Program-made: the position numbers and the translations under genes
Notes under the pieces: generated by a model
What the model was told of the DNA's origin: nothing
Databases searched by the model: none
The model's input: the letters and a program-made list of their open reading frames with translations, nothing else
Shown here: piece by piece, positions 1 to 24,759 of the stretch
How the letters are laid out: every line of letters begins with the position of its first letter
Numbering within the stretch: the stretch's first letter is position 1
From: a virus
Lineage: Duplodnaviria; Heunggongvirae; Uroviricota; Caudoviricetes
Reading direction: 5' to 3' (one strand)
Virus record (IMG/VR): IMGVR_UViG_2537561689_000015
Length of the DNA stretch: 24,759 bases

Positions 1-1119
1 TCAAATAACCAACTTAACCCATTCCTGACCTCGAGTATCGTTATAGCGATCGGTGGTTGCCTGGACTTTATGTCCTAGTAATGTTTTTGTATCGATACCC
101 TGTGCACGGTACAGCCGTTCTGATAGAGAGCGTTGTTCATGAAATGTTGGCGGAGTTTTTCCTGCTGGTGGAATTATCCCAGCCAGATCCCGTGCTTTGG
201 CAAAGTAGTCGCTCAGGTTGTCTTTACTCATCGGCTTCGGTTGTTTCTGGTGCCGACTATGGATTAGATATGGACTTAATATTCTGTCTCGGCACCCATC
301 AATAACTTCTTTTAACGTTATCCCAATGGCATCACAGCGTAGTGTAAGCGGTAACGCCAGACGCATTCCGGTTTTTCCCTGGGTGATATGCAAGTGTTCG
401 TTCCACACATCTGAAAAACGCATGTGGCAAATGTCATCACGGCGCTGACCAGTAACAATCGCAAGAAGCATTGCGTTACGGATAAAGTGTTTTTCAGGCG
501 TTGCATTGTAAATTTTTTGCCAGTCTTCCATGGTGAGCCTGGCTCTGGTTACTTTAGGGATCGGTTTACGGGTAGCCTCCGGAGGATTCCATCCAGGAGG
601 AACTTCCCCTGCATGCTGTGCTTCTTTATAAATATCAACCCATAATCCACGATTTACTCTCGCTGTGCTGACCATGTCTTTATCCAGCCACTCATCCAGT
701 ATTAATGCAAAGTCTCTTACTTCCAGTTCTTTCAATGGGTGGTTTCCCAGACGGGAAACCAGGTATGCAGCCATTCGGGCTTTTTCTTTGTGAGTTGTAG
801 TTGCAATATCCCCATTTTTCAGTCGCGTGTCCTGTATTTTCAGATATCGATCAACCCATGCCTTTAATCTGATACCCCGACGTTTTGTTGCTGACGGACT
901 TTCATCAATTTTGCGCATGAAATATTCAGCTTCTGCTGCAGCTATTCGCTGATTGGCTGTGGAAGCGATTTTTTCTGCTTTGCCTTTGTCTGTTCCGAGA
1001 CCGTGAAATTTTCCAGTCACAGGGTTTTTATACTGGTAGTAAACCCTGCCAGTTCTGCGATCAAACTTTTCGTAAAGACCGGTTACGTCAGTGCTGTTTT
1101 TTCGTGGCCTCGGTGACAT
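1..1119 (-). CDS. int: Phage integrase (tyrosine recombinase)
   Basis: 372-aa ORF on the minus strand; its stop codon is at window positions 1-3. Terminal position in the prophage with an excisionase-like gene overlapping its start, and a C-terminal catalytic-type region (His/Arg/Tyr-containing) typical of lambda-type integrases. Assignment by resemblance and context. Confidence 0.9.
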   Translation of the reverse strand: MSPRPRKNSTDVTGLYEKFDRRTGRVYYQYKNPVTGKFHGLGTDKGKAEKIASTANQRIAAAEAEYFMRKIDESPSATKRRGIRLKAWVDRYLKIQDTRLKNGDIATTTHKEKARMAAYLVSRLGNHPLKELEVRDFALILDEWLDKDMVSTARVNRGLWVDIYKEAQHAGEVPPGWNPPEATRKPIPKVTRARLTMEDWQKIYNATPEKHFIRNAMLLAIVTGQRRDDICHMRFSDVWNEHLHITQGKTGMRLALPLTLRCDAIGITLKEVIDGCRDRILSPYLIHSRHQKQPKPMSKDNLSDYFAKARDLAGIIPPAGKTPPTFHEQRSLSERLYRAQGIDTKTLLGHKVQATTDRYNDTRGQEWVKLVI

Positions 1120-1357
1120 GAGTTAAAATCTCCTTCAGTGCATCATCATCGCCAGTATGAATTTCCGGCGCAATTCCCGTTTCACCAGGTCCAACAAATA
1201 CTGCCCGGCGATCTATCAGCCAACGCCCACGAATTTTTTGTGGTCTTGGAACGATGTATCCTAGTTTTCCGTATTTCACCAGGGTAGTGTTTGTTATTGG
1301 GAGACTGAACCGTTTTGGTTTCCACTCGTCGAGCGTTATCAGGTACTGTTCGCTCAT
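1088..1357 (-). CDS. xis: Excisionase-like small protein
   Basis: Start taken at the ATG at 1357, preceded by a GGAGTGA Shine-Dalgarno-like sequence (ORF track extends to 1366). Its 3' end overlaps the integrase start by about 30 bp, as xis and int do in lambda. Not similar to lambda Xis by eye, so the function is inferred from position. Confidence 0.55.
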   Translation of the reverse strand: MSEQYLITLDEWKPKRFSLPITNTTLVKYGKLGYIVPRPQKIRGRWLIDRRAVFVGPGETGIAPEIHTGDDDALKEILTHVTEATKKQH

Positions 1358-1418
1358 GGCTATCACTCCGGAACACGCCAGTTGCAGAATACCAACGACA
1401 ACTGGCGACGGTTGAACA

Positions 1419-3890
1419 TTAAAAATCAGCCTGACTCGGGATCAGTTTTTGCCAGATTGCTGAAACGTATTTTGCCTGGTAACGGGCGTCATCAAGTGCA
1501 TTATGGCGCTCACCTTCGAATGGAATAGCCGTTCTGGCATCGAAGTCTATGGCTTTCCCCAGCTCAACGATTGTGCGTACATCGCGATCGTTGTAGTAAC
1601 GCCACGGGCAGGGGATCCCCTGCCGTTCGTATGAACGGCGCAAAATCGTGTTGTCGAAGTTGGCTCCATTTCCCCAGACCTGAACAAAAAATTCGCCGGA
1701 GTTTTCGTCGATAAATTCCCGCAATTGTAACAGTGCATCATCTAACGGGATTTCATCGGTCATAATAGCAGATTGCGCTTCGCGTGATTGCTTAAGCCAC
1801 CATTTAATGGTGTCCCGATCAATGACTCCGCCAGCAGTTTCCAGATCGATAGTCTTACTAAATTCCGGTCCCATATCTCCGGTTTGCGGATCGAAAAATA
1901 TTGCACCTATTGAGATGATCGGGGCATCGGGATTTTTTCCCATGGTTTCAAGGTCGATCATTAGATGGTCACACGTCCTGCTGGTGGATGTGATAACGCG
2001 ATGACCGTTCACCGTAATTAAGGGATCTGCCGTCTCGCCAGTTTCACTATCGCTGGCGTGATCCTGAGCGCTGCCAGCATTCTCCTTGTGTGGATGTTCA
2101 GCGCCTTCCATTTTCTCCGAATCGTCTTCCTGAACTTCAACCTGGTTCTTGTCATCGAATGTTTCCTGGTATGTTGCGTCGCCCATCACCGCGCCACAAT
2201 CAGGGCAGTTGCCGCCGCCGGTCTGGCCGCAGGCGGTGCAGATCTTTTCCGGTTCCTGTTGCACTACTGGTTCAGGTTGTTTCGTTTCTTGCTCGTTTTG
2301 TAACGCATTTGGGCTGTTTTGTTCCGCTTTCTGGCCGTTCTGTTCCGTTTCTTGCTGGTTCTGGTTCACAGAATCGCGGGTTTCCATCCCCTTAACCCAT
2401 TTCGGATCATTCGGGTCGCTAATCCCTTCAATAAATTCACCACGTGATGCAGCAAGCAACTTATCGGCGTCAGGCTGGCTGATATTGGCTGCCTGCATAA
2501 TTTTGTTTACTTCGTCAGCGGTAACTTTTACCGGTTCTGGCTGTGCGGTCGTGTCAGATGCACCAGTATTTTGTTGTGAACCTGAGTATGTACTGTTTTT
2601 GCGGGCGAAATATTCTTCTTTCGTGATTTCAGTAGCCCCGGCAGCCAGCGCCTTATCCAGACCAGAAAGTTTGTTTGCGCGACCGTATTTTTCGCCATCC
2701 TTGTCGGTGAAGAGGAAGTAGAACGGCCCCTCACGCTCTACAGATGGTTCGACTTCCACTTTGCATTCGGTTTTTTCGTTGTCCGGAATTGCCGTTTCCA
2801 CTGCATCAGTTTCTGGTACTGGCGACGAGAGAGTATCAGTTGCGATCTGATTTGTTCCTTCATCTTCAAACACGCCCTTTGTAGTCAGGTATTCAGTAAT
2901 GTATTTGTTCAGTACCACAGGGTCTTTGTGAATGTCGATCGGACGCTCACGGACAAGGCCAAAAATAGTCTGGCGGTCGTAGCGAAGGGCATCAGGCTGT
3001 TTGCGTATTGATGCTGAGATACGCTTCCAGTCTTCGCGGTCGTTGTTGATAACTTCATTTTTTGCCCAGCGATGGATGCTGCCGTCAATGTTTCCGGCAT
3101 CAATGTCACCAGGCCACAGAGCGTAGGCCAGTTCATCATCCAGTGTTTTCCATGTCTGCTTATATTCGCGACGAATGACTGCAGTGACAGGGGGGATATT
3201 TTCTGCTGAGTTTTCAGTGTGCTGTCGGTTGACTCTGGCGCGGGCGAGATCAACAGCAGACGTGTATTTTCCAGTCTCTTTGCGCTCTGCGTCCTGCCGT
3301 TTTTTCCAGTTACGTAATTCAGCCTGAATTTCGGGCCATTTGGCACCCGGATTACATTTGTGTTTAACCCATCCGATAGCGAACAGTTTGCGTTCCGGAT
3401 ACATAGCGTTAATTTCAGGCGTTTTCATCAGTGCTTCAACGATATGCCCGTCAAAGGTAGCAACGTCTTCCTGCAGTAATTCCTGCGCGTCAATCGCCAT
3501 ATCAACGGTGATGTTTTCACATGTACCGAACTTAACCAGGACCGCGTTCTGTACTTCAAGGGACAGCTTGTCAAAATTGACGTTCATCGGATCGGATTCT
3601 GGTTCGACCGGAATAAAGGAAGCGGATTCCTCATCCCAGCGGTTTTCCTGCATATATTCAGCATCCCAGGAATCGAGGGCAGGGCGGGGTATACCGGGTT
3701 TATCCTCGCAAACAAGAAATTTATAAGCGCAGTCCTGAGCAGCCGGATAATGTTCCAGGAATTGCCAGTGAAATTTTGCGCGGGCGCGACGTTCATCACC
3801 GGCTTCAATGGCAGTGGCTACAGCGACGGCACCTTCTTCCTTTATTGCCTGTTCGTCCGGAATAGCGGCGCAAATAAAGACTTTACTCAT
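1419..3890 (-). CDS. Large exonuclease-family protein with C-terminal DnaQ-like DEDDh 3'-5' exonuclease domain
   Basis: 823-aa ORF. C-terminal region carries the three exonuclease motifs DLETMG, WGNGANFD and HNALDDARYQAKY. The central part has a CxxC...CPDC zinc-ribbon-like motif and a Q/E-rich low-complexity stretch. Confidence 0.85.
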   Translation of the reverse strand: MSKVFICAAIPDEQAIKEEGAVAVATAIEAGDERRARAKFHWQFLEHYPAAQDCAYKFLVCEDKPGIPRPALDSWDAEYMQENRWDEESASFIPVEPESDPMNVNFDKLSLEVQNAVLVKFGTCENITVDMAIDAQELLQEDVATFDGHIVEALMKTPEINAMYPERKLFAIGWVKHKCNPGAKWPEIQAELRNWKKRQDAERKETGKYTSAVDLARARVNRQHTENSAENIPPVTAVIRREYKQTWKTLDDELAYALWPGDIDAGNIDGSIHRWAKNEVINNDREDWKRISASIRKQPDALRYDRQTIFGLVRERPIDIHKDPVVLNKYITEYLTTKGVFEDEGTNQIATDTLSSPVPETDAVETAIPDNEKTECKVEVEPSVEREGPFYFLFTDKDGEKYGRANKLSGLDKALAAGATEITKEEYFARKNSTYSGSQQNTGASDTTAQPEPVKVTADEVNKIMQAANISQPDADKLLAASRGEFIEGISDPNDPKWVKGMETRDSVNQNQQETEQNGQKAEQNSPNALQNEQETKQPEPVVQQEPEKICTACGQTGGGNCPDCGAVMGDATYQETFDDKNQVEVQEDDSEKMEGAEHPHKENAGSAQDHASDSETGETADPLITVNGHRVITSTSRTCDHLMIDLETMGKNPDAPIISIGAIFFDPQTGDMGPEFSKTIDLETAGGVIDRDTIKWWLKQSREAQSAIMTDEIPLDDALLQLREFIDENSGEFFVQVWGNGANFDNTILRRSYERQGIPCPWRYYNDRDVRTIVELGKAIDFDARTAIPFEGERHNALDDARYQAKYVSAIWQKLIPSQADF

Positions 3891-3969
3891 GTTGTTTTAA
3901 CCTCATTACAGATTTAAGGGTGAACAAATCCCTGCCATTGCTGGCATATAAAATGAAACTGGATATTAA

Positions 3970-4173
3970 TTACGGCGCTGTTTTAAGTCCTGCCGGGATT
4001 TCGTTATTATCCATGTGAATAACTTTATCGACCGGATAGCAGTTACCGGGGATTTTTTGTTCTGCTGCGGCAGCCATGCATTCTTTCATTGAACCGTAAA
4101 TGTCAATAACCATGTCAACAGGCTCGCCAGTATTAAGAAAAACAGTCAGAGTGAGGGCAATAGCAGTATTCAT
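3970..4173 (-). CDS. Hypothetical small protein with N-terminal hydrophobic segment
   Basis: Start taken at the internal ATG at 4173, preceded by AAAGGA at good spacing (ORF track extends to 4227). Hydrophobic stretch AIALTLTVFL near the N-terminus. The start overlaps the stop of the upstream ORF as ATGA. Confidence 0.45.
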   Translation of the reverse strand: MNTAIALTLTVFLNTGEPVDMVIDIYGSMKECMAAAAEQKIPGNCYPVDKVIHMDNNEIPAGLKTAP

Positions 4174-4358
4174 TGCCAGTATCCTTTTTGCATCGGGCGT
4201 AAACGTGCCAGCATTGAAAGAATGCATATTTTATTTAATAGCTCCCGTTCGTATTTTCTCTTATTAATGGCATCTTCAGTAAATACTGGGTTACTGATAG
4301 TGACACCAATTTCAAAACAACCTTCAGACGTATTGACGTTTGGTAATAACGTTTCCAT
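4170..4358 (-). CDS. Hypothetical protein (62 aa)
   Basis: Start taken at the internal ATG at 4358, preceded by GAGGA (track ORF 4170..4454). Its stop overlaps the start of the downstream gene (ATGA), suggesting translational coupling. Confidence 0.4.
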   Translation of the reverse strand: METLLPNVNTSEGCFEIGVTISNPVFTEDAINKRKYERELLNKICILSMLARLRPMQKGYWQ

Positions 4359-4547
4359 TATCGCGTCCTCAACAATGAATTTTGTGATGCGGTGCCTGGT
4401 GCCTCCAGGTGACGTTAACCAGTTAATAATTAACGCCGGATACAGAGAACCCACCCATAAGAACCAATACGGAAGTCAACTGGCCTTTTTAACTGTTCCG
4501 CGTGCGCTGAGCCGCATTCACCGCATCACAAAATTCACTTTAAAAGG

Positions 4548-4584
4548 GGCGGGTATCATGGGAAAAACAAAACGGATACCCGCC
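4548..4584 (-). terminator. Perfect 10-bp-stem hairpin, candidate leftward terminator or RNA structure
   Basis: GGCGGGTATC and GATACCCGCC form a perfect inverted repeat around a 17-nt loop. On the minus strand it is followed by CCTTTTAAA, which is only a short T-run. Confidence 0.3.
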
Positions 4585-4924
4585 AAAAGGTAATCAACAT
4601 GGGTTGTTGCAGCGGGATTGTCACTCAGGCGTATGGTCAACCTGACAACCCGGTGGACATTTGCGAGGAACGGAGAACCCCCGCCATACTTACCGCCGCG
4701 CCATTTCGCGGAGTGCCACAACCGGAAGCGCACGGTCGACGAAAATTTAACGACAGGCTATCTATGAACCAGCAACCTCGCCGTGCGCTTTCGCGTTATG
4801 CTCTGACTTTTCAGAGAAATATCCTTTCAGTAAACTGTCAGTGCCGGATGCTCACCCGTGTCCGGCGCACACACTCCACCTCACCCGTGGAGAACTCCTT
4901 AATTACCAACCCTCAGGAGGGTGA

Positions 4925-5158
4925 ATGTTAAAATCAACGCTTATTGCTAAATGCCTTTATCAAAATCGCATGGTAAGCAGCATTTCAATAGGCGAGTCTG
5001 CAGTTAAAAGTATTTTCGAAGAGTACTTTCCCGGGCATGATTTTAATAAATGGAATACCAAATTACCGCCAGCAGTTTCAACGCGTATTCTGAAAGCAAC
5101 TGAAAGAGCAAGTACAATTCGCGTTAACTATTTCATTAAAGATTTGTGGGATCTTTGA
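4925..5158 (+). CDS. Hypothetical protein (77 aa) in an AT-rich segment
   Basis: ATG preceded by AGGAGGGTGA. The gene is AT-rich compared with its flanks and is convergent with the 135-aa gene, with 23 bp of 3' overlap. No recognisable motif. Confidence 0.5.
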   Translation: MLKSTLIAKCLYQNRMVSSISIGESAVKSIFEEYFPGHDFNKWNTKLPPAVSTRILKATERASTIRVNYFIKDLWDL

Positions 5159-5543
5159 TATCCACAGAGCCTAAAGTATGTGCATATGGATGTGCTATTG
5201 TGCGCCCTCGCAGATTTGCATCATTTTCTAAATTCACTGAACGAAACAGGGCATCAACAAGGCTCTGTACAATGCAAAGGCAATCGAAGACTGTCGCCGT
5301 TTCTGTTTTGATTGATGAAAGAACATGGCCATTCACGCAAACAGAAATTACCCGTTTATTAACATCGCTTTCCTGCTTTTGATTATCAGAACCATATAGC
5401 CCTGAAAAAGCATTGCGCACATTACGAACCATATTATCGATGGTTTCTTTTTTGGTGTATGCCGGGTCAATTTTCACCAGACTATCACCGAGTGTCGTTG
5501 CAGCAATTATCTGGATTTCTTTTGGTAAATCTTTAAATTCCAT
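5136..5543 (-). CDS. Hypothetical protein (135 aa)
   Basis: ATG preceded by ACGAGG. AT-rich, and the last gene of the leftward early gene chain. No recognisable motif. Confidence 0.6.
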   Translation of the reverse strand: MEFKDLPKEIQIIAATTLGDSLVKIDPAYTKKETIDNMVRNVRNAFSGLYGSDNQKQESDVNKRVISVCVNGHVLSSIKTETATVFDCLCIVQSLVDALFRSVNLENDANLRGRTIAHPYAHTLGSVDIKDPTNL

Positions 5544-5565
5544 TATTAGCCTCGTTGGTTAACCA

Positions 5566-5784
5566 TTAACGTGGGTATGTAATCATTCTGGCAATGCTTA
5601 ATGCCGCTGCTTTTTCCAGATTGGTGATATCCTGCTCCAGAGCGGACAGATTTTCAGCCTGCTTAGCCCTGGCTTCATTGGCCCATTTCAGGTCCTGCGC
5701 AGCCTTAATTTTCTGGTGCATCCACTCATAAAGTTCATCATCGGTATAGTCTGGCGCGATGATGACGGGTTCTCGTTTCTGCAT
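5566..5784 (-). CDS. Hypothetical coiled-coil protein (72 aa)
   Basis: ATG preceded by GCGAGGAA. Lies 22 bp upstream of the 135-aa gene on the same strand. Confidence 0.55.
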   Translation of the reverse strand: MQKREPVIIAPDYTDDELYEWMHQKIKAAQDLKWANEARAKQAENLSALEQDITNLEKAAALSIARMITYPR

Positions 5785-5813
5785 ACTGATTCCTCGCGGT
5801 GCTGCTTCGCTTA

Positions 5814-5942
5814 TCAGCCGTTAGATTTTGCCGGGCTGGAAAGCGCCTGTATAAACTCACTGAAGCTGAGAGTTTCTTCGCCTTTGGCAAGGCCTTCGAA
5901 GTATTCTTCGTAAGCCTTTTCCATGATTGTGTCGAAATCCAT
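5814..5942 (-). CDS. Hypothetical acidic mini-protein (42 aa)
   Basis: Not in the ORF track because it is under 60 aa. Hand translation gives MDFDTIMEKAYEEYFEGLAKGEETLSFSEFIQALSSPAKSNG. Preceded by GGTGAG, and it begins one codon after the stop of the upstream 55-aa ORF. Confidence 0.4.
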   Translation of the reverse strand: MDFDTIMEKAYEEYFEGLAKGEETLSFSEFIQALSSPAKSNG

Positions 5943-5943
5943 A

Positions 5944-6109
5944 TCACTCACCTGAGTTTCTTTCCAGCCAGCGACGGGCACCATTTTCGGTTTTAAACGT
6001 TTTGCTTTTGGTATACGTCATCGCGGTGAACGTGCCGTCCTGGTTGGGAAACACGCCGTACACCAGAGATTCGTTGTTACCAAGATCGATAGTATCCATG
6101 TTGACCTCA
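5944..6109 (-). CDS. Hypothetical protein (55 aa), first gene of the leftward early operon
   Basis: Start taken at the internal ATG at 6109, preceded by GAGG. The track start at 6204 would lie inside the predicted pL promoter and operator, so it was rejected. Confidence 0.45.
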
Positions 6110-6175
6110 TTTCCCCTTAACGCCGGGTAGCGGAACTGTTTGCTGAGAACACCGTGCGGTGTCTTGATGGGTGGT

Positions 6176-6228
6176 AATTTAGTTTTCTCATGAGTGTTGG
6201 TCAAGTGCTTTTAATGAGAAAACTCAAT
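6176..6228 (-). promoter_or_regulatory. Predicted leftward early promoter (pL-like) with operator repeats (OL)
   Basis: On the minus strand: TTGACC (plus 6199-6204), a 17-bp spacer, then TAAATT (plus 6176-6181). Operator-like TGAGAAAACT(C/A)AA copies lie at about 6178-6191 (minus orientation) and 6215-6227 (plus orientation); the first sits in the promoter spacer. Confidence 0.5.
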
Positions 6229-6288
6229 ATTTAATGCAAAATAAAGCCAATACATTGAAATGTAAGGCTTTAAAATTTGTGAAGGGGA

Positions 6289-6696
6289 TTACTGATGTTT
6301 GTTACGTTTGCGAGCTTCTAGTAGCTCGGTGAATAGGCGATTAAAATTCTCAACGCGGGCACGGAGTTCGCTGATTTGTGCTTGCTGCTCTGATTTTGGA
6401 AGTGCGCGATACAATCGCAACATCTCCAACTCATCTTCCGATAAGTCTAAGGCGCTGTTGAGTGCAACTGGTGGATCTGGTGTTTTATCCTCGTCACCAA
6501 ACAGTATCCAAGTTGGTGAACATTGCAATACCTCAGCCAGGCGATGCAAATTTTGCCCACGCGGGGCTGTATGGTCGCTTTCCCATAGTGAAATTGATGA
6601 GCCAGATACGCCAGCGGCTTTGCTTAAATCGTTTTGACTTAAACCAACCTGTTTGCGTCTTTCTCTAATTCGTTGACCTAAAGTTTTCTCGTTCAT
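6289..6696 (-). CDS. Prophage repressor, XRE/cI-type helix-turn-helix, without a peptidase domain
   Basis: 135 aa. N-terminal HTH region (QRIRERRKQVGLSQNDLSKAAGVSGSSISLWE) followed by a helical C-terminus. Too short to carry a LexA/S24 autocleavage domain. Divergent from the Cro-like gene. No Shine-Dalgarno sequence before its ATG, so it may be leaderless. Confidence 0.85.
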   Translation of the reverse strand: MNEKTLGQRIRERRKQVGLSQNDLSKAAGVSGSSISLWESDHTAPRGQNLHRLAEVLQCSPTWILFGDEDKTPDPPVALNSALDLSEDELEMLRLYRALPKSEQQAQISELRARVENFNRLFTELLEARKRNKHQ

Positions 6697-6714
6697 ATTT
6701 AGATATCTTAATAA

Positions 6715-6761
6715 CCCTTGACTTGAGATTCCTTGAGTGATTACTATTGAGAAAACTCAAT
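6715..6761 (+). promoter_or_regulatory. Predicted rightward early promoter (pR-like) with operator repeats (OR)
   Basis: TTGACT at 6718-6723, an 18-bp spacer, then TACTAT at 6742-6747. Operator TTGAGAAAACTCAA at 6747-6760 overlaps the -10 and start region. Further TTGAG half-sites at 6723 and 6733. Confidence 0.5.
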
Positions 6762-6773
6762 TTTGGAGGGGTG

Positions 6774-7001
6774 ATGTTTAAATCAGACGTAATTAATTTT
6801 TATGGGACGAAAGCCAAAGTAGCGAAAGCTGCTGGTGTTGATCCATCTGCTGTTTCTCAATGGGGGGAACTGGTTCCTGAAGGTCGCGCGATGCGCCTGC
6901 AAGAGGCATCCGACGGGGAACTTCAGTACGACCCCAAAGTTTATGACGAATATCGTAAGGCAAAGCGGGCGGGGCGGTTGAACAATGAAAATCACCCCTG
7001 A
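6774..7001 (+). CDS. Cro-like small DNA-binding regulator (YdaS-like family)
   Basis: Start taken at the ATG at 6774, preceded by GGAGGGG (the track start at 6747 is a TTG inside the promoter). HTH-like segment with the VSQW motif common to Cro/YdaS-type proteins. Divergent from the repressor. Confidence 0.7.
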   Translation: MFKSDVINFYGTKAKVAKAAGVDPSAVSQWGELVPEGRAMRLQEASDGELQYDPKVYDEYRKAKRAGRLNNENHP

Positions 7002-7506
7002 ACAGGTTTGTGAGGCTCTGGATGCCTGGGTATGTCGACCAGGAATGACACAGGAGCAGGCGACGATATTAATCACGGAAGCATTCTGGGCTCTGAAAGA
7101 ACGCCCGAACATCGATGTTCAACGCGTCACGTTTAATGATGGCGAGGTTGATCAACGGGCGCTGGGCGTTAACCGGGTGAAGATATTCGAACGCTGGAAA
7201 GCTATCGACACCAGGGATAAGCGGAAAAAATTCACGGCGCTGATTCCGGCAATTATGGAGGCTATCCGGATTAATGATTTCAGGTTGTATCGTGAAATTA
7301 CTGACGGAAAAAGCATTACGTACATGATCGCCGGGTTAAATAAAGAATATGGCGATGTGGTGGAATCCGGACTGCTTTTTGCAGATCCAGCTGTAGTGGA
7401 TCGTGAAACTGACGAACTTATAGAAAAAGCAATTGCTTTCAAGCTTGCGTATCGACAGCAATACCAACAAAAAGCTGGATGGAATTATGAGTCTTCTTTT
7501 TGCTGA
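6985..7506 (+). CDS. YdaT-like protein (proposed CII-type regulator family)
   Basis: 173 aa, immediately after the Cro-like gene and before the O-like gene, the position YdaT occupies in Rac-type prophages. Overlaps both neighbours. Assignment by position and general resemblance, not a verified alignment. Confidence 0.7.
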   Translation: MKITPEQVCEALDAWVCRPGMTQEQATILITEAFWALKERPNIDVQRVTFNDGEVDQRALGVNRVKIFERWKAIDTRDKRKKFTALIPAIMEAIRINDFRLYREITDGKSITYMIAGLNKEYGDVVESGLLFADPAVVDRETDELIEKAIAFKLAYRQQYQQKAGWNYESSFC

Positions 7507-8452
7507 ACGCCCACTGGTTATAAACACGCAGCTGGCAATGAAAATTGGCTTAAACGAAGCCATTGTTTTGCAACAACTGCACTACTGGTTGAGAGATACC
7601 AACTCCGGCATGGAATGTGATGGTGTTCGCTGGGTTTATAACACAACGGAACAATGGCTGGAACAGTTCCCGTTCTGGTCAGAGTCAACGTTAAAGCGCG
7701 CGTTTGCAAGTCTGAAAACGCTGGGGCTTTTGCGTTGTGAAAAGCTCAATAAATCAAAGCGCGATATGACCAATTTCTACACGATCAACTACGGGAACGA
7801 GCTTTTAGATGGTGGCAAAGTGAGCGAATCCATCGGTTCAAAATGCGCCGCTCCATCAGGTCAAAATGACACGATGGAAGAGGCTAAAATGGCACGTTCC
7901 ATTGGTTCAAAACGACTCAATGTCATCGGGTCAAAATGGCCTGATGATCTTACAGAGAATACAACAGAGATTACTACAGAGAATAAAAACACTTCTCGTC
8001 CGGAAGCTTCGCAACCGGACCCGCAGACGGTTGAACGGGATTTTTTAACCCGACACCCTGACGCGGTTGTGTTCAGTGCAAAAAAACGCCAGTGGGGCAA
8101 CCAGGAAGATTTGGCGTGTGCGCAGTGGATCTGGGGGCGAATCGTGAGTCTTTACGAGCAGGCCGCCAGCGATGATGGCGAGATTTCGCGACCGAAAGAA
8201 CCCAACTGGACCGCATGGGCCAACGACGTGCGCACAATGCGGATGCTGGATGGCAGAACTCACAGACAAATTTGTGAAATGTTTGGTCGGGCGCAGCGGG
8301 ATCCATTCTGGGTAAAAAATATCATGAGTCCGTCAAAGCTTCGCGGAAAATGGGATGAACTGGTTATCCGCCTGGGGCGTTCGTCTGTACAGCGTTGTGT
8401 GAATCATATTTCTGAGCCGGATACCGAAATTCCGCCGGGGTTCAGGGGGTAA
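7487..8452 (+). CDS. Replication initiation protein (lambda O-like, origin-binding)
   Basis: Start taken at the ATG at 7487 (track 7433, same frame). N-terminal DNA-binding-like region. Iteron repeats lie inside the gene and encode a repeated IGSK peptide. Followed by a DnaC-like loader gene. Confidence 0.8.
   Translation: MSLLFAERPLVINTQLAMKIGLNEAIVLQQLHYWLRDTNSGMECDGVRWVYNTTEQWLEQFPFWSESTLKRAFASLKTLGLLRCEKLNKSKRDMTNFYTINYGNELLDGGKVSESIGSKCAAPSGQNDTMEEAKMARSIGSKRLNVIGSKWPDDLTENTTEITTENKNTSRPEASQPDPQTVERDFLTRHPDAVVFSAKKRQWGNQEDLACAQWIWGRIVSLYEQAASDDGEISRPKEPNWTAWANDVRTMRMLDGRTHRQICEMFGRAQRDPFWVKNIMSPSKLRGKWDELVIRLGRSSVQRCVNHISEPDTEIPPGFRG
7829..7938. repeat. Replication-origin iterons inside the O-like gene
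   Basis: Four copies of about 17 bp, TCCATCGGTTCAAAATG-like, at 7829, 7852, 7898 and 7923. Spacing is in multiples of about 23 bp, with a degenerate copy near 7875. Followed by an A-rich stretch at about 7945-7995. Confidence 0.6.
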
Positions 8453-8457
8453 CGGCC

Positions 8458-9204
8458 ATGAAAAATATCGCGGCAGGTGGTGTTCTTGAGCGTATCCGTA
8501 AGCTGACCCCGCAGCATGTAATCGCGCCGTACCGGACAGTGGATGAGTGGCGCGAGTGGCAACTGGCTGAAGGGCGAAAACGTAGCGAGGAGATCAACCG
8601 CCAGAATCGCCAGTTGCGGGTGGAAAAAATCCTGAATCGTTCGGGCATCCAGCCTCTGCACAGCAAATGCTCGTTTGCGAATTATCAGGTGCAGAACGAC
8701 GGGCAAAAACATGCGCTGAGCCAGGCAAAATCCATCGCTGACGAACTGATGACCGGGTGCACGAATTTTGTGTTCAGCGGTAAGCCGGGTACCGGAAAGA
8801 ACCACCTTGCAGCCGCCATTGGCAATCATCTTCTGGCGAAAGGTCGCAGCGTGATTGTGATAACGGTGGCTGATGTGATGCTGGCGTTACACAACAGCTA
8901 CGACAACAAAAACTCAGGCGAAAAATTTTTACAGGGGTTGTGTGATGTTGACCTGCTTGTCCTGGATGAAATCGGAATGCAGCGGGATACGCGCAACGAG
9001 CAGGTCACACTGAACCAGATAGTCGACCGCAGAACGGCTTCGATGCGTAGTGTCGGAATGCTGACGAACCTGAACCACGTAGCGATGAGTACGCTTCTTG
9101 GCGAGCGTGTGATGGACCGCATGGTCATGAACGGTGGTCGCTGGGTGAATTTTAACTGGGAGAGCTGGCGTTCGAATGTCAGACACCTGAGGGTTGTGAA
9201 GTAA
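8458..9204 (+). CDS. DnaC-like / IstB-like AAA+ helicase loader (replication protein)
   Basis: Walker A motif GKPGTGKNHLAAAIG and Walker B-like LLVLDEIG. Lies immediately downstream of the O-like gene. Preceded by AGGGGG. Confidence 0.9.
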   Translation: MKNIAAGGVLERIRKLTPQHVIAPYRTVDEWREWQLAEGRKRSEEINRQNRQLRVEKILNRSGIQPLHSKCSFANYQVQNDGQKHALSQAKSIADELMTGCTNFVFSGKPGTGKNHLAAAIGNHLLAKGRSVIVITVADVMLALHNSYDNKNSGEKFLQGLCDVDLLVLDEIGMQRDTRNEQVTLNQIVDRRTASMRSVGMLTNLNHVAMSTLLGERVMDRMVMNGGRWVNFNWESWRSNVRHLRVVK

Positions 9205-9225
9205 TTTTGTCCGGAGGAAATTTTA

Positions 9226-9987
9226 ATGGAAACCGTTTTTGACGCACTGAAAGCAATGGGAAAAGCCACATCGGTAGAACTGGCCGCGCGACTTGATATC
9301 AGTCGTGAAGAGGTTCTCAACGAGCTGTGGGAACTCAAAAGAAATGGCGTCGTTGATAAAACTGGTCACACCTGGTTTCTGGCTGGCGAAGGTGAATCCC
9401 TGGTAACCGAAGAGCGGCCAGTAAAATCTGAAGCACAGGATATGCTGACCGGGGAGGTCGAACAAAAAGTTACAGCAGACATGATGATTGAGTTTATCGG
9501 TCAGGATGGGGCTAAAACGTGTGAAGAACTGGCGGGTAAGTTCGGCATCAGTACTCGCAAGGTTGCTTCCACGCTGGCGGTGGTAACTGCAACGGGGCGA
9601 CTGGCACGCGTTAATCAGAGCGGTAAATTTCGTTACTGCATGCCGGGCGGTAATTTACCAGCAGAGCCGAAAGCAGCATCGGTAACGGAAAATGATGGTA
9701 AGGCCTTTCCTCAGCCAGCAGGTGTTGCGTTACCAGTCCGGGAAGCCGCAACACAGGAAGAAATTAAAACAGAAACTGTAGCGGGCATTGTGCAGTCGCT
9801 GCCATCGTTTACTGAAACGCGAGCGGATGACCTGATTTTACCATCGCTGCATATGGCAAACCTCGAACTGCGTCGGGCGAAAAGTCATGTCCAGAAGTGG
9901 GAACGAGTCTGCGCCGCGCTGCGGGAGCTGAACAAGCACCGGGATATTCTTCGTGATATTACCGCGACCGGAGAGCTGCAGCGGTGA
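9226..9987 (+). CDS. Hypothetical protein with two winged-helix-like segments
   Basis: 253 aa, preceded by GGAGGA. Two HTH-like segments (around residues 15-45 and 100-130). Function unknown. Confidence 0.7.
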
Positions 9988-10301
9988 GTGGCTGGAAGAA
10001 GTGGTACGAGGCTGAAATCATGATACTCCGGCAGTGTGCGGGAACGATGACGGTCGAAAGCATTGGGAGGCTGACCGGTCGTACAGGTGATGCTGTCAGA
10101 ACGAAAGCGCGGGAACTGGGTGTCAGCCTGATGTTACGGGGTGATTATCACCAGTCAACAAAATATCCGCAGAGTGATATTGAACTGGCGCGACAGCTGC
10201 ATCAGCGTGGCGTACCCAGGAGAGAAATCGCCAGAAAATTTGGAATGCCGTTGCGCACAGTGAATAACTACGTTTATTTCGACAGGAGAGTTCAGGAGTG
10301 A
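9984..10301 (+). CDS. Hypothetical protein with C-terminal HTH-like region
   Basis: Track ORF starting at a GTG that overlaps the upstream stop; an alternative ATG lies at 10020. HTH-like stretch [19 protein letters not shown]. Start uncertain. Confidence 0.55.
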
Positions 10302-10648
10302 GGGTGAGAGTTTATATTGCCGGTCCAATGACCGGGTATAAAAATTTCAACCGTGAGGCGTTCCACAAGGCGGAAGAGGAACTGAAACGGGAAGGGCATA
10401 CAGTCTTGAACCCGGCAGTACTTCCGGACGGGCTGACACAGCAGCACTACATGGATATCTGCATGGCAATGATACGTAGCGTGGATGCGATTTATATGCT
10501 GAAAGACTGGCAACGGTCAGCAGGCGCTAAAGCGGAACTGGCTCTGGCGGAGAAGCTAGGGCATGTGGTTGTTTTTCAGAGGGGGGCGATATGCCGATTC
10601 TCTGGTTTCAGGAGGTGTGGGAAAAAGAAATGTGGGAAGGTCTTGTGA
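10298..10648 (+). CDS. DUF4406-like protein (nucleoside 2-deoxyribosyltransferase-like fold family)
   Basis: GTG start preceded by AGGAGA. N-terminal motif VYIAGPMTG...NF is typical of this family. The C-terminal 30 aa are atypical and overlap a small hydrophobic ORF. Confidence 0.6.
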   Translation: MRVRVYIAGPMTGYKNFNREAFHKAEEELKREGHTVLNPAVLPDGLTQQHYMDICMAMIRSVDAIYMLKDWQRSAGAKAELALAEKLGHVVVFQRGAICRFSGFRRCGKKKCGKVL

Positions 10649-10716
10649 TTGTGGCCGAAACAGTTCTTTTATTATGGTCTGTGATTGCGTGTATTTTTAT
10701 GATTTATTGTGAATGA
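10591..10716 (+). CDS. Possible small hydrophobic peptide (41 aa)
   Basis: ATG preceded by GAGGGGGGCG. Hand translation MPILWFQEVWEKEMWEGLVIVAETVLLLWSVIACIFMIYCE contains a single predicted transmembrane helix. Overlaps the 3' end of the DUF4406-like ORF in another frame. Confidence 0.3.
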   Translation: MPILWFQEVWEKEMWEGLVIVAETVLLLWSVIACIFMIYCE

Positions 10717-10819
10717 TGTGAATCTCGCGGTGGCCACTGAATTGCAACCATTACCCCCTGTGATGTAATTGTGGGGTAATGGTTGCGCAGGCATAGCGAC
10801 AGGACTGGATGAGAAAAAT

Positions 10820-11242
10820 ATGACGAAATTTACCAGAGAGCAATTGATTGCTCATGCTAATGAAAGTGTGAAATCCATGAAATTTGCTGCGCGACAGACC
10901 GTGTTTAAGACTTCAAGAGTTGCCATTGAAATGGATCTTGCGCTTGCCCGTATTGCGCTTGCCTCACTTGAAGCAATGCCAGTTGCATGGTCCTGTGCTC
11001 ACAATATGGTTTTGTTCAATGCTGAATCTGTTGCGGCATACGCAAAACACTCAGCCATTGCGCCAAAACCCCTGTACGCTGCGCAACCGGCATCACTTTC
11101 ACATGAGGAAGAGTTGGTAATGCTGGTTAAACAATTGGTAAGTCAGTTGAAAAAAGCGAAACCAGATTGCAAATTACCGGATATGGCGATGGGGTATCTG
11201 GAGCGGAATGGGCTGATAAGCGCGGAGGATGTTTTACGATGA
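10820..11242 (+). CDS. Hypothetical protein (140 aa)
   Basis: Start taken at the first ATG (track starts at a TTG at 10769). No recognisable motif. Its stop overlaps the ATG of a 27-codon hydrophobic ORF. Confidence 0.55.
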   Translation: MTKFTREQLIAHANESVKSMKFAARQTVFKTSRVAIEMDLALARIALASLEAMPVAWSCAHNMVLFNAESVAAYAKHSAIAPKPLYAAQPASLSHEEELVMLVKQLVSQLKKAKPDCKLPDMAMGYLERNGLISAEDVLR

Positions 11243-11322
11243 CCTGGCCGGAGGCATTCACAACGAAAGGAATTGCAATGGCGGCAGCACTTGTTGTGTA
11301 TTCGATTTGCAGCTGGGGATAA
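11239..11322 (+). CDS. Possible small hydrophobic peptide (27 aa)
   Basis: ATG overlaps the upstream stop as ATGA and is preceded by GGAGGA. Hand translation MTWPEAFTTKGIAMAAALVVYSICSWG. Confidence 0.25.
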   Translation: MTWPEAFTTKGIAMAAALVVYSICSWG

Positions 11323-11533
11323 AAACGGTTTGCGGGGAAATCTTAGTTAAGTAGAATGACTGTGGGTGCTTGAGGCTATCTGTCTCAGGCATGAACACCA
11401 AAAGGCAGATAGAGAAAAGCCCCAGTTAACATTACGCGTCCTGCAAGACGCTTAACATTAATCTGAGGCTCAATCCATGCTGAACACATGTAGGTTAGCC
11501 TCTTACGTGCCGAAAGGCAAGGAGAAGCAGGCT

Positions 11534-11689
11534 ATGAAGCAGCAAAAGGCGATGTTAATCGCCCTTATCGTCATCTGTTTAACCGTCATAGTGACGGCAC
11601 TGGTAACGAGGAAAGACCTCTGCGAGGTACGAATCCGAACCGGCCAGACGGAGGTCGCTGTCTTCACAGCTTACGAACCTGAGGAGTAA
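11534..11689 (+). CDS. hok: Hok/Gef-family type I toxin (small membrane toxin)
   Basis: 51-aa product MKQQKAMLIALIVICLTVIVTALVTRKDLCEVRIRTGQTEVAVFTAYEPEE, which I recognise as Hok-family (closest in my memory to HokD/RelF). Strong AAGGAGAAG Shine-Dalgarno. An in-frame upstream extension from 11477 may be a Mok-like leader reading frame. Structured leader and a terminal hairpin as in hok mRNAs. Confidence 0.85.
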   Translation: MKQQKAMLIALIVICLTVIVTALVTRKDLCEVRIRTGQTEVAVFTAYEPEE

Positions 11690-11757
11690 GAGACCCAGCG
11701 GGGGAGAAATCCCTCGCCGCCTCTGATGTGTCAGGCATCCTCAACGCACCCGCACTT

Positions 11758-11778
11758 AACCCGCTTCGGCGGGTTTTT
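11758..11778 (+). terminator. Rho-independent terminator after hok
   Basis: AACCCGCTTCGGCGGGTTTTT: a GC-rich stem with a TTCG loop and a T-run. Confidence 0.6.
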
Positions 11779-11904
11779 CGTCGCATTATGAGGTTGTAAT
11801 TTTAGCTACCATGAGACTATCCTAAGGATCTCAAACAGATCTATTTTGTATCAAATTTGGTGCATGGCTTTGCCAATAATCGGAAAACAAAAGGACTCAT
11901 TAGT

Positions 11905-12084
11905 ATGAGCTGCCCACTCAAAAAACACACGCGGTTGAGTATTCCGCCTCGCGATAAAAGCGTTGTGGCAGTCCCTCGCCCAGTGATTGATGAAAACTGC
12001 GCACATCGTGAACAAGTGAAAAATGCTTTTGATTTCGGTTTTTCTCGTTATGAGAAAGCCATGGAAGAACTTTCAAAAGTGTAA
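11905..12084 (+). CDS. Putative antitoxin partner of the Doc-family toxin (59 aa)
   Basis: Start taken at the ATG at 11905, preceded by AAGGA (track 11857). Immediately upstream of the Doc-like gene, the usual antitoxin position. Not Phd-like by eye. Inverted repeat GATCTCAAACAGATC lies in the upstream region. Confidence 0.5.
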   Translation: MSCPLKKHTRLSIPPRDKSVVAVPRPVIDENCAHREQVKNAFDFGFSRYEKAMEELSKV

Positions 12085-12102
12085 TGATGGGTATTGTACT
12101 CT

Positions 12103-12588
12103 ATGGCTGAGATTGTTGAAGGAGTGCATTACCTTACGGTTGATGATCTTGTTGAAATCAATCATTCCCTAATTGAATTACAGACGCCAGATGAGCCCGT
12201 TGGTGTTCTGAGTCCAGATAACTTAAGTTCTTCTCAGGCCCGTCCCAGCATGGTTCGATGGTATGAACAGACTAATGACATGTTTGTACTGGCATCGGTA
12301 TTGATTGAAAGTCTGATTCAGAATCATCCGTTTGCTAATGCGAACAAACGAACAGCTATGATGGCTGGTTACGTCTTCTTGTTGTTGAATGGCTATGAGT
12401 TAACAGCACCAGGCGATGAAATCGTGGAAATGGCAGAGGGACTGGCCTGCAAAACCTATACTCGAGAAGATCTCGAGAACTGGTTGTGTTATTGGTCTCG
12501 CGCGTATGACAGCCGGGAATTATGTAAAACAAGCGCAACTATTGTTTTGTATGAAACTATCAAGCTTAAAATAGAACAGCAAAACTAA
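12103..12588 (+). CDS. Doc/Fic-family toxin (Doc-type kinase motif)
   Basis: Motif HPFANANKRTAMMAG fits the Doc-type signature HxFx(D/N)(A/G)NKR. Start taken at the ATG at 12103 (track starts at a TTG at 12094). AT-rich gene. Confidence 0.8.
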   Translation: MAEIVEGVHYLTVDDLVEINHSLIELQTPDEPVGVLSPDNLSSSQARPSMVRWYEQTNDMFVLASVLIESLIQNHPFANANKRTAMMAGYVFLLLNGYELTAPGDEIVEMAEGLACKTYTREDLENWLCYWSRAYDSRELCKTSATIVLYETIKLKIEQQN

Positions 12589-12604
12589 AGGTGCTTCCAA
12601 TGAA

Positions 12605-12627
12605 AACCCGCTTCGGCGGGTTTTTTA
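12605..12627 (+). terminator. Rho-independent terminator after the Doc-family gene
   Basis: AACCCGCTTCGGCGGGTTTTTT: the same hairpin sequence as the terminator after hok. Confidence 0.6.
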
Positions 12628-12785
12628 TTTTAATGGACTAAATTTTAGCCAATTCTTCTATTTAACCGACCAGGGTTTGTTGATTAGCTGGTATGCCTGA
12701 CTAGAATCGATGCACTTAAGTAGCGCGCAGGGAGAAGAGGGATGGACCCCAAACAGGGGAGTGCTATTTATCTGGAAGGATTCTG

Positions 12786-13049
12786 TTGATGAAAATCAGA
12801 GAATTACGTGAAATTTTTAGTGAAGATGGCCTCTATACTGTGCGCGTTGAGAATGGCGCAATTGTCAGCCACTGCCGTATTAAATGTTTACAGTCTCAAC
12901 AAAGGAAGAGTGGAGCTGCGTTAATTCATTTGGTGGATGGGCTTGTGACGGATGGTTTTATTTTGCGTGCAAATGAATTTGTCACATCGTTGCCGTCTCT
13001 GAAAGAAGCTGGGATTAAGGCTGGTTTTTCTGCTTTTGAAGATGAGTGA
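12786..13049 (+). CDS. Hypothetical protein (87 aa)
   Basis: ATG preceded by GGAAGGA. No recognisable motif. Confidence 0.5.
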   Translation: MMKIRELREIFSEDGLYTVRVENGAIVSHCRIKCLQSQQRKSGAALIHLVDGLVTDGFILRANEFVTSLPSLKEAGIKAGFSAFEDE

Positions 13050-13115
13050 ATTCATCTACAATTCAGCGCAGGGCTGAACCCCTGTTGAGTAACACTGTGC
13101 CACCGGAGAAAGCCG

Positions 13116-13394
13116 ATGGCGCAAAATTCCAGACTACACAATTCTGATAATTCAGCCGCCTTTGCCAGCAGGCACGGGCGGCGCTCTCATGCATTCAAAT
13201 ATGACTGGTATCAGCACGATCCCTGCACCGAAGAACAGGCTGAATGGCTGATTCAGCGCTACCGCAGACACGGATACGAGATTAAGAAAGCCCTCAGCCT
13301 CGATTATCGTCTCTGGATAATCTACGTCAGACTCCCTTATTCCGAACGCCCACCGCGTCCGTCCCGCACATTCCAGCAACGCATCTGGAGGTAA
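13116..13394 (+). CDS. Hypothetical basic protein (92 aa)
   Basis: ATG preceded by GGAGAAAG. Its stop lies 1 nt before the GTG start of the DUF968-like gene, suggesting coupling. Confidence 0.45.
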   Translation: MAQNSRLHNSDNSAAFASRHGRRSHAFKYDWYQHDPCTEEQAEWLIQRYRRHGYEIKKALSLDYRLWIIYVRLPYSERPPRPSRTFQQRIWR

Positions 13395-13395
13395 C

Positions 13396-14451
13396 GTGCG
13401 GGTATTACTTCGACCTGTTCCGGTACCGGAACTTGGGCTGGTGGTGCTAAAACCGGGCCGTGAATCCATGCAGGTATTTCATAACCCTCGAGTTCTGGTG
13501 GAGCCGGAACCGAAAAGCATGCGCGGTCTGCCGTCCGGAGTCGTTCCTGCCGTTCGCCAGCCATTGGCGGAGGATAAATCACTACTGCCATTTTTCAGCG
13601 ATGAGCGGGTGATTCGTGCTGCTGGTGGTGCTGGTGCACTGTCTGACTGGCTGTTACGCCACATTAAATCCTGCCAGTGGCCTCATGGTGACTACCATCA
13701 CAGCGAAACCGTCATACATCGTTACGGTACCGGTGCAATGGTGTTGTGTTGGCACTGCGACAACCAGCTGCGTGACCAGACTTCCGAATCACTCGGGCAG
13801 CTTGCTCACCAAAATTTGTCAGCATGGATGATTGACGTCATACGCCATGCAATGAATGGCACGCAGGAGCGGGAATTATCGCTGGCTGAATTATCCTGGT
13901 GGGCAACCATAAATAACGTAGCGGACGCACTACCGGAGACGGTATTACGTCGTTCTCTGGGGTTACGTGCGGAAAAAATCCGCTCGGTGTACCGCGAAAG
14001 CGACATCATACCGGGAGAGCAGACAGCCACCAGCATCCTGAAACAGCGCACAAAAAATCTTGCGCCGCTGCCTCACGCCCACCAGCAAAACCCGCCACAG
14101 GAAAAGACGGTGGTCAGCATTGCCGTTGATCCGGAGCCACCGGCTCAGTATCTCCAGCGCCAGAAACCACAACGGGAAGATATGCCTGTATACACGCGTT
14201 GGGTAAAAACGCAGAAATGCATGACGTGTGGCAATCAGGCAGATGATCCGCATCACATCATTGGTCATGGACTGGGAGGGATGGGAACAAAGGCTGATGA
14301 TTTGTTTGTTATTCCGCTGTGCCGTAAATGCCATAGCGAACTACACGCCGGGGTAAAAGATTTTGAAGAAAAACACGGCAGCCAGCTGTTGTTGCTGATT
14401 CGTTTTTTAATGCACGCGAGAAATTCGGGTGTCCTGAAGTGGAAAGCATGA
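13396..14451 (+). CDS. DUF968-family prophage protein with C-terminal Cys/His-rich (HNH-like) region
   Basis: GTG start preceded by TGGAGGT. C-terminus carries CMTCGN...HHIIGH...CRKCHSELH, a zinc-finger or HNH-like cluster. Position upstream of rusA and Q matches the nin-region DUF968 genes of lambdoid prophages. Confidence 0.75.
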   Translation: MRVLLRPVPVPELGLVVLKPGRESMQVFHNPRVLVEPEPKSMRGLPSGVVPAVRQPLAEDKSLLPFFSDERVIRAAGGAGALSDWLLRHIKSCQWPHGDYHHSETVIHRYGTGAMVLCWHCDNQLRDQTSESLGQLAHQNLSAWMIDVIRHAMNGTQERELSLAELSWWATINNVADALPETVLRRSLGLRAEKIRSVYRESDIIPGEQTATSILKQRTKNLAPLPHAHQQNPPQEKTVVSIAVDPEPPAQYLQRQKPQREDMPVYTRWVKTQKCMTCGNQADDPHHIIGHGLGGMGTKADDLFVIPLCRKCHSELHAGVKDFEEKHGSQLLLLIRFLMHARNSGVLKWKA

Positions 14452-14817
14452 ATGACTGAACGCATAGAATTTGTTTTGCCTTACCCGCCAACGGTGAACA
14501 CTTACTGGCGACGTCGTGGCAGCACATATTTTGTATCAAAAGCCGGTGAGCGTTATCGCCGTGATGTGGCGCTTATTGTTCGCCAGCAGCGGCTGAAATT
14601 AAACCTGTCCGGAAGGCTGGTGATAAAGATTATTGCAGAGCCACCGGATAAACGTCGTCGTGACCTGGACAATATCCTGAAAGCACCACTGGATGCGCTG
14701 ACGCATGCCGGACTTCTCATAGACGACGAGCAGTTTGATGAAATCAATATTGTGCGCGGTCAGCGCGTTCCTGGGGGGCGGCTGGGCGTGAAGATTTACA
14801 AAATTGAGAGTGAGTGA
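14452..14817 (+). CDS. rusA: RusA-type Holliday junction resolvase
   Basis: 121 aa. Start overlaps the upstream stop (ATGAATG). Sequence LPYPPTVNTYW...RRRDLDNILKAPLDAL is characteristic of the RusA family, and it sits in the nin-region position before Q. Confidence 0.9.
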   Translation: MTERIEFVLPYPPTVNTYWRRRGSTYFVSKAGERYRRDVALIVRQQRLKLNLSGRLVIKIIAEPPDKRRRDLDNILKAPLDALTHAGLLIDDEQFDEINIVRGQRVPGGRLGVKIYKIESE

Positions 14818-14825
14818 TCGTAAAT

Positions 14826-15368
14826 ATGATATACCCGGAAATTACAGGCAAAAGCGGCGAGCATTTACGTCTAAAAACGCTGGAAGCCGTCTGGATCCAG
14901 GGGAAATTACGGATGTGGGGGCGTTGGTCGTATATAGGTGGTGGCAAACCAGGAAATATGTTCAATCAGTTGCTGGCATCCAAAAAACTGACAAAAACCG
15001 CAATCAATGAAGCCCTGCGTAGAATCAGGGAGTCAGGGATTGATAAACCAGAGCTGGAAGCATTCTTGCGAGAGATGATCGCTGGCAGACAGAAGAGCTG
15101 GTTGTCTCACTGTACTGATGCAGAGGCGTTACGCATTGATGGGGTGATAAGTAAAGCGCTTGCACGTTATCCTGGATTGATTGATATCCTGCGGCAAAGG
15201 TACGAAGGGCGGGGGATGAGTAAACGCAAAATGGCTGAATTGTTGAATGAGGTTCACCCTGAGTGGTGCTATGCAACATGCCGCAATCGTATAGATATGT
15301 GGCTGAGAATAGCTGAGTTTATTCTGTATCCACTGATGCGAGATGCATTTTCTTTTACTGACGCTTAG
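14826..15368 (+). CDS. Late-gene antiterminator Q-like protein
   Basis: Start taken at the ATG at 14826 (track starts at a GTG at 14814 overlapping the rusA stop). Position directly upstream of a late promoter and terminator region and the lysis genes. Contains an MWGRW segment reminiscent of Q-family proteins. Assignment mainly by context. Confidence 0.7.
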   Translation: MIYPEITGKSGEHLRLKTLEAVWIQGKLRMWGRWSYIGGGKPGNMFNQLLASKKLTKTAINEALRRIRESGIDKPELEAFLREMIAGRQKSWLSHCTDAEALRIDGVISKALARYPGLIDILRQRYEGRGMSKRKMAELLNEVHPEWCYATCRNRIDMWLRIAEFILYPLMRDAFSFTDA

Positions 15369-15533
15369 AATCTGGAGGGCGTTTGTTGTTGCACGAAGAG
15401 GATTTTTGGCTGGTAGTAAGGTTTGTGCAGTTTTAGAAAAAAAGCTTGTATTTTTAGCCATAAACTGTTTCAATCCAGCTACGCTTCGCAAAGCTGTACC
15501 GCGAGGCGAATAGCAGACATGGACACCTGAAAG

Positions 15534-15557
15534 AACCCGCTTTATGCGGGTTTTTTT
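15534..15557 (+). terminator. Rho-independent terminator, tR'-like, downstream of the Q gene
   Basis: AACCCGCTTTATGCGGGTTTTTTT, about 165 bp after the Q stop, the classic place for the short late leader transcript ended at tR' in lambdoid phages. The pR' and qut site should lie within 15369-15530 but I could not place the hexamers confidently. Confidence 0.6.
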
Positions 15558-15680
15558 ATGCCTGAAAAACGGCACAGAACATTAAACGCGCTGGTAGTTG
15601 TGAATACTGGTCTTTCAGCTTGCTGGCTTTTTCGACAAGAGGTATTGGTATGTCACGTTAACCAGAAAAGGGAAAAAGGC

Positions 15681-15878
15681 ATGCTAAAACAGCAGGATAT
15701 GACCGAAACCGCCAGAGTGGTGTTTAATGAATTAAGCGTCACCGAACCGGCGACCGTCGGGGAAATTGCGCAGAATACTTACCTTTCACGCGAACGCTGC
15801 CAGTTAATACTGACTCAGCTTGTTATGGCGGGTCTGGCAGATTATCAGTTCGGTTGTTACAGACGCCTTCCGCAGTGA
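15681..15878 (+). CDS. Hypothetical small winged-helix-like protein (65 aa)
   Basis: Start taken at the internal ATG at 15681, preceded by AAAAGGGAAAAAGG (track starts at 15558, inside the terminator). HTH-like segment VGEIAQNTYLSRERCQLIL. Confidence 0.45.
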   Translation: MLKQQDMTETARVVFNELSVTEPATVGEIAQNTYLSRERCQLILTQLVMAGLADYQFGCYRRLPQ

Positions 15879-16028
15879 AGGCTTTTTAATTTGTGGTAAT
15901 GGGCGGCTGGTGGGTGTTAGCGGCACCTGCCAGCCATCTGCTCATGCGTTGGGGTCACAAGCAAACCTCAGGCCCATCTGCTTTGCGCAAAAGCGGTATG
16001 AGCCTATCAGAGAAGTGCTTATTGATCT

Positions 16029-17078
16029 ATGATTAATACTGTAAAAATATCCAGTTGTGAGTTAATCAACGCTGATTGCCTGGAGTTTATCCAGACCTTA
16101 CCGGAAAACTCTGTCGATCTGATAGTCACAGACCCGCCATACTTTAAAGTGAAGCCCGAGGGCTGGGATAACCAGTGGGAGGGCGACGATGATTACCTGA
16201 AATGGCTGGACCAGTGTCTGGCGCAGTTCTGGCGGGTACTGAAGCCTGCCGGAAGTCTTTACCTGTTCTGTGGTCATCGCCTGGCATCTGACACCGAAAT
16301 CATGATGCGTGAGCGCTTTAATGTGCTGAACCACATTATCTGGGCGAAGCCGTCCGGACGCTGGAACGGGTGCAATAAGGAAAGTCTGCGGGCGTATTTT
16401 CCGGCAACAGAGCGCATTCTGTTTGCAGAACATTATCAGGGACCGTATCGCCCGAAAGATGATGGCTATGTGGCACAGGGGCGCGAGCTAAAACAGCACG
16501 TCATGGCCCCGCTGATTTCTTACTTTCGTGATGCGCGTAAATCACTGGGAATAACGTCAAAACAGATAGCGGAAGCCACCGGAAAGAAAAACATGGCTTC
16601 GCACTGGTTTGGTACCAGTCAGTGGCAGTTACCGAACGAGGGTGATTACAACAAATTGCAGGCGTTGTTTGCGCGTGTTGCGGCAGAAAAACATCAGCGC
16701 GGGGAACTGGAAAAGCCACACCACCAGCTGGTCAGCACATACAGTGAGCTGAACCGGCAGTATACGGAACTGCTGAGTGAATATAAAAATTTGCGGCGGT
16801 ATTTCGGTGTGACGGCGCAGGTTCCGTACACCGATGTCTGGACGCATAAACCGGTGCAGTACTATCCAGGGAAACATCCGTGCGAAAAACCGGCAGAAAT
16901 GCTGCAGCAGATAATCAACGCGAGCAGTCGTCCGGGAGACCTGGTTGCAGATTTTTTTATGGGTTCAGGTTCAACGGTAAAAGCGGCGATGGCACTGGGG
17001 CGTTGTGCGATTGGTGTTGAGCTGGAGACCGGACGTTTTGAACAGACAGTCAGGGAAGTTCAGGATTTAATCGTTTGA
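16029..17078 (+). CDS. DNA methyltransferase (N6-adenine or N4-cytosine, beta-class motif order)
   Basis: Catalytic motif IV DPPY near the N-terminus and AdoMet-binding motif I FFMGSGST near the C-terminus. 349 aa. No adjacent restriction endonuclease, so it is probably an orphan phage methyltransferase. Confidence 0.9.
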   Translation: MINTVKISSCELINADCLEFIQTLPENSVDLIVTDPPYFKVKPEGWDNQWEGDDDYLKWLDQCLAQFWRVLKPAGSLYLFCGHRLASDTEIMMRERFNVLNHIIWAKPSGRWNGCNKESLRAYFPATERILFAEHYQGPYRPKDDGYVAQGRELKQHVMAPLISYFRDARKSLGITSKQIAEATGKKNMASHWFGTSQWQLPNEGDYNKLQALFARVAAEKHQRGELEKPHHQLVSTYSELNRQYTELLSEYKNLRRYFGVTAQVPYTDVWTHKPVQYYPGKHPCEKPAEMLQQIINASSRPGDLVADFFMGSGSTVKAAMALGRCAIGVELETGRFEQTVREVQDLIV

Positions 17079-17127
17079 AACGGATGAGATTGCAGAATTA
17101 ATTACGCACCATTATTATTCTGCTCCC

Positions 17128-17203
17128 GGCCCTTTAGCTCAGTGGTGAGAGCGAGCGACTCATAATCGCCAGGTCGCTGGTTCAAATCCAGCAAGGGCCA
17201 CCA
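17128..17203 (+). tRNA. tRNA with CAU anticodon (Ile2/lysidine-type or Met)
   Basis: Hand-folded cloverleaf: acceptor GGCCCTT/AAGGGCC, D-stem GCTC/GAGC, anticodon loop CTCATAA, T-loop TTCAAAT, 3' CCA encoded. Resembles the ileX/ileZ-type tRNA of E. coli. Confidence 0.85.
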
Positions 17204-17210
17204 TCACATA

Positions 17211-17287
17211 CCGCCATTAGCTCATCAGGATAGAGCGCCAGCCTTCGAAGCTGGTTGCGCGGGGTTCGAGTCCTCGATGGCGGTCCA
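17211..17287 (+). tRNA. tRNA-Arg (anticodon UCG)
   Basis: Hand-folded cloverleaf: acceptor CCGCCAT/ATGGCGG, anticodon stem CCAGC/GCTGG with loop CTTCGAA, T-loop TTCGAGT, CCA encoded. Confidence 0.8.
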
Positions 17288-17300
17288 TTATCTGTACCCT

Positions 17301-17377
17301 GCGTTGTTAGCTCAGCCGGACAGAGCAATTGCCTTCTAAGCAATCGGTCACTGGTTCGAATCCAGTACAACGCGCCA
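17301..17377 (+). tRNA. tRNA-Arg (anticodon UCU)
   Basis: Hand-folded cloverleaf: acceptor GCGTTGT/ACAACGC, anticodon stem ATTGC/GCAAT with loop CTTCTAA, T-loop TTCGAAT, CCA encoded. Confidence 0.8.
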
Positions 17378-17569
17378 CGCTTATTTTTCCAGGCTCGCTA
17401 CGGCGGGTCTTTTTCATATCCGCGTCACGTCAGGCGCACATCAAACAAACACAGAATCTTTCAGGGGGCGGGATAGTCAGTGTGACGTTCTCTGGGGGCC
17501 TGTCACTTCCGGGGATAGGTGTTTTTACGGGCTGCTGGTGGCCCTTTTTTATTTACAGGAGAAAGAAGT

Positions 17570-17962
17570 ATGTCTGAACCCTTATCCGGTTCCGGTACGG
17601 CTGCGGCGCTCGGCGGGGCGACGGTATTCGGGCTGTTTACCGGAATGGATTTCGGGATTGTGTTTGGCGCGTTCGCCGGGGCGTTATTTGTGGCAACGAT
17701 GCCACAGTCACTTTCAGTCTGGCGCGTGGTGGCACATTTTCTGGTGTCGTTTATTGTCGGCGTGCTGGGAGCGCGTGTGCTGTCAGCCTGGATTGCATCA
17801 AAAACAGGGTATGACGGTACATCAGCAGATGCGCTTTGCGCGGTGCTGGTCTCGGTGGTGTCGGTGAAGATTCTCTCGTTCATCCACCAGCAGGATATTG
17901 CATCGCTGGTGTCCGGTGTGTTCTCCCGCCTGCGGGGTGGAGGAGGCGGCAATGTTAAGTAA
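17570..17962 (+). CDS. Putative holin (multi-pass small membrane protein)
   Basis: Start taken at the ATG at 17570, preceded by AGGAGAAAG (track 17519). Several hydrophobic helices and a charged Gly-rich C-terminus. First gene of the lysis cassette, upstream of the endolysin. Confidence 0.65.
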   Translation: MSEPLSGSGTAAALGGATVFGLFTGMDFGIVFGAFAGALFVATMPQSLSVWRVVAHFLVSFIVGVLGARVLSAWIASKTGYDGTSADALCAVLVSVVSVKILSFIHQQDIASLVSGVFSRLRGGGGGNVK

Positions 17963-18227
17963 CCTTCCCGGATTGCTGAATGTGGCGTTATGCACGGTTA
18001 TCGTGCTGACGCTCTTTTTTTATCGTCGCCGTGATTCCAGACATAAACCGCTGGTGTCATGGCTGGCCTGGCTGCTGATGCTGCTGTATGCCTTTGCGCC
18101 CCTCAGCTATCTGTGTGGTCGCCCGTTAGCAACGGGCTGGCTGGAAGTGTTTTTTAATCTGCTGTTCTGCGTGCTGGTGATACGCGCACGCGGGAACGTC
18201 ACAAAAATCTTTCCATTGTTGAGGTGA
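17952..18227 (+). CDS. Second holin-like small membrane protein
   Basis: Start taken at the ATG at 17952, preceded by GGAGGAGG and overlapping the end of the first holin. Three hydrophobic segments. Lies between the holin and the endolysin. Confidence 0.55.
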   Translation: MLSNLPGLLNVALCTVIVLTLFFYRRRDSRHKPLVSWLAWLLMLLYAFAPLSYLCGRPLATGWLEVFFNLLFCVLVIRARGNVTKIFPLLR

Positions 18228-18229
18228 AT

Positions 18230-18607
18230 ATGCCGGGTAAATTCAGATTCAGCCGTCGCAGTGAAAAAAATCTGGAGGGTGTCAAACCTCAGCTGGTTGC
18301 TGTAGTTCGCCGTGCGCTGGAGCTGACGGAGGTTGATTTCGGTATTACGGAAGGCCTGCGCAGTAAGTATCGCCAGAAACAGCTGGTTGCGGAAGGGAAA
18401 AGCCAGACCATGAACAGCCGCCACCTGACCGGTGATGCGGTGGATGTTGTGGCCTACATCGGCAGCCAGGTGTCATGGGAGTGGCCTCTGTACGAGAAAA
18501 TCGCACAGGCATTTAAGCAGGCTGCCGCAGAGCTGGGGATCGCTATCGAATGGGGCGGGGACTGGAAAACGCTGAAAGACGGACCTCACTTTCAGCTGAA
18601 GCGATAA
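18230..18607 (+). CDS. Endolysin, peptidase M15-like (L-alanyl-D-glutamate peptidase type)
   Basis: Start taken at the ATG at 18230, preceded by GAGGTGA. Motif SRHLTGDAVDV and the overall size match zinc-peptidase M15 endolysins. Follows the holin genes. Confidence 0.8.
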   Translation: MPGKFRFSRRSEKNLEGVKPQLVAVVRRALELTEVDFGITEGLRSKYRQKQLVAEGKSQTMNSRHLTGDAVDVVAYIGSQVSWEWPLYEKIAQAFKQAAAELGIAIEWGGDWKTLKDGPHFQLKR

Positions 18608-18614
18608 GTAAAAC

Positions 18615-18655
18615 AAAACCCCGGCTGGGGGAACAGTCCGGGGTTTTTAGTTTTC
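18615..18655 (+). terminator. Rho-independent terminator after the endolysin
   Basis: AAAACCCCGG ... CCGGGGTTTTT stem with a following T-rich stretch. Confidence 0.55.
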
Positions 18656-18739
18656 ACGTCAAAGGGGAAATTGTGATTAGTGAGTACGGAGAAAATCCTC
18701 GTGGGAAAGTATAAAAGATTCTTTTTGAGGTTGTCCATT

Positions 18740-18853
18740 ATGAAAGGTATTGAAATGGAAACTCCCGCGAGCCTTGATTTGACAAGGGCTGCGGCCTTTG
18801 CAATTCGCCTTGTGGCGGTCGCTGTTCTGATTTGGGCTGTGCGTTGGTGGTGA
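18740..18853 (+). CDS. Possible small transmembrane peptide (37 aa)
   Basis: Hand translation MKGIEMETPASLDLTRAAAFAIRLVAVAVLIWAVRWW. Its stop overlaps the start of the following lipoprotein gene. Not in the ORF track. Confidence 0.3.
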   Translation: MKGIEMETPASLDLTRAAAFAIRLVAVAVLIWAVRWW

Positions 18854-18854
18854 T

Positions 18855-19037
18855 ATGGCGCGAAAACACTGGACACACAGAATGCCGCGAACGGCGGTGA
18901 AACGGGCACTGGTAGCGATACTGGTGCCTTTTTTATTGGTGGGGTGCGTCAGCCTGGATAAGGCGCGCCAGCTTTTCGATACCGCGTCTCAGGTCTGTGA
19001 AATTGTCGACGGTGTTCGGCAGTGTCTGCAGAACTGA
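18855..19037 (+). CDS. Putative lipoprotein (60 aa), possible spanin-like or Bor-like lysis accessory protein
   Basis: N-terminal signal with a lipobox-like LVGC sequence (MARKHWTHRMPRTAVKRALVAILVPFLLVGC). Located after the endolysin. Confidence 0.5.
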   Translation: MARKHWTHRMPRTAVKRALVAILVPFLLVGCVSLDKARQLFDTASQVCEIVDGVRQCLQN

Positions 19038-19208
19038 TCGCCTGTAAGAGCAGAATATTTTGCTGAAAAATGAAGGATGCGCCAGCGTCCGGTAAGCATG
19101 AAATTCTGTGTTTGTGGCTACTCAATAAAATAAATTCTTTCTGTCGCCGCGAATACTCAAATGTTGATCAGTGCCCGGTGCGGCGACGGGCTTCGATATC
19201 AGGAGACG

Positions 19209-19604
19209 ATGATGGAAAAAACAGAAAACAAACCGATTGTAATTGGTGCTGATGCTGCTCCGTTTAAGTTTGAGTTGTCTCAACTGGTGGAGATGCGTAT
19301 CAGTGATGAATGGGGTGAGGTTAAAGCCCGCGCGCAGTATGCGGATGGCGAAAACCAGTACTTGATCCACTACAAAGCAGCTGATGGTCGCGCCACGACG
19401 GAGTGGTTTGGTGAGTCAATGCTGGAAGCAACAGAAGATGATCGTCATCCGGGTTGTCCGGTATTTGCCGGTATGAAATTACCGGAAGGTGCAGTTGAAC
19501 TGCAGCCGGGTGAGGTGTTCGTAATGACAGACATCATTGATGGTAAACCGCAGTATTCGCGTATTGAAATGAATAGTAAGAGTGCTCGCCTGATTCGTGA
19601 GTAA
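19209..19604 (+). CDS. Hypothetical protein (131 aa)
   Basis: ATG preceded by AGGAGA (track 19161). No recognisable motif. Followed immediately by a 14-bp-stem hairpin. Confidence 0.6.
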   Translation: MMEKTENKPIVIGADAAPFKFELSQLVEMRISDEWGEVKARAQYADGENQYLIHYKAADGRATTEWFGESMLEATEDDRHPGCPVFAGMKLPEGAVELQPGEVFVMTDIIDGKPQYSRIEMNSKSARLIRE

Positions 19605-20196
19605 CAGGCATTACAGCAGCCCTTCACTCTAAGGGGTTGCTGTAATGTGAGAAATAAAAAACCGGTCACAGGGAGCAGCTACACAGAAGCGGCCGGCGAA
19701 GACCGCCAATACCACCCATGCATTGATGCAACATACTAATGACAATAGCCGCTATTGATGTAAATGCAATGTTATGCATCGACGAAAATAAAAAACCGGC
19801 AGGGGAAATCCATTGAAGATTTGCCGGTGGCAAAAGAGGGCCATGTTTTTAACCTTAGTCGCAGAGTTACGGAGTGCAACTACGAATGCTGCCGGTATAT
19901 GGCTGAATGGCGTTTCAATGATGTACGTCATCTTATCTGTAAATGTTAATGACAAACGCTCTCATTTGTGCGGGTCCTTCCGGTGGGGTGGCCTGCCACG
20001 GGGCGGGAGCGTCGCGGAAAAAGGCTAGTTTTTGCATTTCCATGGCGGCGGCAGCATGTTTGGTAATTTATTGATAATTAAAAGTTATTTCTCTTTTCAC
20101 CTGTACAATATTTTTTTCTCCCTGTCATTAGACCAGTTTGCAATTAATTGAAATATATAAATAAACCTGATTTTCACCTGCCAGATGGAGTTGCTT

Positions 20197-20724
20197 ATGT
20201 CAAATGTGAGCGGGATCGGTGATGCTTATTACTGGAGTGTTTTTAAAATCGCCGAGGCCTTTGGGCTTCACCGGGACACAGTAAAAAAACGGCTCCTCGC
20301 GGCCAACACTCCTGTGGCTGCGACTGTCAGGGGGAACCCCGTTTACGCCCTGCAGCATGTCGGGCCTGCCCTGTTTAGTGTGAAGCATGAGGCAGCAGAC
20401 TCTGTTCATGATCCATCCCGTATGGAGCCGAAAGAGAGAAAGGACTGGTACCAGTCTGAAAATGAAAGGATCAAGCTGGAAAAGGAGCAGCGAAAACTCA
20501 TCCCCGTTGATGAAGTAGTCATCGTCTATTCGTCCATGAGAAAGGCTGTCGTCCAGGTTCTGGAGACAATTCCGGATGTTCTTGAACGCGATTGCGCCCT
20601 GACTCCTCAGGCCGTCGGCGTTGTACAGCAGGCCATTGATGACCTGCGATACACTCTTCAGGAAAAATCCTACGAGGCTTGTGCTGCTGAAATAATTCCT
20701 GATGAGGAAGGAGAGAGTCTCTAG
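20197..20724 (+). CDS. Terminase small subunit (Nu1-like)
   Basis: Start taken at the ATG at 20197, preceded by GGAG (track 20185). N-terminal HTH-like segment and a central WYQSENERIKLEKEQ region resembling lambda Nu1 architecture. Directly upstream of the large terminase subunit. Confidence 0.75.
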   Translation: MSNVSGIGDAYYWSVFKIAEAFGLHRDTVKKRLLAANTPVAATVRGNPVYALQHVGPALFSVKHEAADSVHDPSRMEPKERKDWYQSENERIKLEKEQRKLIPVDEVVIVYSSMRKAVVQVLETIPDVLERDCALTPQAVGVVQQAIDDLRYTLQEKSYEACAAEIIPDEEGESL

Positions 20725-20732
20725 GAGGAATA

Positions 20733-21560
20733 ATGGGTTTTTCATCAGCCCGAAATTTGGGAAGGGACATATCGGCAGGATTTTCCCCACCACGTCGCAT
20801 GCCGATTTCGGAGGCTGTTAAAAAATTCATGCGTGTTCCCAAGGGGGCTGGTAACTCGGTGCCATGGGATCCTGAACTGACACCCTACATCATTGAGCCC
20901 ATGAACTGCCTGGCATCGCGTGAATACGATGCGGTGATTTTTGTTGGTCCTGCGCGAACAGGGAAGACCATTGGTCTGATCGATGGATGGATTGTCTATA
21001 CCATCGTTTGCGATCCTTCGGACATGCTCGTTGTGCAGATGACCGAAGATAAGGCCCGCGAGCATTCTAAAAAGCGCCTCGACAGAACGTTCAGAAGCAG
21101 TGCGGCGGTAAAGAAAAGAATGAGTCCACGTCGTAACGACAATAATGTCCATGATAAGACGTTCAGGGATGGCTCGTTCCTTAAAATTGGTTGGCCCTCG
21201 GTCAACATTATGTCGTCGTCGGATTACCGGTTTGTCGCCTTAACCGATTACGACCGTTTTCCGGAGAATATCGACAGCGAGGGTGATGGTTTCTCCCTGG
21301 CCTCAAAACGTACCACCACATTTATGTCCGCCGGGATGACTCTGGTGGAGAGCTCGCCGGGACGTGACATCTGCGACAGCAAATGGCGACGTAAGTCGCC
21401 TCATGAAGCGCCACCGACGACTGGTATTCTTTCCCTTTACAATCGTGGTGACCGCCGCCGCTGGTACTGGCCATGTCCGCACTGCGGTGAATATTTTCAG
21501 CCAGCCATGGATGCCATGACCGGCTACCGTAATGAACCGGATCCCTTTAAAGCCAGGTAA
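20733..21560 (+). pseudogene. Terminase large subunit, N-terminal fragment truncated by IS insertion
   Basis: ATG preceded by AGGAGG. P-loop-like FVGPARTGKT and a CPHCGE zinc motif. The frame ends at a TAA created by the first bases of the IS element (GTAAGCG). Confidence 0.8.
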
Positions 21561-21586
21561 GCGACTCGTCAGAACCGTATTGATAT

Positions 21587-23158
21587 TTACTGAGAGCTCA
21601 GATCAACTTTCCAGGGCAACAGATCGCGTACCCGGTTTGCCGGCCAGTCCTGGATATGTTCAATGACGTAACGCAGCCACTTTTCTGGCTCCACATTGTT
21701 CAGACGGCATGTGCCGATCAGCGAGTACAACACCGCCGCATGTTCACCACCGCTGTCGGAACCCGCGAACATCCAGTTTTTCCGGCCTACGGCCACTCCC
21801 CGTAAGGCGTTCTCTGCGATGTTGTTGTCGATTTCCACCCAGCCATTACTGCAGTACACGTTCAGTGCATCCCACTGTTTCAGCAGGTATGCGAACGCTT
21901 TTGCCGTATCTGAGTGACGCGACAGTGTTTTCATCTGTTGCTGTATCCAGTCATACAGTGACTGCATCAGTGGCGCGGCTCTGGCTTTTCTTGCCGCCAG
22001 ACGCTGTTCTGCTGAACAGCACCGGACCTCTGCCTCGATGGCATACAGTTCACCGATACGCTGCAGGGCTTCCGTGGTGATGTAGGTGGGCGCTCTTGCA
22101 TGCACATCGTGGATTTTTCTCCGGGCATGAGCCATACACGCGGCTTCCGTTATTCTGCCGGATTCGTATAACGCCCGGTAACCACCGTAAGCATCGGCCT
22201 GAAGCACACCGCTGTAACCGGCCAGGTGATTTTGTGGATGGATACCTTTCCGGTCCGGACTGTACGCGAACCAGACCGCCGGGGGCATCTGTGAACCGGC
22301 GTTACGGTCATCACGGACGTAGACCCACAGCCGGGCTGTCCGGGTTTTACCGCTGCCCGGCTCCTGGACCGGGACGGGGATATCATCAGCATGGACTTTA
22401 CCGGGCATCAGCACATACTGGCGCAGGACGTCATACAGCGGCTCCAGTAGTTCAGCAACGGCACCTGTCCAGCGCCCCAGTGTGGCACGGCTCAGCTCCA
22501 CACCCTGACGGCGGTATATCTCTGACTGGCGGTATAACGGCAGATGGTCTGCATATTTCCCGGTGACGACATGGGCCAGGAGCCCCGCTCCGGCATAACT
22601 GCGTGCAATGGGTTTTGAAGGTACTGGTGCCTGCACGATATGGTCGCACCGACAACAGGCCAGTTTCGGACGTTGTGTTTCGATAACCTTAAAGGCGCTG
22701 CTGATAAGCTCCAGTTGCTCTGACACATCACATCCCAGAGAACTGAGTTCACCACCACAGGCAGGACAGCATTCCTCTTCCGGCCGGATAACCCGGGTTT
22801 CACGGGAAAGTGAGGCCGGTAACGGTTTACGGGCTGAAGACTGGCGCAGGGCGGATGGCAGTACCGGGTCATATTGCTCACCCAGCGTTTCCGCCATTTC
22901 TTCCTGAAGTGCGCTGATTCGCTCCTGTGCTTCCTGTATCTGCCGTTCGGTTTTTGCACGAAGTTTTTCTGAGCTTTTACCGAACTGCATACGTTGCAGT
23001 TTCGCAACCAGCGCCTTCAGCCGGTTGATTTCGGAAGCATAAGCCGCCACCCGCTGTGAGAGCAGGCGGTTGTATTCAGCCATCTGGCGTATGGTGTCCT
23101 GTTGCGTCTGCAACAGTGCCCGCAGGCGGGCGTTCTCATGAGCAAGTGAGGTGTCCAT
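21587..23158 (-). CDS. tnpC: IS66-family transposase (TnpC/Orf3)
   Basis: 523 aa with an N-terminal coiled-coil or leucine-zipper region and a Cys-rich zinc motif (CPACGG...CCRC), the typical size and layout for IS66 transposases. Confidence 0.9.
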
Positions 23159-23177
23159 ATCCTCACTTTACAACGGG

Positions 23178-23525
23178 TTATATGCGGATTCCAGCGCGTT
23201 CCGTTCGTTTCGGGTGCTTCCAGTTGATACCTTCAAGAAGCATGGATAACTGAGCCGGAGTAAGGTGCACCTTGCCGTCACGGGTGACTGGCCAGACGAA
23301 GCGGCCCCGCTCCAGGCGTTTGGTGAAGAGGCACAGTCCGTCACTGTCAGCCCACAACACTTTTATCTGGTCACCCCGGCGTCCGCGGAAGATGAACAGG
23401 TGTCCGGAGAACGGGTCATCCTTCAGGACGTTCTGAACTTTTGATGCCAGGCCGTTAAAGCCATTTCGCATATCGGTGATACCTGCAACCAGCCAGATAC
23501 GCGAACCTGCAGGGAGAGATATCAT
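23178..23525 (-). CDS. tnpB: IS66-family accessory protein TnpB (Orf2)
   Basis: 115 aa, between the Orf1 and transposase genes. The sequence MISLPAGSRIWLVAGITDMRNGFNGL is characteristic of IS66 Orf2. Confidence 0.9.
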   Translation of the reverse strand: MISLPAGSRIWLVAGITDMRNGFNGLASKVQNVLKDDPFSGHLFIFRGRRGDQIKVLWADSDGLCLFTKRLERGRFVWPVTRDGKVHLTPAQLSMLLEGINWKHPKRTERAGIRI

Positions 23526-24202
23526 CAGTGGCTGCTCCCTTTTATTTCGCGGATAAGTGTCTGTAATAACGCCGGCGTCAGTTTACCTTTAAGCCTGAGA
23601 GTTCCGGCCGGCAGAACCAGCTCACAACACAGACTGTCGGACGGTGTATTTATCTGCTCTGGTTCCTGTGCGGGGGCCGGGATTTTATTATCCGGCTCCG
23701 GCGTTAACGTCACGGGAAGCAGTGCCGGCATATTTTTTCCGGAAGGCAGCAGGCCACCTTTCCGGTATTGATGGCGCCAGTTGAAGAGCAGGTTATCGTT
23801 GATTCCGTTTTCCCGGGCGATCTGCGCCACACAGGCTCCGGGCTGCAGTGACTGCTCCACTAAGGCGATTTTAAACTCATAAGGGAAGTTGGGCCGCCGG
23901 GGACGTTTTTTTACCACGGGGGCTTCGGATATAACGGTGCTTTCAGGACGTACGACTGGTACCGTGGAAAATTGTCCGTAAAGGCAGGCATCAAGTTCCT
24001 GCTCCGACATGCCTGCGGGCAAAGGCCACGAAAGGCCAGCTCTCCGAAAGCGCACGAACATACTACAAACAGTTGATTTTGGTACACCCAGGCGACGCCC
24101 GGCCACAACCCGGGGTAAATGTTCTTCAAAGTGAAGACGTAAAGCTTCAGTGATCCAGGTCCGGTGTTTCATACGATAGTGTCCATTAAAAATGATGGAC
24201 AT
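23525..24202 (-). CDS. tnpA: IS66-family accessory protein TnpA (Orf1); start uncertain
   Basis: Track ORF of 225 aa; the true start may be internal (for example the ATG at 24172). HTH-like region. Its stop overlaps the TnpB start. Confidence 0.75.
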   Translation of the reverse strand: MSIIFNGHYRMKHRTWITEALRLHFEEHLPRVVAGRRLGVPKSTVCSMFVRFRRAGLSWPLPAGMSEQELDACLYGQFSTVPVVRPESTVISEAPVVKKRPRRPNFPYEFKIALVEQSLQPGACVAQIARENGINDNLLFNWRHQYRKGGLLPSGKNMPALLPVTLTPEPDNKIPAPAQEPEQINTPSDSLCCELVLPAGTLRLKGKLTPALLQTLIREIKGSSH

Positions 24203-24254
24203 TATTTTTGTAGAGCCGGAGGAAACAGACCAGACGGTTTAAATGAGCCGGTTA

Positions 24255-24759: not shown

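Follow-up and report, generated by a model that had tools for sequence, protein, structure and literature searches.

A predicted small RNA of the DicF/KilS kind, distinct from DicF, in the untranslated dicB spacer of a lambdoid prophage

What does a GC-rich stretch of prophage DNA without a convincing protein gene encode, and on which strand should it be read? The question arises in the 24,759-nt stretch of viral DNA analysed here (the window), where a sequence-only reading had singled out positions 4455–4925 as structured and apparently non-coding, and had proposed a regulatory leader or attenuator, a small RNA, an antitermination RNA element or a decayed gene. The anatomy it described is accurate. 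A perfect 10-bp hairpin is present at 4548–4584; the 11-codon ORF MGKTKRIPAKR runs from an ATG at 4558 to a stop at 4591–4593; a 110-aa ORF on the plus strand (4599–4931) overlaps the ATG at 4925 of a 77-aa ORF; and a second hairpin, given as about 4843–4866, is placed by our folding at 4841–4868. The region is indeed GC-rich (0.53–0.56 within 4450–4899 compared with 0.38–0.41 on either side) and non-coding, with no CDS annotated by RefSeq within 4359–4925 in NZ_CP025916.1, a 100%-identical genome. Against shuffled sequences, the predicted folds of 4355–4930 have energies of -222.2 kcal/mol (z -5.0) on the minus strand and -200.3 kcal/mol (z -5.6) on the plus strand. We delimit the structured non-coding stretch from 4359, immediately adjacent to the dicB ATG at 4358, to about 4925, and its meaningful strand is the minus strand. 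Of the proposals, a small RNA is the best-supported reading of the region, on the strand opposite to the one that had been analysed.

The window is the early region of a lambdoid prophage. Pfam and RefSeq assignments give the operon order HTH repressor, DUF1391, ydfC, spacer, dicB, DUF1482 and exonuclease, all on the minus strand. In detail, the series comprises a DicA-like HTH repressor gene (6289–6696; Pfam HTH_3), a ydfA-like gene (5944–6099; Pfam DUF1391), ydfC (5566–5784; RefSeq), a gene for a 135-aa product of unassigned function with a match in PHROG only (5136–5543), the gap under study (4359–4925; no CDS in RefSeq), the gene for the cell-division inhibitor DicB (4170–4358; Pfam DicB PF05358, 130.5 bits, and annotated as dicB by RefSeq in the identical genome), a ydfD-like gene (3970–4227; Pfam DUF1482) and an exonuclease gene (1419–3890; RefSeq). 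A Shine–Dalgarno (SD) sequence for dicB, GAGGA, lies at 4370–4366 on the minus strand. The 77-aa ORF (4925–5158, plus strand) interrupts this series of minus-strand genes. A consensus scan, and only that, identifies a promoter-like site on the minus strand (TTGACC-17-TAAATT, 6176–6204) in the interval that separates the DUF1391 gene from the DicA-like repressor gene; the site is a candidate dicBp-type promoter for transcription through the spacer.

Judged by sequence comparison, 4359–4925 is an untranslated spacer of the ydfC–dicF–dicB type, homologous to the spacer of the Escherichia coli Qin prophage, and it belongs to a minus-strand early-left operon of the DicA/DicB, cell-division-inhibitor type. 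A 571-nt query (4360–4930) is 100% identical to a sequence in E. coli strain 120899, in which the prophage adjoins potC. Matches to the same query occur in 4,710 of the 5,426 complete E. coli genomes searched; identity is usually 80–90%, and the K-12 match has 86.5% over 97% of the length. Synteny and flank identity with K-12 Qin, Tritos and PPompW place the hairpin where DicF-type RNAs are located, i.e., ahead of dicB, within the untranslated spacer of a prophage operon under DicA control. Both phage Tritos and K-12 Qin carry an annotated DicF on the operon strand, exactly at the position of the window hairpin. In a three-way alignment with K-12 Qin and with PPompW, a prophage with the gene context of the window, including the 77-aa gene, identity is ~98% outside three patches at which the window diverges from both (4678–4655, 4606–4552 and 4486–4461). 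The largest of these, 4606–4552, is DicF itself, and the hairpin that drew attention to the region is therefore the 3' stem-loop of an RNA that replaces DicF, on the opposite strand. The idea that the three replaced patches pair with one another in an allele-specific manner was rejected, as cross-allele duplexes are equally good.

On the basis of the DicF position in Tritos and K-12, the fold and the allele series described below, we place a small RNA at 4542–4609 on the minus strand, with an approximate 5' boundary, as the window-type allele of a slot that is occupied elsewhere by DicF or KilS. The RNA has a single-stranded 5' arm, CAACAACCCAUGUUGAUUACCUUUU, at 4609–4585. The hairpin follows, in which 4575–4584 pairs perfectly with 4548–4557 over 10 bp around a 17-nt loop (4558–4574) that is U-rich on the minus strand. 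Next come CC and a U4 tract at 4545–4542. Folded alone, the hairpin reaches -20.4 kcal/mol (z -3.4) as minus-strand RNA, compared with -24.8 kcal/mol (z -5.1) for the plus strand. The RNA thus ends in a stem-loop and a U run of the DicF type (10-bp stem, -20.4 kcal/mol, CCUUUU), the tail being short: the commonest variant of this allele has U5, compared with U4 in the window. A simple terminator scan did not call the full window hairpin, with its U4 tract and 17-nt loop. Window-type variants differ mainly in the loop and hardly at all in the 5' arm and the stem. Relative to DicF, ~55 nt comprising the arm and the hairpin have been replaced, and the allele retains the closing GGCGG/CCGCC stem, the AUC-GUUU motif and the U tail.

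The RNA at 4542–4609 is not DicF. Scanning 4200–5300 of the window with the Rfam DicF model (RF00039; gathering score 48 bits) yielded no match at E ≤ 10. On control loci the same model gave 61–77 bits for copies with the canonical hairpin and left nine loci with other hairpins unmatched. The 3' region of DicF represses ftsZ and has been mapped genetically as its ftsZ-pairing part (PMC5069750). RNAduplex, run on full-length RNAs against ftsZ, was uninformative and was discarded because DicF itself did not stand out; it was replaced by RNAcofold with shuffled-target controls. With the ftsZ translation-initiation region, DicF gives a ddG of -15.1 kcal/mol, which is equalled by none of 100 shuffled targets, and the window allele gives -2.6 kcal/mol, which is equalled by 82 of 100. 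The window allele is without the ftsZ-complementary sequence of DicF. It is very unlikely, then, that the RNA is a DicF that has diverged in sequence and yet retains its repression of ftsZ and its inhibition of division. Such an origin would fit the common slot, the same dicB operon and the GGCGG-AUC-GUUU sequence with which both hairpins begin, and a short, SD-directed pairing of UUUUUCC with GGAGAGA can be drawn by hand. However, the covariance model is silent even at E ≤ 10, the interaction energy is no better than that with shuffled targets, and the segment that was replaced is precisely the 3' region that pairs with ftsZ in DicF (PMC5069750).

Upstream of the RNA, positions 4729–4924 on the minus strand form the 5' part of the conserved, GC-rich untranslated spacer, with ~98% identity to PPompW and K-12 Qin and no coding signature. 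The second hairpin (4841–4868) lies within this part, with folding energies of -14.2 kcal/mol for the minus strand and -20.8 kcal/mol for the plus strand. For the upstream spacer, a consensus fold computed from 65 homologues gives -57.8 in the minus sense versus -34.8 in the plus sense, and it contains 270 G–U cells versus 14 A–C cells. Both the consensus fold and the minimum free energy fold contain a long imperfect helix at 4727–4789 on the minus strand, a candidate RNase III site, whose 5' strand is 4789–4778 and whose 3' strand is 4739–4727; the helix is longer in the single-sequence fold, and its pairs survive G–C to G–U changes. In K-12, a 190-nt DicF species depends on RNase III and a 53-nt species on RNase E (bioRxiv 10.1101/2023.04.14.536235). 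Counting 190 nt back from the annotated 3' end of K-12 dicF leads to the junction between cgaccgtgcg and CTTCCGG, which corresponds to window position 4728 in the 3' strand of the long helix. We therefore predict a long precursor of ~187 nt at 4542–4728 on the minus strand, homologous to the 190-nt species of K-12. Between this helix and the small RNA, pairwise alignment with DicF-carrying homologues identifies a local hairpin on the minus strand (4655–4697) whose loop and 3' strand have been replaced; it still folds, with -11.1 kcal/mol in the window versus -10.7 kcal/mol in the canonical sequence.

Downstream of the RNA lies a structured dicB leader (4374–4541, minus strand), defined from an alignment of 74 sequences and a sub-threshold match to the Rfam family STnc100. 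No other part of the spacer is as strongly conserved (95–99% column identity). A long-range helix of 20 bp pairs 4538–4519 with 4394–4375 and encloses inner hairpins, and an invariant hairpin, UCACCUGGAGGCACCAGGCAC, is located at 4412–4392. The proposal of a leader or attenuator is thus borne out in part: a terminator-like hairpin with a U tract does lie inside an operon, and 4541–4374 is a leader, that of dicB, on the minus strand. Segment 4381–4535 matches STnc100 (RF02076) with 33.5 bits and E 2.6e-5 over model positions 21–154 of 206, short of the gathering score of 47 bits, and the relation is one of likeness of fold and not of membership. Proper STnc100-type elements are abundant in viral contigs near late promoters, tRNAs and terminators. 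They have been linked to PasD near gene Q (2026 preprint).

The leader may have a put-like function. As for the suggested antitermination element, we found no evidence for a nut- or put-type RNA. No boxA-like match occurs in 4360–4930, and the whole window contains 8 compared with 9.3 expected by chance. The STnc100 model also has no match within 27.6–30.1 kb of HK022, the interval in which we take the put sites to lie.

Which strand carries the function is indicated by how the two flanks vary. In the leader and the upstream helices alike, most changes convert G–C to G–U, and pairing is preserved only in minus-sense RNA. In the leader helix, one-sided changes of this kind occur in 27, 10 and 26 of the 74 sequences. 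Covariation across homologues, which had been suggested as a check, is seen in the leader, where an inner helix has compensatory changes; the upstream spacer sequences are too similar for it, with changes on both sides in only 2 of 54 predicted pairs.

We considered whether the region could instead be read on the plus strand, either as a leader or attenuator that controls the 77-aa gene through the 11-codon ORF, or as a gene for a 110-aa protein. Several pieces of evidence point in that direction: (i) the plus-strand versions of the hairpins have somewhat lower folding energies; (ii) the sequence AAGGGG precedes the ATG of the 11-codon ORF; and (iii) the 77-aa ORF has a strong SD sequence and a PHROG family, so that some plus-strand transcription must begin nearby. 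Nevertheless, we regard this reading as highly improbable, since the wobble changes favour the minus strand, a promoter scan of 4455–4925 found no plus-strand promoter-like site, and Tritos and K-12 carry the same spacer without a plus-strand gene upstream. Both ORFs appear to be spurious as genes. The 11-codon ORF (4558–4593) runs antisense to the operon, and most variants of the allele have lost its ATG through a change of the minus-strand CAT to CGT or CTTGTG. The window alone has the 110-aa ORF intact: the start codon falls within allele-specific sequence, and in 53 of 65 homologues AGA takes its place and a stop follows after 9 codons. PHROG offers a single, marginal match for this ORF (E 0.004 over 18 residues).

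The same alignment weighs against a decayed protein gene or pseudogene remnant, to which we give almost no credence. Many homologues do have long stop-free stretches on the plus strand. On the other hand, substitutions in the upstream spacer (4924–4600) show no 3-base periodicity (38, 44 and 41 variable columns, p = 0.80), 1–2-nt indels are common among its homologues, the one long ORF is peculiar to the window and there is no match to a protein family. Furthermore, in the 4,710 genomes the region is conserved at 80–90% or more, lies between genes without annotation of its own and contains a known RNA gene. The finding represents no new class of element, nor is it an attenuator on the plus strand.

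To place the window RNA among its relatives, an 18-nt anchor located directly downstream of it was used to scan a one-genome-per-species collection and viral contigs. The scans yielded ~110 non-redundant loci with ~45 distinct slot sequences. In the one-genome-per-species collection, true matches are confined to Escherichia and Shigella plus a few MAG contigs. All intact alleles form a hairpin closed by GG(C/U)GG/CC(G/A)CC and followed by a U run, the sole exception being a degenerate Shigella copy. The DicF type accounts for 72 of the non-redundant loci, a second type for 14 and the window type for 6, and other and recombinant alleles are found at several loci each. The alleles are modules of a 5' arm and a hairpin that occur in recombinant combinations: the window arm is joined to another hairpin at two loci, the DicF arm to another hairpin at one, and another arm to the DicF hairpin at two. 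The flanks of the slot are highly conserved, with the upstream helix that is the RNase III site in K-12 on one side and the STnc100-like dicB leader on the other. The gene 3' of the leader varies (dicB, kilR or a third small gene), and its linkage to the RNA allele is not strict.

Of the 5,426 complete E. coli genomes, 199 carry the window allele. Many of these carriers are ETEC, among them B7A, TW10722, ETEC-2265 and porcine ETEC. None of the 85 window-allele records listed has an RNA annotation at the slot, and one of them has a "hypothetical protein". Given its minority status, the window allele could be a non-functional recombinant.

The second type corresponds to the sRNA KilS (b4833) of the K-12 Rac prophage, which is thus one allele of the slot. 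The 3' end of KilS in Rac abuts the same anchor, and KilS-type alleles were recovered by the same scan. Hfq RIL-seq detected KilS, with yncL as its partner, and a northern blot verified the RNA (Bar et al. 2021, PMC8175672). A slot allele other than DicF is therefore a documented Hfq-associated RNA. With a probability of roughly 0.7, we consider the window RNA to be an unnamed allele of the DicF/KilS kind, whose expression and targets we infer by analogy with these two. Like DicF and KilS in the same slot, it most likely acts in trans as an Hfq-associated RNA.

The main rival to this interpretation is that the hairpin acts in cis only: as an intra-operon terminator or attenuator, and as a scaffold for processing, it would determine how strongly dicB is expressed, and the released fragment would have no function in trans. 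In K-12, transcripts extending beyond ydfABC-dicF were not detected (bioRxiv 10.1101/2023.04.14.536235), so the 3' hairpin of DicF stops or ends most transcripts. What all alleles have in common is the base of the GGCGG/CCGCC stem and the U run, and the putative seeds differ. In addition, when the arm and the loop were compared with both strands of the window in search of targets, only the trivial antisense self-match rose above the shuffled-seed background. Even so, an exclusively cis-acting hairpin seems unlikely to us. Two alleles of the slot, DicF and KilS, are documented as trans-acting or Hfq-bound RNAs (PMC5069750, PMC8175672), and the 5' arm, for which a terminator has no need, is nearly invariant within the window type and is exchanged as a unit. 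A terminator role in cis and an sRNA role in trans are compatible and can coexist.

Taking the window RNA as an allele of the DicF/KilS kind, a pathway can be proposed by homology with K-12 Qin. Transcription would initiate at the DicA-repressed promoter near 6200 and cross the small ydfA- and ydfC-like genes into the spacer, where RNase III would cleave the long helix at ~4728 to release the ~187-nt precursor. RNase E would then trim the precursor to a short RNA of about 50–65 nt with its 3' end at the hairpin (4584–4548) and U tract; a DicF-like cleavage near 4602, in the loop of a small hairpin, would yield an RNA of ~60 nt. The hairpin would double as an intra-operon terminator that limits dicB expression. 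Read-through transcripts would carry the leader (4541–4374) and express dicB and the downstream genes, and dicB would be expressed from these transcripts only. The short RNA would pair in trans through its 5' arm (CCCAUGUUGAUUACC), the U-rich loop, or both, with a set of targets unlike that of DicF.

The modular alleles raise a broader possibility, which we put forward tentatively and at somewhat less than even odds, that the slot is a hypervariable "seed cassette" in which arm/loop modules of ~55 nt are exchanged by recombination within a constant biogenesis scaffold. As part of this proposal, the scaffold would consist of the upstream RNase III helix, the closing stem with its U tail and the downstream STnc100-like leader. 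By such exchange, prophage types would come to differ in the mRNAs, of the host or of rival phages, that they reprogram. The window allele, which is common in ETEC, would then be an uncharacterised regulator with targets of its own, and the DicF/ftsZ paradigm would cover one of at least six alleles.

DicF is among the oldest known bacterial regulatory RNAs. It is usually viewed as one conserved sequence, and its copy number has been counted in pathogens. The loci examined here suggest that this single-sequence view is too narrow. Our literature search, which extended to sources other than Faubladier & Bouché 1994 and Melson & Kendall 2019, returned none that links KilS with DicF or describes DicF-like variants. 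There is a gap in annotation: the slot holds several RNAs that look unrelated, and Rfam-based annotation detects canonical DicF only and misses KilS-type alleles as well. Should expression of the window allele resemble that of DicF and KilS, these prophages would deliver a further regulator alongside the division inhibitor DicB. A constant scaffold with a variable seed would also suit the study of how horizontally acquired RNAs gain targets.

Comparison with known systems defines how far these likenesses extend. DicF of Qin (RF00039) occupies the same position as the window RNA, between the ydfC-side spacer and the dicB leader. The two have flanks that are ~98% identical, a GGCGG/CCGCC closing stem with a U tail, and the upstream RNase III helix. 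They differ in the hairpin, which in DicF is a bulged, two-part stem and in the window RNA a perfect 10-bp stem with an open 17-nt loop. KilS occupies the same slot: the conserved AAAGUGAAUUUUGUGAUG leader follows it directly, and a division-inhibitor gene comes after the leader. In sequence, what the window RNA has in common with K-12 KilS is confined to the flanks, the GGCGG/CCGCC stem and the U tail; the KilS arm, CAUUGCUGUGUGUAGUC, and its upper hairpin are different. In Rac, the downstream gene is kilR rather than dicB, and the upstream spacer is shorter and different. A promoter of its own has been suggested for KilS (PMC8175672).

STnc100/PasD (RF02076) resembles the window leader in its closing helix, its GGUGAAU junction and its terminal hairpin, UCACC-NGG-AGGCA-CCN-GCACC, in which comparison with the leader reveals a compensatory G:C to U:A change. 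The closing helix of the leader is extended to 20 bp relative to STnc100. The genomic settings are also distinct, as STnc100/PasD are prophage RNAs near the late promoter and Q, and the window leader precedes dicB in the early-left operon. We also rejected the recently named Pas sRNAs as counterparts of the window RNA, their contexts being structural or late genes near Q, holin and esterase. Finally, the window RNA resembles intra-operon sRNAs that are cut from polycistronic mRNAs by RNase E or RNase III, of which XylZ is listed as an intergenic-in-operon example (PMC8175672). It would likewise be processed from its operon, as has been demonstrated for DicF. It is unlike the other intra-operon sRNAs in that its segment is allelic and exchanged between phages, whereas the flanks that direct processing are constant.

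Besides the sRNA itself (4542-4609, minus strand), the inferred small RNA at the DicF/KilS position, the untranslated spacer carries replacement sequence in two short patches, 4655-4678 and 4461-4486 (both on the minus strand), when compared with DicF-carrying relatives. Outside these patches and the sRNA, the spacer of the window (4359-4925, minus strand) is ~98% identical to that of the DicF-carrying relatives. The first patch lies within a local hairpin (4655-4697), the fold of which is retained, and the second falls in a variable stretch of the dicB leader. No allele-specific complementarity to the sRNA was found for either patch.

Two small ORFs lie on the upstream side of the spacer: (i) Immediately upstream, on the opposite strand, is an ORF of 77 aa that has a strong SD (4925-5158, plus strand; PHROG 10348, unknown function). 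Its relative place and orientation are identical to those of sieB in K-12 Rac, which lies upstream of the sRNA KilS. The ORF, also present in PPompW phages, is a possible moron or exclusion gene. (ii) A 135-aa ORF (5136-5543, minus strand; PHROG 1363, unknown function) is located between ydfC and the spacer in the window but is missing in K-12 Qin and Tritos. Neither ORF matched a Pfam family. On the downstream side, the conserved leader is followed in some prophages not by dicB or kilR but by a third small gene, which begins ATGTTGAATGTAGCTATTGAAAACC (MLNVAIEN...; loci L005, L033, L053, L063, L066, L073, L088, L091, L114, L132, L163 and L164). This gene may encode another division or host-takeover factor.

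Copies of the locus were also found in MAG contigs assigned to unrelated taxa. These include a canonical DicF sequence in a Veillonella parvula MAG (L171), a near-canonical one in a Proteobacteria MAG (L175), and a Nanosynbacter MAG copy (L176) recovered only via the upstream spacer and the 18-nt anchor just downstream of the sRNA. All three are most likely E. coli prophage DNA contaminating the bins. Among phage records, PP818812.1 (Actinobacillus phage vB_Apl-pPE4, recorded host Actinobacillus) carries an E. coli-type spacer at 87.5% identity, and the spacer is matched as well by single records of an Aeromonas phage and a Salmonella phage; the host labels or sequence purity of these records may deserve checking.

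The window contains further RNA loci, namely a hok/sok-type toxin-antitoxin RNA locus (11364-11539, plus strand; Rfam sok, 118.9 bits) and a cluster of three tRNAs, Met-CAT, Arg-TCG and Arg-TCT (17128-17377, plus strand). In Stx-like lambdoid phages, a cluster of this kind is a typical feature of the interval that separates Q from the late genes. Viral contigs very commonly contain an STnc100-type motif, TCACCGGGAGGCACCCGGCACC (loci L192-L311); there it is preceded by promoter-like sequence, often just past tRNA genes, and followed by a strong terminator. Two or three copies are sometimes spaced by a few hundred nucleotides (by 484 nt in several contigs). Near the tRNA cluster of this window, no STnc100 match was detected. 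The dicB leader (4374-4541, minus strand) has a multi-helix fold in common with Rfam STnc100, and this fold is met in two different operon contexts.

What the first reader, a model, noticed from the sequence alone, without database searches (positions are those of the whole stretch)
4925..5543. AT-rich convergent two-gene cassette of unknown function between the exonuclease and the immunity region
Two ORFs (77 aa on plus, 135 aa on minus) are markedly more AT-rich than their flanks, have good ribosome-binding sites, converge with a 23-bp 3' overlap, and match no family I recognise. The location, between the leftward early genes and the recombination genes, is a hotspot in lambdoid phages for superinfection-exclusion and anti-phage cargo such as lambda rexAB and sieB. 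The convergent overlap would give antisense transcripts, a pattern seen in toxin/immunity pairs. This is my best candidate for an undescribed accessory or defence module.
Basis: partly seen in the sequence, partly recalled or inferred. Interest (0 to 1): 0.7.

Follow-up and report, generated by a model that had tools for sequence, protein, structure and literature searches.

The report
Conserved convergent two-gene prophage cassette
The two head-on, overlapping genes are real and form a small add-on cassette of unknown function that travels as a unit among prophages of E. coli and about twenty related genera; it sits where phages keep genes for fighting other phages, but nothing yet shows that this is its job.

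Summary
ORF77 (4925-5158, +) and ORF135 (5136-5543, -) exist, overlap by 23 bp, and lie in the most AT-rich stretch of the window. They form a 634-bp cassette (4912-5545) between ydfC and the DicF-like leader of a Qin/dicB-type prophage. This junction is empty in 2854 of 5426 complete E. coli genomes; the ORF77 segment is present in 650.

Both genes are real. ORF77 has 77-aa homologues (55-72% identity) across Enterobacterales, dN/dS of about 0.1-0.4, and a confident five-helix model with no structural match. The last ~75 residues of ORF135 are a domain that faces essentially every ORF77 homologue convergently, with a 23-bp overlap in 90 of 96 loci. Outside E. coli this partner gene is usually the first gene left of the CI repressor.

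In E. coli the slot is polymorphic. At least three other cassettes share ORF135's N-terminal domain but carry unrelated C-domains and unrelated convergent small genes. No Pfam, NCBIfam, PADLOC, PDB or Rfam match exists.

My best guess (about 0.3) is a cognate pair: ORF77 made by the prophage and the partner made from the early-left promoter, acting in phage-phage conflict. A defence role is untested, and classic toxin-antitoxin membership fails.

The parts
4912..5545 (.). The 634-bp accessory cassette: the segment that is absent from phage Tritos and from the common 'empty' ydfC-leader junction.
   Evidence: BLAST and alignment of the window against Tritos place the breakpoints after 4911 and before 5546. 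The empty junction is present in 2854 of 5426 E. coli genomes. GC is 0.391, the lowest of any 634-bp window.
4915..4920 (+). Shine-Dalgarno sequence AGGAGG of ORF77. The block CTCAGGAGGGTGA is shared with the alternative ORF63 allele.
   Evidence: Sequence. The same upstream block precedes ORF63 in L009.
4925..5158 (+). ORF77: a 77-aa basic (pI 9.5), soluble, five-helix protein of a conserved uncharacterised family (phrog_10348).
5136..5158 (.). The 23-bp 3'-3' overlap of the two coding regions. The stop codon of ORF135 is the complement of the ORF77 Ile71/Lys72 codons.
   Evidence: The overlap is the same length in 90 of 96 loci that carry an ORF77 homologue.
5136..5372 (-). Partner domain of ORF135 (residues 58-135 plus the stop codon): a beta-hairpin followed by two helices, then a conserved G(K/R)TIxHP tail.
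   Evidence: It is homologous to stand-alone proteins of roughly 75-90 aa that are encoded convergently to ORF77 homologues. The model has pLDDT 72-84 in the domain core.
5373..5543 (-). N-terminal domain of ORF135 (residues 1-57, MEFKDLPKEIQ..., two helices plus a disordered linker). Alternative proteins at the same slot share this domain.
   Evidence: PHROG hits cover only residues 1-66. Proteins P0044, P0046 and P0050 share this N-terminus but have other C-domains. Model.
5566..5784 (-). ydfC, the operon gene immediately upstream of the cassette (context).
   Evidence: PGAP annotation; phrog_1744.
4591..4911 (-). Conserved GC-rich non-coding leader between the cassette and the DicF-like sRNA. 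It ends in the hairpin CTCCAC-N7-GTGGAG, next to the cassette's left junction (context).
   Evidence: Alignment with Tritos and Evi is near-invariant. Composition.
4540..4590 (-). DicF-like sRNA variant (approximate coordinates; context).
   Evidence: Position inferred from the DicF feature annotated in Tritos and alignment A3. A terminator-like stem lies at 4584-4571.
4170..4358 (-). dicB, the cell-division inhibitor downstream in the same operon (context).
   Evidence: Pfam DicB, E = 4.9e-38. PGAP annotation.

Best explanation
The feature is a mobile two-gene accessory cassette carried by temperate phages of Enterobacterales.

Shown:
- ORF135 lies in the repressor-controlled early-left operon.
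- Its C-terminal ~75-aa partner domain and the convergent gene ORF77 form an evolutionary unit with a fixed 23-bp 3' overlap.
- Both genes are under purifying selection.
- In other genera the partner is usually the first gene next to the CI repressor, and ORF77 is preceded by a conserved promoter-like element.
- In E. coli the slot after ydfC is empty in most genomes. Otherwise it holds one of several cassettes of the same design: a shared N-domain, an unrelated C-domain, and an unrelated convergent small gene.

Inferred:
- The two products are a cognate pair made in opposite states of the phage.
- ORF77 is made from its own promoter while the prophage is repressed.
- The partner is made from the early-left promoter on induction or infection. 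It counteracts ORF77 by binding it, helped by head-on transcription and antisense pairing.
- The likely role is in phage-phage conflict: exclusion of incoming phages, with self-protection for the resident phage.

This logic resembles P22/lambda SieB with Esc. The polarity (which protein is effector and which is antidote) and the target are unknown.
For: - Real genes: 77-aa homologues at 55-72% identity occur in about 20 genera. dN/dS is 0.1-0.4 for ORF77 and 0.15-0.65 for the partner. The ORF77 model has pLDDT 96.7.
- Unit: 90 of 96 loci with an ORF77 homologue have a convergent partner-domain ORF overlapping by 23 bp, and 2 more overlap by 26 bp. Stand-alone partners in Citrobacter, Erwinia and a zinc-finger fusion also face ORF77 homologues.
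- Position: the partner is next to the CI repressor in Serratia, Dickeya, Klebsiella, Citrobacter and Erwinia prophages. Lambda sieB abuts N in the same convergent way.
- Own promoter: all 20 distinct non-E. coli upstream regions carry TGnTAnnnT at -39 to -43 from the ATG, with a TTCACC-like -35.
- Accessory and polymorphic: the junction is empty in 2854 genomes and the ORF77 segment is present in 650 of 5426. The alleles 201 aa + ORF63, 208 aa + ORF69 and 179 aa + ORF80 have the same architecture, and their parts are unrelated in sequence.
- Asymmetry: the partner domain occurs without ORF77 (the 201-aa allele), whereas within prophages ORF77 was never seen without a partner.
- Charge: ORF77 has pI 9.5 and the partner domain pI 5.8.
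Against: - There is no experimental or expression evidence of any kind.
- No defence or toxin family is matched.
- In E. coli the cassette begins only 13 nt before the ORF77 ATG. No sigma-70-like promoter is found upstream, so ORF77 may be silent here.
- Co-variation of the long and small genes could simply reflect swapping of whatever lies between two conserved flanks.
- The conserved 23-bp overlap follows from joint inheritance plus a conserved Ile-Lys codon pair, so it is not independent evidence of coupling.
- A distant ORF77 homologue (43% identity) stands alone in a non-prophage context in Psychrosphaera.
- No interaction between the two proteins could be predicted, because only single chains can be modelled and the ORF135 model is weak (pLDDT 70).
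Confidence: 0.32

Rival explanations
1. Reverse polarity, as in colicin operons. The long early protein (shared N-domain plus variable C-domain) is an effector made on induction. It might act in host takeover, as a toxin, or as an anti-defence protein. The small convergent protein is its constitutively made immunity or antidote, which protects the lysogen from leaky expression or neutralises the same effector brought by a related superinfecting phage.
For: The design is a conserved N-terminus with a variable C-terminus, followed by a small variable gene. Pore-forming colicin operons carry their immunity gene on the opposite strand between the colicin and lysis genes (established knowledge). 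The long gene is under the repressor-controlled early promoter. A promoter-like element precedes the small gene.
Against: The 201-aa allele keeps the partner domain but lacks ORF77. That would leave a toxin without its immunity, unless the added C-domain and ORF63 replace the pair. The partner also occurs as a bare domain of about 78 aa, with none of the enzymatic motifs expected of a toxin. No toxin family is matched.
Confidence: 0.2
2. These are two functionally independent accessory or early genes that are inherited together only because they are adjacent. ORF77 could be a small regulator or host-modulating factor. The overlap has no regulatory or protein-level meaning.
For: Tight linkage alone explains the co-inheritance and the constant overlap. 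The partner tolerates loss of ORF77. A solo ORF77 relative exists. There is no direct evidence of interaction.
Against: The association persists through saturated synonymous divergence and strong mosaicism of the neighbouring genes. Four unrelated cassettes at one slot all have the same convergent long-plus-small design.
Confidence: 0.25
3. The cassette mainly acts in cis as an insulator of the toxic downstream dicF/dicB genes. Head-on transcription from ORF77, plus 634 bp of extra AT-rich transcript, would reduce leaky read-through from the early-left promoter.
For: The cassette lies between the operon promoter and the DicF-like sRNA and dicB. No intrinsic terminator lies inside it, so convergent transcripts would collide.
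Against: Both proteins are under protein-level purifying selection. In other genera the same pair occurs without dicF or dicB downstream. No promoter for ORF77 is evident in E. coli.
Confidence: 0.1
4. It is a classical toxin-antitoxin system, either type II or type I with a 3'-overlapping antisense RNA.
For: It is a two-gene small module on a mobile element. The 3' overlap recalls txpA/ratA and bsrG/SR4 (established knowledge).
Against: The genes are convergent rather than co-transcribed. Both are conserved soluble proteins (GRAVY below or near 0), not a hydrophobic peptide paired with a non-coding RNA. No toxin or antitoxin family or fold is matched.
Confidence: 0.05
5. ORF77 is a chance or antisense shadow ORF and only ORF135 is a gene.
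For: ORF77 lies opposite an operon and has no evident promoter in E. coli. Many ORF135 relatives are 201 aa long, which at first suggested a truncated longer gene running through the ORF77 region.
Against: The C-terminus of the 201-aa proteins matches no frame of 4900-5136. ORF77 keeps its length of 77 aa and its sequence across genera, with dN/dS of 0.1-0.4 and free synonymous variation. It also folds with pLDDT 96.7.
Confidence: 0.02

Closest known systems
Lambda/P22 sieB (with Esc), a superinfection-exclusion gene placed convergently against the first early-left gene N/24
   Same: The topology is the same: a rightward gene inside the leftward early region, ending against the 3' end of an early-left gene. 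In lambda, sieB and N abut with no gap. Both are accessory genes that are variably present.
   Different: There is no sequence relationship (hhalign probability 0.3%). SieB is about 184 aa with hydrophobic segments, whereas ORF77 is a 77-aa soluble helical protein. Esc is an in-frame product of sieB, not a convergent gene. Exclusion has not been tested for ORF77.
Pore-forming colicin operons (for example colicins A, E1, Ia), with the immunity gene on the opposite strand
   Same: An SOS/repressor-controlled long gene faces a small, convergently oriented gene that probably has its own promoter. The long protein has a conserved N-terminal part and a variable C-terminal part, and the small partner co-varies with it.
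   Different: There is no homology. The small proteins here are soluble, not membrane immunity proteins. The element is a phage early operon, not a plasmid. Neither toxicity nor immunity has been shown.
Qin dicBF operon of E. coli K-12 (ydfA-ydfB-ydfC-dicF-dicB-ydfD)
   Same: The window has the same operon skeleton: DUF1391/ydfA, ydfC, a DicF-like sRNA, DicB, and DUF1482/ydfD.
   Different: Phage Tritos, and the 2854 E. coli genomes with the empty junction, join ydfC directly to the dicF leader. I recall the same arrangement in K-12 Qin but did not check it here. The window carries the extra 634-bp cassette and a divergent DicF.
Type I toxin-antitoxin loci with 3'-overlapping convergent transcripts (txpA/ratA, bsrG/SR4, par of pAD1)
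   Same: Convergent transcription units overlap at their 3' ends on prophages or plasmids.
   Different: Those loci pair a small hydrophobic toxin peptide with a non-coding antisense RNA. Here both partners are conserved, soluble, folded proteins.
Phage 'morons' (lambda bor/lom, rexAB, HK022 nun) as a general class
   Same: The cassette shows presence/absence polymorphism in otherwise syntenic phages, deviant (low) GC, and tight boundaries around the coding sequence.
   Different: In E. coli no promoter or terminator belonging to the cassette could be found. It holds two opposed genes rather than one autonomous transcription unit, and one of them is fused in frame to a resident operon gene's N-terminal domain.

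Membership tests
SieB superinfection exclusion protein | Sequence membership in the SieB family (about 160-190 aa, hydrophobic segments) | tested here: not met
   No Pfam hit. hhalign of the ORF77 profile against lambda SieB gives probability 0.3%. ORF77 is 77 aa with GRAVY -0.13.
SieB superinfection exclusion protein | Rightward gene convergent with an early-left gene near the immunity region | tested here: met
   ORF77 (+) converges on ORF135 (-). Lambda sieB (+) abuts N (-).
SieB superinfection exclusion protein | Expressed from the prophage, and aborts growth of superinfecting phages | not testable with these tools
   This needs transcript mapping and plaque assays.
Lambda N-type antiterminator (for the partner, as first early-left gene) | Arginine-rich N-terminal motif and homology to N | tested here: not met
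   hhalign probability is 0.07%. No arginine-rich motif appears in the alignment.
Type II toxin-antitoxin system | Two co-directional, co-transcribed genes | tested here: not met
   The genes are convergent.
Type II toxin-antitoxin system | Match to a known toxin or antitoxin family or fold | tested here: not met
Type I toxin-antitoxin system with 3'-overlapping antisense RNA | Small hydrophobic toxin peptide plus a non-coding antisense RNA | tested here: not met
   Both partners are conserved soluble proteins under purifying selection. No Rfam family is matched in 3900-6300.
Known anti-phage defence systems (PADLOC-DB v2) | HMM match of any component | tested here: not met
   There are no hits for ORF77, ORF135 or ydfC. 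For the alternative alleles the only hit is a Csn2 match to ORF63 at E = 0.014 (12.5 bits), which I take as chance.
dicBF-type early-left operon of Qin-like prophages (context) | DicA/CI-like repressor, DUF1391/ydfA, ydfC, DicF, DicB and DUF1482/ydfD in order on one strand | tested here: met
   Pfam DicB, DUF1391 and DUF1482 hits. PGAP annotates ydfC and dicB. DicF is identified by synteny with Tritos, although the Rfam DicF model does not match the divergent copy.
Phage moron | Present/absent between otherwise collinear phages, with deviant base composition | tested here: met
Phage moron | Own promoter and terminator flanking the gene | tested here: inconclusive
   None is detected in the E. 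coli cassette. A conserved extended -10-like element lies upstream of ORF77 in all 20 distinct non-E. coli contexts. No terminator was found.
Polymorphic effector/immunity pairs (colicin- or CDI-like logic) | Conserved N-terminal region, variable C-terminal domain, adjacent co-varying small gene | tested here: met
   Four alleles share the MEFKDLPKEIQ domain but have unrelated C-domains and unrelated small genes.
Polymorphic effector/immunity pairs (colicin- or CDI-like logic) | The C-domain is a toxin, and the small protein binds and neutralises it specifically | not testable with these tools
This needs toxicity and cross-protection assays.

The most novel reading that the evidence does not exclude
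The slot after the first early-left genes of enterobacterial lambdoid prophages holds an undescribed class of polymorphic, convergently encoded cognate protein pairs. One member is made by the resident prophage and the other by an inducing or incoming phage. Together they decide which related phages can grow in a lysogen, giving a protein-level layer of immunity or exclusion that is independent of the CI repressor. ORF77 and its partner would be the most widespread type.
Probability: 0.22. Interest if true: 0.75.

Novelty: new variant of a known kind. Interest (0 to 1): 0.5.

Why it matters
The cassette is in about 12% of complete E. coli genomes, including O157:H7, O55:H7, O103, O111 and ETEC strains. 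It is also in prophages of roughly twenty enterobacterial genera. Yet both proteins are annotated only as hypothetical, and ORF77 has a confidently predicted fold with no known relative.

The cassette occupies the same kind of position as sieB, rex and nun. It also shows the signature of conflict systems: several interchangeable cognate-looking cassettes at one slot. If the pair controls phage-phage exclusion or self-immunity, it would add a new and very compact type of system, and a defined hotspot to mine. It might also affect how Stx-phage-rich strains take up or resist further phages.

If it proves to be only a pair of early accessory genes, the result is still a clean definition of two new conserved phage protein families and of a polymorphic insertion site in the dicBF operon.

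Tried and rejected
1. I suspected ORF77 was an antisense shadow of a longer gene, because many ORF135 relatives are 201 aa. This was rejected. The extra C-terminus matches no frame of 4900-5136, and ORF77 has independent homologues.
2. Rfam found nothing relevant in or next to the cassette, at gathering threshold on the whole window or at E<=5 on 3900-6300.
3. Pfam, PHROGs, NCBIfam and PADLOC gave only unknown-function PHROGs for both proteins and for the alternative alleles.
5. PDB sequence-profile searches were empty.
6. The exhaustive representative search with the partner domain gave only a handful of true relatives, plus two low-complexity false hits (P0085, P0088).
7. The search for related loci with the partner alignment failed, because no stretch was conserved enough. 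The species-level genome scan with ORF77 gave only four loci.
8. I tested whether ORF77 is SieB and whether the partner is N. Both were rejected.
9. A literature search by RefSeq accession found nothing, and the dicBF regulation preprint does not discuss this region.
10. A 10-nt perfect inverted repeat (5136-5145 / 5527-5536) links the two ends of ORF135. I judged it compatible with chance in AT-rich DNA.
11. One source labels ORF77 'dGTP triphosphohydrolase'. I treated this as a mis-annotation, since no family or fold supports it.

Full report
**1.

- The window contains a 77-aa ORF at 4925-5158 (+) and a 135-aa ORF at 5136-5543 (-). They converge and share 23 bp, 5136-5158.
- ORF77 is preceded by AGGAGG (4915-4920). 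ORF135 is preceded by GAGG, 7 nt from its ATG.
- The segment 4912-5545 has GC 0.391. The window mean is 0.496 (sd 0.041 for 634-bp windows), and no other window of that size is as low.
- PGAP annotates both ORFs as hypothetical proteins in E. coli genomes that are 100% identical here, mostly human ETEC-like isolates.

**2. Context**

The window is a Qin/dicB-type lambdoid prophage. On the minus strand, in order:

- a DicA/CI-like repressor (6289-6696)
- DUF1391/ydfA, a ydfB-like ORF, and ydfC (5566-5784)
- ORF135
- about 330 nt of conserved GC-rich leader
- a DicF-like sRNA (about 4540-4590)
- dicB (4170-4358) and DUF1482/ydfD
- a large exonuclease

These assignments rest. So ORF135 is a gene of the repressor-controlled early-left operon, and ORF77 is antisense to that operon.

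**3. It is a discrete insertion**

- Phage Tritos is collinear with the window but joins ydfC directly to the leader. Alignment puts the breakpoints after 4911 and before 5546, giving a 634-bp cassette.
- The cassette holds only the ORF77 ribosome-binding site, ORF77 and ORF135. Just 2 nt precede the ORF135 ATG.
- Among 5426 complete E. coli genomes, the empty junction occurs in 2854.
- The ORF77 segment occurs in 650, including O157:H7, O55:H7, O103 and O111 strains.
- Among isolate phage records it is found only in the PPompW prophages and phage Evi.

**4. ORF77 is a real gene**

- I first suspected an antisense shadow ORF, because many ORF135 relatives are 201 aa long. Their extra C-terminus matches no reading frame of 4900-5136.
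- ORF77 has homologues of 77 aa, or 77 aa behind a mis-called upstream extension, at 55-72% identity. They occur in Klebsiella, Serratia, Dickeya, Xenorhabdus, Yersinia, Morganella, Proteus, Salmonella, Erwinia and Citrobacter.
- Pairwise dN/dS is about 0.1-0.4, with synonymous sites saturated between genera.
- The invariant N-terminal peptide MLKSTLIAKCL still varies at third codon positions, so the constraint is on the protein.
- AlphaFold2 gives a five-helix globule with pLDDT 96.7 and pTM 0.85.

**5. ORF135 is a fusion, and its C-terminal half is ORF77's constant companion**

- PHROG hits show that residues 1-66 are shared with several other families.
- In Serratia, Dickeya, Klebsiella and Xenorhabdus prophages, each ORF77 homologue faces a convergent gene of 77-85 aa. 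That protein aligns with ORF135 residues about 60-135. Conserved positions include VNG, T.TA, D, LE.EAN.SG(K/R)TI.HP.
- A profile search finds 113 clusters of this partner domain in about twenty enterobacterial genera. Some carry an N-terminal ClpX-type C4 zinc finger.
- Across 96 loci with an ORF77 homologue, 90 have a convergent partner-domain ORF overlapping by exactly 23 bp, and 2 overlap by 26 bp. The rest are truncated or disrupted, or the distant Psychrosphaera case.
- Partner genes picked independently of ORF77 (Citrobacter, Erwinia, a zinc-finger fusion) also face ORF77 homologues.
- The partner is under purifying selection.
- Its model is only moderate: pLDDT 70 overall and 72-84 in the beta-hairpin plus two-helix core. 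It has no meaningful structural match.

The constant 23-bp overlap arises because the partner's stop codon is the complement of ORF77's conserved Ile71-Lys72 codons. It therefore shows joint inheritance, not an independent functional constraint.

**6. Position and possible promoter**

- Outside E. coli, the partner is usually the first gene to the left of the CI repressor. That is the slot of lambda N.
- In lambda itself the rightward exclusion gene sieB abuts N convergently. The topology is therefore a known one for prophage-expressed exclusion genes.
- ORF77 is not SieB and the partner is not N.
- All 20 distinct non-E. coli upstream regions carry a conserved hairpin whose 5' arm reads TTCACC. 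After a spacer of about 16 nt comes TGnTAnnnT (commonly TGGTATCTT), at -39 to -43 from the ATG. This looks like an extended -10 promoter.
- The E. coli cassette lacks this element. The simple promoter scan finds nothing upstream of ORF77, and no terminator inside the cassette.
- Whether ORF77 is expressed in E. coli is therefore open.

**7. The E. coli slot is polymorphic**

Proteins that share ORF135's N-terminal domain (MEFKDLPKEIQ...) but carry other C-domains sit at the same place. Each faces a different small convergent ORF:

| Long protein | Convergent small ORF | Junction | Locus |
|---|---|---|---|
| 135 aa (this window) | ORF77 | 23-bp overlap | window |
| 201 aa (partner domain plus an extra 70-aa domain) | ORF63 | 23-bp overlap, same CTCAGGAGGGTGA block | L009 |
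| 208 aa | ORF69 | abutting | L107 |
| 179 aa | ORF80 (possible zinc ribbon) | 20-bp overlap | L109 |

- The C-domains and the small proteins are mutually unrelated, all are soluble, and none has a credible Pfam or PADLOC match.
- The 201-aa/ORF63 allele is rare, in 8 of 5426 genomes.
- The design is a conserved N-terminus, a variable C-terminus and a co-varying adjacent small gene. That design is typical of cognate effector/immunity pairs.
- The opposite-strand small gene recalls pore-forming colicin operons (established knowledge).
- The caveat is that anything lying between two conserved recombination flanks will co-vary.

**8. Mechanism**

Shown:
- The cassette is a mobile, conserved, two-gene unit.
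- One gene is in the early-left operon and the other is opposed to it.
- Both are under selection.
- A promoter-like element precedes the opposed gene in most genera.
- Several interchangeable cassettes share the same design.

Inferred:
- The products are a cognate pair made in opposite phage states. ORF77 would be made in the lysogen and the partner on induction or infection.
- The partner would counteract ORF77 by binding, and by head-on transcription.
- The role would be in phage-phage conflict.

Weak support for ORF77 being the component that needs an antidote:
- Within prophages it was never seen without a partner, whereas the partner domain exists without ORF77.
- The charges are complementary, pI 9.5 against 5.8.

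Against:
- There are no expression or interaction data.
- No defence-family match exists.
- No promoter is evident in E. coli.
- A solo distant homologue exists in Psychrosphaera.

I give this mechanism about 0.3. The reverse polarity gets about 0.2, unrelated linked genes about 0.25, a cis-insulating role about 0.1, and classical toxin-antitoxin about 0.05. A spurious ORF77 is essentially excluded.

**9. Comparison and novelty**

- The closest known arrangements are lambda/P22 sieB against N/24, colicin immunity genes on the opposite strand, and type I toxin-antitoxin loci with 3' overlaps. The cassette shares topology with each but fails their defining sequence or molecular features (see the membership table).
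- It is best described as a new variant of the known kind 'prophage accessory cassette in the immunity-region hotspot', built from two new protein families.
- Interest is moderate. The cassette is widespread, compact and testable, but its function is unproven.

Noticed in passing
window ~4540-4590 (-): The DicF-like sRNA here is a divergent variant. Compared with canonical DicF in phages Tritos and Evi, it has a 9-nt deletion and a different 5' part and loop, while the terminator is kept. The Rfam DicF model does not match it even at E<=5, so its target range may differ from K-12 DicF.
   Followed up: partly
window 4591-4911 (-): The ~320-nt GC-rich non-coding leader between ydfC (or the cassette) and DicF is nearly invariant among the window, Tritos and Evi. 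It is more conserved than the neighbouring coding DNA and ends in a CTCCAC-N7-GTGGAG hairpin at the cassette junction. It may be a structured RNA or processing element.
   Followed up: partly
window 4381-4535 (-): There is a sub-threshold Rfam match to the sRNA STnc100 (33.5 bits against a gathering score of 47, E = 5.6e-05). It covers the DicF-dicB spacer and the start of dicB.
   Followed up: no
window 4893-4911 and 5546-5566: The cassette is bracketed by an imperfect inverted repeat (TTAATTACCAACC ... GGTTGGTTAAC). In the cassette-less phage Tritos the two arms lie next to each other as a small hairpin, so the cassette sits in its loop. Each arm supplies the 5' leader of one of the two convergent genes.
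   Followed up: partly
loci L009 (4001-4775), L107 (2013-2849), L109 (3001-3763): Three other cassettes occupy the same slot in other E. coli prophages: 201 aa + ORF63, 208 aa + ORF69 and 179 aa + ORF80. All share ORF135's N-terminal domain, and all have a convergent small ORF of unknown family.
   Followed up: partly
proteins P0101, P0143, P0159, P0170; locus L103 4001-4606: Some partner-domain proteins in Citrobacter and Yersinia are fused to an N-terminal ClpX-type C4 zinc finger (PF06689). In L103 this fusion overlaps a divergent ORF77 homologue by 51 bp.
   Followed up: partly
locus L019 4989-5228: A distant ORF77 homologue (43% identity) lies alone in a Psychrosphaera chromosome, between a chemotaxis-receptor-like gene and a large glycosidase-like gene. 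There is no partner domain and no prophage context.
   Followed up: partly
window 11364-11539 (+): There is a full-length Rfam match to the sok antitoxin RNA (118.9 bits). This implies a hok/sok-type type I toxin-antitoxin locus elsewhere in the same prophage.
   Followed up: no
window 17128-17374 (+): Three tandem tRNA genes lie in the late region of the prophage.
   Followed up: no
window 6747-7506 (+): The rightward genes next to the repressor are a Cro/YdaS-like HTH protein and a YdaT-family protein, which PGAP annotates as 'toxin YdaT family protein'.
   Followed up: no
ORF77 cluster: One public source names the exact ORF77 sequence 'dGTP triphosphohydrolase'. No family, profile or fold result supports this, so it looks like an annotation error that may propagate.
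   Followed up: partly
window 5136-5145 and 5527-5536: A perfect 10-nt inverted repeat (TTAAAGATTT / AAATCTTTAA) links the stop region of ORF135 and the end of ORF77 with the first codons of ORF135. Both proteins carry a (F/I)KDL motif there. This is probably chance in AT-rich DNA.
   Followed up: no

What the first reader, a model, noticed from the sequence alone, without database searches (positions are those of the whole stretch)
5566..6109. Chain of three tiny leftward early genes, one missing from the ORF track
Directly downstream of the predicted pL lie 55-aa, 42-aa and 72-aa ORFs with 1-25 bp spacing and plausible ribosome-binding sites. The 42-aa acidic ORF (5814-5942) was found only by hand translation. 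These occupy the place of the lambda kil/cIII-type host-modulating genes, but none resembles those proteins by eye, and no N-like arginine-rich antiterminator is present.
Basis: partly seen in the sequence, partly recalled or inferred. Interest (0 to 1): 0.4.

Follow-up and report, generated by a model that had tools for sequence, protein, structure and literature searches.

The report
ydfA-ydfB-ydfC of a dicBF operon
The three tiny genes are real, but they are the already named E. coli prophage genes ydfA, ydfB and ydfC, which open the well-studied DicA-repressed dicBF operon, so the finding is ordinary even though nobody yet knows what the three proteins do.

Summary
The window is an E. coli lambdoid prophage next to potC and is 100% identical to ETEC strains. 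The three minus-strand ORFs exist. They are ydfA (6099..5944, 51 aa, not 55), ydfB (5942..5814, 42 aa) and ydfC (5784..5566, 72 aa). Their proteins match K-12 Qin YdfA, YdfB and YdfC at 51/51, 38/42 and 70/72 residues. RefSeq annotates all three in identical genomes.

They follow a DicA-type repressor, a DicC/Cro-type gene and a sigma-70-like promoter flanked by repeated 13-mers. This is the known dicBF operon. DicB, the real division inhibitor, lies 1.2 kb downstream at 4170-4358.

All three are under purifying selection in the annotated frame only (pN/pS 0.11, 0.26, 0.35), and they occur in viable phages. Each gene can be absent independently, so they are separate accessory modules.

Published K-12 work shows that inducing the operon without dicF and dicB is neither toxic nor filamenting. 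A Kil/CIII-like role is therefore unlikely. None of the three hits Kil, CIII, Gam, DicB or N models.

Their function is still unknown. The models give a beta3-alpha mini-domain for YdfA and a conserved N-terminal peptide plus one long helix for YdfC.

Side observations: canonical DicF is replaced by a different hairpin, and an extra gene pair sits after ydfC.

The parts
6176..6204 (-). dicBp-type leftward early promoter ('pL'): -35 TTGACC, 17-nt spacer, -10 TAAATT
   Evidence: Promoter scan. It aligns with K-12 dicBp TTGACC-17-TAATCT. The 13-mer TTGAGTTTTCTCA occurs at 6178-6190 and 6215-6227, with a third copy at 6748-6760. These are probably DicA-type operators.
6100..6175 (-). About 70-nt leader of the operon, conserved with K-12 from ACACCGCACGGTG onward
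   Evidence: It is not unusually structured (z = 0.28), so there is nothing put-like.
5944..6099 (-). ydfA, 51 aa, DUF1391
   Evidence: Pfam PF07151 at 1.7e-28, 98.5 bits against a cut-off of 27.3. phrog_751. 51/51 identical to K-12 YdfA, with differences only at the DNA level. pN/pS 0.11. The AF2 model is beta-beta-beta-alpha, pLDDT 76.
5814..5942 (-). ydfB, 42 aa, acidic (net charge -6)
   Evidence: 38/42 identical to K-12 YdfB. phrog_2061 at 4.3e-27. RefSeq WP_000344971.1. pN/pS 0.26. The core MEKAYEEYFEGLAxGEEALSFxEF is conserved in Cronobacter phage phiES15 and Salmonella phage SW-37.
5566..5784 (-). ydfC, 72 aa
   Evidence: 70/72 identical to K-12 YdfC. phrog_1744 at 2e-39. RefSeq names it 'protein YdfC'. 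pN/pS 0.35. The AF2 model has an unstructured N-terminus (1-14) and one helix (15-69), pLDDT 88. The N-terminal 22 residues are nearly invariant. A profile search finds 103 representative clusters.
5136..5543 (-). 135-aa ORF inserted after ydfC relative to K-12 (phrog_1363). It is probably a functional partner of YdfC.
   Evidence: YdfC-like N-terminal domains are fused to its N-terminal half (P0355, E 6e-6) or its C-terminal half (P0325, E 6e-12) in other proteins.
4925..5158 (+). 77-aa ORF on the opposite strand, convergent with the 135-aa ORF and overlapping its 3' end (phrog_10348)
   Evidence: AGGAGG lies 5 nt before its ATG (read). It travels with the 135-aa ORF as a cassette.
4359..4915 (-). 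Long untranslated region of the operon. Apart from the dicF slot it is nearly identical to the K-12 ydfC-dicB UTR.
   Evidence: Pairwise alignment, 90% mean column identity, with the divergence concentrated at the dicF slot and one indel.
4545..4596 (-). Hairpin plus T-tract occupying the dicF position. It is not canonical DicF.
   Evidence: No Rfam DicF match at the gathering score or at E<=5. The stem is GGCGGGTATC/GATACCCGCC at -17.2 kcal/mol. It is found in 127 of 5426 complete E. coli genomes, against 3947 for canonical dicF.
4170..4358 (-). dicB, 62 aa, cell-division inhibitor
   Evidence: Pfam PF05358 at 1.7e-38. 55/62 identical to K-12 DicB. RefSeq names it dicB.
3970..4173 (-). ydfD-like DUF1482 gene, 67 aa
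   Evidence: Pfam PF07358 at 4.3e-20. 44/67 identical to K-12 YdfD.
6289..6696 (-). DicA-type repressor, 135 aa
   Evidence: NCBIfam PRK09706 'transcriptional repressor DicA' at 1.7e-71, and HTH_3. It is only 74/135 identical to K-12 DicA.
6774..7001 (+). DicC / P22-Cro-type regulator, divergent from dicA
   Evidence: NCBIfam PRK09744 DicC at 1.1e-48 and Pfam P22_Cro at 8.2e-18. The RefSeq CDS gives these coordinates.

Best explanation
SHOWN. The three ORFs are the ydfA, ydfB and ydfC cistrons, the promoter-proximal genes of a dicBF-type early-left operon. The operon belongs to a Qin-like lambdoid prophage of E. coli, integrated beside potC.
- They are transcribed leftward from a dicBp-type promoter that sits among DicA-type operator repeats. 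They are therefore silent in the lysogen and made only when the DicA-like repressor is relieved.
- They are translated as three separate small proteins. ydfB is probably translationally coupled to ydfA (TGAtATG).
- Each is held by purifying selection.
- Each is an independent mosaic module that can be present or absent in related phages.

FROM THE LITERATURE on the near-identical K-12 orthologues.
- The genes are co-transcribed with dicF and dicB on a 1.1-1.6 kb polycistronic RNA.
- They have no known function.
- They cause neither growth arrest nor filamentation when induced without dicF and dicB.
- The operon's division-inhibiting and phage-excluding activities belong to DicB and DicF.

INFERRED (weak). 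The three are non-toxic accessory proteins of early lytic development that act by binding other proteins or nucleic acids, not enzymatically.
- YdfA is a compact three-strand-plus-helix mini-domain.
- YdfB is an acidic helical peptide.
- YdfC has a nearly invariant N-terminal peptide (MQKxEPxIIAPxYxDDELYEWM) on a long coiled-coil-type helix. In this prophage it probably works with the adjacent 135-aa protein, because relatives exist in which the two are fused.
For: Identity:
- The 1.7-kb region is 100% identical to ETEC chromosomes, where RefSeq calls ydfA/DUF1391, a 42-aa hypothetical protein and ydfC.
- The K-12 layout dicC-dicA-ydfA-ydfB-ydfC-dicF-dicB-ydfD is matched gene for gene.
- Protein identities to K-12 are 51/51, 38/42 and 70/72.
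- Family hits are Pfam DUF1391 and PHROGs 751, 2061 and 1744.
- DicA and DicC are identified by NCBIfam and DicB by Pfam.

Coding:
- pN/pS is 0.11, 0.26 and 0.35 in the annotated frame only.
- YdfB homologues are found in Cronobacter and Salmonella phages.

Occurrence:
- The region has a match in 4106 of 5426 complete E. coli genomes.
- The genes are also present in viable phages: mEp460, Tritos, PhiR42_1, HannyBb and phiES15.

Independent modules: architectures lacking one or two of the three genes are common.

Not toxic: the K-12 strain lacking dicF and dicB grows normally on induction (PMC5069750). Phage resistance from the operon maps to dicB (PMC6832061).

Function unknown: as of 2023, only DicF, DicB and YdfD were characterised in the operon (PMC10448788).

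Structure and fusions.
Against: No experiment or homology assigns a biochemical activity to any of the three, so the 'binding protein' part is inference from size and predicted shape only.
- Fold searches with the YdfA model gave nothing below E = 0.1.
- A single long helix, as in the YdfC model, is uninformative.
- The K-12 non-toxicity result was obtained at chromosomal Plac expression levels in one strain, with ydfD still present. It does not exclude subtler host effects.
- The fusion evidence for a YdfC-Orf135 link rests on two representative proteins of unknown origin.
Confidence: 0.88

Rival explanations
1. Kil/CIII-type host modulators. One or more of the three proteins blocks cell division, arrests growth or shifts the lysis-lysogeny decision, as lambda Kil and CIII do from the same map position.
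For: They share the map position, immediately downstream of the leftward early promoter. They are small and conserved. An ASKA overexpression screen listed ydfA and ydfB among many candidate oxidant-resistance genes, which hints at some host effect (PMC8228696).
Against: There is no similarity to Kil, CIII, Gam or DicB models in Pfam, NCBIfam, PHROGs or PADLOC. In K-12, induction of the operon lacking dicF and dicB gave wild-type growth, viable counts and morphology. The operon carries its own division inhibitor, DicB, further downstream. A filamentation screen flagged the whole region, and the authors attribute that hit to dicB and dicF (PMC6206680). An effect on lysogeny frequency has not been tested anywhere.
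Confidence: 0.07
2. Mainly cis-acting leader ORFs. Their translation matters more than their products. Ribosomes on the three tightly spaced cistrons would protect the long transcript from Rho or RNase E and so set how much RNA reaches the sRNA slot and dicB.
For: They are promoter-proximal, very short and closely spaced, and ydfA and ydfB are coupled. A 560-nt untranslated stretch follows them. In K-12, the stability of the upstream part of the transcript depends on RNase E and RNase III (PMC10448788).
Against: Amino-acid sequences are constrained: pN/pS is 0.11-0.35 in frame and 0.64 or more out of frame. YdfB and YdfC relatives are conserved as proteins across genera. Each gene is dispensable for the architecture, since operons lacking one or two of them still carry dicF and dicB. 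A cis role could coexist with a protein role.
Confidence: 0.04
3. Decaying remnants. The ORFs are leftover reading frames of a cryptic prophage, with no present function.
For: They were first described in the defective Qin prophage. ydfB shows frameshifted or truncated variants and is absent in some strains.
Against: Purifying selection acts on all three. They are present in plaque-forming or inducible phages. YdfA is 100% conserved between prophages whose repressors are only 55% identical.
Confidence: 0.01

Closest known systems
ydfA-ydfB-ydfC of the dicBF operon, Qin cryptic prophage, E. coli K-12 (b1571-b1573)
   Same: Same gene order and the same 1-nt and 29-nt spacings. Same leader from ACACCGCACGGTG onward. 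Protein identities are 51/51, 38/42 and 70/72. The arrangement is the same: a divergent dicA/dicC pair, then the dicBp promoter, the three ORFs, a long UTR, dicB and a DUF1482 gene.
   Different: The repressor here is only 74/135 identical to K-12 DicA, and the operator and promoter sequences differ. A 135-aa ORF plus an opposite-strand 77-aa ORF are inserted after ydfC. The dicF slot holds a different hairpin. This prophage still has int, xis and an exonuclease gene, and it sits beside potC.
ydaG-ydaF region of the Rac prophage, E. coli K-12
   Same: YdaF is a 51-aa DUF1391 protein, a close relative of YdfA. It lies just downstream of the repressor gene racR in the leftward operon. An opposite-strand gene (sieB), an sRNA (kilS), an FtsZ inhibitor (kilR), small ORFs and an exonuclease (recE) follow. 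The overall plan matches this window.
   Different: The repressor family differs. The partner ORF YdaG is unrelated to YdfB. There is no YdfC homologue. The division inhibitor is KilR, not DicB.
Lambda pL-operon accessory genes (kil, cIII, ea10, ral)
   Same: Small, non-essential proteins encoded just downstream of the leftward early promoter and expressed only after repressor loss (established lambda biology, own knowledge).
   Different: There is no sequence relationship. No N gene precedes them. The K-12 orthologues show no growth or division phenotype.

Membership tests
DUF1391 (Pfam PF07151; YdfA/YdaF) | Full-length match to the family HMM above the gathering score | tested here: met
   98.5 bits against a cut-off of 27.3, covering residues 2-49 of 51. 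Identical to K-12 YdfA.
YdfB (RefSeq 'protein YdfB'; phrog_2061) | 42-aa protein homologous over its full length to K-12 YdfB and located between ydfA and ydfC | tested here: met
   38/42 identical. phrog_2061 at 4.3e-27. Same position and the same 1-nt gap after ydfA.
YdfC (RefSeq 'protein YdfC'; phrog_1744) | 72-aa protein homologous over its full length to K-12 YdfC | tested here: met
   70/72 identical. phrog_1744 at 2e-39. RefSeq names the identical protein YdfC.
dicBF operon (Qin type) | Divergent DicA repressor and DicC genes upstream, with a repressible promoter | tested here: met
   NCBIfam DicA at 1.7e-71 and DicC at 1.1e-48. Promoter at 6204-6176. Repeated 13-mers. Repression itself was not tested.
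dicBF operon (Qin type) | dicB cell-division inhibitor gene downstream | tested here: met
   Pfam DicB at 1.7e-38 at 4170-4358.
dicBF operon (Qin type) | DicF sRNA (Rfam RF00039) in the UTR between ydfC and dicB | tested here: not met
   No DicF match at the gathering score or at E<=5. A different hairpin occupies the slot. This concerns the operon, not the identity of the three ORFs.
Lambda Kil / CIII / Gam, or DicB-like host modulators | Sequence similarity to the family models | tested here: not met
   No such hit for any of the three at E<=0.1 in Pfam, or in NCBIfam, PHROGs or PADLOC.
Lambda Kil / CIII / Gam, or DicB-like host modulators | Growth arrest or filamentation on expression | not testable with these tools
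   Published K-12 data show that the operon induced without dicF and dicB gives normal growth and morphology (PMC5069750).
Lambda N-type antiterminator | Arginine-rich N-terminal motif protein as the first gene after pL | tested here: not met
   The first gene is YdfA (net charge -1, no arginine-rich motif). No N-like gene is annotated between the repressor and int. The leader is not unusually structured.
EF-hand (considered for YdfB) | Significant profile match and a canonical 12-residue DxDxDG...E loop | tested here: not met
   The single-sequence best PDB hits were S100A12 and calcyphosin, but at E about 0.7. With a family profile the signal did not improve: best E was 0.44, to sulerythrin. 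The loop is one residue short and lacks the Asp ligands (read from the sequence).
Lambda Int N-terminal / AP2-like three-strand-plus-helix DNA-binding fold (considered for YdfA) | Significant structural match | tested here: inconclusive
   The model is beta3-alpha at pLDDT 76. Foldseek hits to 1kjk, 2wcc and phage HNH-associated domains have E of 0.2 or more and TM 0.48-0.62.

The most novel reading that the evidence does not exclude
The three proteins, none of which has a known function in any phage, may be early-expressed, non-toxic effectors of a kind not yet described, for example counter-defence or lysis-lysogeny modulators. In this reading YdfC would be the N-terminal adaptor half of a split two-part protein, and the neighbouring 135-aa ORF would be its second half. 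Their independent presence and absence would reflect host-specific tuning.
Probability: 0.15. Interest if true: 0.4.

Novelty: already known. Interest (0 to 1): 0.1.

Why it matters
It matters little as a discovery. The genes have been named, annotated and discussed in the dicBF literature since the 1980s and 1990s. The region that carries them has a match in about three quarters of complete E. coli genomes.

The residual value is as a reminder that ydfA, ydfB and ydfC are widespread, selected, early-expressed prophage proteins that still have no assigned function. This work adds three small leads:
- All three are under frame-specific purifying selection.
- They behave as independent mosaic modules.
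- YdfC-like domains occur fused to pieces of the adjacent 135-aa protein.

Tried and rejected
- **Kil, CIII, Gam, DicB and N similarity.** None found in Pfam, NCBIfam, PHROGs or PADLOC. The only PADLOC line, AbiEi at E 0.009 and 13.7 bits for YdfA, is noise.
- **EF-hand reading of YdfB.** The best PDB hits to the single sequence were EF-hand proteins, but at E about 0.7. A family profile did not strengthen this. Dropped.
- **Head-decoration protein reading of YdfA.** Several GenBank phage records use this annotation. It traces to a 19-residue similarity to phage 21 SHP at E 0.024. Rejected as a misannotation.
- **Fold search with the YdfA model.** Searches against PDB and BFVD gave nothing below E 0.1.
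- **put-like or otherwise structured leader.** Its folding energy is no better than shuffled sequence (z 0.28).
- **Technical limits.** The one-genome-per-species collection gave only 4 loci for YdfC. One of them is labelled a Collinsella MAG, which is probably contamination by E. coli DNA.
- **Hairpin at the dicF position against the ftsZ leader.** The RNA duplex check is crude, because shuffled controls score nearly as well as true DicF. It is used only as a side note.
- **Context of a distant YdfC relative (P0363).** The only contig is 1.2 kb long and uninformative.

Full report
**What is there**

Reading the minus strand from 6300 down to 5300 shows a sigma-70-like promoter: TTGACC, 17 nt, TAAATT at 6204-6176. 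A leader of about 70 nt follows, then three ORFs, each with a Shine-Dalgarno sequence.

| ORF | Start | Stop ends | Length |
|---|---|---|---|
| First | ATG 6099 | 5944 | 51 aa |
| Second | ATG 5942 | 5814 | 42 aa |
| Third | ATG 5784 | 5566 | 72 aa |

The gaps between them are 1 nt (TGAtATG) and 29 nt.

The '55-aa' ORF ending at 6109 is not. The ATG at 6110 opens a different 30-aa frame. The only in-frame upstream start codon, TTG at 6204, is the -35 hexamer itself.

ORFs of this size are common by chance: there are 67 ORFs of at least 25 aa in 4.5 kb. Their existence alone proves nothing.

**What it is**

The 1.7-kb region is 100% identical to chromosomes of several human ETEC isolates, and it has a match in 4106 of 5426 complete E. 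coli genomes. In the identical genome, RefSeq annotates this gene order: potC, integrase, excisionase, exonuclease, DUF1482, dicB, two hypothetical genes, ydfC, a 42-aa hypothetical protein, ydfA/DUF1391, an HTH repressor, a Cro/CI regulator, YdaT-like, O-like and DnaC-like.

K-12's Qin prophage has the order dicC, dicA, ydfA (51 aa), ydfB (42 aa), ydfC (72 aa), dicF, dicB, ydfD. The window proteins match K-12 YdfA, YdfB and YdfC at 51/51, 38/42 and 70/72 residues.

- YdfA hits Pfam DUF1391 at 98.5 bits, against a cut-off of 27.3.
- All three hit PHROG families of unknown function.
- The repressor is DicA by NCBIfam (1.7e-71), and the divergent gene is DicC (1.1e-48).
- DicB is at 4170-4358 (Pfam 1.7e-38).

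The finding is therefore the promoter-proximal part of a dicBF operon. Three copies of TTGAGTTTTCTCA flank and overlap the two divergent promoters, against 0.76 matches expected by chance. They are the likely operators.

**Are they genes?**

I collected about 170 related loci from E. coli genomes, phage records and IMG/VR contigs. I then compared the unique alleles.

| Gene | pN/pS, annotated frame | pN/pS, other two frames |
|---|---|---|
| ydfA | 0.11 | 11 and 2.1 |
| ydfB | 0.26 | 1.07 and 0.93 |
| ydfC | 0.35 | 3.3 and 0.64 |

YdfA differs from the K-12 copy only at the DNA level; the protein is unchanged.

The YdfB core, MEKAYEEYFEGLAxGEEALSFxEF, is conserved in Cronobacter phage phiES15. 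There it is the first, unannotated ORF after a DicA-like repressor. It is also conserved in Salmonella phage SW-37. The 42-aa start is preferred over the 56-aa alternative listed by the ORF tool for two reasons: the extension lies inside ydfA in another frame, and GGTGAG precedes the ATG at 5942.

All three are therefore real coding genes. The 42-aa one was missing only from a length-filtered ORF list.

**How they are organised**

Across the loci the order ydfA, ydfB, ydfC never changes, but each gene can be absent. The observed layouts include the following:
- DicA followed directly by YdfC.
- DicA, YdfA, YdfB, then dicF, with no YdfC.
- DicA, YdfA, then the 135-aa ORF, in phage mEp460.
- DicA then YdfB, in phiES15.

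They are therefore independent mosaic modules, not an obligate complex. The mosaic joint with the immunity region lies in the leader. The DicA here is only 74/135 identical to K-12 DicA, yet the downstream genes are nearly identical.

K-12's other lambdoid remnant, Rac, has the same plan: racR, ydaG, ydaF (DUF1391), sieB on the opposite strand, kilS sRNA, kilR, small ORFs and recE.

**What is known about function**

- The dicBF literature calls ydfA, ydfB and ydfC small proteins of unknown function (PMC5069750).
- In 2023 the only characterised products of the operon were still DicF, DicB and YdfD (PMC10448788). A 2026 preprint still describes YdfC as having no known function.
- In K-12 the genes are co-transcribed from dicBp on RNAs of 1,146 and 1,608 nt.
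- With Plac replacing dicBp, the whole operon is very toxic. With dicF and dicB deleted, and ydfABC and ydfD still expressed, growth, viable counts and morphology are like wild type.
- Protection against lambda infection also maps to dicB (PMC6832061).

Model searches found no Kil, CIII, Gam, DicB or defence-system similarity.

**What the proteins look like**

YdfA:
- AlphaFold2 with a shallow alignment gives three short strands packed on a C-terminal helix (pLDDT 76).
- Foldseek against PDB and BFVD finds nothing below E 0.1.
- The lambda Int N-terminal domain and phage HNH-associated domains appear only as weak look-alikes.

YdfC:
- The model gives an unstructured N-terminus and a single helix from residue 15 to 69 (pLDDT 88).
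- Its N-terminal 22 residues are nearly invariant even in relatives of 45-60% identity, while the helix varies. That is the pattern expected of a binding peptide on an oligomerising helix.
- Profile hits in the PDB are coiled coils at insignificant E-values.
- A profile search of 1.84 billion representatives finds 103 clusters, some of 130-190 aa with C-terminal extensions that have no Pfam domain.
- Two of those extensions match the N-terminal half (E 6e-6) or the C-terminal half (E 6e-12) of the 135-aa ORF that directly follows ydfC in this window. This is a gene-fusion hint that the two work together.

YdfB:
- Its best PDB hits are EF-hand proteins, but at E about 0.7. The signal vanishes with a family profile.

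**Verdict**

The positional interpretation is right. The suggestion of novelty is not.

These are ydfA, ydfB and ydfC. They are known, widespread, selected and still uncharacterised, and their K-12 orthologues do not arrest growth or division. My best mechanistic guess, with low confidence, is that they are non-toxic accessory proteins of early lytic development that act by binding other molecules.

**Seen on the way**

- *The dicF slot.* The 560-nt UTR between the inserted genes and dicB is almost identical to K-12's, except exactly at the dicF position. There a different 10-bp hairpin with a T-tract replaces DicF. Rfam does not recognise it. It occurs in 127 complete E. coli genomes, against 3947 with canonical dicF.
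- *An inserted gene pair.* A 135-aa ORF and an opposite-strand 77-aa ORF with a strong ribosome-binding site are inserted after ydfC relative to K-12.

Noticed in passing
window 4545-4596 (-): At the exact position of dicF, inside a UTR otherwise nearly identical to K-12's, there is a different hairpin (GGCGGGTATC...GATACCCGCC) followed by a T-tract. Rfam's DicF model does not match it even at E<=5. It lacks DicF's 5' segment, and in a crude duplex test it shows no DicF-like complementarity to the ftsZ leader. This allele is unannotated and occurs in 127 of 5426 complete E. coli genomes, against 3947 with canonical dicF. It may be only a terminator, or it may be an sRNA with other targets.
   Followed up: partly
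window 5136-5543 (-) and 4925-5158 (+): Relative to K-12, a 135-aa ORF (phrog_1363) and a convergent, 3'-overlapping 77-aa ORF on the opposite strand (phrog_10348, AGGAGG ribosome-binding site) are inserted between ydfC and the long UTR. They travel together as a cassette in many loci. Neither has a Pfam, PDB or PADLOC match. The opposite-strand gene sits where sieB sits in Rac.
   Followed up: partly
proteins P0355 and P0325 versus window 5136-5543: In other representatives, YdfC-like N-terminal domains are fused to the N-terminal half (E 6e-6) or the C-terminal half (E 6e-12) of the 135-aa protein. This suggests that YdfC and that protein are two halves of one functional unit.
   Followed up: partly
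window 6178-6190, 6215-6227, 6748-6760: Three copies of the 13-mer TTGAGTTTTCTCA (0-1 mismatch) bracket the leftward promoter and lie in the rightward promoter region. There are 5 matches in the window against 0.76 expected by chance. They are probably operators of this DicA-type repressor, which is only 55% identical to K-12 DicA.
   Followed up: partly
window 4381-4535 (-): A sub-threshold Rfam match to the Salmonella sRNA family STnc100 (33.5 bits against a gathering score of 47, E 5e-5) lies in the UTR just upstream of dicB. The same sequence is conserved in K-12.
   Followed up: no
L010 2804-3421 (phage HannyBb): The first 34 residues of YdfB are joined in frame to a 205-aa ORF (phrog_35040) with no Pfam domain. 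This may be a recombination joint and not a real longer protein.
   Followed up: no
GenBank phage records H16-H18, H37, H38 and H40: The YdfA homologue is annotated 'head-DNA stabilization protein D' in several phage genomes. The only basis found is a 19-residue similarity to the phage 21 SHP decoration protein (E 0.024). This is probably a propagated misannotation.
   Followed up: partly
window 11364-11539 (+) and 17128-17374 (+): There is a full-length sok antitoxin RNA of a hok/sok module (118.9 bits), next to hokD in the RefSeq annotation. There is also a cluster of three tRNA genes further right in the prophage.
   Followed up: no
L004: A 2.5-kb contig labelled as a Collinsella sp. MAG carries ydfA, ydfB and ydfC at 88-100% protein identity to this window. 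It is almost certainly E. coli prophage DNA mis-binned into that MAG.
   Followed up: no

What the first reader, a model, noticed from the sequence alone, without database searches (positions are those of the whole stretch)
6176..6776. Immunity switch with a short non-cleavable repressor, reconstructed operators and promoters
The repressor is only 135 aa, an HTH plus a helical tail with no S24 peptidase domain, so RecA-mediated autocleavage is unlikely and induction presumably goes through another route such as an antirepressor. A 13-14-bp operator-like sequence TGAGAAAACTCAA occurs three times: twice at the left promoter (one copy in the spacer of a TTGACC-17-TAAATT promoter on the minus strand) and once over the -10 and start of a TTGACT-18-TACTAT rightward promoter. 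The repressor ATG has no Shine-Dalgarno sequence.
Basis: partly seen in the sequence, partly recalled or inferred. Interest (0 to 1): 0.5.

Follow-up and report, generated by a model that had tools for sequence, protein, structure and literature searches.

The report
DicA/DicC-type prophage immunity switch

Summary
Window 6176-6776 holds a 135-aa HTH-only repressor gene (6289-6696, minus strand). A leftward promoter (TTGACC-17-TAAATT) and a rightward promoter (TTGACT-18-TACTAT) flank it, and the palindrome ATTGAG-AAAA-CTCAAT marks both.

- The repressor scores as a full-length DicA (NCBIfam) and the Cro-like protein as DicC.
- The window differs at only 3 bases from an E. coli chromosome, where it is a prophage. 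About 15% of complete E. coli genomes carry the same immunity region.
- The right-hand control region aligns at the DNA level with P22 OR1-OR2-OR3, PR and PRM.
- The PRM-like promoter lies 8 nt from the start codon, which fits the missing Shine-Dalgarno. K-12 dicA mRNA is known to be leaderless.
- The operator cores are invariant in Buttiauxella and Citrobacter relatives whose flanks have diverged. Five other immunity types carry their own palindrome at the same position.
- There is no S24 peptidase domain. A homologue of Rem, the DicA antirepressor, lies 6 kb to the right, with its own promoter-like site and no LexA box.

Verdict: a new member, with its own operator specificity, of a known kind. 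Interest is low.

The parts
6289..6696 (-). Repressor gene (DicA family), 135 aa. A P22 C2-like five-helix HTH domain (residues 6-66), a linker, then a helical C-terminal tail (helices 79-83, 87-98, 101-134).
   Evidence: ORF. Pfam HTH only. NCBIfam DicA, 238 bits. 56% identity to K-12 DicA. 47% identity to P22 C2 over residues 1-72 only. AlphaFold2 pLDDT 85. Foldseek rmsd 0.8-1.1 A to the P22 C2 N-terminal domain bound to operator.
6746..6761 (.). Main right operator (equivalent to Oc of Qin and OR1 of P22): perfect palindrome ATTGAG-AAAA-CTCAAT. It overlaps the end of the PR -10 and the expected start point.
   Evidence: Same position as K-12 Oc, which DicA binds in vivo (PMC3441716), and as P22 OR1. 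The core TTGAGAAAACTCA is invariant in the Buttiauxella and Citrobacter relatives.
6722..6737 (.). Weak middle site (equivalent to Om / P22 OR2): CTTGAG-ATTC-CTTGAG. One good half-site. It overlaps the PR -35 and contains the PRM -35.
   Evidence: One mismatch to TTKAGN4CTYAA. Aligns with P22 OR2, ACTAAAGATTCCTTTAGT. The left half is conserved and the right half varies in relatives.
6697..6712 (.). Site next to the repressor start codon (equivalent to Oa / P22 OR3): ATTTAG-ATAT-CTTAAT, 12 of 16 matches to the main operator. It contains the PRM-like -10.
   Evidence: (palindrome I5). Aligns with P22 OR3. Immunity-specific counterparts sit at the same place in types B, C and D. Largely invariant in relatives.
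6718..6747 (+). Rightward early promoter (PR / dicCp equivalent): TTGACT-18-TACTAT. It drives cro/dicC, the CII-like ydaT gene and the replication genes.
   Evidence: Scan. The -35 TTGACT is identical in P22 PR and in five of the six immunity types compared (phiES15 has TTGACA). The -10 keeps TA...T in relatives (TAGCAT, TAGTAT, TAAACT).
6705..6733 (-). PRM-like maintenance promoter for the repressor: -35 AGGAAT (6733..6728), 17-bp spacer, -10 TAAGAT (6710..6705), with 8 nt between the -10 and the ATG. The predicted transcript has a leader of about 3 nt, so it is effectively leaderless.
   Evidence: Same hexamers and spacing as the annotated P22 PRM, whose RM transcript starts 4 nt before the c2 ATG. 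ATCTTA is invariant in relatives. K-12 dicA mRNA is leaderless by differential RNA-seq (PMC4681348). The start point in this window is inferred, not measured.
6774..7001 (+). Cro-like gene (DicC family), 75 aa, with a GGAGG Shine-Dalgarno at 6766-6770.
   Evidence: Pfam P22_Cro 6e-18. NCBIfam DicC, 164 bits against a cut-off of 130. 69% identity to K-12 DicC.
6176..6204 (-). Leftward early promoter (PL / dicBp equivalent): TTGACC-17-TAAATT. It drives ydfA-ydfB-ydfC ... dicB, exo, xis and int.
   Evidence: Scan. K-12 has TTGACC-17-TAATCT at the same place. GTCAA is invariant, and the -10 reads TAA..T in relatives. Downstream genes.
6177..6192 (-). Left operator 1: CATGAGAAAACTAAAT on the minus strand. 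It overlaps the -10 and the proximal spacer of PL.
   Evidence: The core TTAGTTTTCTCA is invariant in HannyBb, Buttiauxella and Citrobacter while the flanks diverge.
6213..6228 (+). Left operator 2: AATGAGAAAACTCAAT, just upstream of the PL -35 and 36 bp centre to centre from left operator 1.
   Evidence: The core TGAGAAAACTCAA is invariant in relatives. K-12 has two sites 35 bp apart in the same arrangement.
6237..6279 (-). Terminator-like hairpin followed by a U-rich run, just after the repressor stop codon.
   Evidence: Folding gives -12.3 kcal/mol, z = -2.2. The sequence is conserved in HannyBb and mEp460, and partly in more distant relatives. This is weak evidence. The consensus terminator scan did not call it.
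12789..13049 (+). Homologue of rem, which encodes the antirepressor of DicA; 86 aa. It lies outside the immunity region.
   Evidence: tblastn against K-12 Rem: 69% identity, E 5e-34. Alignment. 96% DNA identity to genes annotated rem in PPompW phages. K-12 Rem derepresses dicBp 165-fold (PMC10448788).
12602..12707 (+). Upstream region of rem: an intrinsic terminator (12602-12625), then the promoter-like site TTGATT-16-TAGAAT (12680-12707). No LexA box.
   Evidence: The terminator and TAGAAT are conserved in K-12, mEp460 and HannyBb. There is no CTG-N10-CAG between 10071 and 13223.

Best explanation
This is the immunity (lysis-lysogeny) switch of a lambdoid E. coli prophage, of the DicA/DicC type found in prophage Qin.

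The repressor is a 135-aa protein. Its N-terminal domain is a close homologue of the P22 C2 DNA-binding domain. In place of the S24 self-cleaving domain it carries a short helical tail.

Proposed mechanism:
1. The repressor, presumably as a dimer, binds 16-bp palindromes of the form (A)TTGAG-N4-CTCAA(T). The central A-tract is probably read indirectly, as in P22.
2. One strong site (6746-6761) covers the start point of the rightward promoter and shuts off cro/dicC, the CII-like gene and replication.
3. Two sites (6177-6192 and 6213-6228) bracket the leftward promoter and shut off the ydfABC...dicB-exo-xis-int operon.
4. The repressor gene is transcribed from a weak PRM-like promoter (AGGAAT-17-TAAGAT) as an essentially leaderless mRNA. 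By analogy with K-12 DicA, bound repressor stimulates this promoter.
5. The weaker sites at 6722-6737 and 6697-6712 are the counterparts of P22 OR2 and OR3. The second contains the PRM -10, so it is the likely place where the Cro-like protein, or excess repressor, turns repressor synthesis off. That would make the switch bistable.
6. The repressor cannot cleave itself, so induction is expected to go through the small antirepressor encoded at 12789-13049 (the Rem homologue). Rem would bind the repressor and remove it from DNA.
7. The antirepressor gene has its own promoter-like site and no LexA box. Its trigger is therefore probably not the canonical SOS route and remains unknown.

Shown here: the sequence features, their statistics, family membership, homology to P22 OR, conservation of the sites, and absence of S24.
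Inferred: DNA binding, dimerisation, the start points, autoactivation, Cro action at the promoter-proximal site, and the Rem-repressor interaction.
For: Family:
- NCBIfam DicA 238 bits (cut-off 101) and DicC 164 bits (cut-off 130), both full length.
- 56% identity to K-12 DicA and 69% to K-12 DicC.
- Gene context is ydfA (DUF1391), ydfC, dicB and a RecE-like exonuclease on the left, and CII-like YdaT plus O- and DnaC-like genes on the right.

Operators:
- 4 hits against 0.36 expected, with 0 of 100 shuffles reaching that.
- The type-A 16-mer occurs 4 times in each of three type-A immunity regions and never in the other five immunity regions (four other types). Each of those carries its own palindrome at the same offset; a sixth type, Klebsiella, was read by eye and also carries its own palindrome there.
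- In the Buttiauxella (76% identical repressor) and Citrobacter (72%) relatives, the invariant blocks of the control DNA coincide with TTAGTTTTCTCA, TGAGAAAACTCAA, TTGAGAAAACTCA and the promoter hexamers. Mean column identity of the left region is only 76%.
- The K-12 site at the same position (Oc) was shown in vivo to bind DicA, to repress dicC and to activate dicA (PMC3441716).

P22 homology:
- Window 6694-6776 aligns with P22 OR3-OR2-OR1 at 59 of 87 identical columns. The score is 75, against shuffles of 22 +/- 6.8.
- The PRM hexamers are identical to those in the annotated P22 record.
- The modelled HTH domain superposes on P22 C2 bound to operator at 0.8-1.1 A.

No autocleavage:
- No S24 hit at E<=10, with a positive control.
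- The alignment to C2 ends at residue 72.
- Of 178 homologues at E<=1e-10, the 120 listed are mostly 130-136 aa (a few longer calls or fragments) and none carries Peptidase_S24; their Pfam hits are HTH-type DNA-binding families.

Leaderless transcript: K-12 dicA (PMC4681348).

Antirepressor:
- A Rem homologue is present.
- Rem function in K-12 and the Gifsy precedent are published.
Against: - Nothing here was tested biochemically for this immunity type.
- In K-12, DicA did not bind the Om and Oa sites in an in vivo assay (PMC3441716). The roles given to 6722-6737 and 6697-6712 are therefore speculative.
- In K-12, spontaneous and urea-induced switching of dicBp did not depend on Rem or RecA (PMC10448788). 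Rem may not be the main physiological route.
- The promoter scan count equals chance expectation.
- The prophage in this genome has an IS66 element inside its terminase gene. The module may now act as a domesticated regulator rather than as phage immunity.
- The C-terminal tail has no confident structural match, so dimerisation and the Rem contact surface are unverified.
Confidence: 0.85

Rival explanations
1. The module is no longer a phage immunity switch. It would be a domesticated host circuit, as argued for Qin in K-12, that keeps the toxic leftward operon (dicB and neighbours) silent. It would flip stochastically or in response to stress (temperature, urea, nucleoid proteins), with Rem playing little part.
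For: The prophage is probably defective, because IS66 interrupts the terminase gene. In K-12, dicBp switching was independent of Rem and RecA, and DicA binding depends on temperature and is antagonised by Cnu/H-NS. dicB is present in the window.
Against: The same immunity region, with identical operators, occurs in the phages HannyBb and mEp460_ev081; mEp460_ev081 is described as a functional temperate phage, and HannyBb is a deposited complete phage genome. Integrase, excisionase, replication, lysis and rem genes are intact in the window. This reading also keeps the same operator and repressor mechanics, so it concerns biological role rather than mechanism.
Confidence: 0.3
2. The repressor is inactivated by RecA-stimulated self-cleavage, like lambda CI or P22 C2. 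The short length would be an annotation or truncation artefact.
For: The N-terminal 72 residues are 47% identical to P22 C2. An Ala-Gly dipeptide exists at residues 28-29.
Against: There is no S24 domain at E<=10, although the P22 C2 control is found at 8e-32. The ORF cannot be longer, because 135 aa is the maximal ORF. The 120 homologues listed across Enterobacterales are mostly 130-136 aa and none carries Peptidase_S24. The Ala-Gly lies inside the HTH. Related Gifsy repressors are not cleaved on induction.
Confidence: 0.02
3. The repeated motif is a chance or compositional feature of AT-rich promoter DNA, not a protein-binding site.
For: The 13-mer with up to 3 mismatches is not enriched window-wide (12 hits against 8.3 expected). 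One further 3-mismatch 16-mer hit lies in an unrelated coding region at 19269-19284. A half-copy inside the repressor gene (6677-6692) is not conserved in relatives.
Against: At the 16-mer level, 0 of 100 shuffles reach the observed count. The cores are invariant across relatives whose flanks have diverged. Heteroimmune relatives substitute their own palindromes at exactly the same positions. The positions are homologous to experimentally defined operators in K-12 and P22.
Confidence: 0.03
4. The cro-like and CII-like genes form a YdaS/YdaT toxin-antitoxin pair, and the HTH protein is their regulator rather than a phage repressor.
For: Pfam names: YdaS_toxin (E 1.7e-4) and YdaT_toxin (E 1.2e-5).
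Against: The YdaS hit (21.8 bits) is below the Pfam cut-off of 30, whereas P22_Cro scores 64.8 bits and NCBIfam DicC 164 bits. PHROG assigns the 173-aa protein to CII-like activators at 6e-41. The literature treats YdaT as a functional equivalent of CII (PMC9986795).
Confidence: 0.03

Closest known systems
DicA-DicC-Rem module of the cryptic prophage Qin, E. coli K-12
   Same: - Repressor length is the same (135 aa) and its tail is conserved; identity is 56%. DicC identity is 69%.
- The genes are divergent in the same way, with about 80 bp between them.
- A strong palindrome sits directly after the -10 of the cro/dicC promoter.
- Two sites 35-36 bp apart bracket the -35 of the leftward promoter that drives ydfA...dicB.
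- The repressor mRNA is leaderless (measured in K-12).
- A rem gene lies beyond the replication genes, behind a conserved terminator and a TAGAAT -10.
   Different: - Operator specificity differs: ATTGAG-AAAA-CTCAAT here, TTGTTAG-TTATGA-CTAACAA in K-12. The recognition helix differs to match: SGSSISLWE here, SHVSVSQWE in K-12.
- The rem allele is a different variant (69-73% identical protein).
- No dicF was detected here.
- The prophage sits at a different chromosomal site, next to potC.

Gifsy-1/-2/-3 repressors (GfoR, GtgR, GfhR) and their antirepressors, Salmonella
   Same: A short repressor of about 136 aa without a cleavage domain. An antirepressor gene lies outside the immunity region, downstream of the replication genes, and is preceded by an intrinsic terminator. 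Antirepressors act across heteroimmune repressors. Here, likewise, the two rem variants are shuffled among three operator specificities.
   Different: The Gifsy antirepressor genes carry a LexA box and so respond to SOS. No LexA box was found upstream of rem here or in K-12.
Phage P22 immC region (c2 - OR/PR/PRM - cro)
   Same: [quoted passage not shown]
- The control DNA is homologous: 59 of 87 columns are identical, with the same TTGACT PR -35 and the same AGGAAT-17-TAAGAT PRM.
- Three sites lie 24-25 bp apart, and the maintenance transcript is nearly leaderless.
- Cro belongs to the P22_Cro family.

   Different: P22 C2 is 216 aa, with an S24 domain that mediates both oligomerisation and RecA-stimulated cleavage. 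Here a 65-residue helical tail replaces it. Half-sites are TTGAG rather than TTAAG. Only the OR1-equivalent site is a strong palindrome. The left operator has two separated sites instead of three adjacent ones.
SinR-SinI of Bacillus, and arbitrium-phage repressor with a small antirepressor (PDB 1b0n, 9iaq, 9sf2)
   Same: The overall logic is the same: an XRE-type HTH domain plus a C-terminal helical oligomerisation domain, inactivated by a small protein that binds it rather than by proteolysis (weak full-length Foldseek hits).
   Different: Only the HTH domain aligns well. The full-length alignments have rmsd of about 8-10 A, so the tails are not shown to be homologous. This is an analogy in mechanism, not family membership.

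Membership tests
DicA/DicC (Qin-type) immunity module | Repressor matches the curated DicA model over its full length, above the cut-off | tested here: met
   NF007257: 238.3 bits against a cut-off of 101, residues 1-135 of 135. 56% identity to K-12 DicA.
DicA/DicC (Qin-type) immunity module | A divergently transcribed DicC-family Cro protein | tested here: met
   NF007282: 163.9 bits against a cut-off of 130. Pfam P22_Cro 6e-18. 69% identity to DicC.
DicA/DicC (Qin-type) immunity module | An inverted-repeat operator over the dicC promoter (Oc) and related sites at the leftward promoter in front of ydfA...dicB | tested here: met
   The palindrome lies at the same offset as K-12 Oc. Two copies bracket the leftward -35. 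ydfA (DUF1391), ydfC and dicB lie downstream.
DicA/DicC (Qin-type) immunity module | The repressor binds the operator, represses dicC and dicB promoters, and activates its own promoter | not testable with these tools
   Shown for K-12 DicA only (PMC3441716; PMC10448788).
DicA/DicC (Qin-type) immunity module | Leaderless repressor mRNA | tested here: inconclusive
   There is no Shine-Dalgarno. A -10-like TAAGAT lies 8 nt from the ATG, identical to the P22 PRM -10 and invariant in relatives. The 5' end is measured only for K-12 dicA and P22.
Non-cleavable repressor with antirepressor (Gifsy / Qin Rem class) | A repressor of about 135 aa without an S24 domain or cleavage site | tested here: met
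   No S24 hit at E<=10, with P22 C2 as a positive control. The alignment to C2 ends at residue 72.
Non-cleavable repressor with antirepressor (Gifsy / Qin Rem class) | An antirepressor gene outside the immunity region, behind a terminator | tested here: met
   The Rem homologue at 12789-13049 is 69% identical to K-12 Rem (E 5e-34). The terminator is at 12602-12625.
Non-cleavable repressor with antirepressor (Gifsy / Qin Rem class) | The antirepressor promoter is under LexA control (a LexA box); this defines the Gifsy, 186 Tum and N15 AntC subclass | tested here: not met
   There is no CTG-N10-CAG anywhere between 10071 and 13223, and none in the aligned K-12, mEp460 or HannyBb upstream regions.
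Non-cleavable repressor with antirepressor (Gifsy / Qin Rem class) | The antirepressor binds the repressor and releases it from DNA | not testable with these tools
   Shown for GftA-GtgR. For K-12 Rem the evidence is genetic only.
Lambda CI / P22 C2 / LexA-type self-cleaving repressors | A C-terminal Peptidase_S24 domain with a Ser/Lys dyad and an Ala-Gly cleavage site in the linker | tested here: not met
Lambda CI / P22 C2 / LexA-type self-cleaving repressors | An N-terminal HTH domain and a tripartite OR with divergent PR and PRM | tested here: met
YdaS/YdaT toxin-antitoxin | Match to the YdaS_toxin model above the Pfam gathering score | tested here: not met
   21.8 bits against a cut-off of 30. 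The P22_Cro model scores 64.8 bits.

The most novel reading that the evidence does not exclude
Induction of this widespread prophage class is not wired to the SOS response.

The rem antirepressor gene has its own promoter-like site (TAGAAT -10, conserved in the five relatives aligned) behind a terminator. It has a conserved leader of about 75 nt and no LexA box. The two rem alleles are shuffled among at least three operator specificities.

This leaves open that an unidentified non-SOS signal acts at the rem promoter or leader. It also leaves open that one Rem can induce several heteroimmune DicA-type prophages at once, by recognising the conserved repressor tail.
Probability: 0.35. Interest if true: 0.45.

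Novelty: new member of a known kind. Interest (0 to 1): 0.15.

Why it matters
The value is mainly for annotation. The work gives base-level coordinates for operators, three promoters and the antirepressor gene in an immunity type present in about 15% of complete E. coli genomes (797 of 5426) and in at least two phages. RefSeq labels the repressor only as "helix-turn-helix domain-containing protein".

It shows that the DicA-type control region descends at the DNA level from a P22-like OR, with the cleavable domain replaced by a helical tail.

It also yields a set of six repressor/operator specificity pairs that could be used to study how HTH specificity changes.

It does not change how such switches are understood. 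The one open biological question it touches is what turns on rem.

Tried and rejected
- Intragenic motif copy at 6677-6692 (repressor codons 2-6; 3 mismatches in the 13-mer). I considered it as an autoregulatory site and rejected it. Only one half-site matches, and GAGAAAACT is not conserved in Buttiauxella (GAAATGACG) or Citrobacter (GAGATAACT), although the true operators are invariant there.\n- Motif-like hits at 19112-19125 and 19269-19284. Their number is consistent with chance and one lies inside a coding region.\n- LexA box upstream of rem. None was found.\n- Structured RNA in the rem leader. RNAalifold on six variants gave 22 pairs, none with a compensatory change, a covariation term of +0.5, and part of the 'stem' is the -10 itself. 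There is no support for a structure.\n- An upstream ORF coupled to rem. It is present in the window but is cut short by a stop codon in K-12, so it is not conserved (read).\n- A CII/YdaT-activated establishment promoter, searched with the published YdaT site TTGATT-N6-AATCAA. There is no enrichment (14 hits against 16 expected).\n- dicF. It was not found by Rfam at the gathering or E-value threshold, nor by blastn with K-12 dicF.\n- Single-sequence AlphaFold2 model. Confidence was too low (pLDDT 62). It was replaced by a model built from a 43-sequence alignment (pLDDT 85).\n- Structural match for the C-terminal tail. Foldseek gave only HTH-domain matches and poor full-length superpositions.
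Full report
**What is there**

The window differs at only 3 of 24,759 bases from E. coli strain 504237, chromosome positions 1592279-1617037. It is a lambdoid prophage inserted next to potC.

- To the left of the finding lie integrase, excisionase, a RecE-like exonuclease, dicB, ydfC and ydfA (DUF1391).
- To the right lie a CII-like (YdaT-family) gene, O-like and DnaC-like replication genes, hok/sok, a Doc/Fic toxin, rem, Q-region genes, three tRNAs and lysis genes.
- The terminase gene is interrupted by an IS66 element.

A 1.2-kb query spanning the immunity region (window 5900-7100) is found over at least 80% of its length in 797 of 5426 complete E. coli genomes. It is about 91-92% identical in phages HannyBb and mEp460_ev081.

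**Check of the observation**

- The repressor ORF (6289-6696, minus strand) is 135 aa and cannot be longer.
- TGAGAAAACTCAA is exact at 6215-6227 and 6748-6760. It has one mismatch on the minus strand at 6178-6190.
- The complete unit is the 16-bp palindrome ATTGAG-AAAA-CTCAAT (6746-6761). Allowing up to 3 mismatches it occurs 4 times, against 0.36 expected, and none of 100 shuffles reaches that count. Three of the four copies sit at the two promoters.
That count equals the shuffle expectation, so the promoters rest on the comparative evidence below.
- No Shine-Dalgarno precedes the repressor ATG.

**Identity**

The repressor matches NCBI's curated DicA model over its full length (238 bits, cut-off 101). 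The Cro-like protein matches the DicC model (164 bits, cut-off 130). Identity to K-12 DicA is 56% and to DicC 69%. In the repressor the differences cluster in the helix-turn-helix, while the C-terminal tail is conserved.

The first 72 residues are 47% identical to the P22 C2 DNA-binding domain. An AlphaFold2 model from a 43-sequence alignment (pLDDT 85) shows:
- a five-helix HTH domain (residues 6-66),
- a linker,
- helices at 79-83, 87-98 and 101-134.

The HTH domain superposes on P22 C2 bound to operator DNA at 0.8-1.1 A. The tail has no confident structural match.

**Operators and promoters**

Three independent lines support the operator assignment.

*1. Homology to defined systems.* Window 6694-6776 aligns with the annotated P22 OR3-OR2-OR1 region at 59 of 87 columns. 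The score is 75, against shuffles of 22 +/- 6.8. The two regions share:
- the PR -35 (TTGACT),
- the PRM hexamers (AGGAAT-17-TAAGAT),
- three sites with centres 24-25 bp apart.

The K-12 site at the position of 6746-6761 is Oc. Oc was shown in vivo to bind DicA, to repress dicC and to activate dicA (PMC3441716).

*2. Specificity swaps.* Six immunity types were compared: the window type, K-12 Qin, PPompW, Rac-442/2, phiES15 and a Klebsiella prophage. Each carries its own palindrome at the same offset after the cro -10. In the five types whose left-hand region was available (the Rac-442/2 record ends just beyond its repressor gene), related sequences flank the leftward -35; in PPompW these fall below the 25%-mismatch cut-off. 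The repressor recognition helices differ in parallel. The window's 16-mer occurs four times in each region of its own type and never in the others.

*3. Phylogenetic footprint.* The Buttiauxella and Citrobacter prophages have repressors 76% and 72% identical to the window's, with nearly the same recognition helix. In them the control DNA has diverged (76% mean column identity on the left side). The following blocks nevertheless stay invariant:
- TTAGTTTTCTCA,
- TGAGAAAACTCAA,
- TTGAGAAAACTCA,
- the -35 hexamers,
- the PRM -10.

The -10 positions of PL and PR keep the TA...T pattern.

A half-copy inside the repressor gene (6677-6692) is not conserved, so I set it aside.

**The missing Shine-Dalgarno**

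The PRM-like -10 (6710..6705) lies 8 nt from the ATG. By analogy with the mapped P22 RM transcript, which starts 4 nt before the ATG, transcription would start about 3 nt upstream. K-12 dicA is one of five E. coli mRNAs found leaderless by differential RNA-seq (PMC4681348). The start point in this window is inferred.

**Induction route**

The repressor gives no S24 hit even at E<=10, while P22 C2 gives 8e-32. Of 178 homologues at E<=1e-10 across Enterobacterales, the 120 listed are mostly 130-136 aa and none carries Peptidase_S24.

The published record agrees:
- DicA lacks the Ala-Gly site, resembles the Gifsy repressors, and is derepressed 165-fold by Rem (PMC10448788).
- Gifsy repressors are not cleaved. 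Antirepressors bind them and strip them from DNA (PMC3121763).

The window encodes a Rem homologue at 12789-13049 (69% identity to K-12 Rem, E 5e-34). It lies behind a conserved intrinsic terminator and a promoter-like site whose -10 (TAGAAT) is conserved.

Unlike the Gifsy antirepressor genes, it has no LexA box. This matches the statement that the trigger for Rem is unknown.

The window's rem allele is 96% identical to that of the PPompW phages, which have a different operator specificity. The K-12 allele, in turn, accompanies the window's specificity in mEp460 and HannyBb. Rem therefore probably recognises the conserved part of the repressor, not its DNA-reading surface. That is an inference.

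**Caveats**

- No binding, start point or protein interaction was measured for this immunity type.
- K-12 DicA did not bind Om or Oa alone, so the roles I give to the two weak sites are speculative. Cro binding at the promoter-proximal site is the most likely role, by analogy with OR3.
- K-12 dicBp also switches independently of Rem and RecA.
- The prophage is probably defective, so the module may now serve the host.

**Verdict**

However, the region is a typical DicA/DicC/Rem-type immunity switch, a class described for Qin and Gifsy prophages.

What is new here:
- the operator sequence of this particular immunity type,
- the base-level map,
- the clear DNA-level descent from a P22-like OR.

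Novelty: a new member of a known kind. Interest: 0.15.

Noticed in passing
window 12626-12788: The region between the terminator and the rem start codon is conserved across rem variants whose coding DNA is only about 75% identical to the window's. It includes an invariant TAGAAT and the block GCGCGCAGGGA.AAGA.GGATGG. There is no LexA box, no repressor operator and no covariation-supported RNA structure. What controls rem is unexplained.
   Followed up: partly
window 4359-5565: dicB is present (4170-4358, minus strand), but no dicF sRNA was detected between ydfC and dicB by Rfam or by blastn with K-12 dicF. In its place are an unannotated 135-aa ORF (5136-5543, minus strand; no Pfam hit) and a sub-threshold match to the Salmonella sRNA family STnc100 (4381-4535, minus strand; 33.5 bits against a gathering score of 47).
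   Followed up: partly
window about 21587-24202: An IS66-family element (ISCro1, with its tnpA, tnpB and transposase genes) interrupts the large terminase gene. This copy of the prophage is therefore probably unable to package DNA.
   Followed up: partly
window 11364-12588: Two addiction-type modules sit between the replication genes and rem. One is hok/sok (sok RNA at 11364-11539, 119 bits; hokD at 11534-11689). The other is a Doc/Fic-family toxin (12103-12588), preceded by a 59-aa ORF (11905-12084) with no family hit that may be its antitoxin.
   Followed up: no
window 17128-17374: Three tRNA genes in a row (annotated Ile, Arg, Arg in the matching RefSeq record), just upstream of the lysis genes.
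   Followed up: no
window 19112-19125 and 19269-19284: Two operator-like sequences (TTGTGGCTACTCAA and GTTGAGACAACTCAAA) lie 158 bp apart, around the start of a hypothetical gene (19212-19604). Their number is within chance expectation.
   Followed up: partly
L001 6393-6851 (phage HannyBb): The HannyBb repressor is annotated as 152 aa, starting from an upstream in-frame ATG inside the main operator. mEp460 carries the same sequence but is annotated at 135 aa. An N-terminally extended repressor form made on induction was reported for Gifsy-3 (GfhR*). In the window a stop codon excludes this extension.
   Followed up: no
L015 (Klebsiella oxytoca-type prophage), control regions flanking the repressor gene at 1201-1608: A sixth DicA-family immunity specificity, with the recognition helix SYATISLWE and operators of the form TTGTTTAAAGTTCTTAACAA. 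Its half-sites are close to the P22 TTAAG half-site.
   Followed up: no

What the first reader, a model, noticed from the sequence alone, without database searches (positions are those of the whole stretch)
7829..7995. Phage replication origin embedded in the O-like gene
Four to five roughly 17-bp iterons (TCCATCGGTTCAAAATG consensus) at about 23-bp periodicity are followed by an A/T-rich stretch, all inside the coding sequence of the O-like initiator, where they encode a repeated IGSK peptide. This mirrors the lambda ori arrangement and marks the likely origin of this replicon.
Basis: partly seen in the sequence, partly recalled or inferred. Interest (0 to 1): 0.45.

Follow-up and report, generated by a model that had tools for sequence, protein, structure and literature searches.

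The report
Prophage replication origin inside initiator gene
A short array of repeated DNA sites followed by a conserved A-rich repeat, sitting inside the replication-initiator gene of an E. coli prophage, is very probably that prophage's replication origin; the layout is the classic lambda one, but the same design recurs in a very large, little-studied initiator family found from E. coli to Bacillus.

Summary
Window 7829-7945 holds five 23-24-nt units with core GGTCAAAATG. Four are good copies and the third is mutated here but intact in close relatives. A conserved A-rich 12-mer repeat (ACAGAGAWTAC x3, 7952-7986) follows, all inside the O-like initiator ORF (7487-8452).

The repeats act as DNA, not as peptide. 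The 23-nt period puts copies in different reading frames, so only three of five encode IGSK. Among 54 distinct close homologues the usual excess of third-codon-position diversity disappears there (pi3/pi12 about 1, against 7.5-7.8 in both flanking domains).

The C-terminal half is homologous to lambda O's C-domain, and the array lies at the same relative position as ori-lambda. The N-domain is a different winged-helix family with different iterons, and the partner gene is DnaC-like, not lambda P.

In 60 of 79 diverse relatives the same site carries at least 3 periodic repeats, against 0 of 79 in control segments. The repeat sequences are lineage-specific. The 12-mer tract is conserved across phyla under clear synonymous-codon constraint (Glu GAG 101, GAA 0).

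This is a new member of a known kind. The conserved 12-mer is the one part that may be new. Origin activity itself is inferred and has not been shown.

The parts
6718..6747 (+). pR-like sigma-70 promoter match (TTGACT-18-TACTAT) upstream of the cro-like gene; would drive rightward transcription through cro-like, cII/YdaT-like, O-like and DnaC-like genes, and so across the origin
   Evidence: Only promoter-like match in 6200-9300. This is a consensus match only; function is not shown.
7487..8452 (+). O-like replication initiator gene (321 aa from ATG 7487; the ORF listing extends it to TTG 7433)
   Evidence: phrog_391 'replication initiation O-like' 2.3e-94 over residues 35-339. No Pfam hit. 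The start at 7487 matches the annotation in phage PhiR42_1.
7487..7825 (+). N-terminal winged helix-turn-helix domain, the presumed iteron-binding domain
   Evidence: AlphaFold2 model pLDDT 83.5 with a wHTH secondary-structure order. Best Foldseek PDB matches are RepA_N plasmid initiator N-domains and a Rep-DNA complex, but weakly (E about 1e-3, TM about 0.55). 10,408 cluster representatives match at E<=1e-3. Residue 67 at the start of the predicted recognition helix tracks iteron class.
7829..7851 (+). iteron unit 1, TCCATCGGTTCAAAATGCGCCGC (read as SIGSKC)
7852..7874 (+). iteron unit 2, TCCATCAGGTCAAAATGACACGA (different frame, read as APSGQND)
7875..7897 (+). iteron unit 3, degenerate here (TGGAAGAGGCTAAAATGGCACGT); close relatives have GAGGTCAAAATGA
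7898..7921 (+). iteron unit 4, TCCATTGGTTCAAAACGACTCAAT (read as SIGSKR)
7922..7944 (+). iteron unit 5, GTCATCGGGTCAAAATGGCCTGA (read as VIGSKW); the copy with the best internal dyad (CATCgGG...CCtGATG)
   Evidence: (inverted repeat I1)
7946..7990 (+). A-rich tract starting with a GATC site and holding three 12-nt repeats ACAGAGAWTAC (7952, 7964, 7976); presumed DNA-unwinding element, constrained in sequence
   Evidence: TRF period 12, 2.8 copies. Least stable 41-mer in 6700-9300. Three of the four matches to the motif in the whole window lie here. Conserved across phyla with synonymous-codon constraint. Lowest diversity in the gene. 97.5% identical over 40 nt to the equivalent stretch of Stx-phage O genes whose iterons differ.
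7998..8020 (+). short inverted repeat GTCCGG (7998-8003) / CCGGAC (8015-8020) just after the tract, at the mosaic junction with the C-domain module
   Evidence: Read from the sequence. Conserved in relatives, including L003 with a different N-module. Role not tested.
7991..8383 (+). linker plus C-terminal domain homologous to the lambda O C-domain (the part of lambda O that contacts the helicase loader)
   Evidence: BLASTP against lambda O: residues 147-294 versus 135-270, 35% identity, E 3e-27.
8384..8449 (+). C-terminal 22-residue tail matching the C-terminal motif of primosomal protein DnaT (SEPDxxIPPGFRG)
   Evidence: NCBIfam DnaT E 0.003, 17 bits against a cutoff of 201. PDB DnaT chains 2ru8, 6aep and 9zbt at E 0.008-0.03.
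8458..9204 (+). DnaC-like helicase loader gene, 6 nt downstream of the initiator gene
   Evidence: NF009043 2.4e-150; DnaC equivalog model 1e-94 but below its cutoff; Pfam IstB_IS21 2.6e-18; phrog_50 'DnaC-like helicase loader'.

Best explanation
Window 7829-7990 is the vegetative (theta-type) replication origin of this lambdoid E. coli prophage, built on the lambda plan but from different parts.

Proposed mechanism (all steps inferred unless marked shown):
1. The O-like initiator is expressed from the pR-like rightward operon.
2. Its N-terminal winged-helix domain binds, probably as dimers, to the five partly palindromic iterons (family consensus GGTCAA-A-ATGACC), which are spaced about two helical turns apart.
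3. The resulting nucleoprotein complex stresses the adjoining A-rich 12-mer tract (7946-7990) and opens it.
4. The lambda-O-like C-domain and the DnaT-like tail recruit host DnaB through the DnaC-like loader encoded 6 nt downstream.

Shown here: the repeats and the tract exist, they are statistically non-random, they are under nucleotide-level rather than protein-level constraint, they sit at the position homologous to ori-lambda, and they recur family-wide with lineage-specific iteron sequences.

Not shown: binding, unwinding, helicase loading and firing.
For: - Non-random array: 4 copies against at most 2 in 300 codon shuffles. Regular 5-copy array in close relatives.
- DNA-level constraint: the copies occupy all three reading frames. 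In 54 distinct homologues pi3/pi12 is 1.0 in the iterons and 0.9 in the tract, against 7.5 in the N-domain and 7.8 in the C-domain. Third-position diversity over 7829-7990 is 0.026, against a minimum of 0.072 in any non-overlapping window of the gene.
- Initiator identity: phrog_391 at 2e-94 and C-domain homology to lambda O at E 3e-27.
- Same relative position as the annotated lambda iterons.
- Least stable segment of the replication region, with an A-rich coding strand as in lambda.
- Family-wide recurrence: 60 of 79 loci have at least 3 periodic copies after the N-domain, against 0 of 79 in each of three controls.
- Dyad-symmetric consensus in 28 of 39 arrays, against about 10% of shuffled consensuses.
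- Iteron class co-varies with residue 67 of the predicted recognition helix.
- The modules exchange as expected for an origin tied to its N-domain. Klebsiella phages share N-domain, iterons and tract but have another C-domain. An O157 prophage shares the C-domain and DnaC but has its own N-domain and its own repeats.
- A 16-kb Bacillus plasmid has the same in-gene layout in its only candidate rep gene.
- Precedents: lambda and Stx-phage origins (PMC7466680) and SPP1 oriL inside gene 38 (PMC6316719).
Against: - I found no experimental origin mapping for any member of this N-domain family.
- The N-domain is not lambda O's (no PF04492 hit, hhalign E 0.56). DNA binding is therefore inferred from the fold, and the fold matches are weak.
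- Unit 3 is mutated in this window, and the right half-sites of its copies are poor, so this particular origin could be weakened.
- The prophage looks defective for packaging, because an IS66 element abuts a truncated terminase gene. Selection on its origin may therefore be relaxed.
- The closest relatives (L008-L011, PhiR42_1) lack the DnaC-like gene downstream, so the loader step is not a fixed part of the system.
- The residue-67 correlation is confounded by shared ancestry.
Confidence: 0.8

Rival explanations
1. The repeats are initiator-binding sites used mainly for control rather than for firing. They could serve autoregulation, a roadblock or attenuation of the rightward transcript, copy-number 'handcuffing', or exclusion of related phages. 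The site of initiation would then lie elsewhere.
For: Iterons in plasmids also serve control functions, and cloned lambda ori fragments inhibit related phages (PMC3349717 and PMC4488673, listed). Nothing computed here separates 'binds the initiator' from 'fires as an origin'.
Against: The array always abuts a conserved, easily melted, strand-asymmetric tract. That arrangement is what an origin needs and what an operator does not. No other iteron-like cluster near an A/T-rich tract was found in the replication region. The layout and position match ori-lambda.
Confidence: 0.1
2. The conserved A-rich 12-mer tract is chiefly a recombination 'linker'. On this view it is a stretch kept identical between otherwise unrelated initiator genes because it mediates homologous exchange of N- and C-terminal modules, and it is not a functional unwinding element.
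For: Mosaic breakpoints fall at about 7985/7986, right at the end of the tract. The tract is 97.5% identical over 40 nt to Stx-phage O genes whose iterons and C-domains differ.
Against: The tract is conserved from Enterobacterales to Bacillaceae and Lactobacillaceae, where N-domains are only 50-58% identical and synonymous sites elsewhere are saturated. Even there Glu is GAG 101 times and GAA never. Its fixed position, a median of 27 nt after the last iteron, and its fixed strand (166 copies in the linkers against 5 on the opposite strand anywhere) point to a role in cis. The two roles are not exclusive.
Confidence: 0.07
3. The repeats are a protein-level feature, a repetitive flexible linker peptide (IGSK..., TENTTEITTE), with no role as DNA.
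For: The region is coding, lies between two folded domains, and three units do encode (S/V)IGSK. The T-E-x-T frame of the tract is almost always the same (158 of 166 copies).
Against: The 23-nt period places the units in all three frames. Across the family, units of one array are translated differently. First- and second-position diversity rises while third-position diversity collapses in the array. Synonymous codon choice in the tract is essentially fixed.
Confidence: 0.03

Closest known systems
ori-lambda with the O/P proteins of phage lambda, and the six-iteron origins of Stx phages 933W and P27 (PMC7466680)
   Same: The origin lies in the middle of the initiator gene, between a DNA-binding N-domain and a C-domain. 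There are four to six partly palindromic iterons about 20-24 bp apart with an A-tract centre (lambda TCCCTCAAAACGAGGGA; here GGTCAAAATGACC). An A-rich, easily melted stretch follows on the coding strand, then a short inverted repeat. The gene lies in the rightward cro-cII-O operon. The C-domain is homologous (35% identity, E 3e-27).
   Different: The N-domain is a different family (no PF04492 hit, no hhalign signal) and the iteron sequence is unrelated. The partner is a DnaC/IstB-type AAA+ loader, not lambda P. The protein ends in a DnaT-like tail. The A-rich stretch is a conserved 12-mer repeat rather than a loosely A/T-rich run.
SPP1 oriL inside gene 38 (replisome organiser gp38, loader gp39, helicase gp40; PMC6316719)
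   Same: Direct repeats plus an A/T-rich unwinding element inside the initiator gene, followed by loader and helicase genes. Replication from oriL has been reconstituted in vitro, so the design is proven to work in Gram-positive phages.
   Different: No detectable sequence relationship between gp38 and this N-domain (hhalign E 0.6). The repeats differ (GAAACGACA / GAAAAAGACAC) and there is no ACAGAGAWTAC tract.
RepA_N plasmid initiators of Gram-positive bacteria (for example pSK41 and pTZ2162 RepA; PDB 4pql, 4pt7, 5kbj)
   Same: From my own knowledge of this family: the iterons lie centrally within the rep gene between a winged-helix N-domain and a host-specific C-domain. Their N-domains are the best structural matches to the model made here.
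   Different: The structural similarity is weak (E about 1e-3, TM about 0.55, 16-18% identity). There is no Pfam RepA_N hit. Membership is not supported.
DUE 13-mers of plasmid RK2 oriV and F oriS, bound as single strands by TrfA and RepE (PMC4081077)
   Same: Short repeats inside the unwinding element next to the iterons, whose exact sequence and strand matter. This is a precedent for the sequence-constrained 12-mer tract seen here.
   Different: Different sequences. Those origins lie outside the rep gene. No binding data exist for the element here.
DopC/DopE, domesticated lambda O/P-like genes (PMC5509034), and the chromosomal dnaT-dnaC operon
   Same: An O-like HTH N-terminus combined with the DnaT C-terminal motif, next to a helicase-loader gene.
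   Different: DopC was reported to lack iteron-like sequences. The protein here keeps a full iteron array and tract, and it sits in a prophage.

Membership tests
lambda-type origin (ori inside the initiator gene) | Array of four or more direct repeats inside the initiator ORF, between the N- and C-terminal domains | tested here: met
   Five units at 7829-7944 (four good, one degenerate), 342 nt into the gene. Lambda's iterons start at 348 nt.
lambda-type origin (ori inside the initiator gene) | Each repeat has internal dyad symmetry | tested here: inconclusive
   The family consensus GGTCAA-A-ATGACC is symmetric at 5 of 6 positions, and 28 of 39 arrays score at least 5 of 6 against about 10% of shuffles. 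In this window the right half-sites are weak (ATGCGC, ATGACA, ATGGCA, ACGACT, ATGGCC).
lambda-type origin (ori inside the initiator gene) | A/T-rich, strand-asymmetric, easily melted region directly downstream of the repeats | tested here: met
   7949-7989 is the least stable 41-mer in 6700-9300. Base counts over 7945-7995 are A 24 and T 11. GC is 0.325-0.375.
lambda-type origin (ori inside the initiator gene) | Initiator N-domain belongs to Phage_rep_O (PF04492) | tested here: not met
   No Pfam hit at E<=0.01, whereas lambda O scores 5.7e-36. hhalign of the N-domain profile against the lambda O N-domain gives E 0.56.
lambda-type origin (ori inside the initiator gene) | Initiator C-domain homologous to the lambda O C-domain | tested here: met
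   35% identity over 148 residues, E 3e-27.
lambda-type origin (ori inside the initiator gene) | Partner gene is a lambda P-type helicase loader | tested here: not met
   The downstream gene is DnaC/IstB-like. tblastn with lambda P finds 2 of 79 family loci.
lambda-type origin (ori inside the initiator gene) | The initiator binds the repeats, and the segment supports initiator-dependent replication | not testable with these tools
   Needs EMSA or footprinting and a plasmid replication assay.
lambda-type origin (ori inside the initiator gene) | The origin is transcribed from the rightward early promoter (transcriptional activation) | tested here: inconclusive
   The gene order cI(-) / cro-like / cII-YdaT-like / O-like / DnaC-like, with a single promoter-like match at 6718-6747, is consistent with this. 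No expression data.
phrog_391 / this winged-helix initiator family (alignment A1) | Full-length HMM match to the family | tested here: met
   phrog_391 at 2.3e-94 over residues 35-339 of the TTG-start ORF. The N-domain finds 10,408 cluster representatives.
phrog_391 / this winged-helix initiator family (alignment A1) | Periodic (20-25 nt) repeats right after the N-domain, followed by ACAGAGAWTAC repeats (features defined here, not in the literature) | tested here: met
   The window has both. 60 of 79 loci have at least 3 periodic copies. 66 of 79 have at least one 12-mer and 57 of 79 at least two.
RepA_N plasmid initiators | Sequence or fold membership of the N-domain | tested here: inconclusive
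   They are the top Foldseek PDB hits but weakly so (E 1.5e-3, TM 0.56). No Pfam RepA_N match.
SPP1 gp38-type replisome organiser | Sequence homology to gp38 | tested here: not met
   hhalign E 0.6.
Primosomal protein DnaT | Full-length match to the DnaT equivalog model | tested here: not met
   Only the last 22 residues match, at 17.2 bits against a cutoff of 201. PDB hits are confined to the same tail.

The most novel reading that the evidence does not exclude
The A-rich element is not a generic unwinding region. It is a sequence-specific origin signal, (TACAGAGAWTAC)n, conserved at nucleotide level across phyla in a very large family of phage, prophage and plasmid initiators, while the neighbouring iterons diverge lineage by lineage. 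That would mean a two-part origin code. The variable palindromic iterons would be read by variable residues of the winged-helix domain, with residue 67 as a candidate. The invariant 12-mer would be read, possibly as one single strand as with TrfA and RepE on DUE 13-mers, by an invariant surface of the initiator or by a conserved host factor. If so, the motif would serve as a general marker for locating origins in thousands of uncharacterised mobile elements. I found no description of it in the searchable literature.
Probability: 0.35. Interest if true: 0.65.

Novelty: new member of a known kind. Interest (0 to 1): 0.42.

Why it matters
For this window, the result locates the prophage's likely origin and shows which bases matter. 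That is useful for anyone studying induction, copy number or superinfection exclusion of this common E. coli prophage type. Sequences similar to the initiator-plus-DnaC-like segment occur in 3,712 of 5,426 complete E. coli genomes, most of them partial matches, with 224 genomes covering at least 80% of it.

More broadly, the initiator's N-domain has no Pfam model, and NCBI's annotation pipeline mostly calls the protein 'hypothetical'. Yet it heads a family of more than 10,000 sequence clusters in which the origin can be read directly from the gene. The lineage-specific iterons and the co-varying helix residue make initiator specificity a directly testable question. The invariant, codon-constrained 12-mer suggests that the 'A/T-rich region' of such origins carries sequence information, which has been shown so far only for a few plasmid and chromosomal origins.

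Tried and rejected
- Pfam on the initiator gave no family. A sequence search of the PDB returned only the DnaT-like tail.
- My first codon-usage count inside the 12-mer tract was circular, because the tract had been selected by its DNA pattern. I replaced it with a peptide-selected test.
- My first diversity analysis used an over-strict start motif and found only 30 sequences. I redid it with blastn-defined homologues, 78 sequences of which 54 are distinct, with the same result.
- A literature search for the 12-mer and its peptide found only chance primer matches.
- I looked for a link to an experimentally proven origin through SPP1 gp38 and found no homology.
- The small Paracaedibacter plasmid (L168), whose only candidate rep gene carries this N-domain, has no in-gene array, so the layout is not universal.
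- The 43.7-kb E. coli 'plasmid' (L004) is a circular lambdoid phage genome and is not evidence of plasmid-type maintenance.
- The DnaT-tail function could not be resolved from the 2026 preprimosome structure paper.
- The mutual-information analysis puts residue 67 first, but neighbouring values are close and ancestry is not corrected for, so I treat it only as a lead.
- I considered a DnaA-trio-like reading and a primase-site reading of the 12-mer. I dropped both as untestable speculation.
Full report
**What is in the sequence**

Window 7829-7944 contains five head-to-tail units of 23-24 nt:
- TCCATCGGTTCAAAATGCGCCGC
- TCCATCAGGTCAAAATGACACGA
- TGGAAGAGGCTAAAATGGCACGT
- TCCATTGGTTCAAAACGACTCAAT
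- GTCATCGGGTCAAAATGGCCTGA

The repeat finder reports four of them as one family, starting at 7831, 7854, 7900 and 7924 with spacing 23, 46, 24. The degenerate pattern CATYRGKTCAAAAYG matches exactly at these four places and nowhere else in the window without mismatch. That pattern came from the data, so I also ran an unbiased test. The largest 15-mer family (at most 3 mismatches, within 130 nt) in the ORF has 4 members, and 300 codon-shuffled versions of the ORF never exceeded 2.

The 46-nt gap holds a fifth unit that is mutated in this window (GGCTAAAATG). In close relatives it is a regular copy (GGTCAAAATG), giving a 23/23/23/24 array.

Directly downstream, 7946-7990 starts with a GATC site and holds three 12-nt repeats, ACAGAGAATAC, ACAGAGATTAC and ACAGAGAATAA (TRF period 12). 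It is the least stable 41-mer between 6700 and 9300. It is A-rich on the coding strand, with A 24 and T 11 over 7945-7995.

**The repeats act as DNA, not as peptide**

The period is not a multiple of three. Units 1, 4 and 5 are read as (S/V)IGSK, unit 2 as APSGQN, and unit 3 in the third frame.

I compared 54 distinct full-length, ungapped homologues (92-100% identical in the N-terminal half). Third-codon-position diversity exceeds first- and second-position diversity 7.5-fold in the N-domain and 7.8-fold in the C-domain. The ratio is 1.0 in the iterons and 0.9 in the tract. Third-position diversity across 7829-7990 is 0.026, while no non-overlapping window of equal size in the gene falls below 0.072 (median 0.146). 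Within the array, the 15-nt cores vary less than the spacers (0.024 against 0.054).

**The host gene and its surroundings**

The ORF most likely starts at ATG 7487, as annotated in phage PhiR42_1, and ends at 8452. It matches PHROG 391 'replication initiation O-like' at 2e-94 but has no Pfam family.

Its C-terminal half is homologous to lambda O's C-domain (35% identity over 148 residues, E 3e-27), and the alignment begins at the last iteron. The array starts 342 nt into the gene. The annotated lambda iterons start 348 nt into O.

The last 22 residues match the C-terminal motif of DnaT. This combination has already been noted for the O-like protein DopC (PMC5509034).

Six nucleotides downstream lies a DnaC-like loader gene (NF009043, 2e-150). 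Upstream are a cI-like repressor on the minus strand, a P22-Cro/YdaS-like gene and a YdaT/cII-like gene. The only sigma-70-like promoter match in the region sits just before the cro-like gene.

The window is 100% identical to the chromosome of E. coli strain 120899. It is a lambdoid prophage with integrase, a Q-like antiterminator and terminase.

**The N-domain**

An AlphaFold2 model built from a 25-sequence alignment is confident (pLDDT 83.5) and has a winged helix-turn-helix order of elements. Foldseek against the PDB returns only winged-helix proteins. The first hits are the N-domains of staphylococcal RepA_N plasmid initiators, including a Rep-DNA complex, but the scores are weak (E about 1e-3, TM about 0.55). 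I use this only as support for a DNA-binding fold.

The domain shows no relationship to lambda O's N-domain (hhalign E 0.56) or to SPP1 gp38 (E 0.6). It is distantly related to the HTH_36-type N-domain of an O157 prophage initiator (hhalign probability 90%).

It is very widespread. 10,408 cluster representatives match at E<=1e-3. It occurs in Staphylococcus, Bacillus, Listeria, Lactobacillus, Pseudomonas, Erwinia and Klebsiella phages and on plasmids.

I fetched 79 usable genomic loci whose N-domains are 49-98% identical to the window's. In the 250 nt after the N-domain, 60 of the 79 have at least 3 copies of an 11-mer spaced 20-25 nt apart (or twice that), 39 have at least 4, and 15 have at least 5. 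In three control segments of the same loci (the N-domain itself, 900 nt upstream, about 500 nt downstream) the count is 0 of 79 each.

The arrays begin about 320-360 nt into the gene, and their units fall in different frames.

The repeat sequence is lineage-specific:
- GGTCAAAATGACC in Escherichia, Xenorhabdus and Morganella
- GGGCAATTTGCAC or GGGCAAATTGCCC in Pantoea, Yersinia and Pseudomonas
- GGACAATTTGTCC in Pantoea and Mixta
- GCTCAAAATGAAC in Anoxybacillus
- GATCAAAATGATC in Limosilactobacillus

The general form is NNNCAA-W-TTGNNN. 28 of 39 consensus units are symmetric at 5 or more of 6 positions, against about 10% of shuffled consensuses.

The alignment column most informative about iteron class is residue 67, at the start of the predicted recognition helix. 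It is S/A/E with T before CAA, D with G, and K with A. This is suggestive, but it is not corrected for shared ancestry.

**Modularity**

- Klebsiella phages share the N-domain, iterons and tract (about 77% DNA identity) but carry a Phg_2220_C C-domain.
- A Heyndrickxia locus carries a DnaB_2 C-domain.
- An O157:H7 prophage shares this window's C-domain and DnaC-like gene (85% identity) but has its own N-domain and its own repeats (TTGACCCGTCAA).

The breakpoints fall at about window 7985/7986. Genes downstream of the initiator vary: DnaC/IstB-like, DnaB-like, or none of these (DUF977, PerC, Dam). The iterons thus travel with the N-domain, as expected if that domain reads them.

**The A-rich tract is more than A/T-rich**

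ACAGAGAHTAC (at most 1 mismatch) occurs 166 times in the linkers of 66 of the 79 loci. It occurs 16 times in the remaining roughly 366 kb, counting both strands. The first copy lies a median of 27 nt after the last iteron core.

To avoid circularity I selected on the peptide (T-E-x-T) instead of the DNA. The Glu codon is GAG 101 times and GAA never, against 743:881 elsewhere in the same genes (p about 2e-33). Thr is ACA or ACT in 199 of 201 cases. GAA would be richer in A/T, so selection is for a sequence and not simply for easy melting.

The same stretch is 97.5% identical over 40 nt in Stx-phage O genes whose iterons, N-domain and C-domain differ. I found no paper containing the motif.

A precedent for a sequence-specific unwinding element exists. 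TrfA of RK2 and RepE of F bind one strand of the DUE 13-mers, and those sequences are needed for replication (PMC4081077).

**Interpretation**

The best explanation is that 7829-7990 is the prophage's theta-type origin, built like ori-lambda. Initiator dimers bind the five iterons, the adjoining tract opens, and host DnaB is delivered through the C-domain, the DnaT-like tail and the DnaC-like loader.

The anatomy, the constraint, the position and the family-wide recurrence are shown. Binding, opening, loading and firing are inferred from lambda and the Stx phages (PMC7466680) and from SPP1 oriL (PMC6316719).

Rival readings are given separately: control sites only, the tract as a recombination linker, and a peptide-level repeat. 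The last is contradicted by the data, and the first two cannot be excluded without experiments.

**Caveats**

- Unit 3 is mutated here, and the right half-sites are weak.
- The prophage carries an IS66 element next to a truncated terminase gene, so it may be defective.
- The nearest relatives lack the DnaC-like gene.
- One small plasmid with this N-domain lacks an in-gene array, while another has one.

**Novelty**

An origin inside the initiator gene is textbook knowledge for lambda and is established for SPP1 and for RepA_N plasmids. This is therefore a new member of a known kind. It uses an N-domain family with no Pfam model and, as far as I could find, no experimentally mapped origin.

The part that may be new is the invariant, codon-constrained 12-mer next to the lineage-specific iterons.

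Noticed in passing
window 8384-8449: The last 22 residues of the O-like initiator (…NHISEPDTEIPPGFRG) match the C-terminal motif of primosomal protein DnaT, and the next gene is DnaC-like, which mirrors the chromosomal dnaT-dnaC pair. The same tail (…PAGFRG/S) also ends relatives with unrelated C-domains (L004, L005). The combination of an O-like protein with a DnaT C-terminal motif was reported for DopC (PMC5509034).
   Followed up: partly
window ~7985/7986; L003, L005, L002: Mosaic breakpoints between initiator modules fall exactly at the end of the 12-mer tract. The tract itself is 97.5% identical over 40 nt to Stx-phage O genes that otherwise share nothing with this gene. It may double as a hotspot for module exchange.
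   Followed up: partly
window 7998-8003 / 8015-8020: A short inverted repeat, GTCCGG...CCGGAC, lies just after the tract. It is conserved in relatives, including the O157 prophage with a different N-module. It resembles the inverted repeat to the right of lambda's A/T-rich region.
   Followed up: no
window 20733-21560 and 21587-24202: A 275-aa fragment of the terminase large subunit (GpA_ATPase) is followed directly by an IS66-family element on the minus strand (523-aa transposase plus accessory ORFs). The prophage is therefore probably defective for packaging.
   Followed up: partly
window 11364-11539: Rfam match to the sok antitoxin RNA (118.9 bits against a gathering score of 59), which indicates a hok/sok-type toxin-antitoxin locus inside the prophage.
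   Followed up: no
window 17128-17377: A cluster of three tRNA genes (Met-CAT, Arg-TCG, Arg-TCT) lies downstream of a Q-like antiterminator (14814-15368) and an N6/N4 DNA methylase (16029-17078).
   Followed up: no
window 2277-2360: A 21-nt tandem repeat (4 copies, 65% matches) lies inside the 823-aa exonuclease-like ORF on the minus strand (1419-3890; C-terminal Rv2179c-like 3'-5' exonuclease domain).
   Followed up: no
proteins P0125, P0127, P0134, P0145 and others: Many family members of 400-880 aa contain two tandem copies of this N-domain. This architecture differs from the phage initiators and I did not examine it.
   Followed up: no
L004 (NZ_CP081704.1) and NZ_CP081794.1: Two E. coli records of about 43.7 kb labelled 'plasmid' are circular lambdoid phage genomes (Q, holin, RusA and so on). 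They carry a 78% identical N-domain relative with the same iterons and no DnaC-like gene. They may be replicating or excised phage captured by the assembly.
   Followed up: partly
L009, L010, L060: Metagenome-assembled genomes labelled Veillonella parvula, Bacillota and Collinsella contain DNA 97-98% identical to this E. coli prophage. These contigs are most likely mis-binned.
   Followed up: no
window 7433 vs 7487: The mechanical ORF starts at TTG 7433, but relatives are annotated from the ATG at 7487. That start overlaps the end of the cII/YdaT-like gene (stop at 7506) by 20 nt, which suggests translational coupling.
   Followed up: partly

Follow-up and report, generated by a model that had tools for sequence, protein, structure and literature searches.

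Sequence evidence for a complete hokD-type hok/mok/sok locus in a defective lambdoid prophage of ETEC E. coli

The region between positions 11330 and 11780 of the window, by which we mean the whole stretch of 24,759 nucleotides (nt) analysed here, most probably represents a complete hokD-type hok/mok/sok type I toxin–antitoxin locus, located in a defective ETEC E. coli prophage of lambdoid type and expected to work like the plasmid R1 and hokW paradigms; we put the probability of this reading at about 95%. A hok/sok-like type I locus inside a prophage had been proposed in an initial annotation of this DNA, and existing records bear the proposal out, since RefSeq labels the identical DNA hokD, and the record of the Stx2 phage 933W labels a 93%-identical homologue mokW, hokW and sokW. 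The locus is already known: it is a complete and unremarkable copy of a familiar module, hok/sok, real but not new. As a discovery it carries little weight, because this is among the oldest and best-studied toxin–antitoxin families, hokD is already present in RefSeq and the near-identical phage homologue hokW-sokW has been characterised by experiment. The modest point to be made is that the window copy is the intact form of hokD, of which K-12 keeps only a leaderless version. In practical terms, the window copy shows hokD with its regulatory leader in place, while the K-12 reference copy has none; in addition, RefSeq records annotate the toxin CDS alone, so that the antitoxin RNA and the mok frame go unannotated across about 4,000 complete E. 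coli genomes. The presence of the elements described below, their pairing potential and their sequence identity to known systems are in silico observations.

The toxin gene is an open reading frame at 11534–11689 (+), whose translation is the 51-amino-acid (aa) protein MKQQKAMLIALIVICLTVIVTALVTRKDLCEVRIRTGQTEVAVFTAYEPEE. Pfam HOK_GEF (PF01848) matches this protein with 82.9 bits (E 1.2e-23) over profile positions 1–42 of 42, phrog_251 ('MokW-like host killing') matches it with 114.7 bits, and PGAP names it hokD. The NCBIfam Hok models scored under their curated cut-offs (48.5 vs 73) and PADLOC gave no Hok model match, the assignment being decided by Pfam and PHROGs. A Shine-Dalgarno (SD) sequence, AAGGAG, can be read at 11519–11524 (+), 9 nt before the ATG, where it overlaps the −35 element of the sok promoter on the opposite strand. 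The description of a Hok/Gef toxin of 51 aa preceded by a strong ribosome-binding site is therefore confirmed. HokD is among the previously characterised toxic homologues that served as controls in a toxicity assay (bioRxiv 10.1101/2025.08.07.668861). As a side observation, the Tyr47 codon TAC of the window gene is followed by GAA (11672–11677), which creates a TACG motif, and Cys30 is hard-coded; TACG is the reported site of TadA A-to-I editing, leading to Tyr-to-Cys recoding in hokC, hokD and hokE (bioRxiv 10.1101/2025.08.07.668861).

Upstream of the toxin gene, Rfam RF01794 matches positions 11364–11539 with 118.9 bits (E 4e-28; gathering score 59) over the full model (1–157), and across the entire window no other family apart from tRNA attains its gathering score. 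The same model scores 118.3 bits on hokC, 109.7 on hokB and 87.2 on an R1-type copy. Though the family is named 'sok antitoxin', what RF01794 describes is the leader on the hok-sense strand, up to the hok AUG. Weaker Rfam matches overlapping the locus, namely isrK (26.7 bits vs 50), rsmX in the 3′ UTR and a nematode snoRNA, are sub-gathering and were rejected as hairpin-and-terminator look-alikes.

The position of a putative hok promoter on the plus strand (11330–11357), read from the sequence as −35 TTGCGG (11330–11335), a 16-nt spacer and −10 TAGAAT (11352–11357), fits the 5′ end of the Rfam model and would place the +1 at about 11364. Taking the 5′ end from the RF01794 start and the 3′ end from the terminator hairpin, the full-length mok-hok mRNA would measure about 415 nt (11364–11778, +), and it is presumably expressed in the carrier strain. 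A sigma-70 consensus promoter scan of 11200–11900 returned 0 sites, the hok and sok promoters, with 8/12 and 7/12 consensus positions matched, respectively, being under the threshold. A simple terminator scan of the same interval missed the terminator hairpin, we think because its stem runs into the T tract. Both promoters and the terminator were located by homology and folding, after the consensus scan had given nothing. When the full-length RNA (11364–11780, 417 nt) was folded, a minimum free energy (MFE) of −167.7 kcal/mol was obtained (z −7.1), with 0 of 100 dinucleotide shuffles as good, and the 5′ and 3′ ends were paired with each other.

The leader had been described as structured and roughly 200 nt long; the structure was recovered, but the length comes to 170 nt (11364–11533). 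Its two hairpins, earlier placed at 11378–11414 and 11437–11453, emerged close to these positions upon folding, at 11376–11412 and 11436–11451. Specifically, the translational activator element tac, GGGUGCUUGAGG, lies at 11364–11375 (+) and pairs with fbi in the full-length fold, and with ucb both in Rfam and in a six-sequence consensus. When the leader or the truncated RNA is folded, tac finds a partner in TGTCTCAGGCAT (11381–11392, +), forming the metastable hairpin of the nascent transcript, a concept that comes from R1 (PMC9841398). This partner is a direct repeat of the 3′-UTR segment 11727–11738, and both would therefore compete for the same 5′ sequence. Leader hairpin 1 (11376–11412, +), which is the upper tac-stem domain, is supported by Rfam, by folding and by an alignment of six members (the window locus, 933W, a plasmid copy, hokC, hokB and an R1-type copy), among which it shows compensatory AU→UA and CG→UA changes. 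The ucb or anti-SD box, AAGCCCC, maps to 11417–11423 (+); its partner is the mok SD when the leader is closed, and tac in the Rfam structure. The consensus structure of the six sequences is the tac-stem domain, that is, the tac-ucb stem, with 3 pairs carrying compensatory changes. For the leader alone, the closed form (−57.1 kcal/mol, the MFE) and the open form (−55.3 kcal/mol) are nearly isoenergetic, with a gap of 1.8 kcal/mol. The MFE fold of the 3′-truncated mRNA stays closed, with the metastable 5′ hairpin, and no spontaneous open tac-ucb form was seen in it; a closed-to-open switch of the leader is a step that we only infer.

At the other end of the transcript, a 3′-UTR hairpin is found at 11698–11717 (+), with an 8-bp stem and −14.0 kcal/mol. 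By analogy with R1, in which Tr-hok loses its toxicity when its last stem-loop is mutated (PMC9841398), it is likely to be the protective 3′ end of the processed (truncated), active mRNA. Downstream of this hairpin, a segment at 11726–11738 (+) forms an inverted repeat of 77% complementarity with 11477–11489, which takes in the mok start and the Sok-target loop, and the fold-back inhibitory element fbi, CCUCAACGCACCC, at 11739–11751 (+) is complementary to tac bar one unpaired base; both are paired in the full-length MFE structure. A terminal hairpin after hok, also anticipated earlier, was found at 11758–11775, followed by TTTTT. The resulting intrinsic terminator, AACCCGC-TTCG-GCGGGTT plus T run, spans 11758–11778 (+) and folds with −11.8 kcal/mol.

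On the opposite strand, the data point to a cis-encoded Sok RNA with its own promoter and terminator, predicted to face the mok initiation region. By homology with the sokW (933W) and sokC (K-12) annotations, this antisense RNA would comprise 71 nt (11415–11485, −), opening with a single-stranded 5′ tail of 14 nt, followed by a long hairpin and UUUU. Homology thus supports the earlier idea of a Sok-like antisense RNA encoded opposite the leader, but not its location opposite 11440–11540, as Sok would run from 11485 to 11415 with its promoter at 11492–11520. Sok and sokW are identical at 70/71 nt, the sole difference being a loop nucleotide, and probe YO-592, used for sokW on Northern blots, matches 11456–11485 without a mismatch. 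The Sok fold has −30 kcal/mol (z −5.2 for a 75-nt version) and leaves unpaired the 5′ tail GUUCAGCAUGGAUU, which is complementary to the target loop and the mok AUG. The target itself is a hairpin at 11465–11502 (+; −13.4 kcal/mol), equal to Rfam hairpin 3, with the mok AUG in the stem and the loop CUGAACA at 11480–11486, in which the YUNR motif CUGA occupies positions 11480–11483. A U-turn (YUNR) loop is reportedly a feature of the hok/sok family, as is said to have been described by Franch et al. in 1999.

The sok promoter (11492–11520, −) was assigned through its identity to 933W, with 35/35 nt of the segment identical, and is made of −35 TTGCCT (complement of 11515–11520), a 17-nt spacer and −10 TAACCT (complement of 11492–11497). 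Experimental data are available for hokW-sokW: both RNAs have been detected on Northern blots, HokW is toxic and is neutralised by sokW transcribed from its own promoter, and the system depends in part on RNase III and Hfq (PMC8621323). Mutation of the TAACCT −10 abolishes this protection, the promoter-less sokW construct obtained with primer YO-421 being toxic (PMC8621323), and the −10 element read from that primer is the TAACCT of the window sok promoter.

These elements bear on the relationship with hokD (relF, b1562) of the K-12 Qin cryptic prophage, a comparison that had been recommended at the outset. The toxin is 100% identical to K-12 HokD in amino acid sequence (51/51 aa), and from the SD through fbi to the terminator the two loci share 255/260 nt (98.1%), the terminator itself being identical at 27/27 nt. 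By contrast, in K-12 relBE (the end of relE) replaces everything upstream of the hok SD, which makes that copy leaderless: tac, ucb, mok and sok are missing and Rfam gives no match. K-12 hokD lies downstream of relBE, whereas the window has no relBE and shows instead a phage hypothetical gene and then the intact hok leader. The window hokD is therefore the same gene lineage as K-12 hokD in a different, complete context. It could be argued that the window gene, whose toxin is identical to that of a K-12 locus devoid of mok, sok, tac and ucb, and whose carrier prophage is itself defective, is likewise a decayed, inactive hok remnant without working regulation. This explanation, which the initial annotation had kept in sight, is very improbable: the full leader is present here (118.9 bits in Rfam vs none for K-12 hokD), the mok frame, fbi and terminator are undamaged, the sok promoter matches base for base that of sokW, which experiments have validated, and stop codons and frameshifts are absent from the locus. 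Every regulatory element is intact in the window, and it is K-12 hokD that has lost the leader instead.

Stem-loop 2 of the leader deserves a separate description. The sequence TTAACATTA occurs in exactly 2 copies in the 24.8-kb window, at 11426–11434 and 11452–11460, where 0.17 would be expected by chance. A hairpin flanked by direct repeats had been noted here before; the two exact copies are indeed found, but their nature is different, as they are the arms of a near-palindromic stem. As determined by folding and repeat search, stem-loop 2 (11419–11469) is the Sok terminator hairpin on the minus strand, formed by the TTAACATTA arms and an inner hairpin (11436–11451). The stretch TTAACATTAA differs little from its reverse complement. 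In the Sok orientation (UUAAUGUUAA), one TTAACATTA copy pairs with the other via central U·G and G·U wobbles, at positions where the mRNA strand has C·A mismatches, and because the wobbles replace these mismatches, stem-loop 2 reaches −26.6 kcal/mol in Sok compared to −16.8 kcal/mol in the mRNA. With respect to the Rfam consensus this corresponds to a 16-nt insertion, common to 933W and plasmid pO111_2 and absent from hokC, hokB and R1, which explains why sokW is annotated as 71 nt and sokC as 59 nt. In conclusion, members of the hokW/hokD subgroup owe their longer Sok hairpin to the TTAACATTA stem.

An exact 9-bp direct repeat that brackets a 17-nt hairpin, with only 0.17 copies expected, within a segment that appears as an insertion relative to the Rfam consensus, might also be interpreted as the target-site duplication of a small element inserted in the leader and not as RNA design. 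There is very little probability that this is the case. The near self-complementarity of TTAACATTAA lets the copies pair on the Sok strand and extend the hairpin, and removing one repeat plus the insert would, by sequence reasoning, leave a stem with a 2-nt loop. Moreover, 933W and a plasmid copy of only 87% identity have both kept the arrangement, which 4,035 E. coli genomes contain. The target-site duplication was accordingly rejected, the copies being paired stem arms in a conserved arrangement.

The mok reading frame (11477–11689, +) encodes 70 aa. Its ATG at 11477 precedes the hok ATG by 57 nt in the same frame, and ORF translation and comparison with MokW define a 19-codon N-terminal extension, MLNTCRLASYVPKGKEKQA. 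The 19 residues of this extension are identical to MokW and begin with MLNTCR as in MokC, in agreement with the initial proposal that the in-frame upstream extension may act as a Mok-like coupling frame. The same proposal called this frame atypical, which does not hold, since an identical arrangement, with a shared stop codon and a 57-nt offset, is annotated in mokW/hokW and in K-12 mokC/hokC. An out-of-frame mok with a 58-nt offset is the arrangement of plasmid R1 (mok ATG 116–118, hok ATG 174–176) and of K-12 mokB/hokB; either form occurs among annotated members of the family. The mok SD read from the sequence, GAGG (11465–11468, +), is the same motif as the R1 mok SD. Together with its own SD, mok starts inside the region complementary to Sok, and its translation is predicted from these features.

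Ribosomes starting at 11477 would read the whole hok frame, and an in-frame mok thus implies a 70-aa Mok-Hok product. The intact locus could then be imagined to act mainly via this fusion, and not by coupling to a separately initiated 51-aa Hok, especially as every ribosome from 11477 must read through the entire hok frame and the in-frame arrangement is also kept in mokW and mokC. We consider this unlikely. A strong AAGGAG site belonging to hok lies 9 nt before the hok ATG; R1 and hokB have an out-of-frame mok in what is in other respects the same system; what counts in R1 is that mok is translated as far as the hok start (PMC9841398); and HokW produced alone from its own ATG is toxic (PMC8621323). 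Coupling to a separately initiated Hok is the reading that we retain. It is similarly doubtful that the in-frame Mok-Hok, combined with a Sok hairpin that is 16–18 nt longer and far stabler on the Sok strand than on the mRNA strand, confers a distinct regulation on a phage-borne subgroup (hokW/hokD/hokC). If it did, the subgroup might differ, for instance, in Sok half-life or Hfq dependence, and a second toxin isoform could tie toxin release to prophage induction, not to loss of the element.

Comparison with known systems places the locus next to hokW-mokW-sokW of the Stx2 phage 933W and the Sakai prophage Sp5, with which it shares the lambdoid-phage location and the gene order. In addition to the Sok, sok promoter, in-frame Mok extension and 16-nt hairpin extension considered above, the leader is 97.1% identical to that of 933W. 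The toxins are less alike: HokW is 92% identical and its C-terminal tail differs at 4 residues (TAYEPEE in the window, VDYESEK in HokW). The hok promoter region is only 76% identical, and 933W diverges after fbi (segment positions about 2955–3000 vs window 11752–11778), without the clean intrinsic terminator that is common to the window and K-12 hokD. A further difference is that the window prophage is defective and that there is no stx in the window. The compared 933W segment also contains, upstream of the hokW region at segment positions 125–213 (+), an Rfam sRNA-Xcc1 match (69.1 bits; gathering 53), which has no counterpart in the window.

K-12 hokC (gef)-mokC-sokC resembles the window locus in having mok in frame with a 57-nt offset and a Mok that starts MLNTCR, the Mok-Hok sequences being 75% identical. 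Its leader is 64% identical, sokC is short (59 nt) and lacks the 16-nt insert, and the hokC 3′ end is disrupted by IS186. Plasmid R1 hok/mok/sok (parB) has the same elements and the same proposed mechanism (tac/fbi, ucb/mok SD, Sok, RNase III), but its mok, offset by 58 nt, is read in another frame than hok (PMC9841398). The R1-type leader carries an insertion in hairpin 1 and none in hairpin 2, and the R1 system is plasmid-borne and a proven post-segregational killer.

On this basis a mechanism can be proposed, in which the 3′ processing and the conformational switch would follow the R1 model. Transcription from the weak promoter would give the mRNA of about 415 nt (11364–11778), with tac held by the local metastable hairpin as long as the transcript is nascent. 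In the full-length RNA the 5′ tac and the 3′ fbi would pair, the 3′-UTR segment would mask the mok start and ucb would sequester the mok ribosome-binding site; locked in this form, the RNA would be neither translated nor bound by Sok. Slow 3′ trimming to the stable hairpin at 11698–11717 would remove fbi, whereupon tac could pair with ucb, freeing the mok ribosome-binding site and exposing the target hairpin with its YUNR loop. The antisense RNA Sok, unstable and about 71 nt long, would be transcribed from a minus-strand promoter of its own and attack the target loop with its single-stranded 5′ tail; the duplex would cover the mok ribosome-binding site and AUG and be cut by RNase III. Should the supply of Sok stop, mok would be translated and the hok ribosome-binding site opened, and the 51-aa Hok would be made, enter the inner membrane and depolarise the cell.

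The whole 24,759-nt window is 100% identical, by megablast, to a lambdoid prophage found in several ETEC genomes, e.g., those of strains 504237 and ETEC-2265; in strain 120899 the prophage adjoins potC. In the window, at about 20733–24759, an IS66-family element (ISCro1; tnpA, tnpB and transposase) cuts short the gene for the large terminase subunit, which leaves the hok-bearing prophage defective. In the ETEC RefSeq records, annotation by PGAP is limited to the 51-aa CDS, as "type I toxin-antitoxin system toxin HokD", and among the matches listed these records hold no annotation under the Sok segment or the mok frame (window 11415–11533), despite the strong RF01794 match to the leader. The 75-nt Sok segment is found at no less than 90% identity in about three quarters of complete E. 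coli genomes (4,035/5,426).

As to the function of the locus, it could serve in prophage retention, in helping lysis upon induction, as hokW does, or in abortive infection. The Sp5 hokW-sokW system makes growth arrest after induction faster and doubles phage release (PMC8621323), but this lysis-assisting role may not apply in a defective prophage, in which retention of the element or abortive infection would be more plausible. R1 hok/sok stabilises plasmids and partly excludes phage T4, and hok genes are about four-fold enriched in prophages. On the other hand, chromosomal hokA, hokB and hokC have been reported not to mediate post-segregational killing (bioRxiv 10.1101/2025.08.07.668861), which makes the physiological role of the window locus uncertain.

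Other features were noted in the neighbourhood. Directly downstream of hok, a Doc/Fic toxin gene maps to 12103–12588 (+; TIGR01550 127.9 bits, phrog_577, PDB 9vzc 6.7e-13). Lying 18 nt upstream of this gene, an ORF of 59 aa (11905–12084, +) matches phrog_2208 (unknown function) and gave no Pfam, NCBIfam, PADLOC or PDB match. The region 11905–12588 (+) is therefore a second toxin–antitoxin candidate, in which the 59-aa ORF may be a non-Phd antitoxin for Doc. Finally, a phage tRNA cluster is located at 17128–17377 (+), where ARAGORN calls Met(CAT), Arg(TCG) and Arg(TCT); the first of these is tRNA-Ile according to PGAP, i.e., with a lysidine-modified CAT anticodon.

What the first reader, a model, noticed from the sequence alone, without database searches (positions are those of the whole stretch)
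11780..12630. Doc-family toxin with an unrecognised small upstream partner, inserted between two identical terminators
The 161-aa protein carries the Doc-type motif HPFANANKR. The 59-aa upstream protein does not look like Phd or YefM, so this may be a Doc paired with a different antitoxin fold. The module is AT-rich and is bounded on both sides by the same 21-nt terminator hairpin (AACCCGCTTCGGCGGGTTTTT at 11758 and 12605), suggesting it was acquired as a cassette by recombination at terminator sequences.
Basis: partly seen in the sequence, partly recalled or inferred. Interest (0 to 1): 0.55.

Follow-up and report, generated by a model that had tools for sequence, protein, structure and literature searches.

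The report
Prophage Doc toxin with uncharacterised partner
An E. coli lambdoid prophage carries an 847-bp add-on gene pair, a Doc-type toxin and a small conserved uncharacterised protein that is probably its antitoxin, placed just after the hok toxin gene and flanked by two identical terminators; this is a modest new variant of a well-known kind of system.

Summary
Window 12103-12588 encodes a 161-aa Doc toxin: TIGR01550 scores 127.9 bits against a cutoff of 38.65, and the HPFANANKR motif is intact. Window 11905-12084 encodes a 59-aa protein with no Pfam, NCBIfam or PDB match. The exact 21-mer AACCCGCTTCGGCGGGTTTTT lies at 11758 and at 12605.

The window is an E. coli lambdoid prophage. The pair sits directly after the hokD/sok terminator. 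E. coli A41 has the exact empty site, with a single terminator.

The small protein is a real, narrow family (PHROG 2208, unknown function; 38 clusters among 1.84 billion representatives). It lies directly upstream of this Doc subfamily in six other genera and in two Pseudomonas phages. It is not Phd/YefM. AlphaFold2 predicts no globular domain, only a C-terminal helix (residues 34-57), and that helix is under strong purifying selection.

The downstream terminator belongs to the module, because homologous hairpins follow Doc in genera that lack hok. The 21-mer itself is a generic phage terminator, found in about 100 unrelated contexts.

Best reading: this is a type II toxin-antitoxin moron that was gained or lost by recombination between two independently native, identical terminators. 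Doc paired with non-Phd antitoxins is already documented, so novelty is moderate. Toxicity, neutralisation and the biological role are untested.

The parts
11364..11689 (+). Neighbouring hokD/mok/sok type I toxin-antitoxin locus (context, not part of the insert). The hokD CDS is 11534-11689.
   Evidence: Pfam HOK_GEF E = 3e-23. Rfam sok RF01794 118.9 bits at 11364-11539. PGAP annotation hokD.
11758..11778 (+). T1, the hok mRNA terminator hairpin and left copy of the 21-nt direct repeat.
   Evidence: Exact repeat. Present as the only copy in empty-site prophages A41, GB089 and PPompW. Folds at -13.9 kcal/mol.
11779..12625 (+). The 847-bp insert unit: leader, small gene, Doc gene and its own terminator. 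It is absent from otherwise collinear prophages.
   Evidence: Junction alignment with the A41 empty site. An artificial precise-excision query matches A41 in one ungapped piece at 96.8%. GC 42.4%.
11779..11904 (+). Leader with a candidate sigma-70 promoter: -35 TTGTAA at 11794-11799, an 18-nt spacer, and -10 TATCCT at 11818-11823. Small palindromes lie at 11833-11846 and 11847-11864.
   Evidence: The hexamer positions are kept in the otherwise diverged second E. coli leader type, TTGTGA / TATGCT. The leader is only 40-62% identical between alleles. The site falls below the threshold of the consensus scan.
11905..12084 (+). 59-aa small protein, the putative antitoxin. It carries an IPPRDKS motif and a predicted C-terminal helix (residues 34-57).
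   Evidence: PHROG 2208 E = 1.7e-40. Conserved upstream of Doc in 8 of 8 loci from other genera and in 2 Pseudomonas phages. AF2 model. Codons 34-59 show 6 synonymous and 0 non-synonymous differences against the other E. coli alleles L003, L004 and L006, and 6/1 against L005.
12103..12588 (+). 161-aa Doc-family toxin. The catalytic motif HPFANANKR is encoded at 12325-12351. A conserved ~30-aa C-terminal extension is present.
   Evidence: TIGR01550 127.9 bits. PDB 9vzc_A E = 6.7e-13 and P1 Doc 3k33 E = 5.5e-5, with the motif aligned. NHPFANANKRTA is invariant in 12 homologues.
12605..12625 (+). T2, the module's own intrinsic terminator and right copy of the 21-nt direct repeat.
   Evidence: Terminator scan hit. 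Folds at -16.1 kcal/mol. Homologous hairpins follow the Doc stop codon, directly or within about 20 nt, in Morganella, Providencia, Yersinia, Serratia and Kluyvera.
12626..13049 (+). Right flank shared with empty-site prophages, including the 'rem'-like ORF (12789-13049). Not part of the module.
   Evidence: Follows the single terminator directly in A41. PHROG 340, unknown function. Annotated rem in the PPompW phages.

Best explanation
The 847-bp unit at 11779-12625 is a self-contained type II toxin-antitoxin 'moron' in the early-right (nin) region of an E. coli lambdoid prophage. It lies immediately downstream of the hok/sok terminator.

Shown:
- The unit carries a Doc-family Fic-fold protein with a complete HxFx(D/N)(A/G)NKR motif.
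- A 59-aa protein of an uncharacterised narrow family lies 18 nt upstream of Doc. This family sits upstream of the same Doc subfamily across Enterobacterales, in Pseudomonas phages and in unassigned metagenomic contigs.
- The unit has its own intrinsic terminator.

Inferred mechanism:
- The two genes are co-transcribed from a weak promoter in the leader.
- Doc phosphorylates EF-Tu, as P1 Doc does, and arrests translation.
- The small protein neutralises Doc by laying its conserved amphipathic C-terminal helix (residues 34-57) into the Doc groove. This would work like the C-terminal neutralisation segments of Phd, EFPhd and PanA-Phd-C.
- The small protein lacks a Phd/YefM or AbrB DNA-binding domain.
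- The pair either stabilises the prophage or aborts superinfection when the labile antitoxin stops being replenished.

Inferred origin:
- The hok terminator and the module's terminator are each native to their own gene, yet they are identical over 21 nt.
- This short homology is where the module was joined to hok-bearing prophages, and where it can be lost again.
- The module then spread among lambdoid prophages through flanking homology.
For: Doc identity:
- Alignment to solved Doc structures, with the motif residues matched, is.
- The motif is invariant, and there are 40 synonymous against 11 non-synonymous codon differences in the most diverged E. coli allele.

The partner is a real gene linked to Doc:
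- Doc lies directly downstream in 8 of 8 genome loci from Kluyvera, Serratia, Yersinia, Morganella and Providencia.
- Protein identity is 55-57% in Pseudomonas phages Sirocco and LPPA56.
- Remote members P0036 and P0039 are followed after 3 nt by Fic/Doc genes.
- The C-terminal helix has 6 synonymous and 0 non-synonymous changes in 3 of the 4 allele comparisons (6/1 in the fourth), against 6-7 and 7 in the N-terminal half.

Not Phd/YefM.

Helix-only neutralisation has precedent: PMC10440598, PMC9207808 and PMC13034048.

Moron features:
- An exact empty site exists.
- The unit has its own terminator.
- Its GC content is lower than its surroundings.
- The Doc PHROG 577 is filed under the category 'moron'.

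Position: 30 + 90 of the 125 module-bearing E. coli genomes have the module directly after the hok terminator.
Against: - No experiment or complex model was available.
- Five family members occur without a downstream Doc: P0031, P0042, P0044, P0049 and P0050.
- There is no detectable sequence homology between the helix and Phd-C. The shared hydrophobic spacing was seen by eye and is what any amphipathic helix shows.
- The promoter is weak (4/6 + 4/6) and below the scan threshold.
- The 21-mer is a generic terminator. Its identity at both ends could therefore be coincidence, with the junctions made by other means.
- Insertion and deletion cannot be told apart.
Confidence: 0.65

Rival explanations
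1. The two identical terminators are a duplication created by the insertion event itself. This would be like a long target-site duplication, or a Campbell-type integration of an 847-bp circle at the hok terminator. On this reading the module had no terminator of its own.
For: - The insert is bounded exactly by the 21-nt repeat, and the empty site has one copy.
- A single crossover between a circle and the hok terminator would give exactly this structure.
Against: - Doc genes in Morganella, Providencia, Yersinia, Serratia and Kluyvera have no hok nearby. They are still followed, at the same position, by homologous hairpins, for example AACCCGCTCAGGCGGGTTTTTTT. T2 is therefore ancestral to the module.
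- The insert contains no transposase, integrase or terminal inverted repeats.
- The exact 21-mer recurs in about 100 unrelated phage contexts.
- A Campbell-type crossover at an already similar terminator remains possible. That is effectively the main explanation.
Confidence: 0.12
2. The 59-aa protein is not an antitoxin. It would instead be a small phage regulator or an unrelated early protein that merely travels with Doc. Doc would then be controlled some other way, or be inactive.
For: - Doc-less homologues exist in phage-like contigs: L143, L145, L146/L147, L148 and L150.
- No known antitoxin domain is present.
- Relatives in Providencia and Morganella have an operator-like palindrome in the promoter, which points to a regulatory DNA-binding role.
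Against: - The upstream position and 3-18 nt spacing are invariant across distant taxa, and no other candidate partner is conserved.
- The strongest constraint falls on a terminal helix of the same length and position as known Doc-neutralising segments.
- Orphan antitoxins are common.
- A regulatory role and an antitoxin role are not mutually exclusive.
Confidence: 0.15
3. The module is a decaying passenger with no current function.
For: - The copy in Salmonella phage SW-37 has frameshifts in both genes.
- The module is present in only 125 of 5426 complete E. coli genomes.
Against: - Both ORFs are intact in all E. coli alleles examined, even though nucleotide identity falls as low as 87%.
- Synonymous changes dominate, and the catalytic motif is invariant.
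Confidence: 0.05

Closest known systems
Phd/Doc of phage P1 (PDB 3K33, 3DD7)
   Same: - The toxin is Fic-fold Doc with the HxFx(D/N)(A/G)NKR motif.
- The small partner gene lies immediately upstream.
- The module is phage-borne.
- Neutralisation is probably through a C-terminal helical segment of about 22 residues.
   Different: - The toxin is only distantly related (E = 5.5e-5 to 3k33). It carries a conserved ~30-aa C-terminal extension.
- The partner has no Phd/YefM domain and no detectable homology to Phd.
- The prophage is an integrated lambdoid prophage, not a plasmid prophage.
Enterococcus faecalis EFPhd-EFDoc (PDB 9VZC; PMC13034048)
   Same: - It is the closest solved Doc (E = 6.7e-13).
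- Its antitoxin is also not a canonical Phd fold, and it neutralises through a bent C-terminal helix.
   Different: EFPhd has a ~55-residue AbrB-like beta-dome DNA-binding domain. The 59-aa protein here has only ~33 non-helical residues before the helix, and no predicted domain.
PanA_Phd-C:Doc D6 and other neutralisation-segment-only antitoxins (NetFlax; PMC10440598)
   Same: The concept is the same: a linear helical element is enough to neutralise Doc, and single-domain antitoxins made only of the neutralising element exist.
   Different: There is no Panacea domain and no sequence similarity. The family here (PHROG 2208) is not described as an antitoxin in any source searched.
Phage morons (Hendrix/Juhala concept; definition as quoted in PMC2629481)
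   Same: - The unit is a probably independently expressed gene set that is present or absent between otherwise collinear phages.
- It has its own terminator.
- Its base composition is atypical.
   Different: The insert boundaries coincide with a 21-nt terminator that is identical to the terminator of the upstream gene.

Membership tests
Doc toxins (Fic/Doc superfamily, TIGR01550) | Significant match to the Doc/Fic family HMMs, above the curated cutoffs | tested here: met
   TIGR01550 127.9 bits against 38.65. PF02661 45.7 bits against 24.
Doc toxins (Fic/Doc superfamily, TIGR01550) | Catalytic motif HxFx(D/N)(A/G)NKR | tested here: met
   HPFANANKR occupies residues 75-83. It aligns to HIFNDANKR of P1 Doc and is invariant in 12 homologues. 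The motif is as stated in PMC13034048.
Doc toxins (Fic/Doc superfamily, TIGR01550) | Phosphorylates EF-Tu (Thr382) and arrests translation | not testable with these tools
   This needs an in vitro kinase assay or an in vivo toxicity assay.
Phd/YefM antitoxins | N-terminal Phd/YefM DNA-binding and dimerisation domain (PF02604) | tested here: not met
   No Pfam hit for the protein or for any of 37 family members. hhalign against P1 Phd gives 1.5% probability. AF2 shows no folded N-terminal domain.
Phd/YefM antitoxins | C-terminal helical segment that binds the Doc groove | tested here: inconclusive
   - A helix is predicted at residues 34-57 with pLDDT 79-86.
- It shows 6 synonymous and 0 non-synonymous changes in 3 of 4 allele comparisons, 6/1 in the fourth.
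- Hydrophobic residues F42, F46, Y49, M53 and L56 match the spacing of Phd hot spots F56, F60, L63, L67 and L70 (PMC9207808). This was seen by eye only.
- No complex model could be made.
Type II toxin-antitoxin module | Two small co-oriented adjacent genes whose pairing is conserved across taxa | tested here: met
   The gap here is 18 nt. The pairing holds in 8 of 8 loci from other genera, 2 Pseudomonas phages, L144 and L151. Five Doc-less homologues also exist.
Type II toxin-antitoxin module | The antitoxin neutralises the toxin by direct binding and is labile | not testable with these tools
   This requires co-expression, pull-down or ITC, and protease-dependence assays.
Type II toxin-antitoxin module | Autoregulation through an operator in the promoter | tested here: inconclusive
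   - Relatives in Providencia and Morganella have a palindrome, TAATG(T/A)AA..TT(A/T)CATTA, between -35 and -10. It shows a symmetric compensated change.
- The window leader has only short palindromes.
Phage moron | Present or absent between genes that are adjacent in related phages | tested here: met
   Empty sites in A41, GB089 and PPompW, with an exact junction in A41.
Phage moron | Own terminator and own promoter | tested here: inconclusive
   The terminator criterion is met. The promoter is only a weak candidate whose position is conserved in both leader types.
Transposon / integron-type cassette | Recombinase gene, terminal inverted repeats or an attC-like site, and a short target-site duplication | tested here: not met
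   The insert holds only the two ORFs. The only terminal repeats are the 21-nt terminators, which are native to each neighbouring gene.

The most novel reading that the evidence does not exclude
PHROG 2208 would be a new, minimal, neutralisation-only class of Doc antitoxin with no DNA-binding fold. Its Doc-less copies in other phages (L143, L145, L146, L148, L150) would be free-standing anti-Doc counter-defence genes. In parallel, the generic UUCG-loop terminator AACCCGCTTCGGCGGGTTTTT would act as a portable short-homology site through which phage recombinases shuffle morons between genomes.
Probability: 0.15. Interest if true: 0.6.

Novelty: new variant of a known kind. Interest (0 to 1): 0.38.

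Why it matters
If confirmed, this would add a further antitoxin family to the partners of Doc. It would be unusually small: a single helix plus a short conserved IPxRDK segment. That would make it a compact natural template for Doc-inhibiting peptides and for studying how Doc is neutralised.

It also gives a clean natural example of a moron whose boundaries coincide with terminator homology, with filled and exact empty sites both available. The site sits next to hok/sok and, in O104:H4, next to a third toxin-antitoxin pair, so it behaves as a toxin-antitoxin hotspot in lambdoid prophages of pathogenic E. coli (ETEC, O104:H4, O157, O103).

None of this overturns current understanding. Doc toxins, antitoxin swapping and morons are all established.

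Tried and rejected
- Complex modelling was not possible. A read-through reference was rejected because of two stop codons.
- The small-protein profile found only noise in the PDB at E up to 10.
- hhalign against P1 Phd showed no homology.
- PADLOC gave only weak sub-threshold Fic-like hits for Doc and nothing for the partner.
- Rfam found nothing in the leader or the module. The only hits there were sub-threshold matches driven by the terminators.
- I considered a target-site-duplication or mobile-element origin for the repeats. I rejected it because T2 is conserved in hok-free genera and no recombinase is present.
- I considered co-variation between the diverged leader and the N-terminus of the small protein as evidence of DNA binding. 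I dropped it because the leader is essentially replaced (40-62% identity), while the N-terminal half differs at only about 7 residues.
- P0046 is a weak profile hit next to asparagine synthase and is probably a false positive.
- Literature searches by accession number and by PHROG id found nothing.

Full report
**Context.** The window is 100% identical over this region to lambdoid prophages in ETEC and other E. coli chromosomes, for example NZ_CP025916. The local gene order is as follows:
- replication and early genes;
- hokD/mok/sok, with Pfam HOK_GEF at 3e-23 and Rfam sok at 118.9 bits over 11364-11539;
- terminator T1;
- a leader, a 59-aa ORF, Doc, and terminator T2;
- a 'rem'-like ORF, then DUF968, RusA, a DUF1133 family protein, tRNAs and the lysis genes.

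**Checking the observation.**
- The 21-mer AACCCGCTTCGGCGGGTTTTT is present exactly twice, at 11758-11778 and 12605-12625. No shuffle of the window produced a match, even with 3 mismatches allowed.
- Both copies fold into a 7-10 bp GC stem with a UUCG loop and a U-tract.
- The 161-aa ORF (12103-12588) matches TIGR01550 'death-on-curing family toxin' at 127.9 bits against a cutoff of 38.65, and matches Pfam Fic.
- Its nearest solved relative is E. faecalis EFDoc (9vzc_A, E = 6.7e-13). It also aligns to P1 Doc (3k33), with HPFANANKR opposite HIFNDANKR. The D-to-N change is allowed by the family motif HxFx(D/N)(A/G)NKR (PMC13034048).
- In 12 homologues from seven genera and two Pseudomonas phages, NHPFANANKRTA is invariant. 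A C-terminal extension (WLxxWxRxxDxRxL), absent from P1 Doc, is also conserved.
- The 59-aa ORF (11905-12084) has no Pfam, NCBIfam, PADLOC or PDB match.
- The insert is 42.4% GC. The hok region is 52% and the window as a whole is 49.6%.

**The small protein is a real gene tied to Doc.**
- It matches PHROG 2208 (unknown function) end to end, at E = 1.7e-40.
- A profile search of 1.84 billion representative proteins found only 38 clusters at E <= 1e-3, nearly all 47-60 aa long. They share the motifs IPxRDK and QVxNAFxxxFxRYxKAxxxLSKV. None of the 37 aligned members (36 of those clusters plus the window protein) has a Pfam hit.
- A scan of one genome per species returned 8 loci, from Kluyvera, Serratia, Yersinia pestis, Morganella and four Providencia. 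In all 8 a Doc homologue of 66-72% identity starts 13-62 nt downstream (13-21 nt in seven of them), and no hok is nearby.
- The same pairing holds in Pseudomonas phages Sirocco and LPPA56, at 55-57% identity for the small protein and 58-60% for Doc. It also holds for two remote family members, P0039 and P0036.
- Between E. coli alleles, the C-terminal 26 codons show 6 synonymous and 0 non-synonymous differences against three of the four other alleles (6/1 against the fourth), while the N-terminal 33 codons show 6-7 of each.
- Five family members are not followed by Doc. They are mostly shorter forms: P0031, P0042, P0044, P0049 and P0050.

**What kind of partner it is.**
- AlphaFold2 with a 12-sequence alignment predicts no globular domain. 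Residues 1-33 are non-regular (pLDDT 61-68) and residues 34-57 form one helix (pLDDT 79-86).
- hhalign of the family against P1 Phd gives 1.5% probability. The Phd sequence used was verified against PDB entries 3hry/3k33. The protein is therefore not a Phd/YefM antitoxin.
- The literature shows that Doc neutralisation needs only a C-terminal helical segment. This holds for Phd residues 52-73 (PMC9207808), EFPhd residues 52-79 (PMC13034048), and the Phd-C element fused to Panacea or even to SUMO (PMC10440598).
- When the C-termini are aligned, Phd hot spots F56, F60, L63, L67 and L70 fall on F42, F46, Y49, M53 and L56 of the small protein. This is an observation by eye on an amphipathic helix, and it is not a statistical result.
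- I infer a minimal antitoxin that consists mainly of the neutralising helix. The role of the conserved IPxRDK segment is unknown.
- In the Providencia and Morganella relatives, a palindrome with a symmetric compensated change sits between the -35 and -10 elements. Some DNA-binding regulator therefore probably acts there. Whether it is the small protein is open.

**The cassette and its terminators.**
- E. coli A41 carries hok, a single terminator, and then the exact right-flank sequence that follows T2 in the window. The indel is thus an 847-bp unit whose ends fall anywhere within the 21-nt repeat.
- GB089 and the PPompW phages are further empty sites, with more diverged spacers.
- The module occurs in 125 of 5426 complete E. 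coli genomes and never on their plasmids. It is also absent from PLSDB plasmids.
- Thirty genomes have the window-type leader, and 90 have the other leader type joined to hok-T1. At least 120 of the 125 genomes therefore carry the module directly after hok. The downstream neighbours vary.
- T2 is not a copy made at insertion. In genera without hok, homologous hairpins follow the Doc stop codon, directly or within about 20 nt. Examples are Morganella AACCCGCTCAGGCGGGTTTTTTT, Providencia AACCCACTCCGGTGGGTTTTTT, and similar ones in Yersinia, Serratia and Kluyvera.
These cover about 100 different upstream contexts, of which only about 20 are hok. It is a convergent, generic terminator.
- The simplest reading is that two independently native terminators happen to be identical. 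That 21-nt homology mediated the joining, or a later precise loss, of the module. Spread among prophages would then occur through flanking homology.
- The direction, insertion or deletion, cannot be resolved from these data. The unit meets the working definition of a moron (PMC2629481). Only its promoter is unproven: TTGTAA, 18 nt, TATCCT matches 4/6 in each hexamer, and the position is conserved in both leader types.

**Novelty.**
- Doc toxins with non-Phd partners are documented. Makarova et al. list 48 AbrB/MazE-Fic/Doc pairs and the YhfG family.
- No paper in the searchable library mentions these protein accessions or PHROG 2208.
- I therefore rate this as a new variant of a known kind. 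The antitoxin family is uncharacterised and unusually small, the toxin is standard, and the setting is a textbook moron.
- Function, toxicity and biological role remain inferred.

Noticed in passing
L143:277-642, L145:1036-1194, L146:2001-2153 (= L147), L148:295-444, L150:2001-2150: Homologues of the 59-aa protein occur without any Doc gene downstream. They are mostly shorter forms that lack the first ~10 residues. One of them (L146/L147, NCBI assembly GCA_014906785.1) lies next to a hok gene on the opposite strand. They may be orphan antitoxins, remnants, or anti-Doc genes.
   Followed up: partly
L003:4735-5364 (E. coli O104:H4 2009EL-2071): In O104:H4 prophages, T2 is followed at once by a RelE/ParE-family toxin and an HTH gene on the opposite strand. 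Three toxin-antitoxin systems (hok/sok, small protein/Doc, and RelE-like/HTH) therefore sit side by side, which suggests a toxin-antitoxin hotspot in the nin region.
   Followed up: no
window 11779-11904 compared with L003-L006 at about 3870-4000: Two leader types lie upstream of the small gene. They are only 40-62% identical while the coding DNA is 87-100% identical. The window type is in 30 genomes and the other type in about 90. L004 has 98.8% identity in Doc but 87% in the small gene, so recombination breakpoints fall inside the module.
   Followed up: partly
L004:about 3850-3875 (E. coli 2014C-3655): The hok terminator T1 has a disrupted stem here (AACCTACTTCGGCGGTTTTTTT), and an IS3 element lies just upstream of hok. 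Read-through from hok into the Doc module may differ in this strain.
   Followed up: no
L010:2301-2945 (Salmonella phage SW-37): Both the small gene and the Doc gene are broken by frameshifts in this deposited phage genome. This could be a decaying copy or a sequencing error.
   Followed up: no
L015-L019 promoters, e.g. L017:about 2905-2935: An operator-like palindrome, TAATG(T/A)AAC-TTAA-CTT(A/T)CATTA, lies between a TTGACT -35 element and the -10 element in the Morganella and Providencia modules. A change in one arm is mirrored in the other arm.
   Followed up: partly
window 12481-12588 (Doc residues about 127-161): This Doc subfamily has a conserved C-terminal extension (WLxxWxRxxDxRxLC) beyond the 126-aa P1 Doc core. 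Its function is unknown.
   Followed up: no
window 15534-15557: A third, closely similar terminator (AACCCGCTTTATGCGGGTTTTTTT) lies further downstream in the same prophage. It has the same stem and a different loop.
   Followed up: no
NZ_CP013663.1 (E. coli GB089): L008 and hit H151: One strain carries both an empty hok site, in one prophage, and a filled hok-Doc site elsewhere in the chromosome.
   Followed up: no

Follow-up and report, generated by a model that had tools for sequence, protein, structure and literature searches.

Among beta-class adenine methyltransferases, the prophage-borne enzyme M.EcoGII methylates adenine whatever the context, stays silent in the lysogen and does harm if expressed constitutively; the enzyme of phage 1720a-02 was named as very similar in the same study (PMC5778455). 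Ancestral variants from this clade can all methylate both DNA and RNA, and on RNA the two that were tested, Anc291 and SUPREM, were largely non-site-specific (PMC11551740). In the Sakai Stx2a phage, a transcription start driving homologues of the tRNAs described below has been mapped (PMC7547250).

Here we analysed a 24,759-nucleotide stretch of DNA (the window) that is identical at 24755 of 24759 positions to the defective prophage of the human ETEC strain ETEC-2265, and matches ETEC chromosomes at 100%. The prophage integration site adjoins potC. An IS66-family element interrupts the terminase gene, so the prophage is unable to package DNA, and the functions described for it may be historical rather than current. 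We consider it highly probable that the region represents the control segment for the late operon of a lambdoid prophage with a Stx-phage backbone, resident in ETEC and now defective, that would have worked through the Q, methyltransferase and tRNA steps proposed below and has lost its cargo. All parts of this late region are already known, and the prophage and its features are already annotated in RefSeq.

A preliminary description, made from the sequence alone, had read a gene order that our analysis bears out and specifies as follows: a Q-like (DUF1133) gene, a strong terminator, a 65-aa winged-helix ORF, a 349-aa methyltransferase, three tRNAs, a 192-bp gap and a holin-holin-endolysin cassette. 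Every feature lies where it had been placed, and all are on the plus strand. That description had also likened the Q-tRNA-lysis layout to Stx phages, and alignment to Stx-phage late regions shows direct homology: positions 15546-17424 are 90% identical to phiP27 (Stx2e), 88% to Stx2a_WGPS2 and 89% to phage 1720a-02 (88-91% across these and other Stx phages).

The Q-like gene (14826..15368, from the PGAP start at 14826; the longest ORF begins at GTG 14814) encodes a protein of the Pfam family DUF1133 (E 2e-101) that also matches Phage_antitermQ (27.8 bits; cut-off 26) and belongs to PHROG 753, named 'anti-termination protein Q-like'. It gives a weak collinear two-segment match to phage 21 Q (PDB 6JNX/6P18, E 0.008), and its gene is located after DUF968-RusA, as is Q in lambdoid phages. 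A consensus promoter scan of 14700-18300 found no promoter on the plus strand. Direct reading of the sequence suggested a weak candidate for the late promoter pR' (15446..15474, TTGTAT-17 nt-TTCAAT), whose -10 element does not have the conserved A as its second base; from about 15445 as far as the terminator, the sequence is conserved in the H10407 prophage, with an indel just upstream of this block.

The tR'-like intrinsic terminator (~15528..15558) is a 13-bp hairpin with a G+C-rich core (AACCCGC/GCGGGTT) and a 3' arm that uses the following run of T. It was missed by a pattern scan of 14700-18300, read from the sequence and then confirmed by folding (centroid -18.2 kcal/mol, z -3.75); the scan itself returned 10 terminator-like sites, where shuffled sequence would be expected to give 3.9 +/- 2.1. 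The AAACCCGC...GCGGGTTTTTT hairpin is also found in phiP27, 1720a-02 and Stx2a_WGPS2, behind different leaders, and homology to the Stx phages begins in its 3' arm (BLAST start 15546). Sub-threshold Rfam matches at 15436-15561 (AgrB, 27.1 bits against 40; isrK, 21.6 against 50; leader and sRNA families) align mainly via the terminator hairpin and were rejected as chance. We propose that the Q-like antiterminator, distantly like phage 21 Q, would load onto RNA polymerase at a late promoter just 3' of its gene. Without Q, transcription would halt at tR'; with Q, read-through of tR' and several further terminators would allow expression of the winged-helix protein, the M.EcoGII-family methyltransferase and the lysis genes.

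The first product beyond tR' would be a putative 65-aa winged-helix protein (15681..15878). A single-sequence AlphaFold2 run was unusable (pLDDT 53), and the model was therefore built on a 24-sequence alignment (pLDDT 91.6), giving three helices followed by a beta hairpin, the wing. Its top Foldseek matches are winged-helix domains of MarR, IclR and O-methyltransferase proteins (TM 0.7-0.8), and the predicted fold is that of a winged helix. Weak DprA_WH/TrmB matches were found in 23 of 24 homologues. The TrmB family (Pfam PF01978), the RefSeq name for these homologues, was rejected for the window copy, which scores 18 bits against a cut-off of 25.6; a similarity to TrmB at the level of the winged-helix clan only is supported. 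The ORF falls in PHROG 331, of unknown function, and homologue diversity is low, as its relatives are all at least 81% identical among the matches listed. A PDB sequence search with the ORF returned nothing meaningful, and PADLOC found no defence-system match for Q, the winged-helix ORF, TerB or DUF3927. A terminator-like hairpin from the pattern scan (GCCTTCCGCAGTGAAGGC followed by TTTTTAATTT, 15865..15890) overlaps the ORF's stop codon and lies 5' of the methyltransferase gene.

At the far end of the region, the lysis cassette (17570..18607) comprises a holin (17570-17962), a second holin (17952-18227) and an M15 endolysin (18230-18607), with the Pfam domains Phage_holin_8, Phage_holin_3_7 and Peptidase_M15_4. 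The DNA of these genes is 92% identical to phiP27, in a match that starts at 17520. Directly 5' of the holin ribosome-binding site is a further terminator-like hairpin from the pattern scan (GGGCTGCTGGTGGCCC followed by TTTTTTATTT, 17529..17550), which is conserved in TW10590, H10407 and phiP27.

Between the methyltransferase and the lysis genes are three tRNAs whose folds pass covariance-model scoring with Rfam RF00005 (cut-off 29 bits), and ARAGORN agrees. They are a tRNA-Ile2 of ileZ type with a CAU anticodon, reading AUA (17128..17203, 72.5 bits; PGAP tRNA-Ile), a tRNA-Arg of argN type with UCG (17211..17287, 56 bits) and a tRNA-Arg of argO type with UCU (17301..17377, 70.1 bits). The argN-type tRNA is identical to Stx2a_WGPS2 argN at 73 of 77 positions, and the argO-type tRNA is identical to its argO. 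Together they decode AUA, CGA/CGG and AGA/AGG, codons that are rare in E. coli. A candidate sigma-70 promoter (TTGCAG-17 nt-TATTAT, 17090..17118) is located 9 nt 5' of the first tRNA and is conserved in phiP27, 1720a-02, Stx2a_WGPS2, TW10590 and H10407; even the Stx2k phage, where the upstream gene is a different one, retains the -10 element. This call is based on manual reading, on conservation and on the published transcription start. The cluster is closed by a terminator (AGGCTCGCTACGGCGGGTCT followed by TTTTT, 17391..17415) that is kept in six of six aligned phages and prophages, and homology to the Stx phages stops just past it, at 17424-17437. Thus ileZ (AUA), argN (CGA/CGG) and argO (AGA/AGG) appear to form a self-contained unit, predicted to run from its own promoter to its own terminator.

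Codon counts suggest which genes such a unit could serve. The stxA gene, which in phiP27, Stx2a_WGPS2 and the Stx2k phage begins 90-91 nt past the UCU tRNA, contains 47-50 ATA and 19-25 AGA codons per 1000, against 2.2 and 2.7 in the structural genes of the window prophage and 10.3 and 8.1 in its early genes. The codons read by the tRNAs fit stxA far better than the prophage's own late genes. A literature search of limited scope found no paper on ileZ, argN and argO with Shiga toxin. It could be argued that the tRNAs are instead purely Q-dependent late genes that serve the phage's own late proteins, as they are inside the late operon, downstream of tR', and phage tRNAs are commonly explained as offsetting differences in codon usage with the host (PMC7946995). 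We think this rather unlikely, given how scarce ATA and AGA are in the structural genes and that the gene rich in them is stxA, and given the conserved promoter-like site before ileZ and the start mapped in the homologous Stx2a prophage. An independent tRNA unit tuned to cargo is the reading we prefer. More speculatively, such a unit may stay expressed from the dead prophage and raise translation of AUA/AGA-rich acquired ETEC genes, as a tRNA island kept by the host, while the winged-helix protein might regulate or sense methyltransferase activity. We regard this combined proposal as doubtful, and its second part is weakened by the Stx2k phage, in which the winged-helix ORF occurs without the methyltransferase; strict coupling of the two genes was rejected on the same grounds.

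The position downstream of the tRNAs is where Stx phages carry stxAB, and the preliminary description had found no toxin-like ORF there, with about 190 bp between tRNAs and holin. Indeed, the holin ATG at 17570 is 192 bp past the last tRNA, and those 192 bp contain no credible ORF. The further statement that nothing is inserted holds for genes and fails for sequence: positions 17425-17517 correspond to the leader of a cassette encoding a TerB-family protein and DUF3927, which we take as a deletion scar. Positions 17425-17519 take the place of the 1649-bp stx2e cassette of phiP27. Homologous leaders in ETEC TW10590 and phage Evi run on into a TerB-family gene; phiP27 and Stx2a_WGPS2 lack this leader. 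TW10590 has the full TerB-family gene and DUF3927 between tRNAs and holin, and in H10407 this slot has undergone a partial deletion of its own, which leaves the TerB-family gene truncated at its 5' end. A block consisting of the 3' end of DUF3927 and a terminator, 5' of the holin, is common to TW10590 and phiP27, and so occurs with both TerB and stx2e cargo; it is missing in the window.

Since only the leader of the TerB/DUF3927 pair is left, the cargo was most likely deleted, and the window copy is most likely a deletion derivative of that cassette. Identity to TW10590 is only about 85-88% in the leader but 98.7% in the flanks, which excludes a recent deletion from the exact TW10590 allele. 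That divergence would also suit a slot that was never occupied, with ordinary backbone sequence in the segment of roughly 90 bp and with TerB/DUF3927 and stx cassettes that arrived by later insertion. So would the 19 complete E. coli records with the contiguous form, all of which seem to have the same junction (97-100% identity), pointing to a stable, transmitted state. Three observations make an original empty slot quite improbable. In TW10590 and Evi, two very different phages whose TerB-family proteins are only 42% identical and whose lysis modules differ, the leader passes straight to the ribosome-binding site and then the start codon of the TerB-family gene; the block found with both kinds of cargo is absent here; and the slot does undergo deletion, as H10407 proves. 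Under the deletion reading, the cargo position, which holds stxAB in Stx phages and TerB-family plus DUF3927 genes in the closest ETEC relatives, would be reduced here to a leader.

The gene at 16029..17078 encodes a 349-aa protein with the Pfam domain N6_N4_Mtase (E 2e-44), which we identified as an M.EcoGII-family N6-adenine DNA methyltransferase, an orphan of the beta class. The motif order is that of the beta class, with DPPY near the N-terminus (residues 35-38), the recognition domain in the centre and FMGSG (FxGxG) near the C-terminus (residues 310-314). No nuclease partner adjoins the gene, whose neighbours are the winged-helix ORF and the tRNAs, and PADLOC matched the protein to methyltransferase models only. 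It is identical to M.EcoGII at 317 of 350 positions, an approximate identity of 91% because the reference was machine-read from a PDF (the SUPREM supplement) and has visible errors. Identity is 90% to the phage 1720a-02 enzyme and 85% to the active ancestral variant Anc291.

From this relatedness, the window enzyme is most likely an adenine methylase of little, if any, sequence specificity. Motif specificity is usual among beta-class N6-adenine methyltransferases, and some 17 of the roughly 27 real differences from M.EcoGII fall in residues 140-250, the linker and target-recognition region, as might be expected of a sequence-specific orphan, Dam-like or with another motif. That such an enzyme is encoded here is nevertheless very unlikely in view of the full-length identity to M.EcoGII and Anc291, the equal length, and the DNA and RNA activity of all of the clade's ancestral variants, with little site specificity in the two tested on RNA. 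A role of the non-specific enzyme in restriction evasion, as suggested in the preliminary description, is plausible and is strengthened by the identity to M.EcoGII. Modification of adenines in progeny DNA would make Type I, II and III restriction less effective in the next host, and a position behind terminators would avoid harmful expression during lysogeny.

That the CAU tRNA is a methionine tRNA, as ARAGORN labels it from the anticodon alone and some phage records annotate a homologue, is almost certainly wrong, as it is identical to the annotated ileZ of Stx2a_WGPS2, matches K-12 ileX at 68 of 76 positions, is called tRNA-Ile by PGAP, and is unlike metT and metU across both arms of the anticodon stem and most of the acceptor and T stems. 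Lysidine at C34 and charging with isoleucine are predicted for this tRNA and are supported indirectly, by the match to K-12 ileX.

These results indicate that the late-gene platform by which Stx2e, Stx2a and Stx2k are delivered in other E. coli is also present in ETEC strains, and that its cargo position can be occupied, partially deleted or empty. A likely non-specific adenine methylase is relevant to methylomes of induced ETEC cultures and to the mining of M.EcoGII-type enzymes. Beyond annotation, the significance of the locus is little.

Compared with known systems, the Q-like gene shares its genome position with phage 21 Q, along with weak collinear similarity at both protein ends; it differs in that the E value is only 0.008 and the protein is a Pfam DUF1133 member, and neither a Q-binding element nor a late promoter could be identified here, pR' being a candidate. 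The methyltransferase resembles M.EcoGII, from an E. coli O104:H4 prophage (PMC5778455), in its 349-aa length, beta-class motif order, prophage location, orphan status and a placement that would keep it silent in a lysogen, but differs by about 27 substitutions, the majority of them in the linker and target-recognition region, and its activity is predicted.

The Stx phages phiP27, Stx2a_WGPS2 (933W-type), 1720a-02 and phiSTEC1575-Stx2k show the same order of tR' hairpin, winged-helix ORF, methyltransferase and ileZ-argN-argO, at 88-91% identity, except that phiP27 has two tRNAs rather than three and the Stx2k phage has an AraC-type regulator where the window has the methyltransferase. PhiP27 and the Stx2k phage also share the lysis cassette, at about 92%. 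Unlike the Stx phages, the window has no stxAB, with only the TerB-cassette leader in the cargo position, and its DUF1133-type Q gene and the leader 5' of tR' differ from theirs. The closest relatives are the sister prophages of ETEC H10407, TW10590, B7A and others, whose winged-helix protein, methyltransferase, holins and endolysin are identical or near-identical to those of the window; the H10407 methyltransferase has the same protein accession as that of ETEC-2265. In contrast to the window, these prophages carry DUF3927 with a full (TW10590) or 5'-truncated (H10407) TerB-family gene, and in H10407 argN has decayed.

Alignment to the late regions of Stx phages revealed direct homology of 88-92%. 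The closest phage match is the Stx2e phage phiP27, with 90% identity over 15546-17424 and 92% over 17520-18300; the left-hand of these blocks is 88-89% identical in Stx2a_WGPS2 and 1720a-02 and occurs in 293 phage records, the majority of them from Stx2 phages. The preliminary description of a Stx-phage-like late region was upheld overall, with its Q-like gene, tR'-like terminator, small winged-helix gene, orphan beta-class DNA methyltransferase, three tRNA genes (CAU, UCG and UCU anticodons) and, after about 190 bp, a holin. The holin ATG lies at 17570, 192 bp past the last tRNA, and a second holin and an M15 endolysin follow.

The Q-like ORF (14814-15368; PGAP start 14826) encodes a DUF1133 protein (E 2e-101) that exceeds the threshold for Pfam Phage_antitermQ (27.8 bits, threshold 26), matches PHROG 753 ('anti-termination protein Q-like') and has a weak, collinear match in two segments to phage 21 Q structures (E 0.008). 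Downstream, at about 15528-15558, is the tR' terminator, a 13-bp hairpin with the G+C-rich core AACCCGC/GCGGGTT, the 3' arm of which draws on the run of T beyond (centroid -18.2 kcal/mol; z -3.75 against shuffles). The region contains 10 terminator-like sites, compared with 3.9 +/- 2.1 expected. Homology with all of these phages starts at 15546, in the 3' arm of the hairpin; they carry the same hairpin but different leaders, indicating that at tR' a Q-specific left part meets a common right part in a mosaic joint. A consensus scan gave no late promoter on the + strand of the region; the best candidate, TTGTAT-17-TTCAAT at 15446-15474, is weak and lies inside a conserved block. In SerU-LTIIb, an LT-IIb enterotoxin phage (our L005), positions 2725-2799 match window 15437-15511, which includes this candidate, at 76%.

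The small ORF at 15681-15878 encodes 65 amino acids and is below threshold for every single Pfam family (TrmB, 18 versus 25.6 bits), with weak matches to winged-helix families in 23 of its 24 homologues. An AlphaFold2 model from the 24-sequence alignment is confident (pLDDT 91.6), comprising three helices and a beta hairpin, and its top structural matches by Foldseek are winged-helix domains from O-methyltransferases and from regulators of the MarR and IclR types (TM 0.7-0.8).

The methyltransferase (16029-17078, 349 aa; Pfam N6_N4_Mtase, E 2e-44) has the beta-class motif order, DPPY on the N-terminal and FxGxG on the C-terminal side, and no adjoining nuclease gene occurs in the neighbouring annotation. 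M.EcoGII, also of 349 aa, is encoded by a prophage of E. coli O104:H4 and silent in the lysogen; it methylates A in all dinucleotide contexts (~85% of all A), its constitutive expression is deleterious, and phage 1720a-02 encodes a very similar enzyme (PMC5778455). All ancestral variants of the M.EcoGII clade are active on DNA and RNA, and on RNA M.EcoGII, Anc291 and SUPREM are largely non-site-specific (PMC11551740). Identity of the window enzyme is 90% to that of 1720a-02 and 85% to the reconstructed ancestor Anc291; with M.EcoGII it agrees at 317 of 350 positions, a lower bound given that the latter sequence was machine-read, with visible errors, from the printed SUPREM supplement. Given these similarities and the published activities, the gene most likely encodes a non-specific M.EcoGII-family enzyme, and we infer methyltransferase activity in this prophage. 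Its placement behind tR' and a second terminator-like hairpin (15865-15890) would fit an enzyme kept silent until late lytic growth. In the Stx2k phage phiSTEC1575-Stx2k (our L006, 1965-2678), a 237-aa AraC-type regulator (Pfam HTH_AraC) occupies the methyltransferase position, with the winged-helix ORF and three tRNAs retained.

ARAGORN and Rfam covariance models (cut-off 29 bits) both recovered the tRNAs CAU (17128-17203, 72.5 bits), UCG (17211-17287, 56 bits) and UCU (17301-17377, 70.1 bits). PGAP labels the CAU tRNA as tRNA-Ile; its sequence is the same as that annotated as ileZ in an Stx2a phage and agrees with K-12 ileX at 68 of 76 positions. Compared with the elongator Met tRNAs of K-12, it diverges along the whole of both anticodon-stem arms and over most of the acceptor and T stems; together with the ileZ identity and ileX similarity, this makes a Met identity very unlikely. 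Sequence comparison thus identifies it as an Ile2-type tRNA, predicted to read AUA. Of the other two, the UCU tRNA has the argO sequence without a mismatch, and the UCG tRNA matches argN at 73 of 77 positions. A promoter-like site (TTGCAG-17 nt-TATTAT, 17090-17118) located 9 nt upstream of ileZ is kept in all relatives examined, its -10 element persisting in the Stx2k phage despite a different upstream gene, and a terminator (17391-17415) follows argO, giving the cluster the appearance of a self-contained promoter-to-terminator unit. Codon counts per 1000 are 47-50 ATA and 19-25 AGA in stxA, 10.3 and 8.1 in the prophage early genes, and 2.2 and 2.7 in its structural genes; the tRNAs therefore suit toxin cargo and, to a lesser extent, the early genes much better than the prophage's own late genes. 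In the sister prophage of ETEC H10407 (our L007, 2404-2500), argN, in the middle of the cluster, is heavily substituted and has lost its tRNA annotation, with ileZ and argO intact.

The slot between the tRNAs and the holin had been described as holding nothing before the lysis genes. There is indeed no toxin gene: phiP27 has 1649 bp (stxA2e, stxB2e and one reverse ORF) between the homology blocks, whereas the window has 95 bp, and stxA starts 90-91 nt past the UCU tRNA in phiP27, Stx2a_WGPS2 and the Stx2k phage. However, the gap is not featureless, as 17425-17517 is homologous to a leader that runs directly into the ribosome-binding site and start codon of a TerB-family gene. None of the Stx phages compared has this leader, and its junction with TerB is seen in both TW10590 and phage Evi, whose TerB-family proteins are 42% identical and whose lysis modules are unrelated. 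TW10590 and similar closest ETEC relatives carry a 643-bp insert exactly between window positions 17513 and 17518, whose two products are a DUF3927 protein and a member of the TerB family (Pfam TerB, 32.7 bits). Just upstream of the holin, TW10590 and phiP27 both have the 3' end of DUF3927 with its terminator, a block missing from the window. Across 5426 complete E. coli genomes, the contiguous form seen in the window occurs in 19 records, the full cassette in 29 and a shorter version in at least 12 further records. That the empty form is the ancestral state seems unlikely. The most economical reading is that a TerB/DUF3927 cassette was formerly present and was lost by a deletion of roughly 640 bp between short similar sequences. 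H10407, with its decayed argN, has a shorter form, created by a different deletion that took the 5' half of the TerB gene along with the leader. An entry under the name Actinobacillus phage vB_Apl-pPE4 (PP818812.1, 17432-18393) has 90% DNA identity to the E. coli tRNA-to-holin region, including a tellurite-resistance (TerB-like) gene, an unexpectedly close match for a Pasteurellaceae phage.

Several ETEC isolates from humans, ETEC-2265, 602354 and 504237 among them, have a chromosomal stretch 100% identical to the 3.9 kb around this region, and the whole window matches ETEC-2265 from base 1249580 at 24755 of 24759 positions. The ETEC-2265 copy is a lambdoid prophage whose insertion adjoins potC, ordered integrase, excisionase, exonuclease, dicB, repressor/cro, replication genes, hokD, doc, DUF968, RusA and DUF1133, then the region studied here, lysis and head/tail genes. 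A hok/sok type I toxin-antitoxin pair lies at 11364-11689 (sok RNA 11364-11539, Rfam 118.9 bits, overlapping the start of annotated hokD at 11534-11689), and a Doc (death-on-curing) family toxin gene at 12103-12588 in the early-right region forms a second addiction-type module. Within 20733-24759, an IS66-family element, ISCro1 (transposase, tnpB and tnpA, about 21587-24202), splits the large terminase gene into two fragments, one at 20733-21542 and the other from 24259 on; the prophage is thus defective and cannot package DNA.

During lysogeny, transcription initiated at a late promoter beyond the Q gene would stop at tR'. Upon induction, the Q-like protein would render RNA polymerase terminator-resistant, allowing it to cross tR', the hairpin past the small ORF, the post-tRNA terminator and a pre-holin hairpin, and to express the genes for the winged-helix protein and methyltransferase along with those for lysis. 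With its terminase disrupted, the prophage probably no longer uses this machinery to produce phage in the present host.

Late regions of this kind are already known. Published papers describe how stx is expressed late, by Q antitermination from the late promoter, and many deposited Stx phage genomes have an annotated Q-methylase-ileZ/argN/argO-stx-lysis layout. The methyltransferase family is biochemically characterised, and RefSeq already includes this prophage, with annotation of the genes and tRNAs described here. Deposited records also cover non-toxigenic relatives, among them the PPompW phages. In the non-Stx prophage PPompW_132418 (our L013, 3335-5117), a Met-Lys-Arg tRNA set precedes the same leader fragment as in the window; an IS110-family element, ISEc20, then separates this fragment from the terminase genes, and the interval has no annotated lysis genes. 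SerU-LTIIb (L005, 1-6368) shares the methyltransferase (88%) and holin (85%) but has its own tRNA set (Arg, Gly, Thr, Gly), a duplicated holin fragment, and toxin genes past the endolysin, outside the stx position. As refinements of the preliminary description, our analysis adds the M.EcoGII family assignment, the Ile2 identity, the candidate tRNA promoter, the codon mismatch, the putative deletion scar and the defective state.
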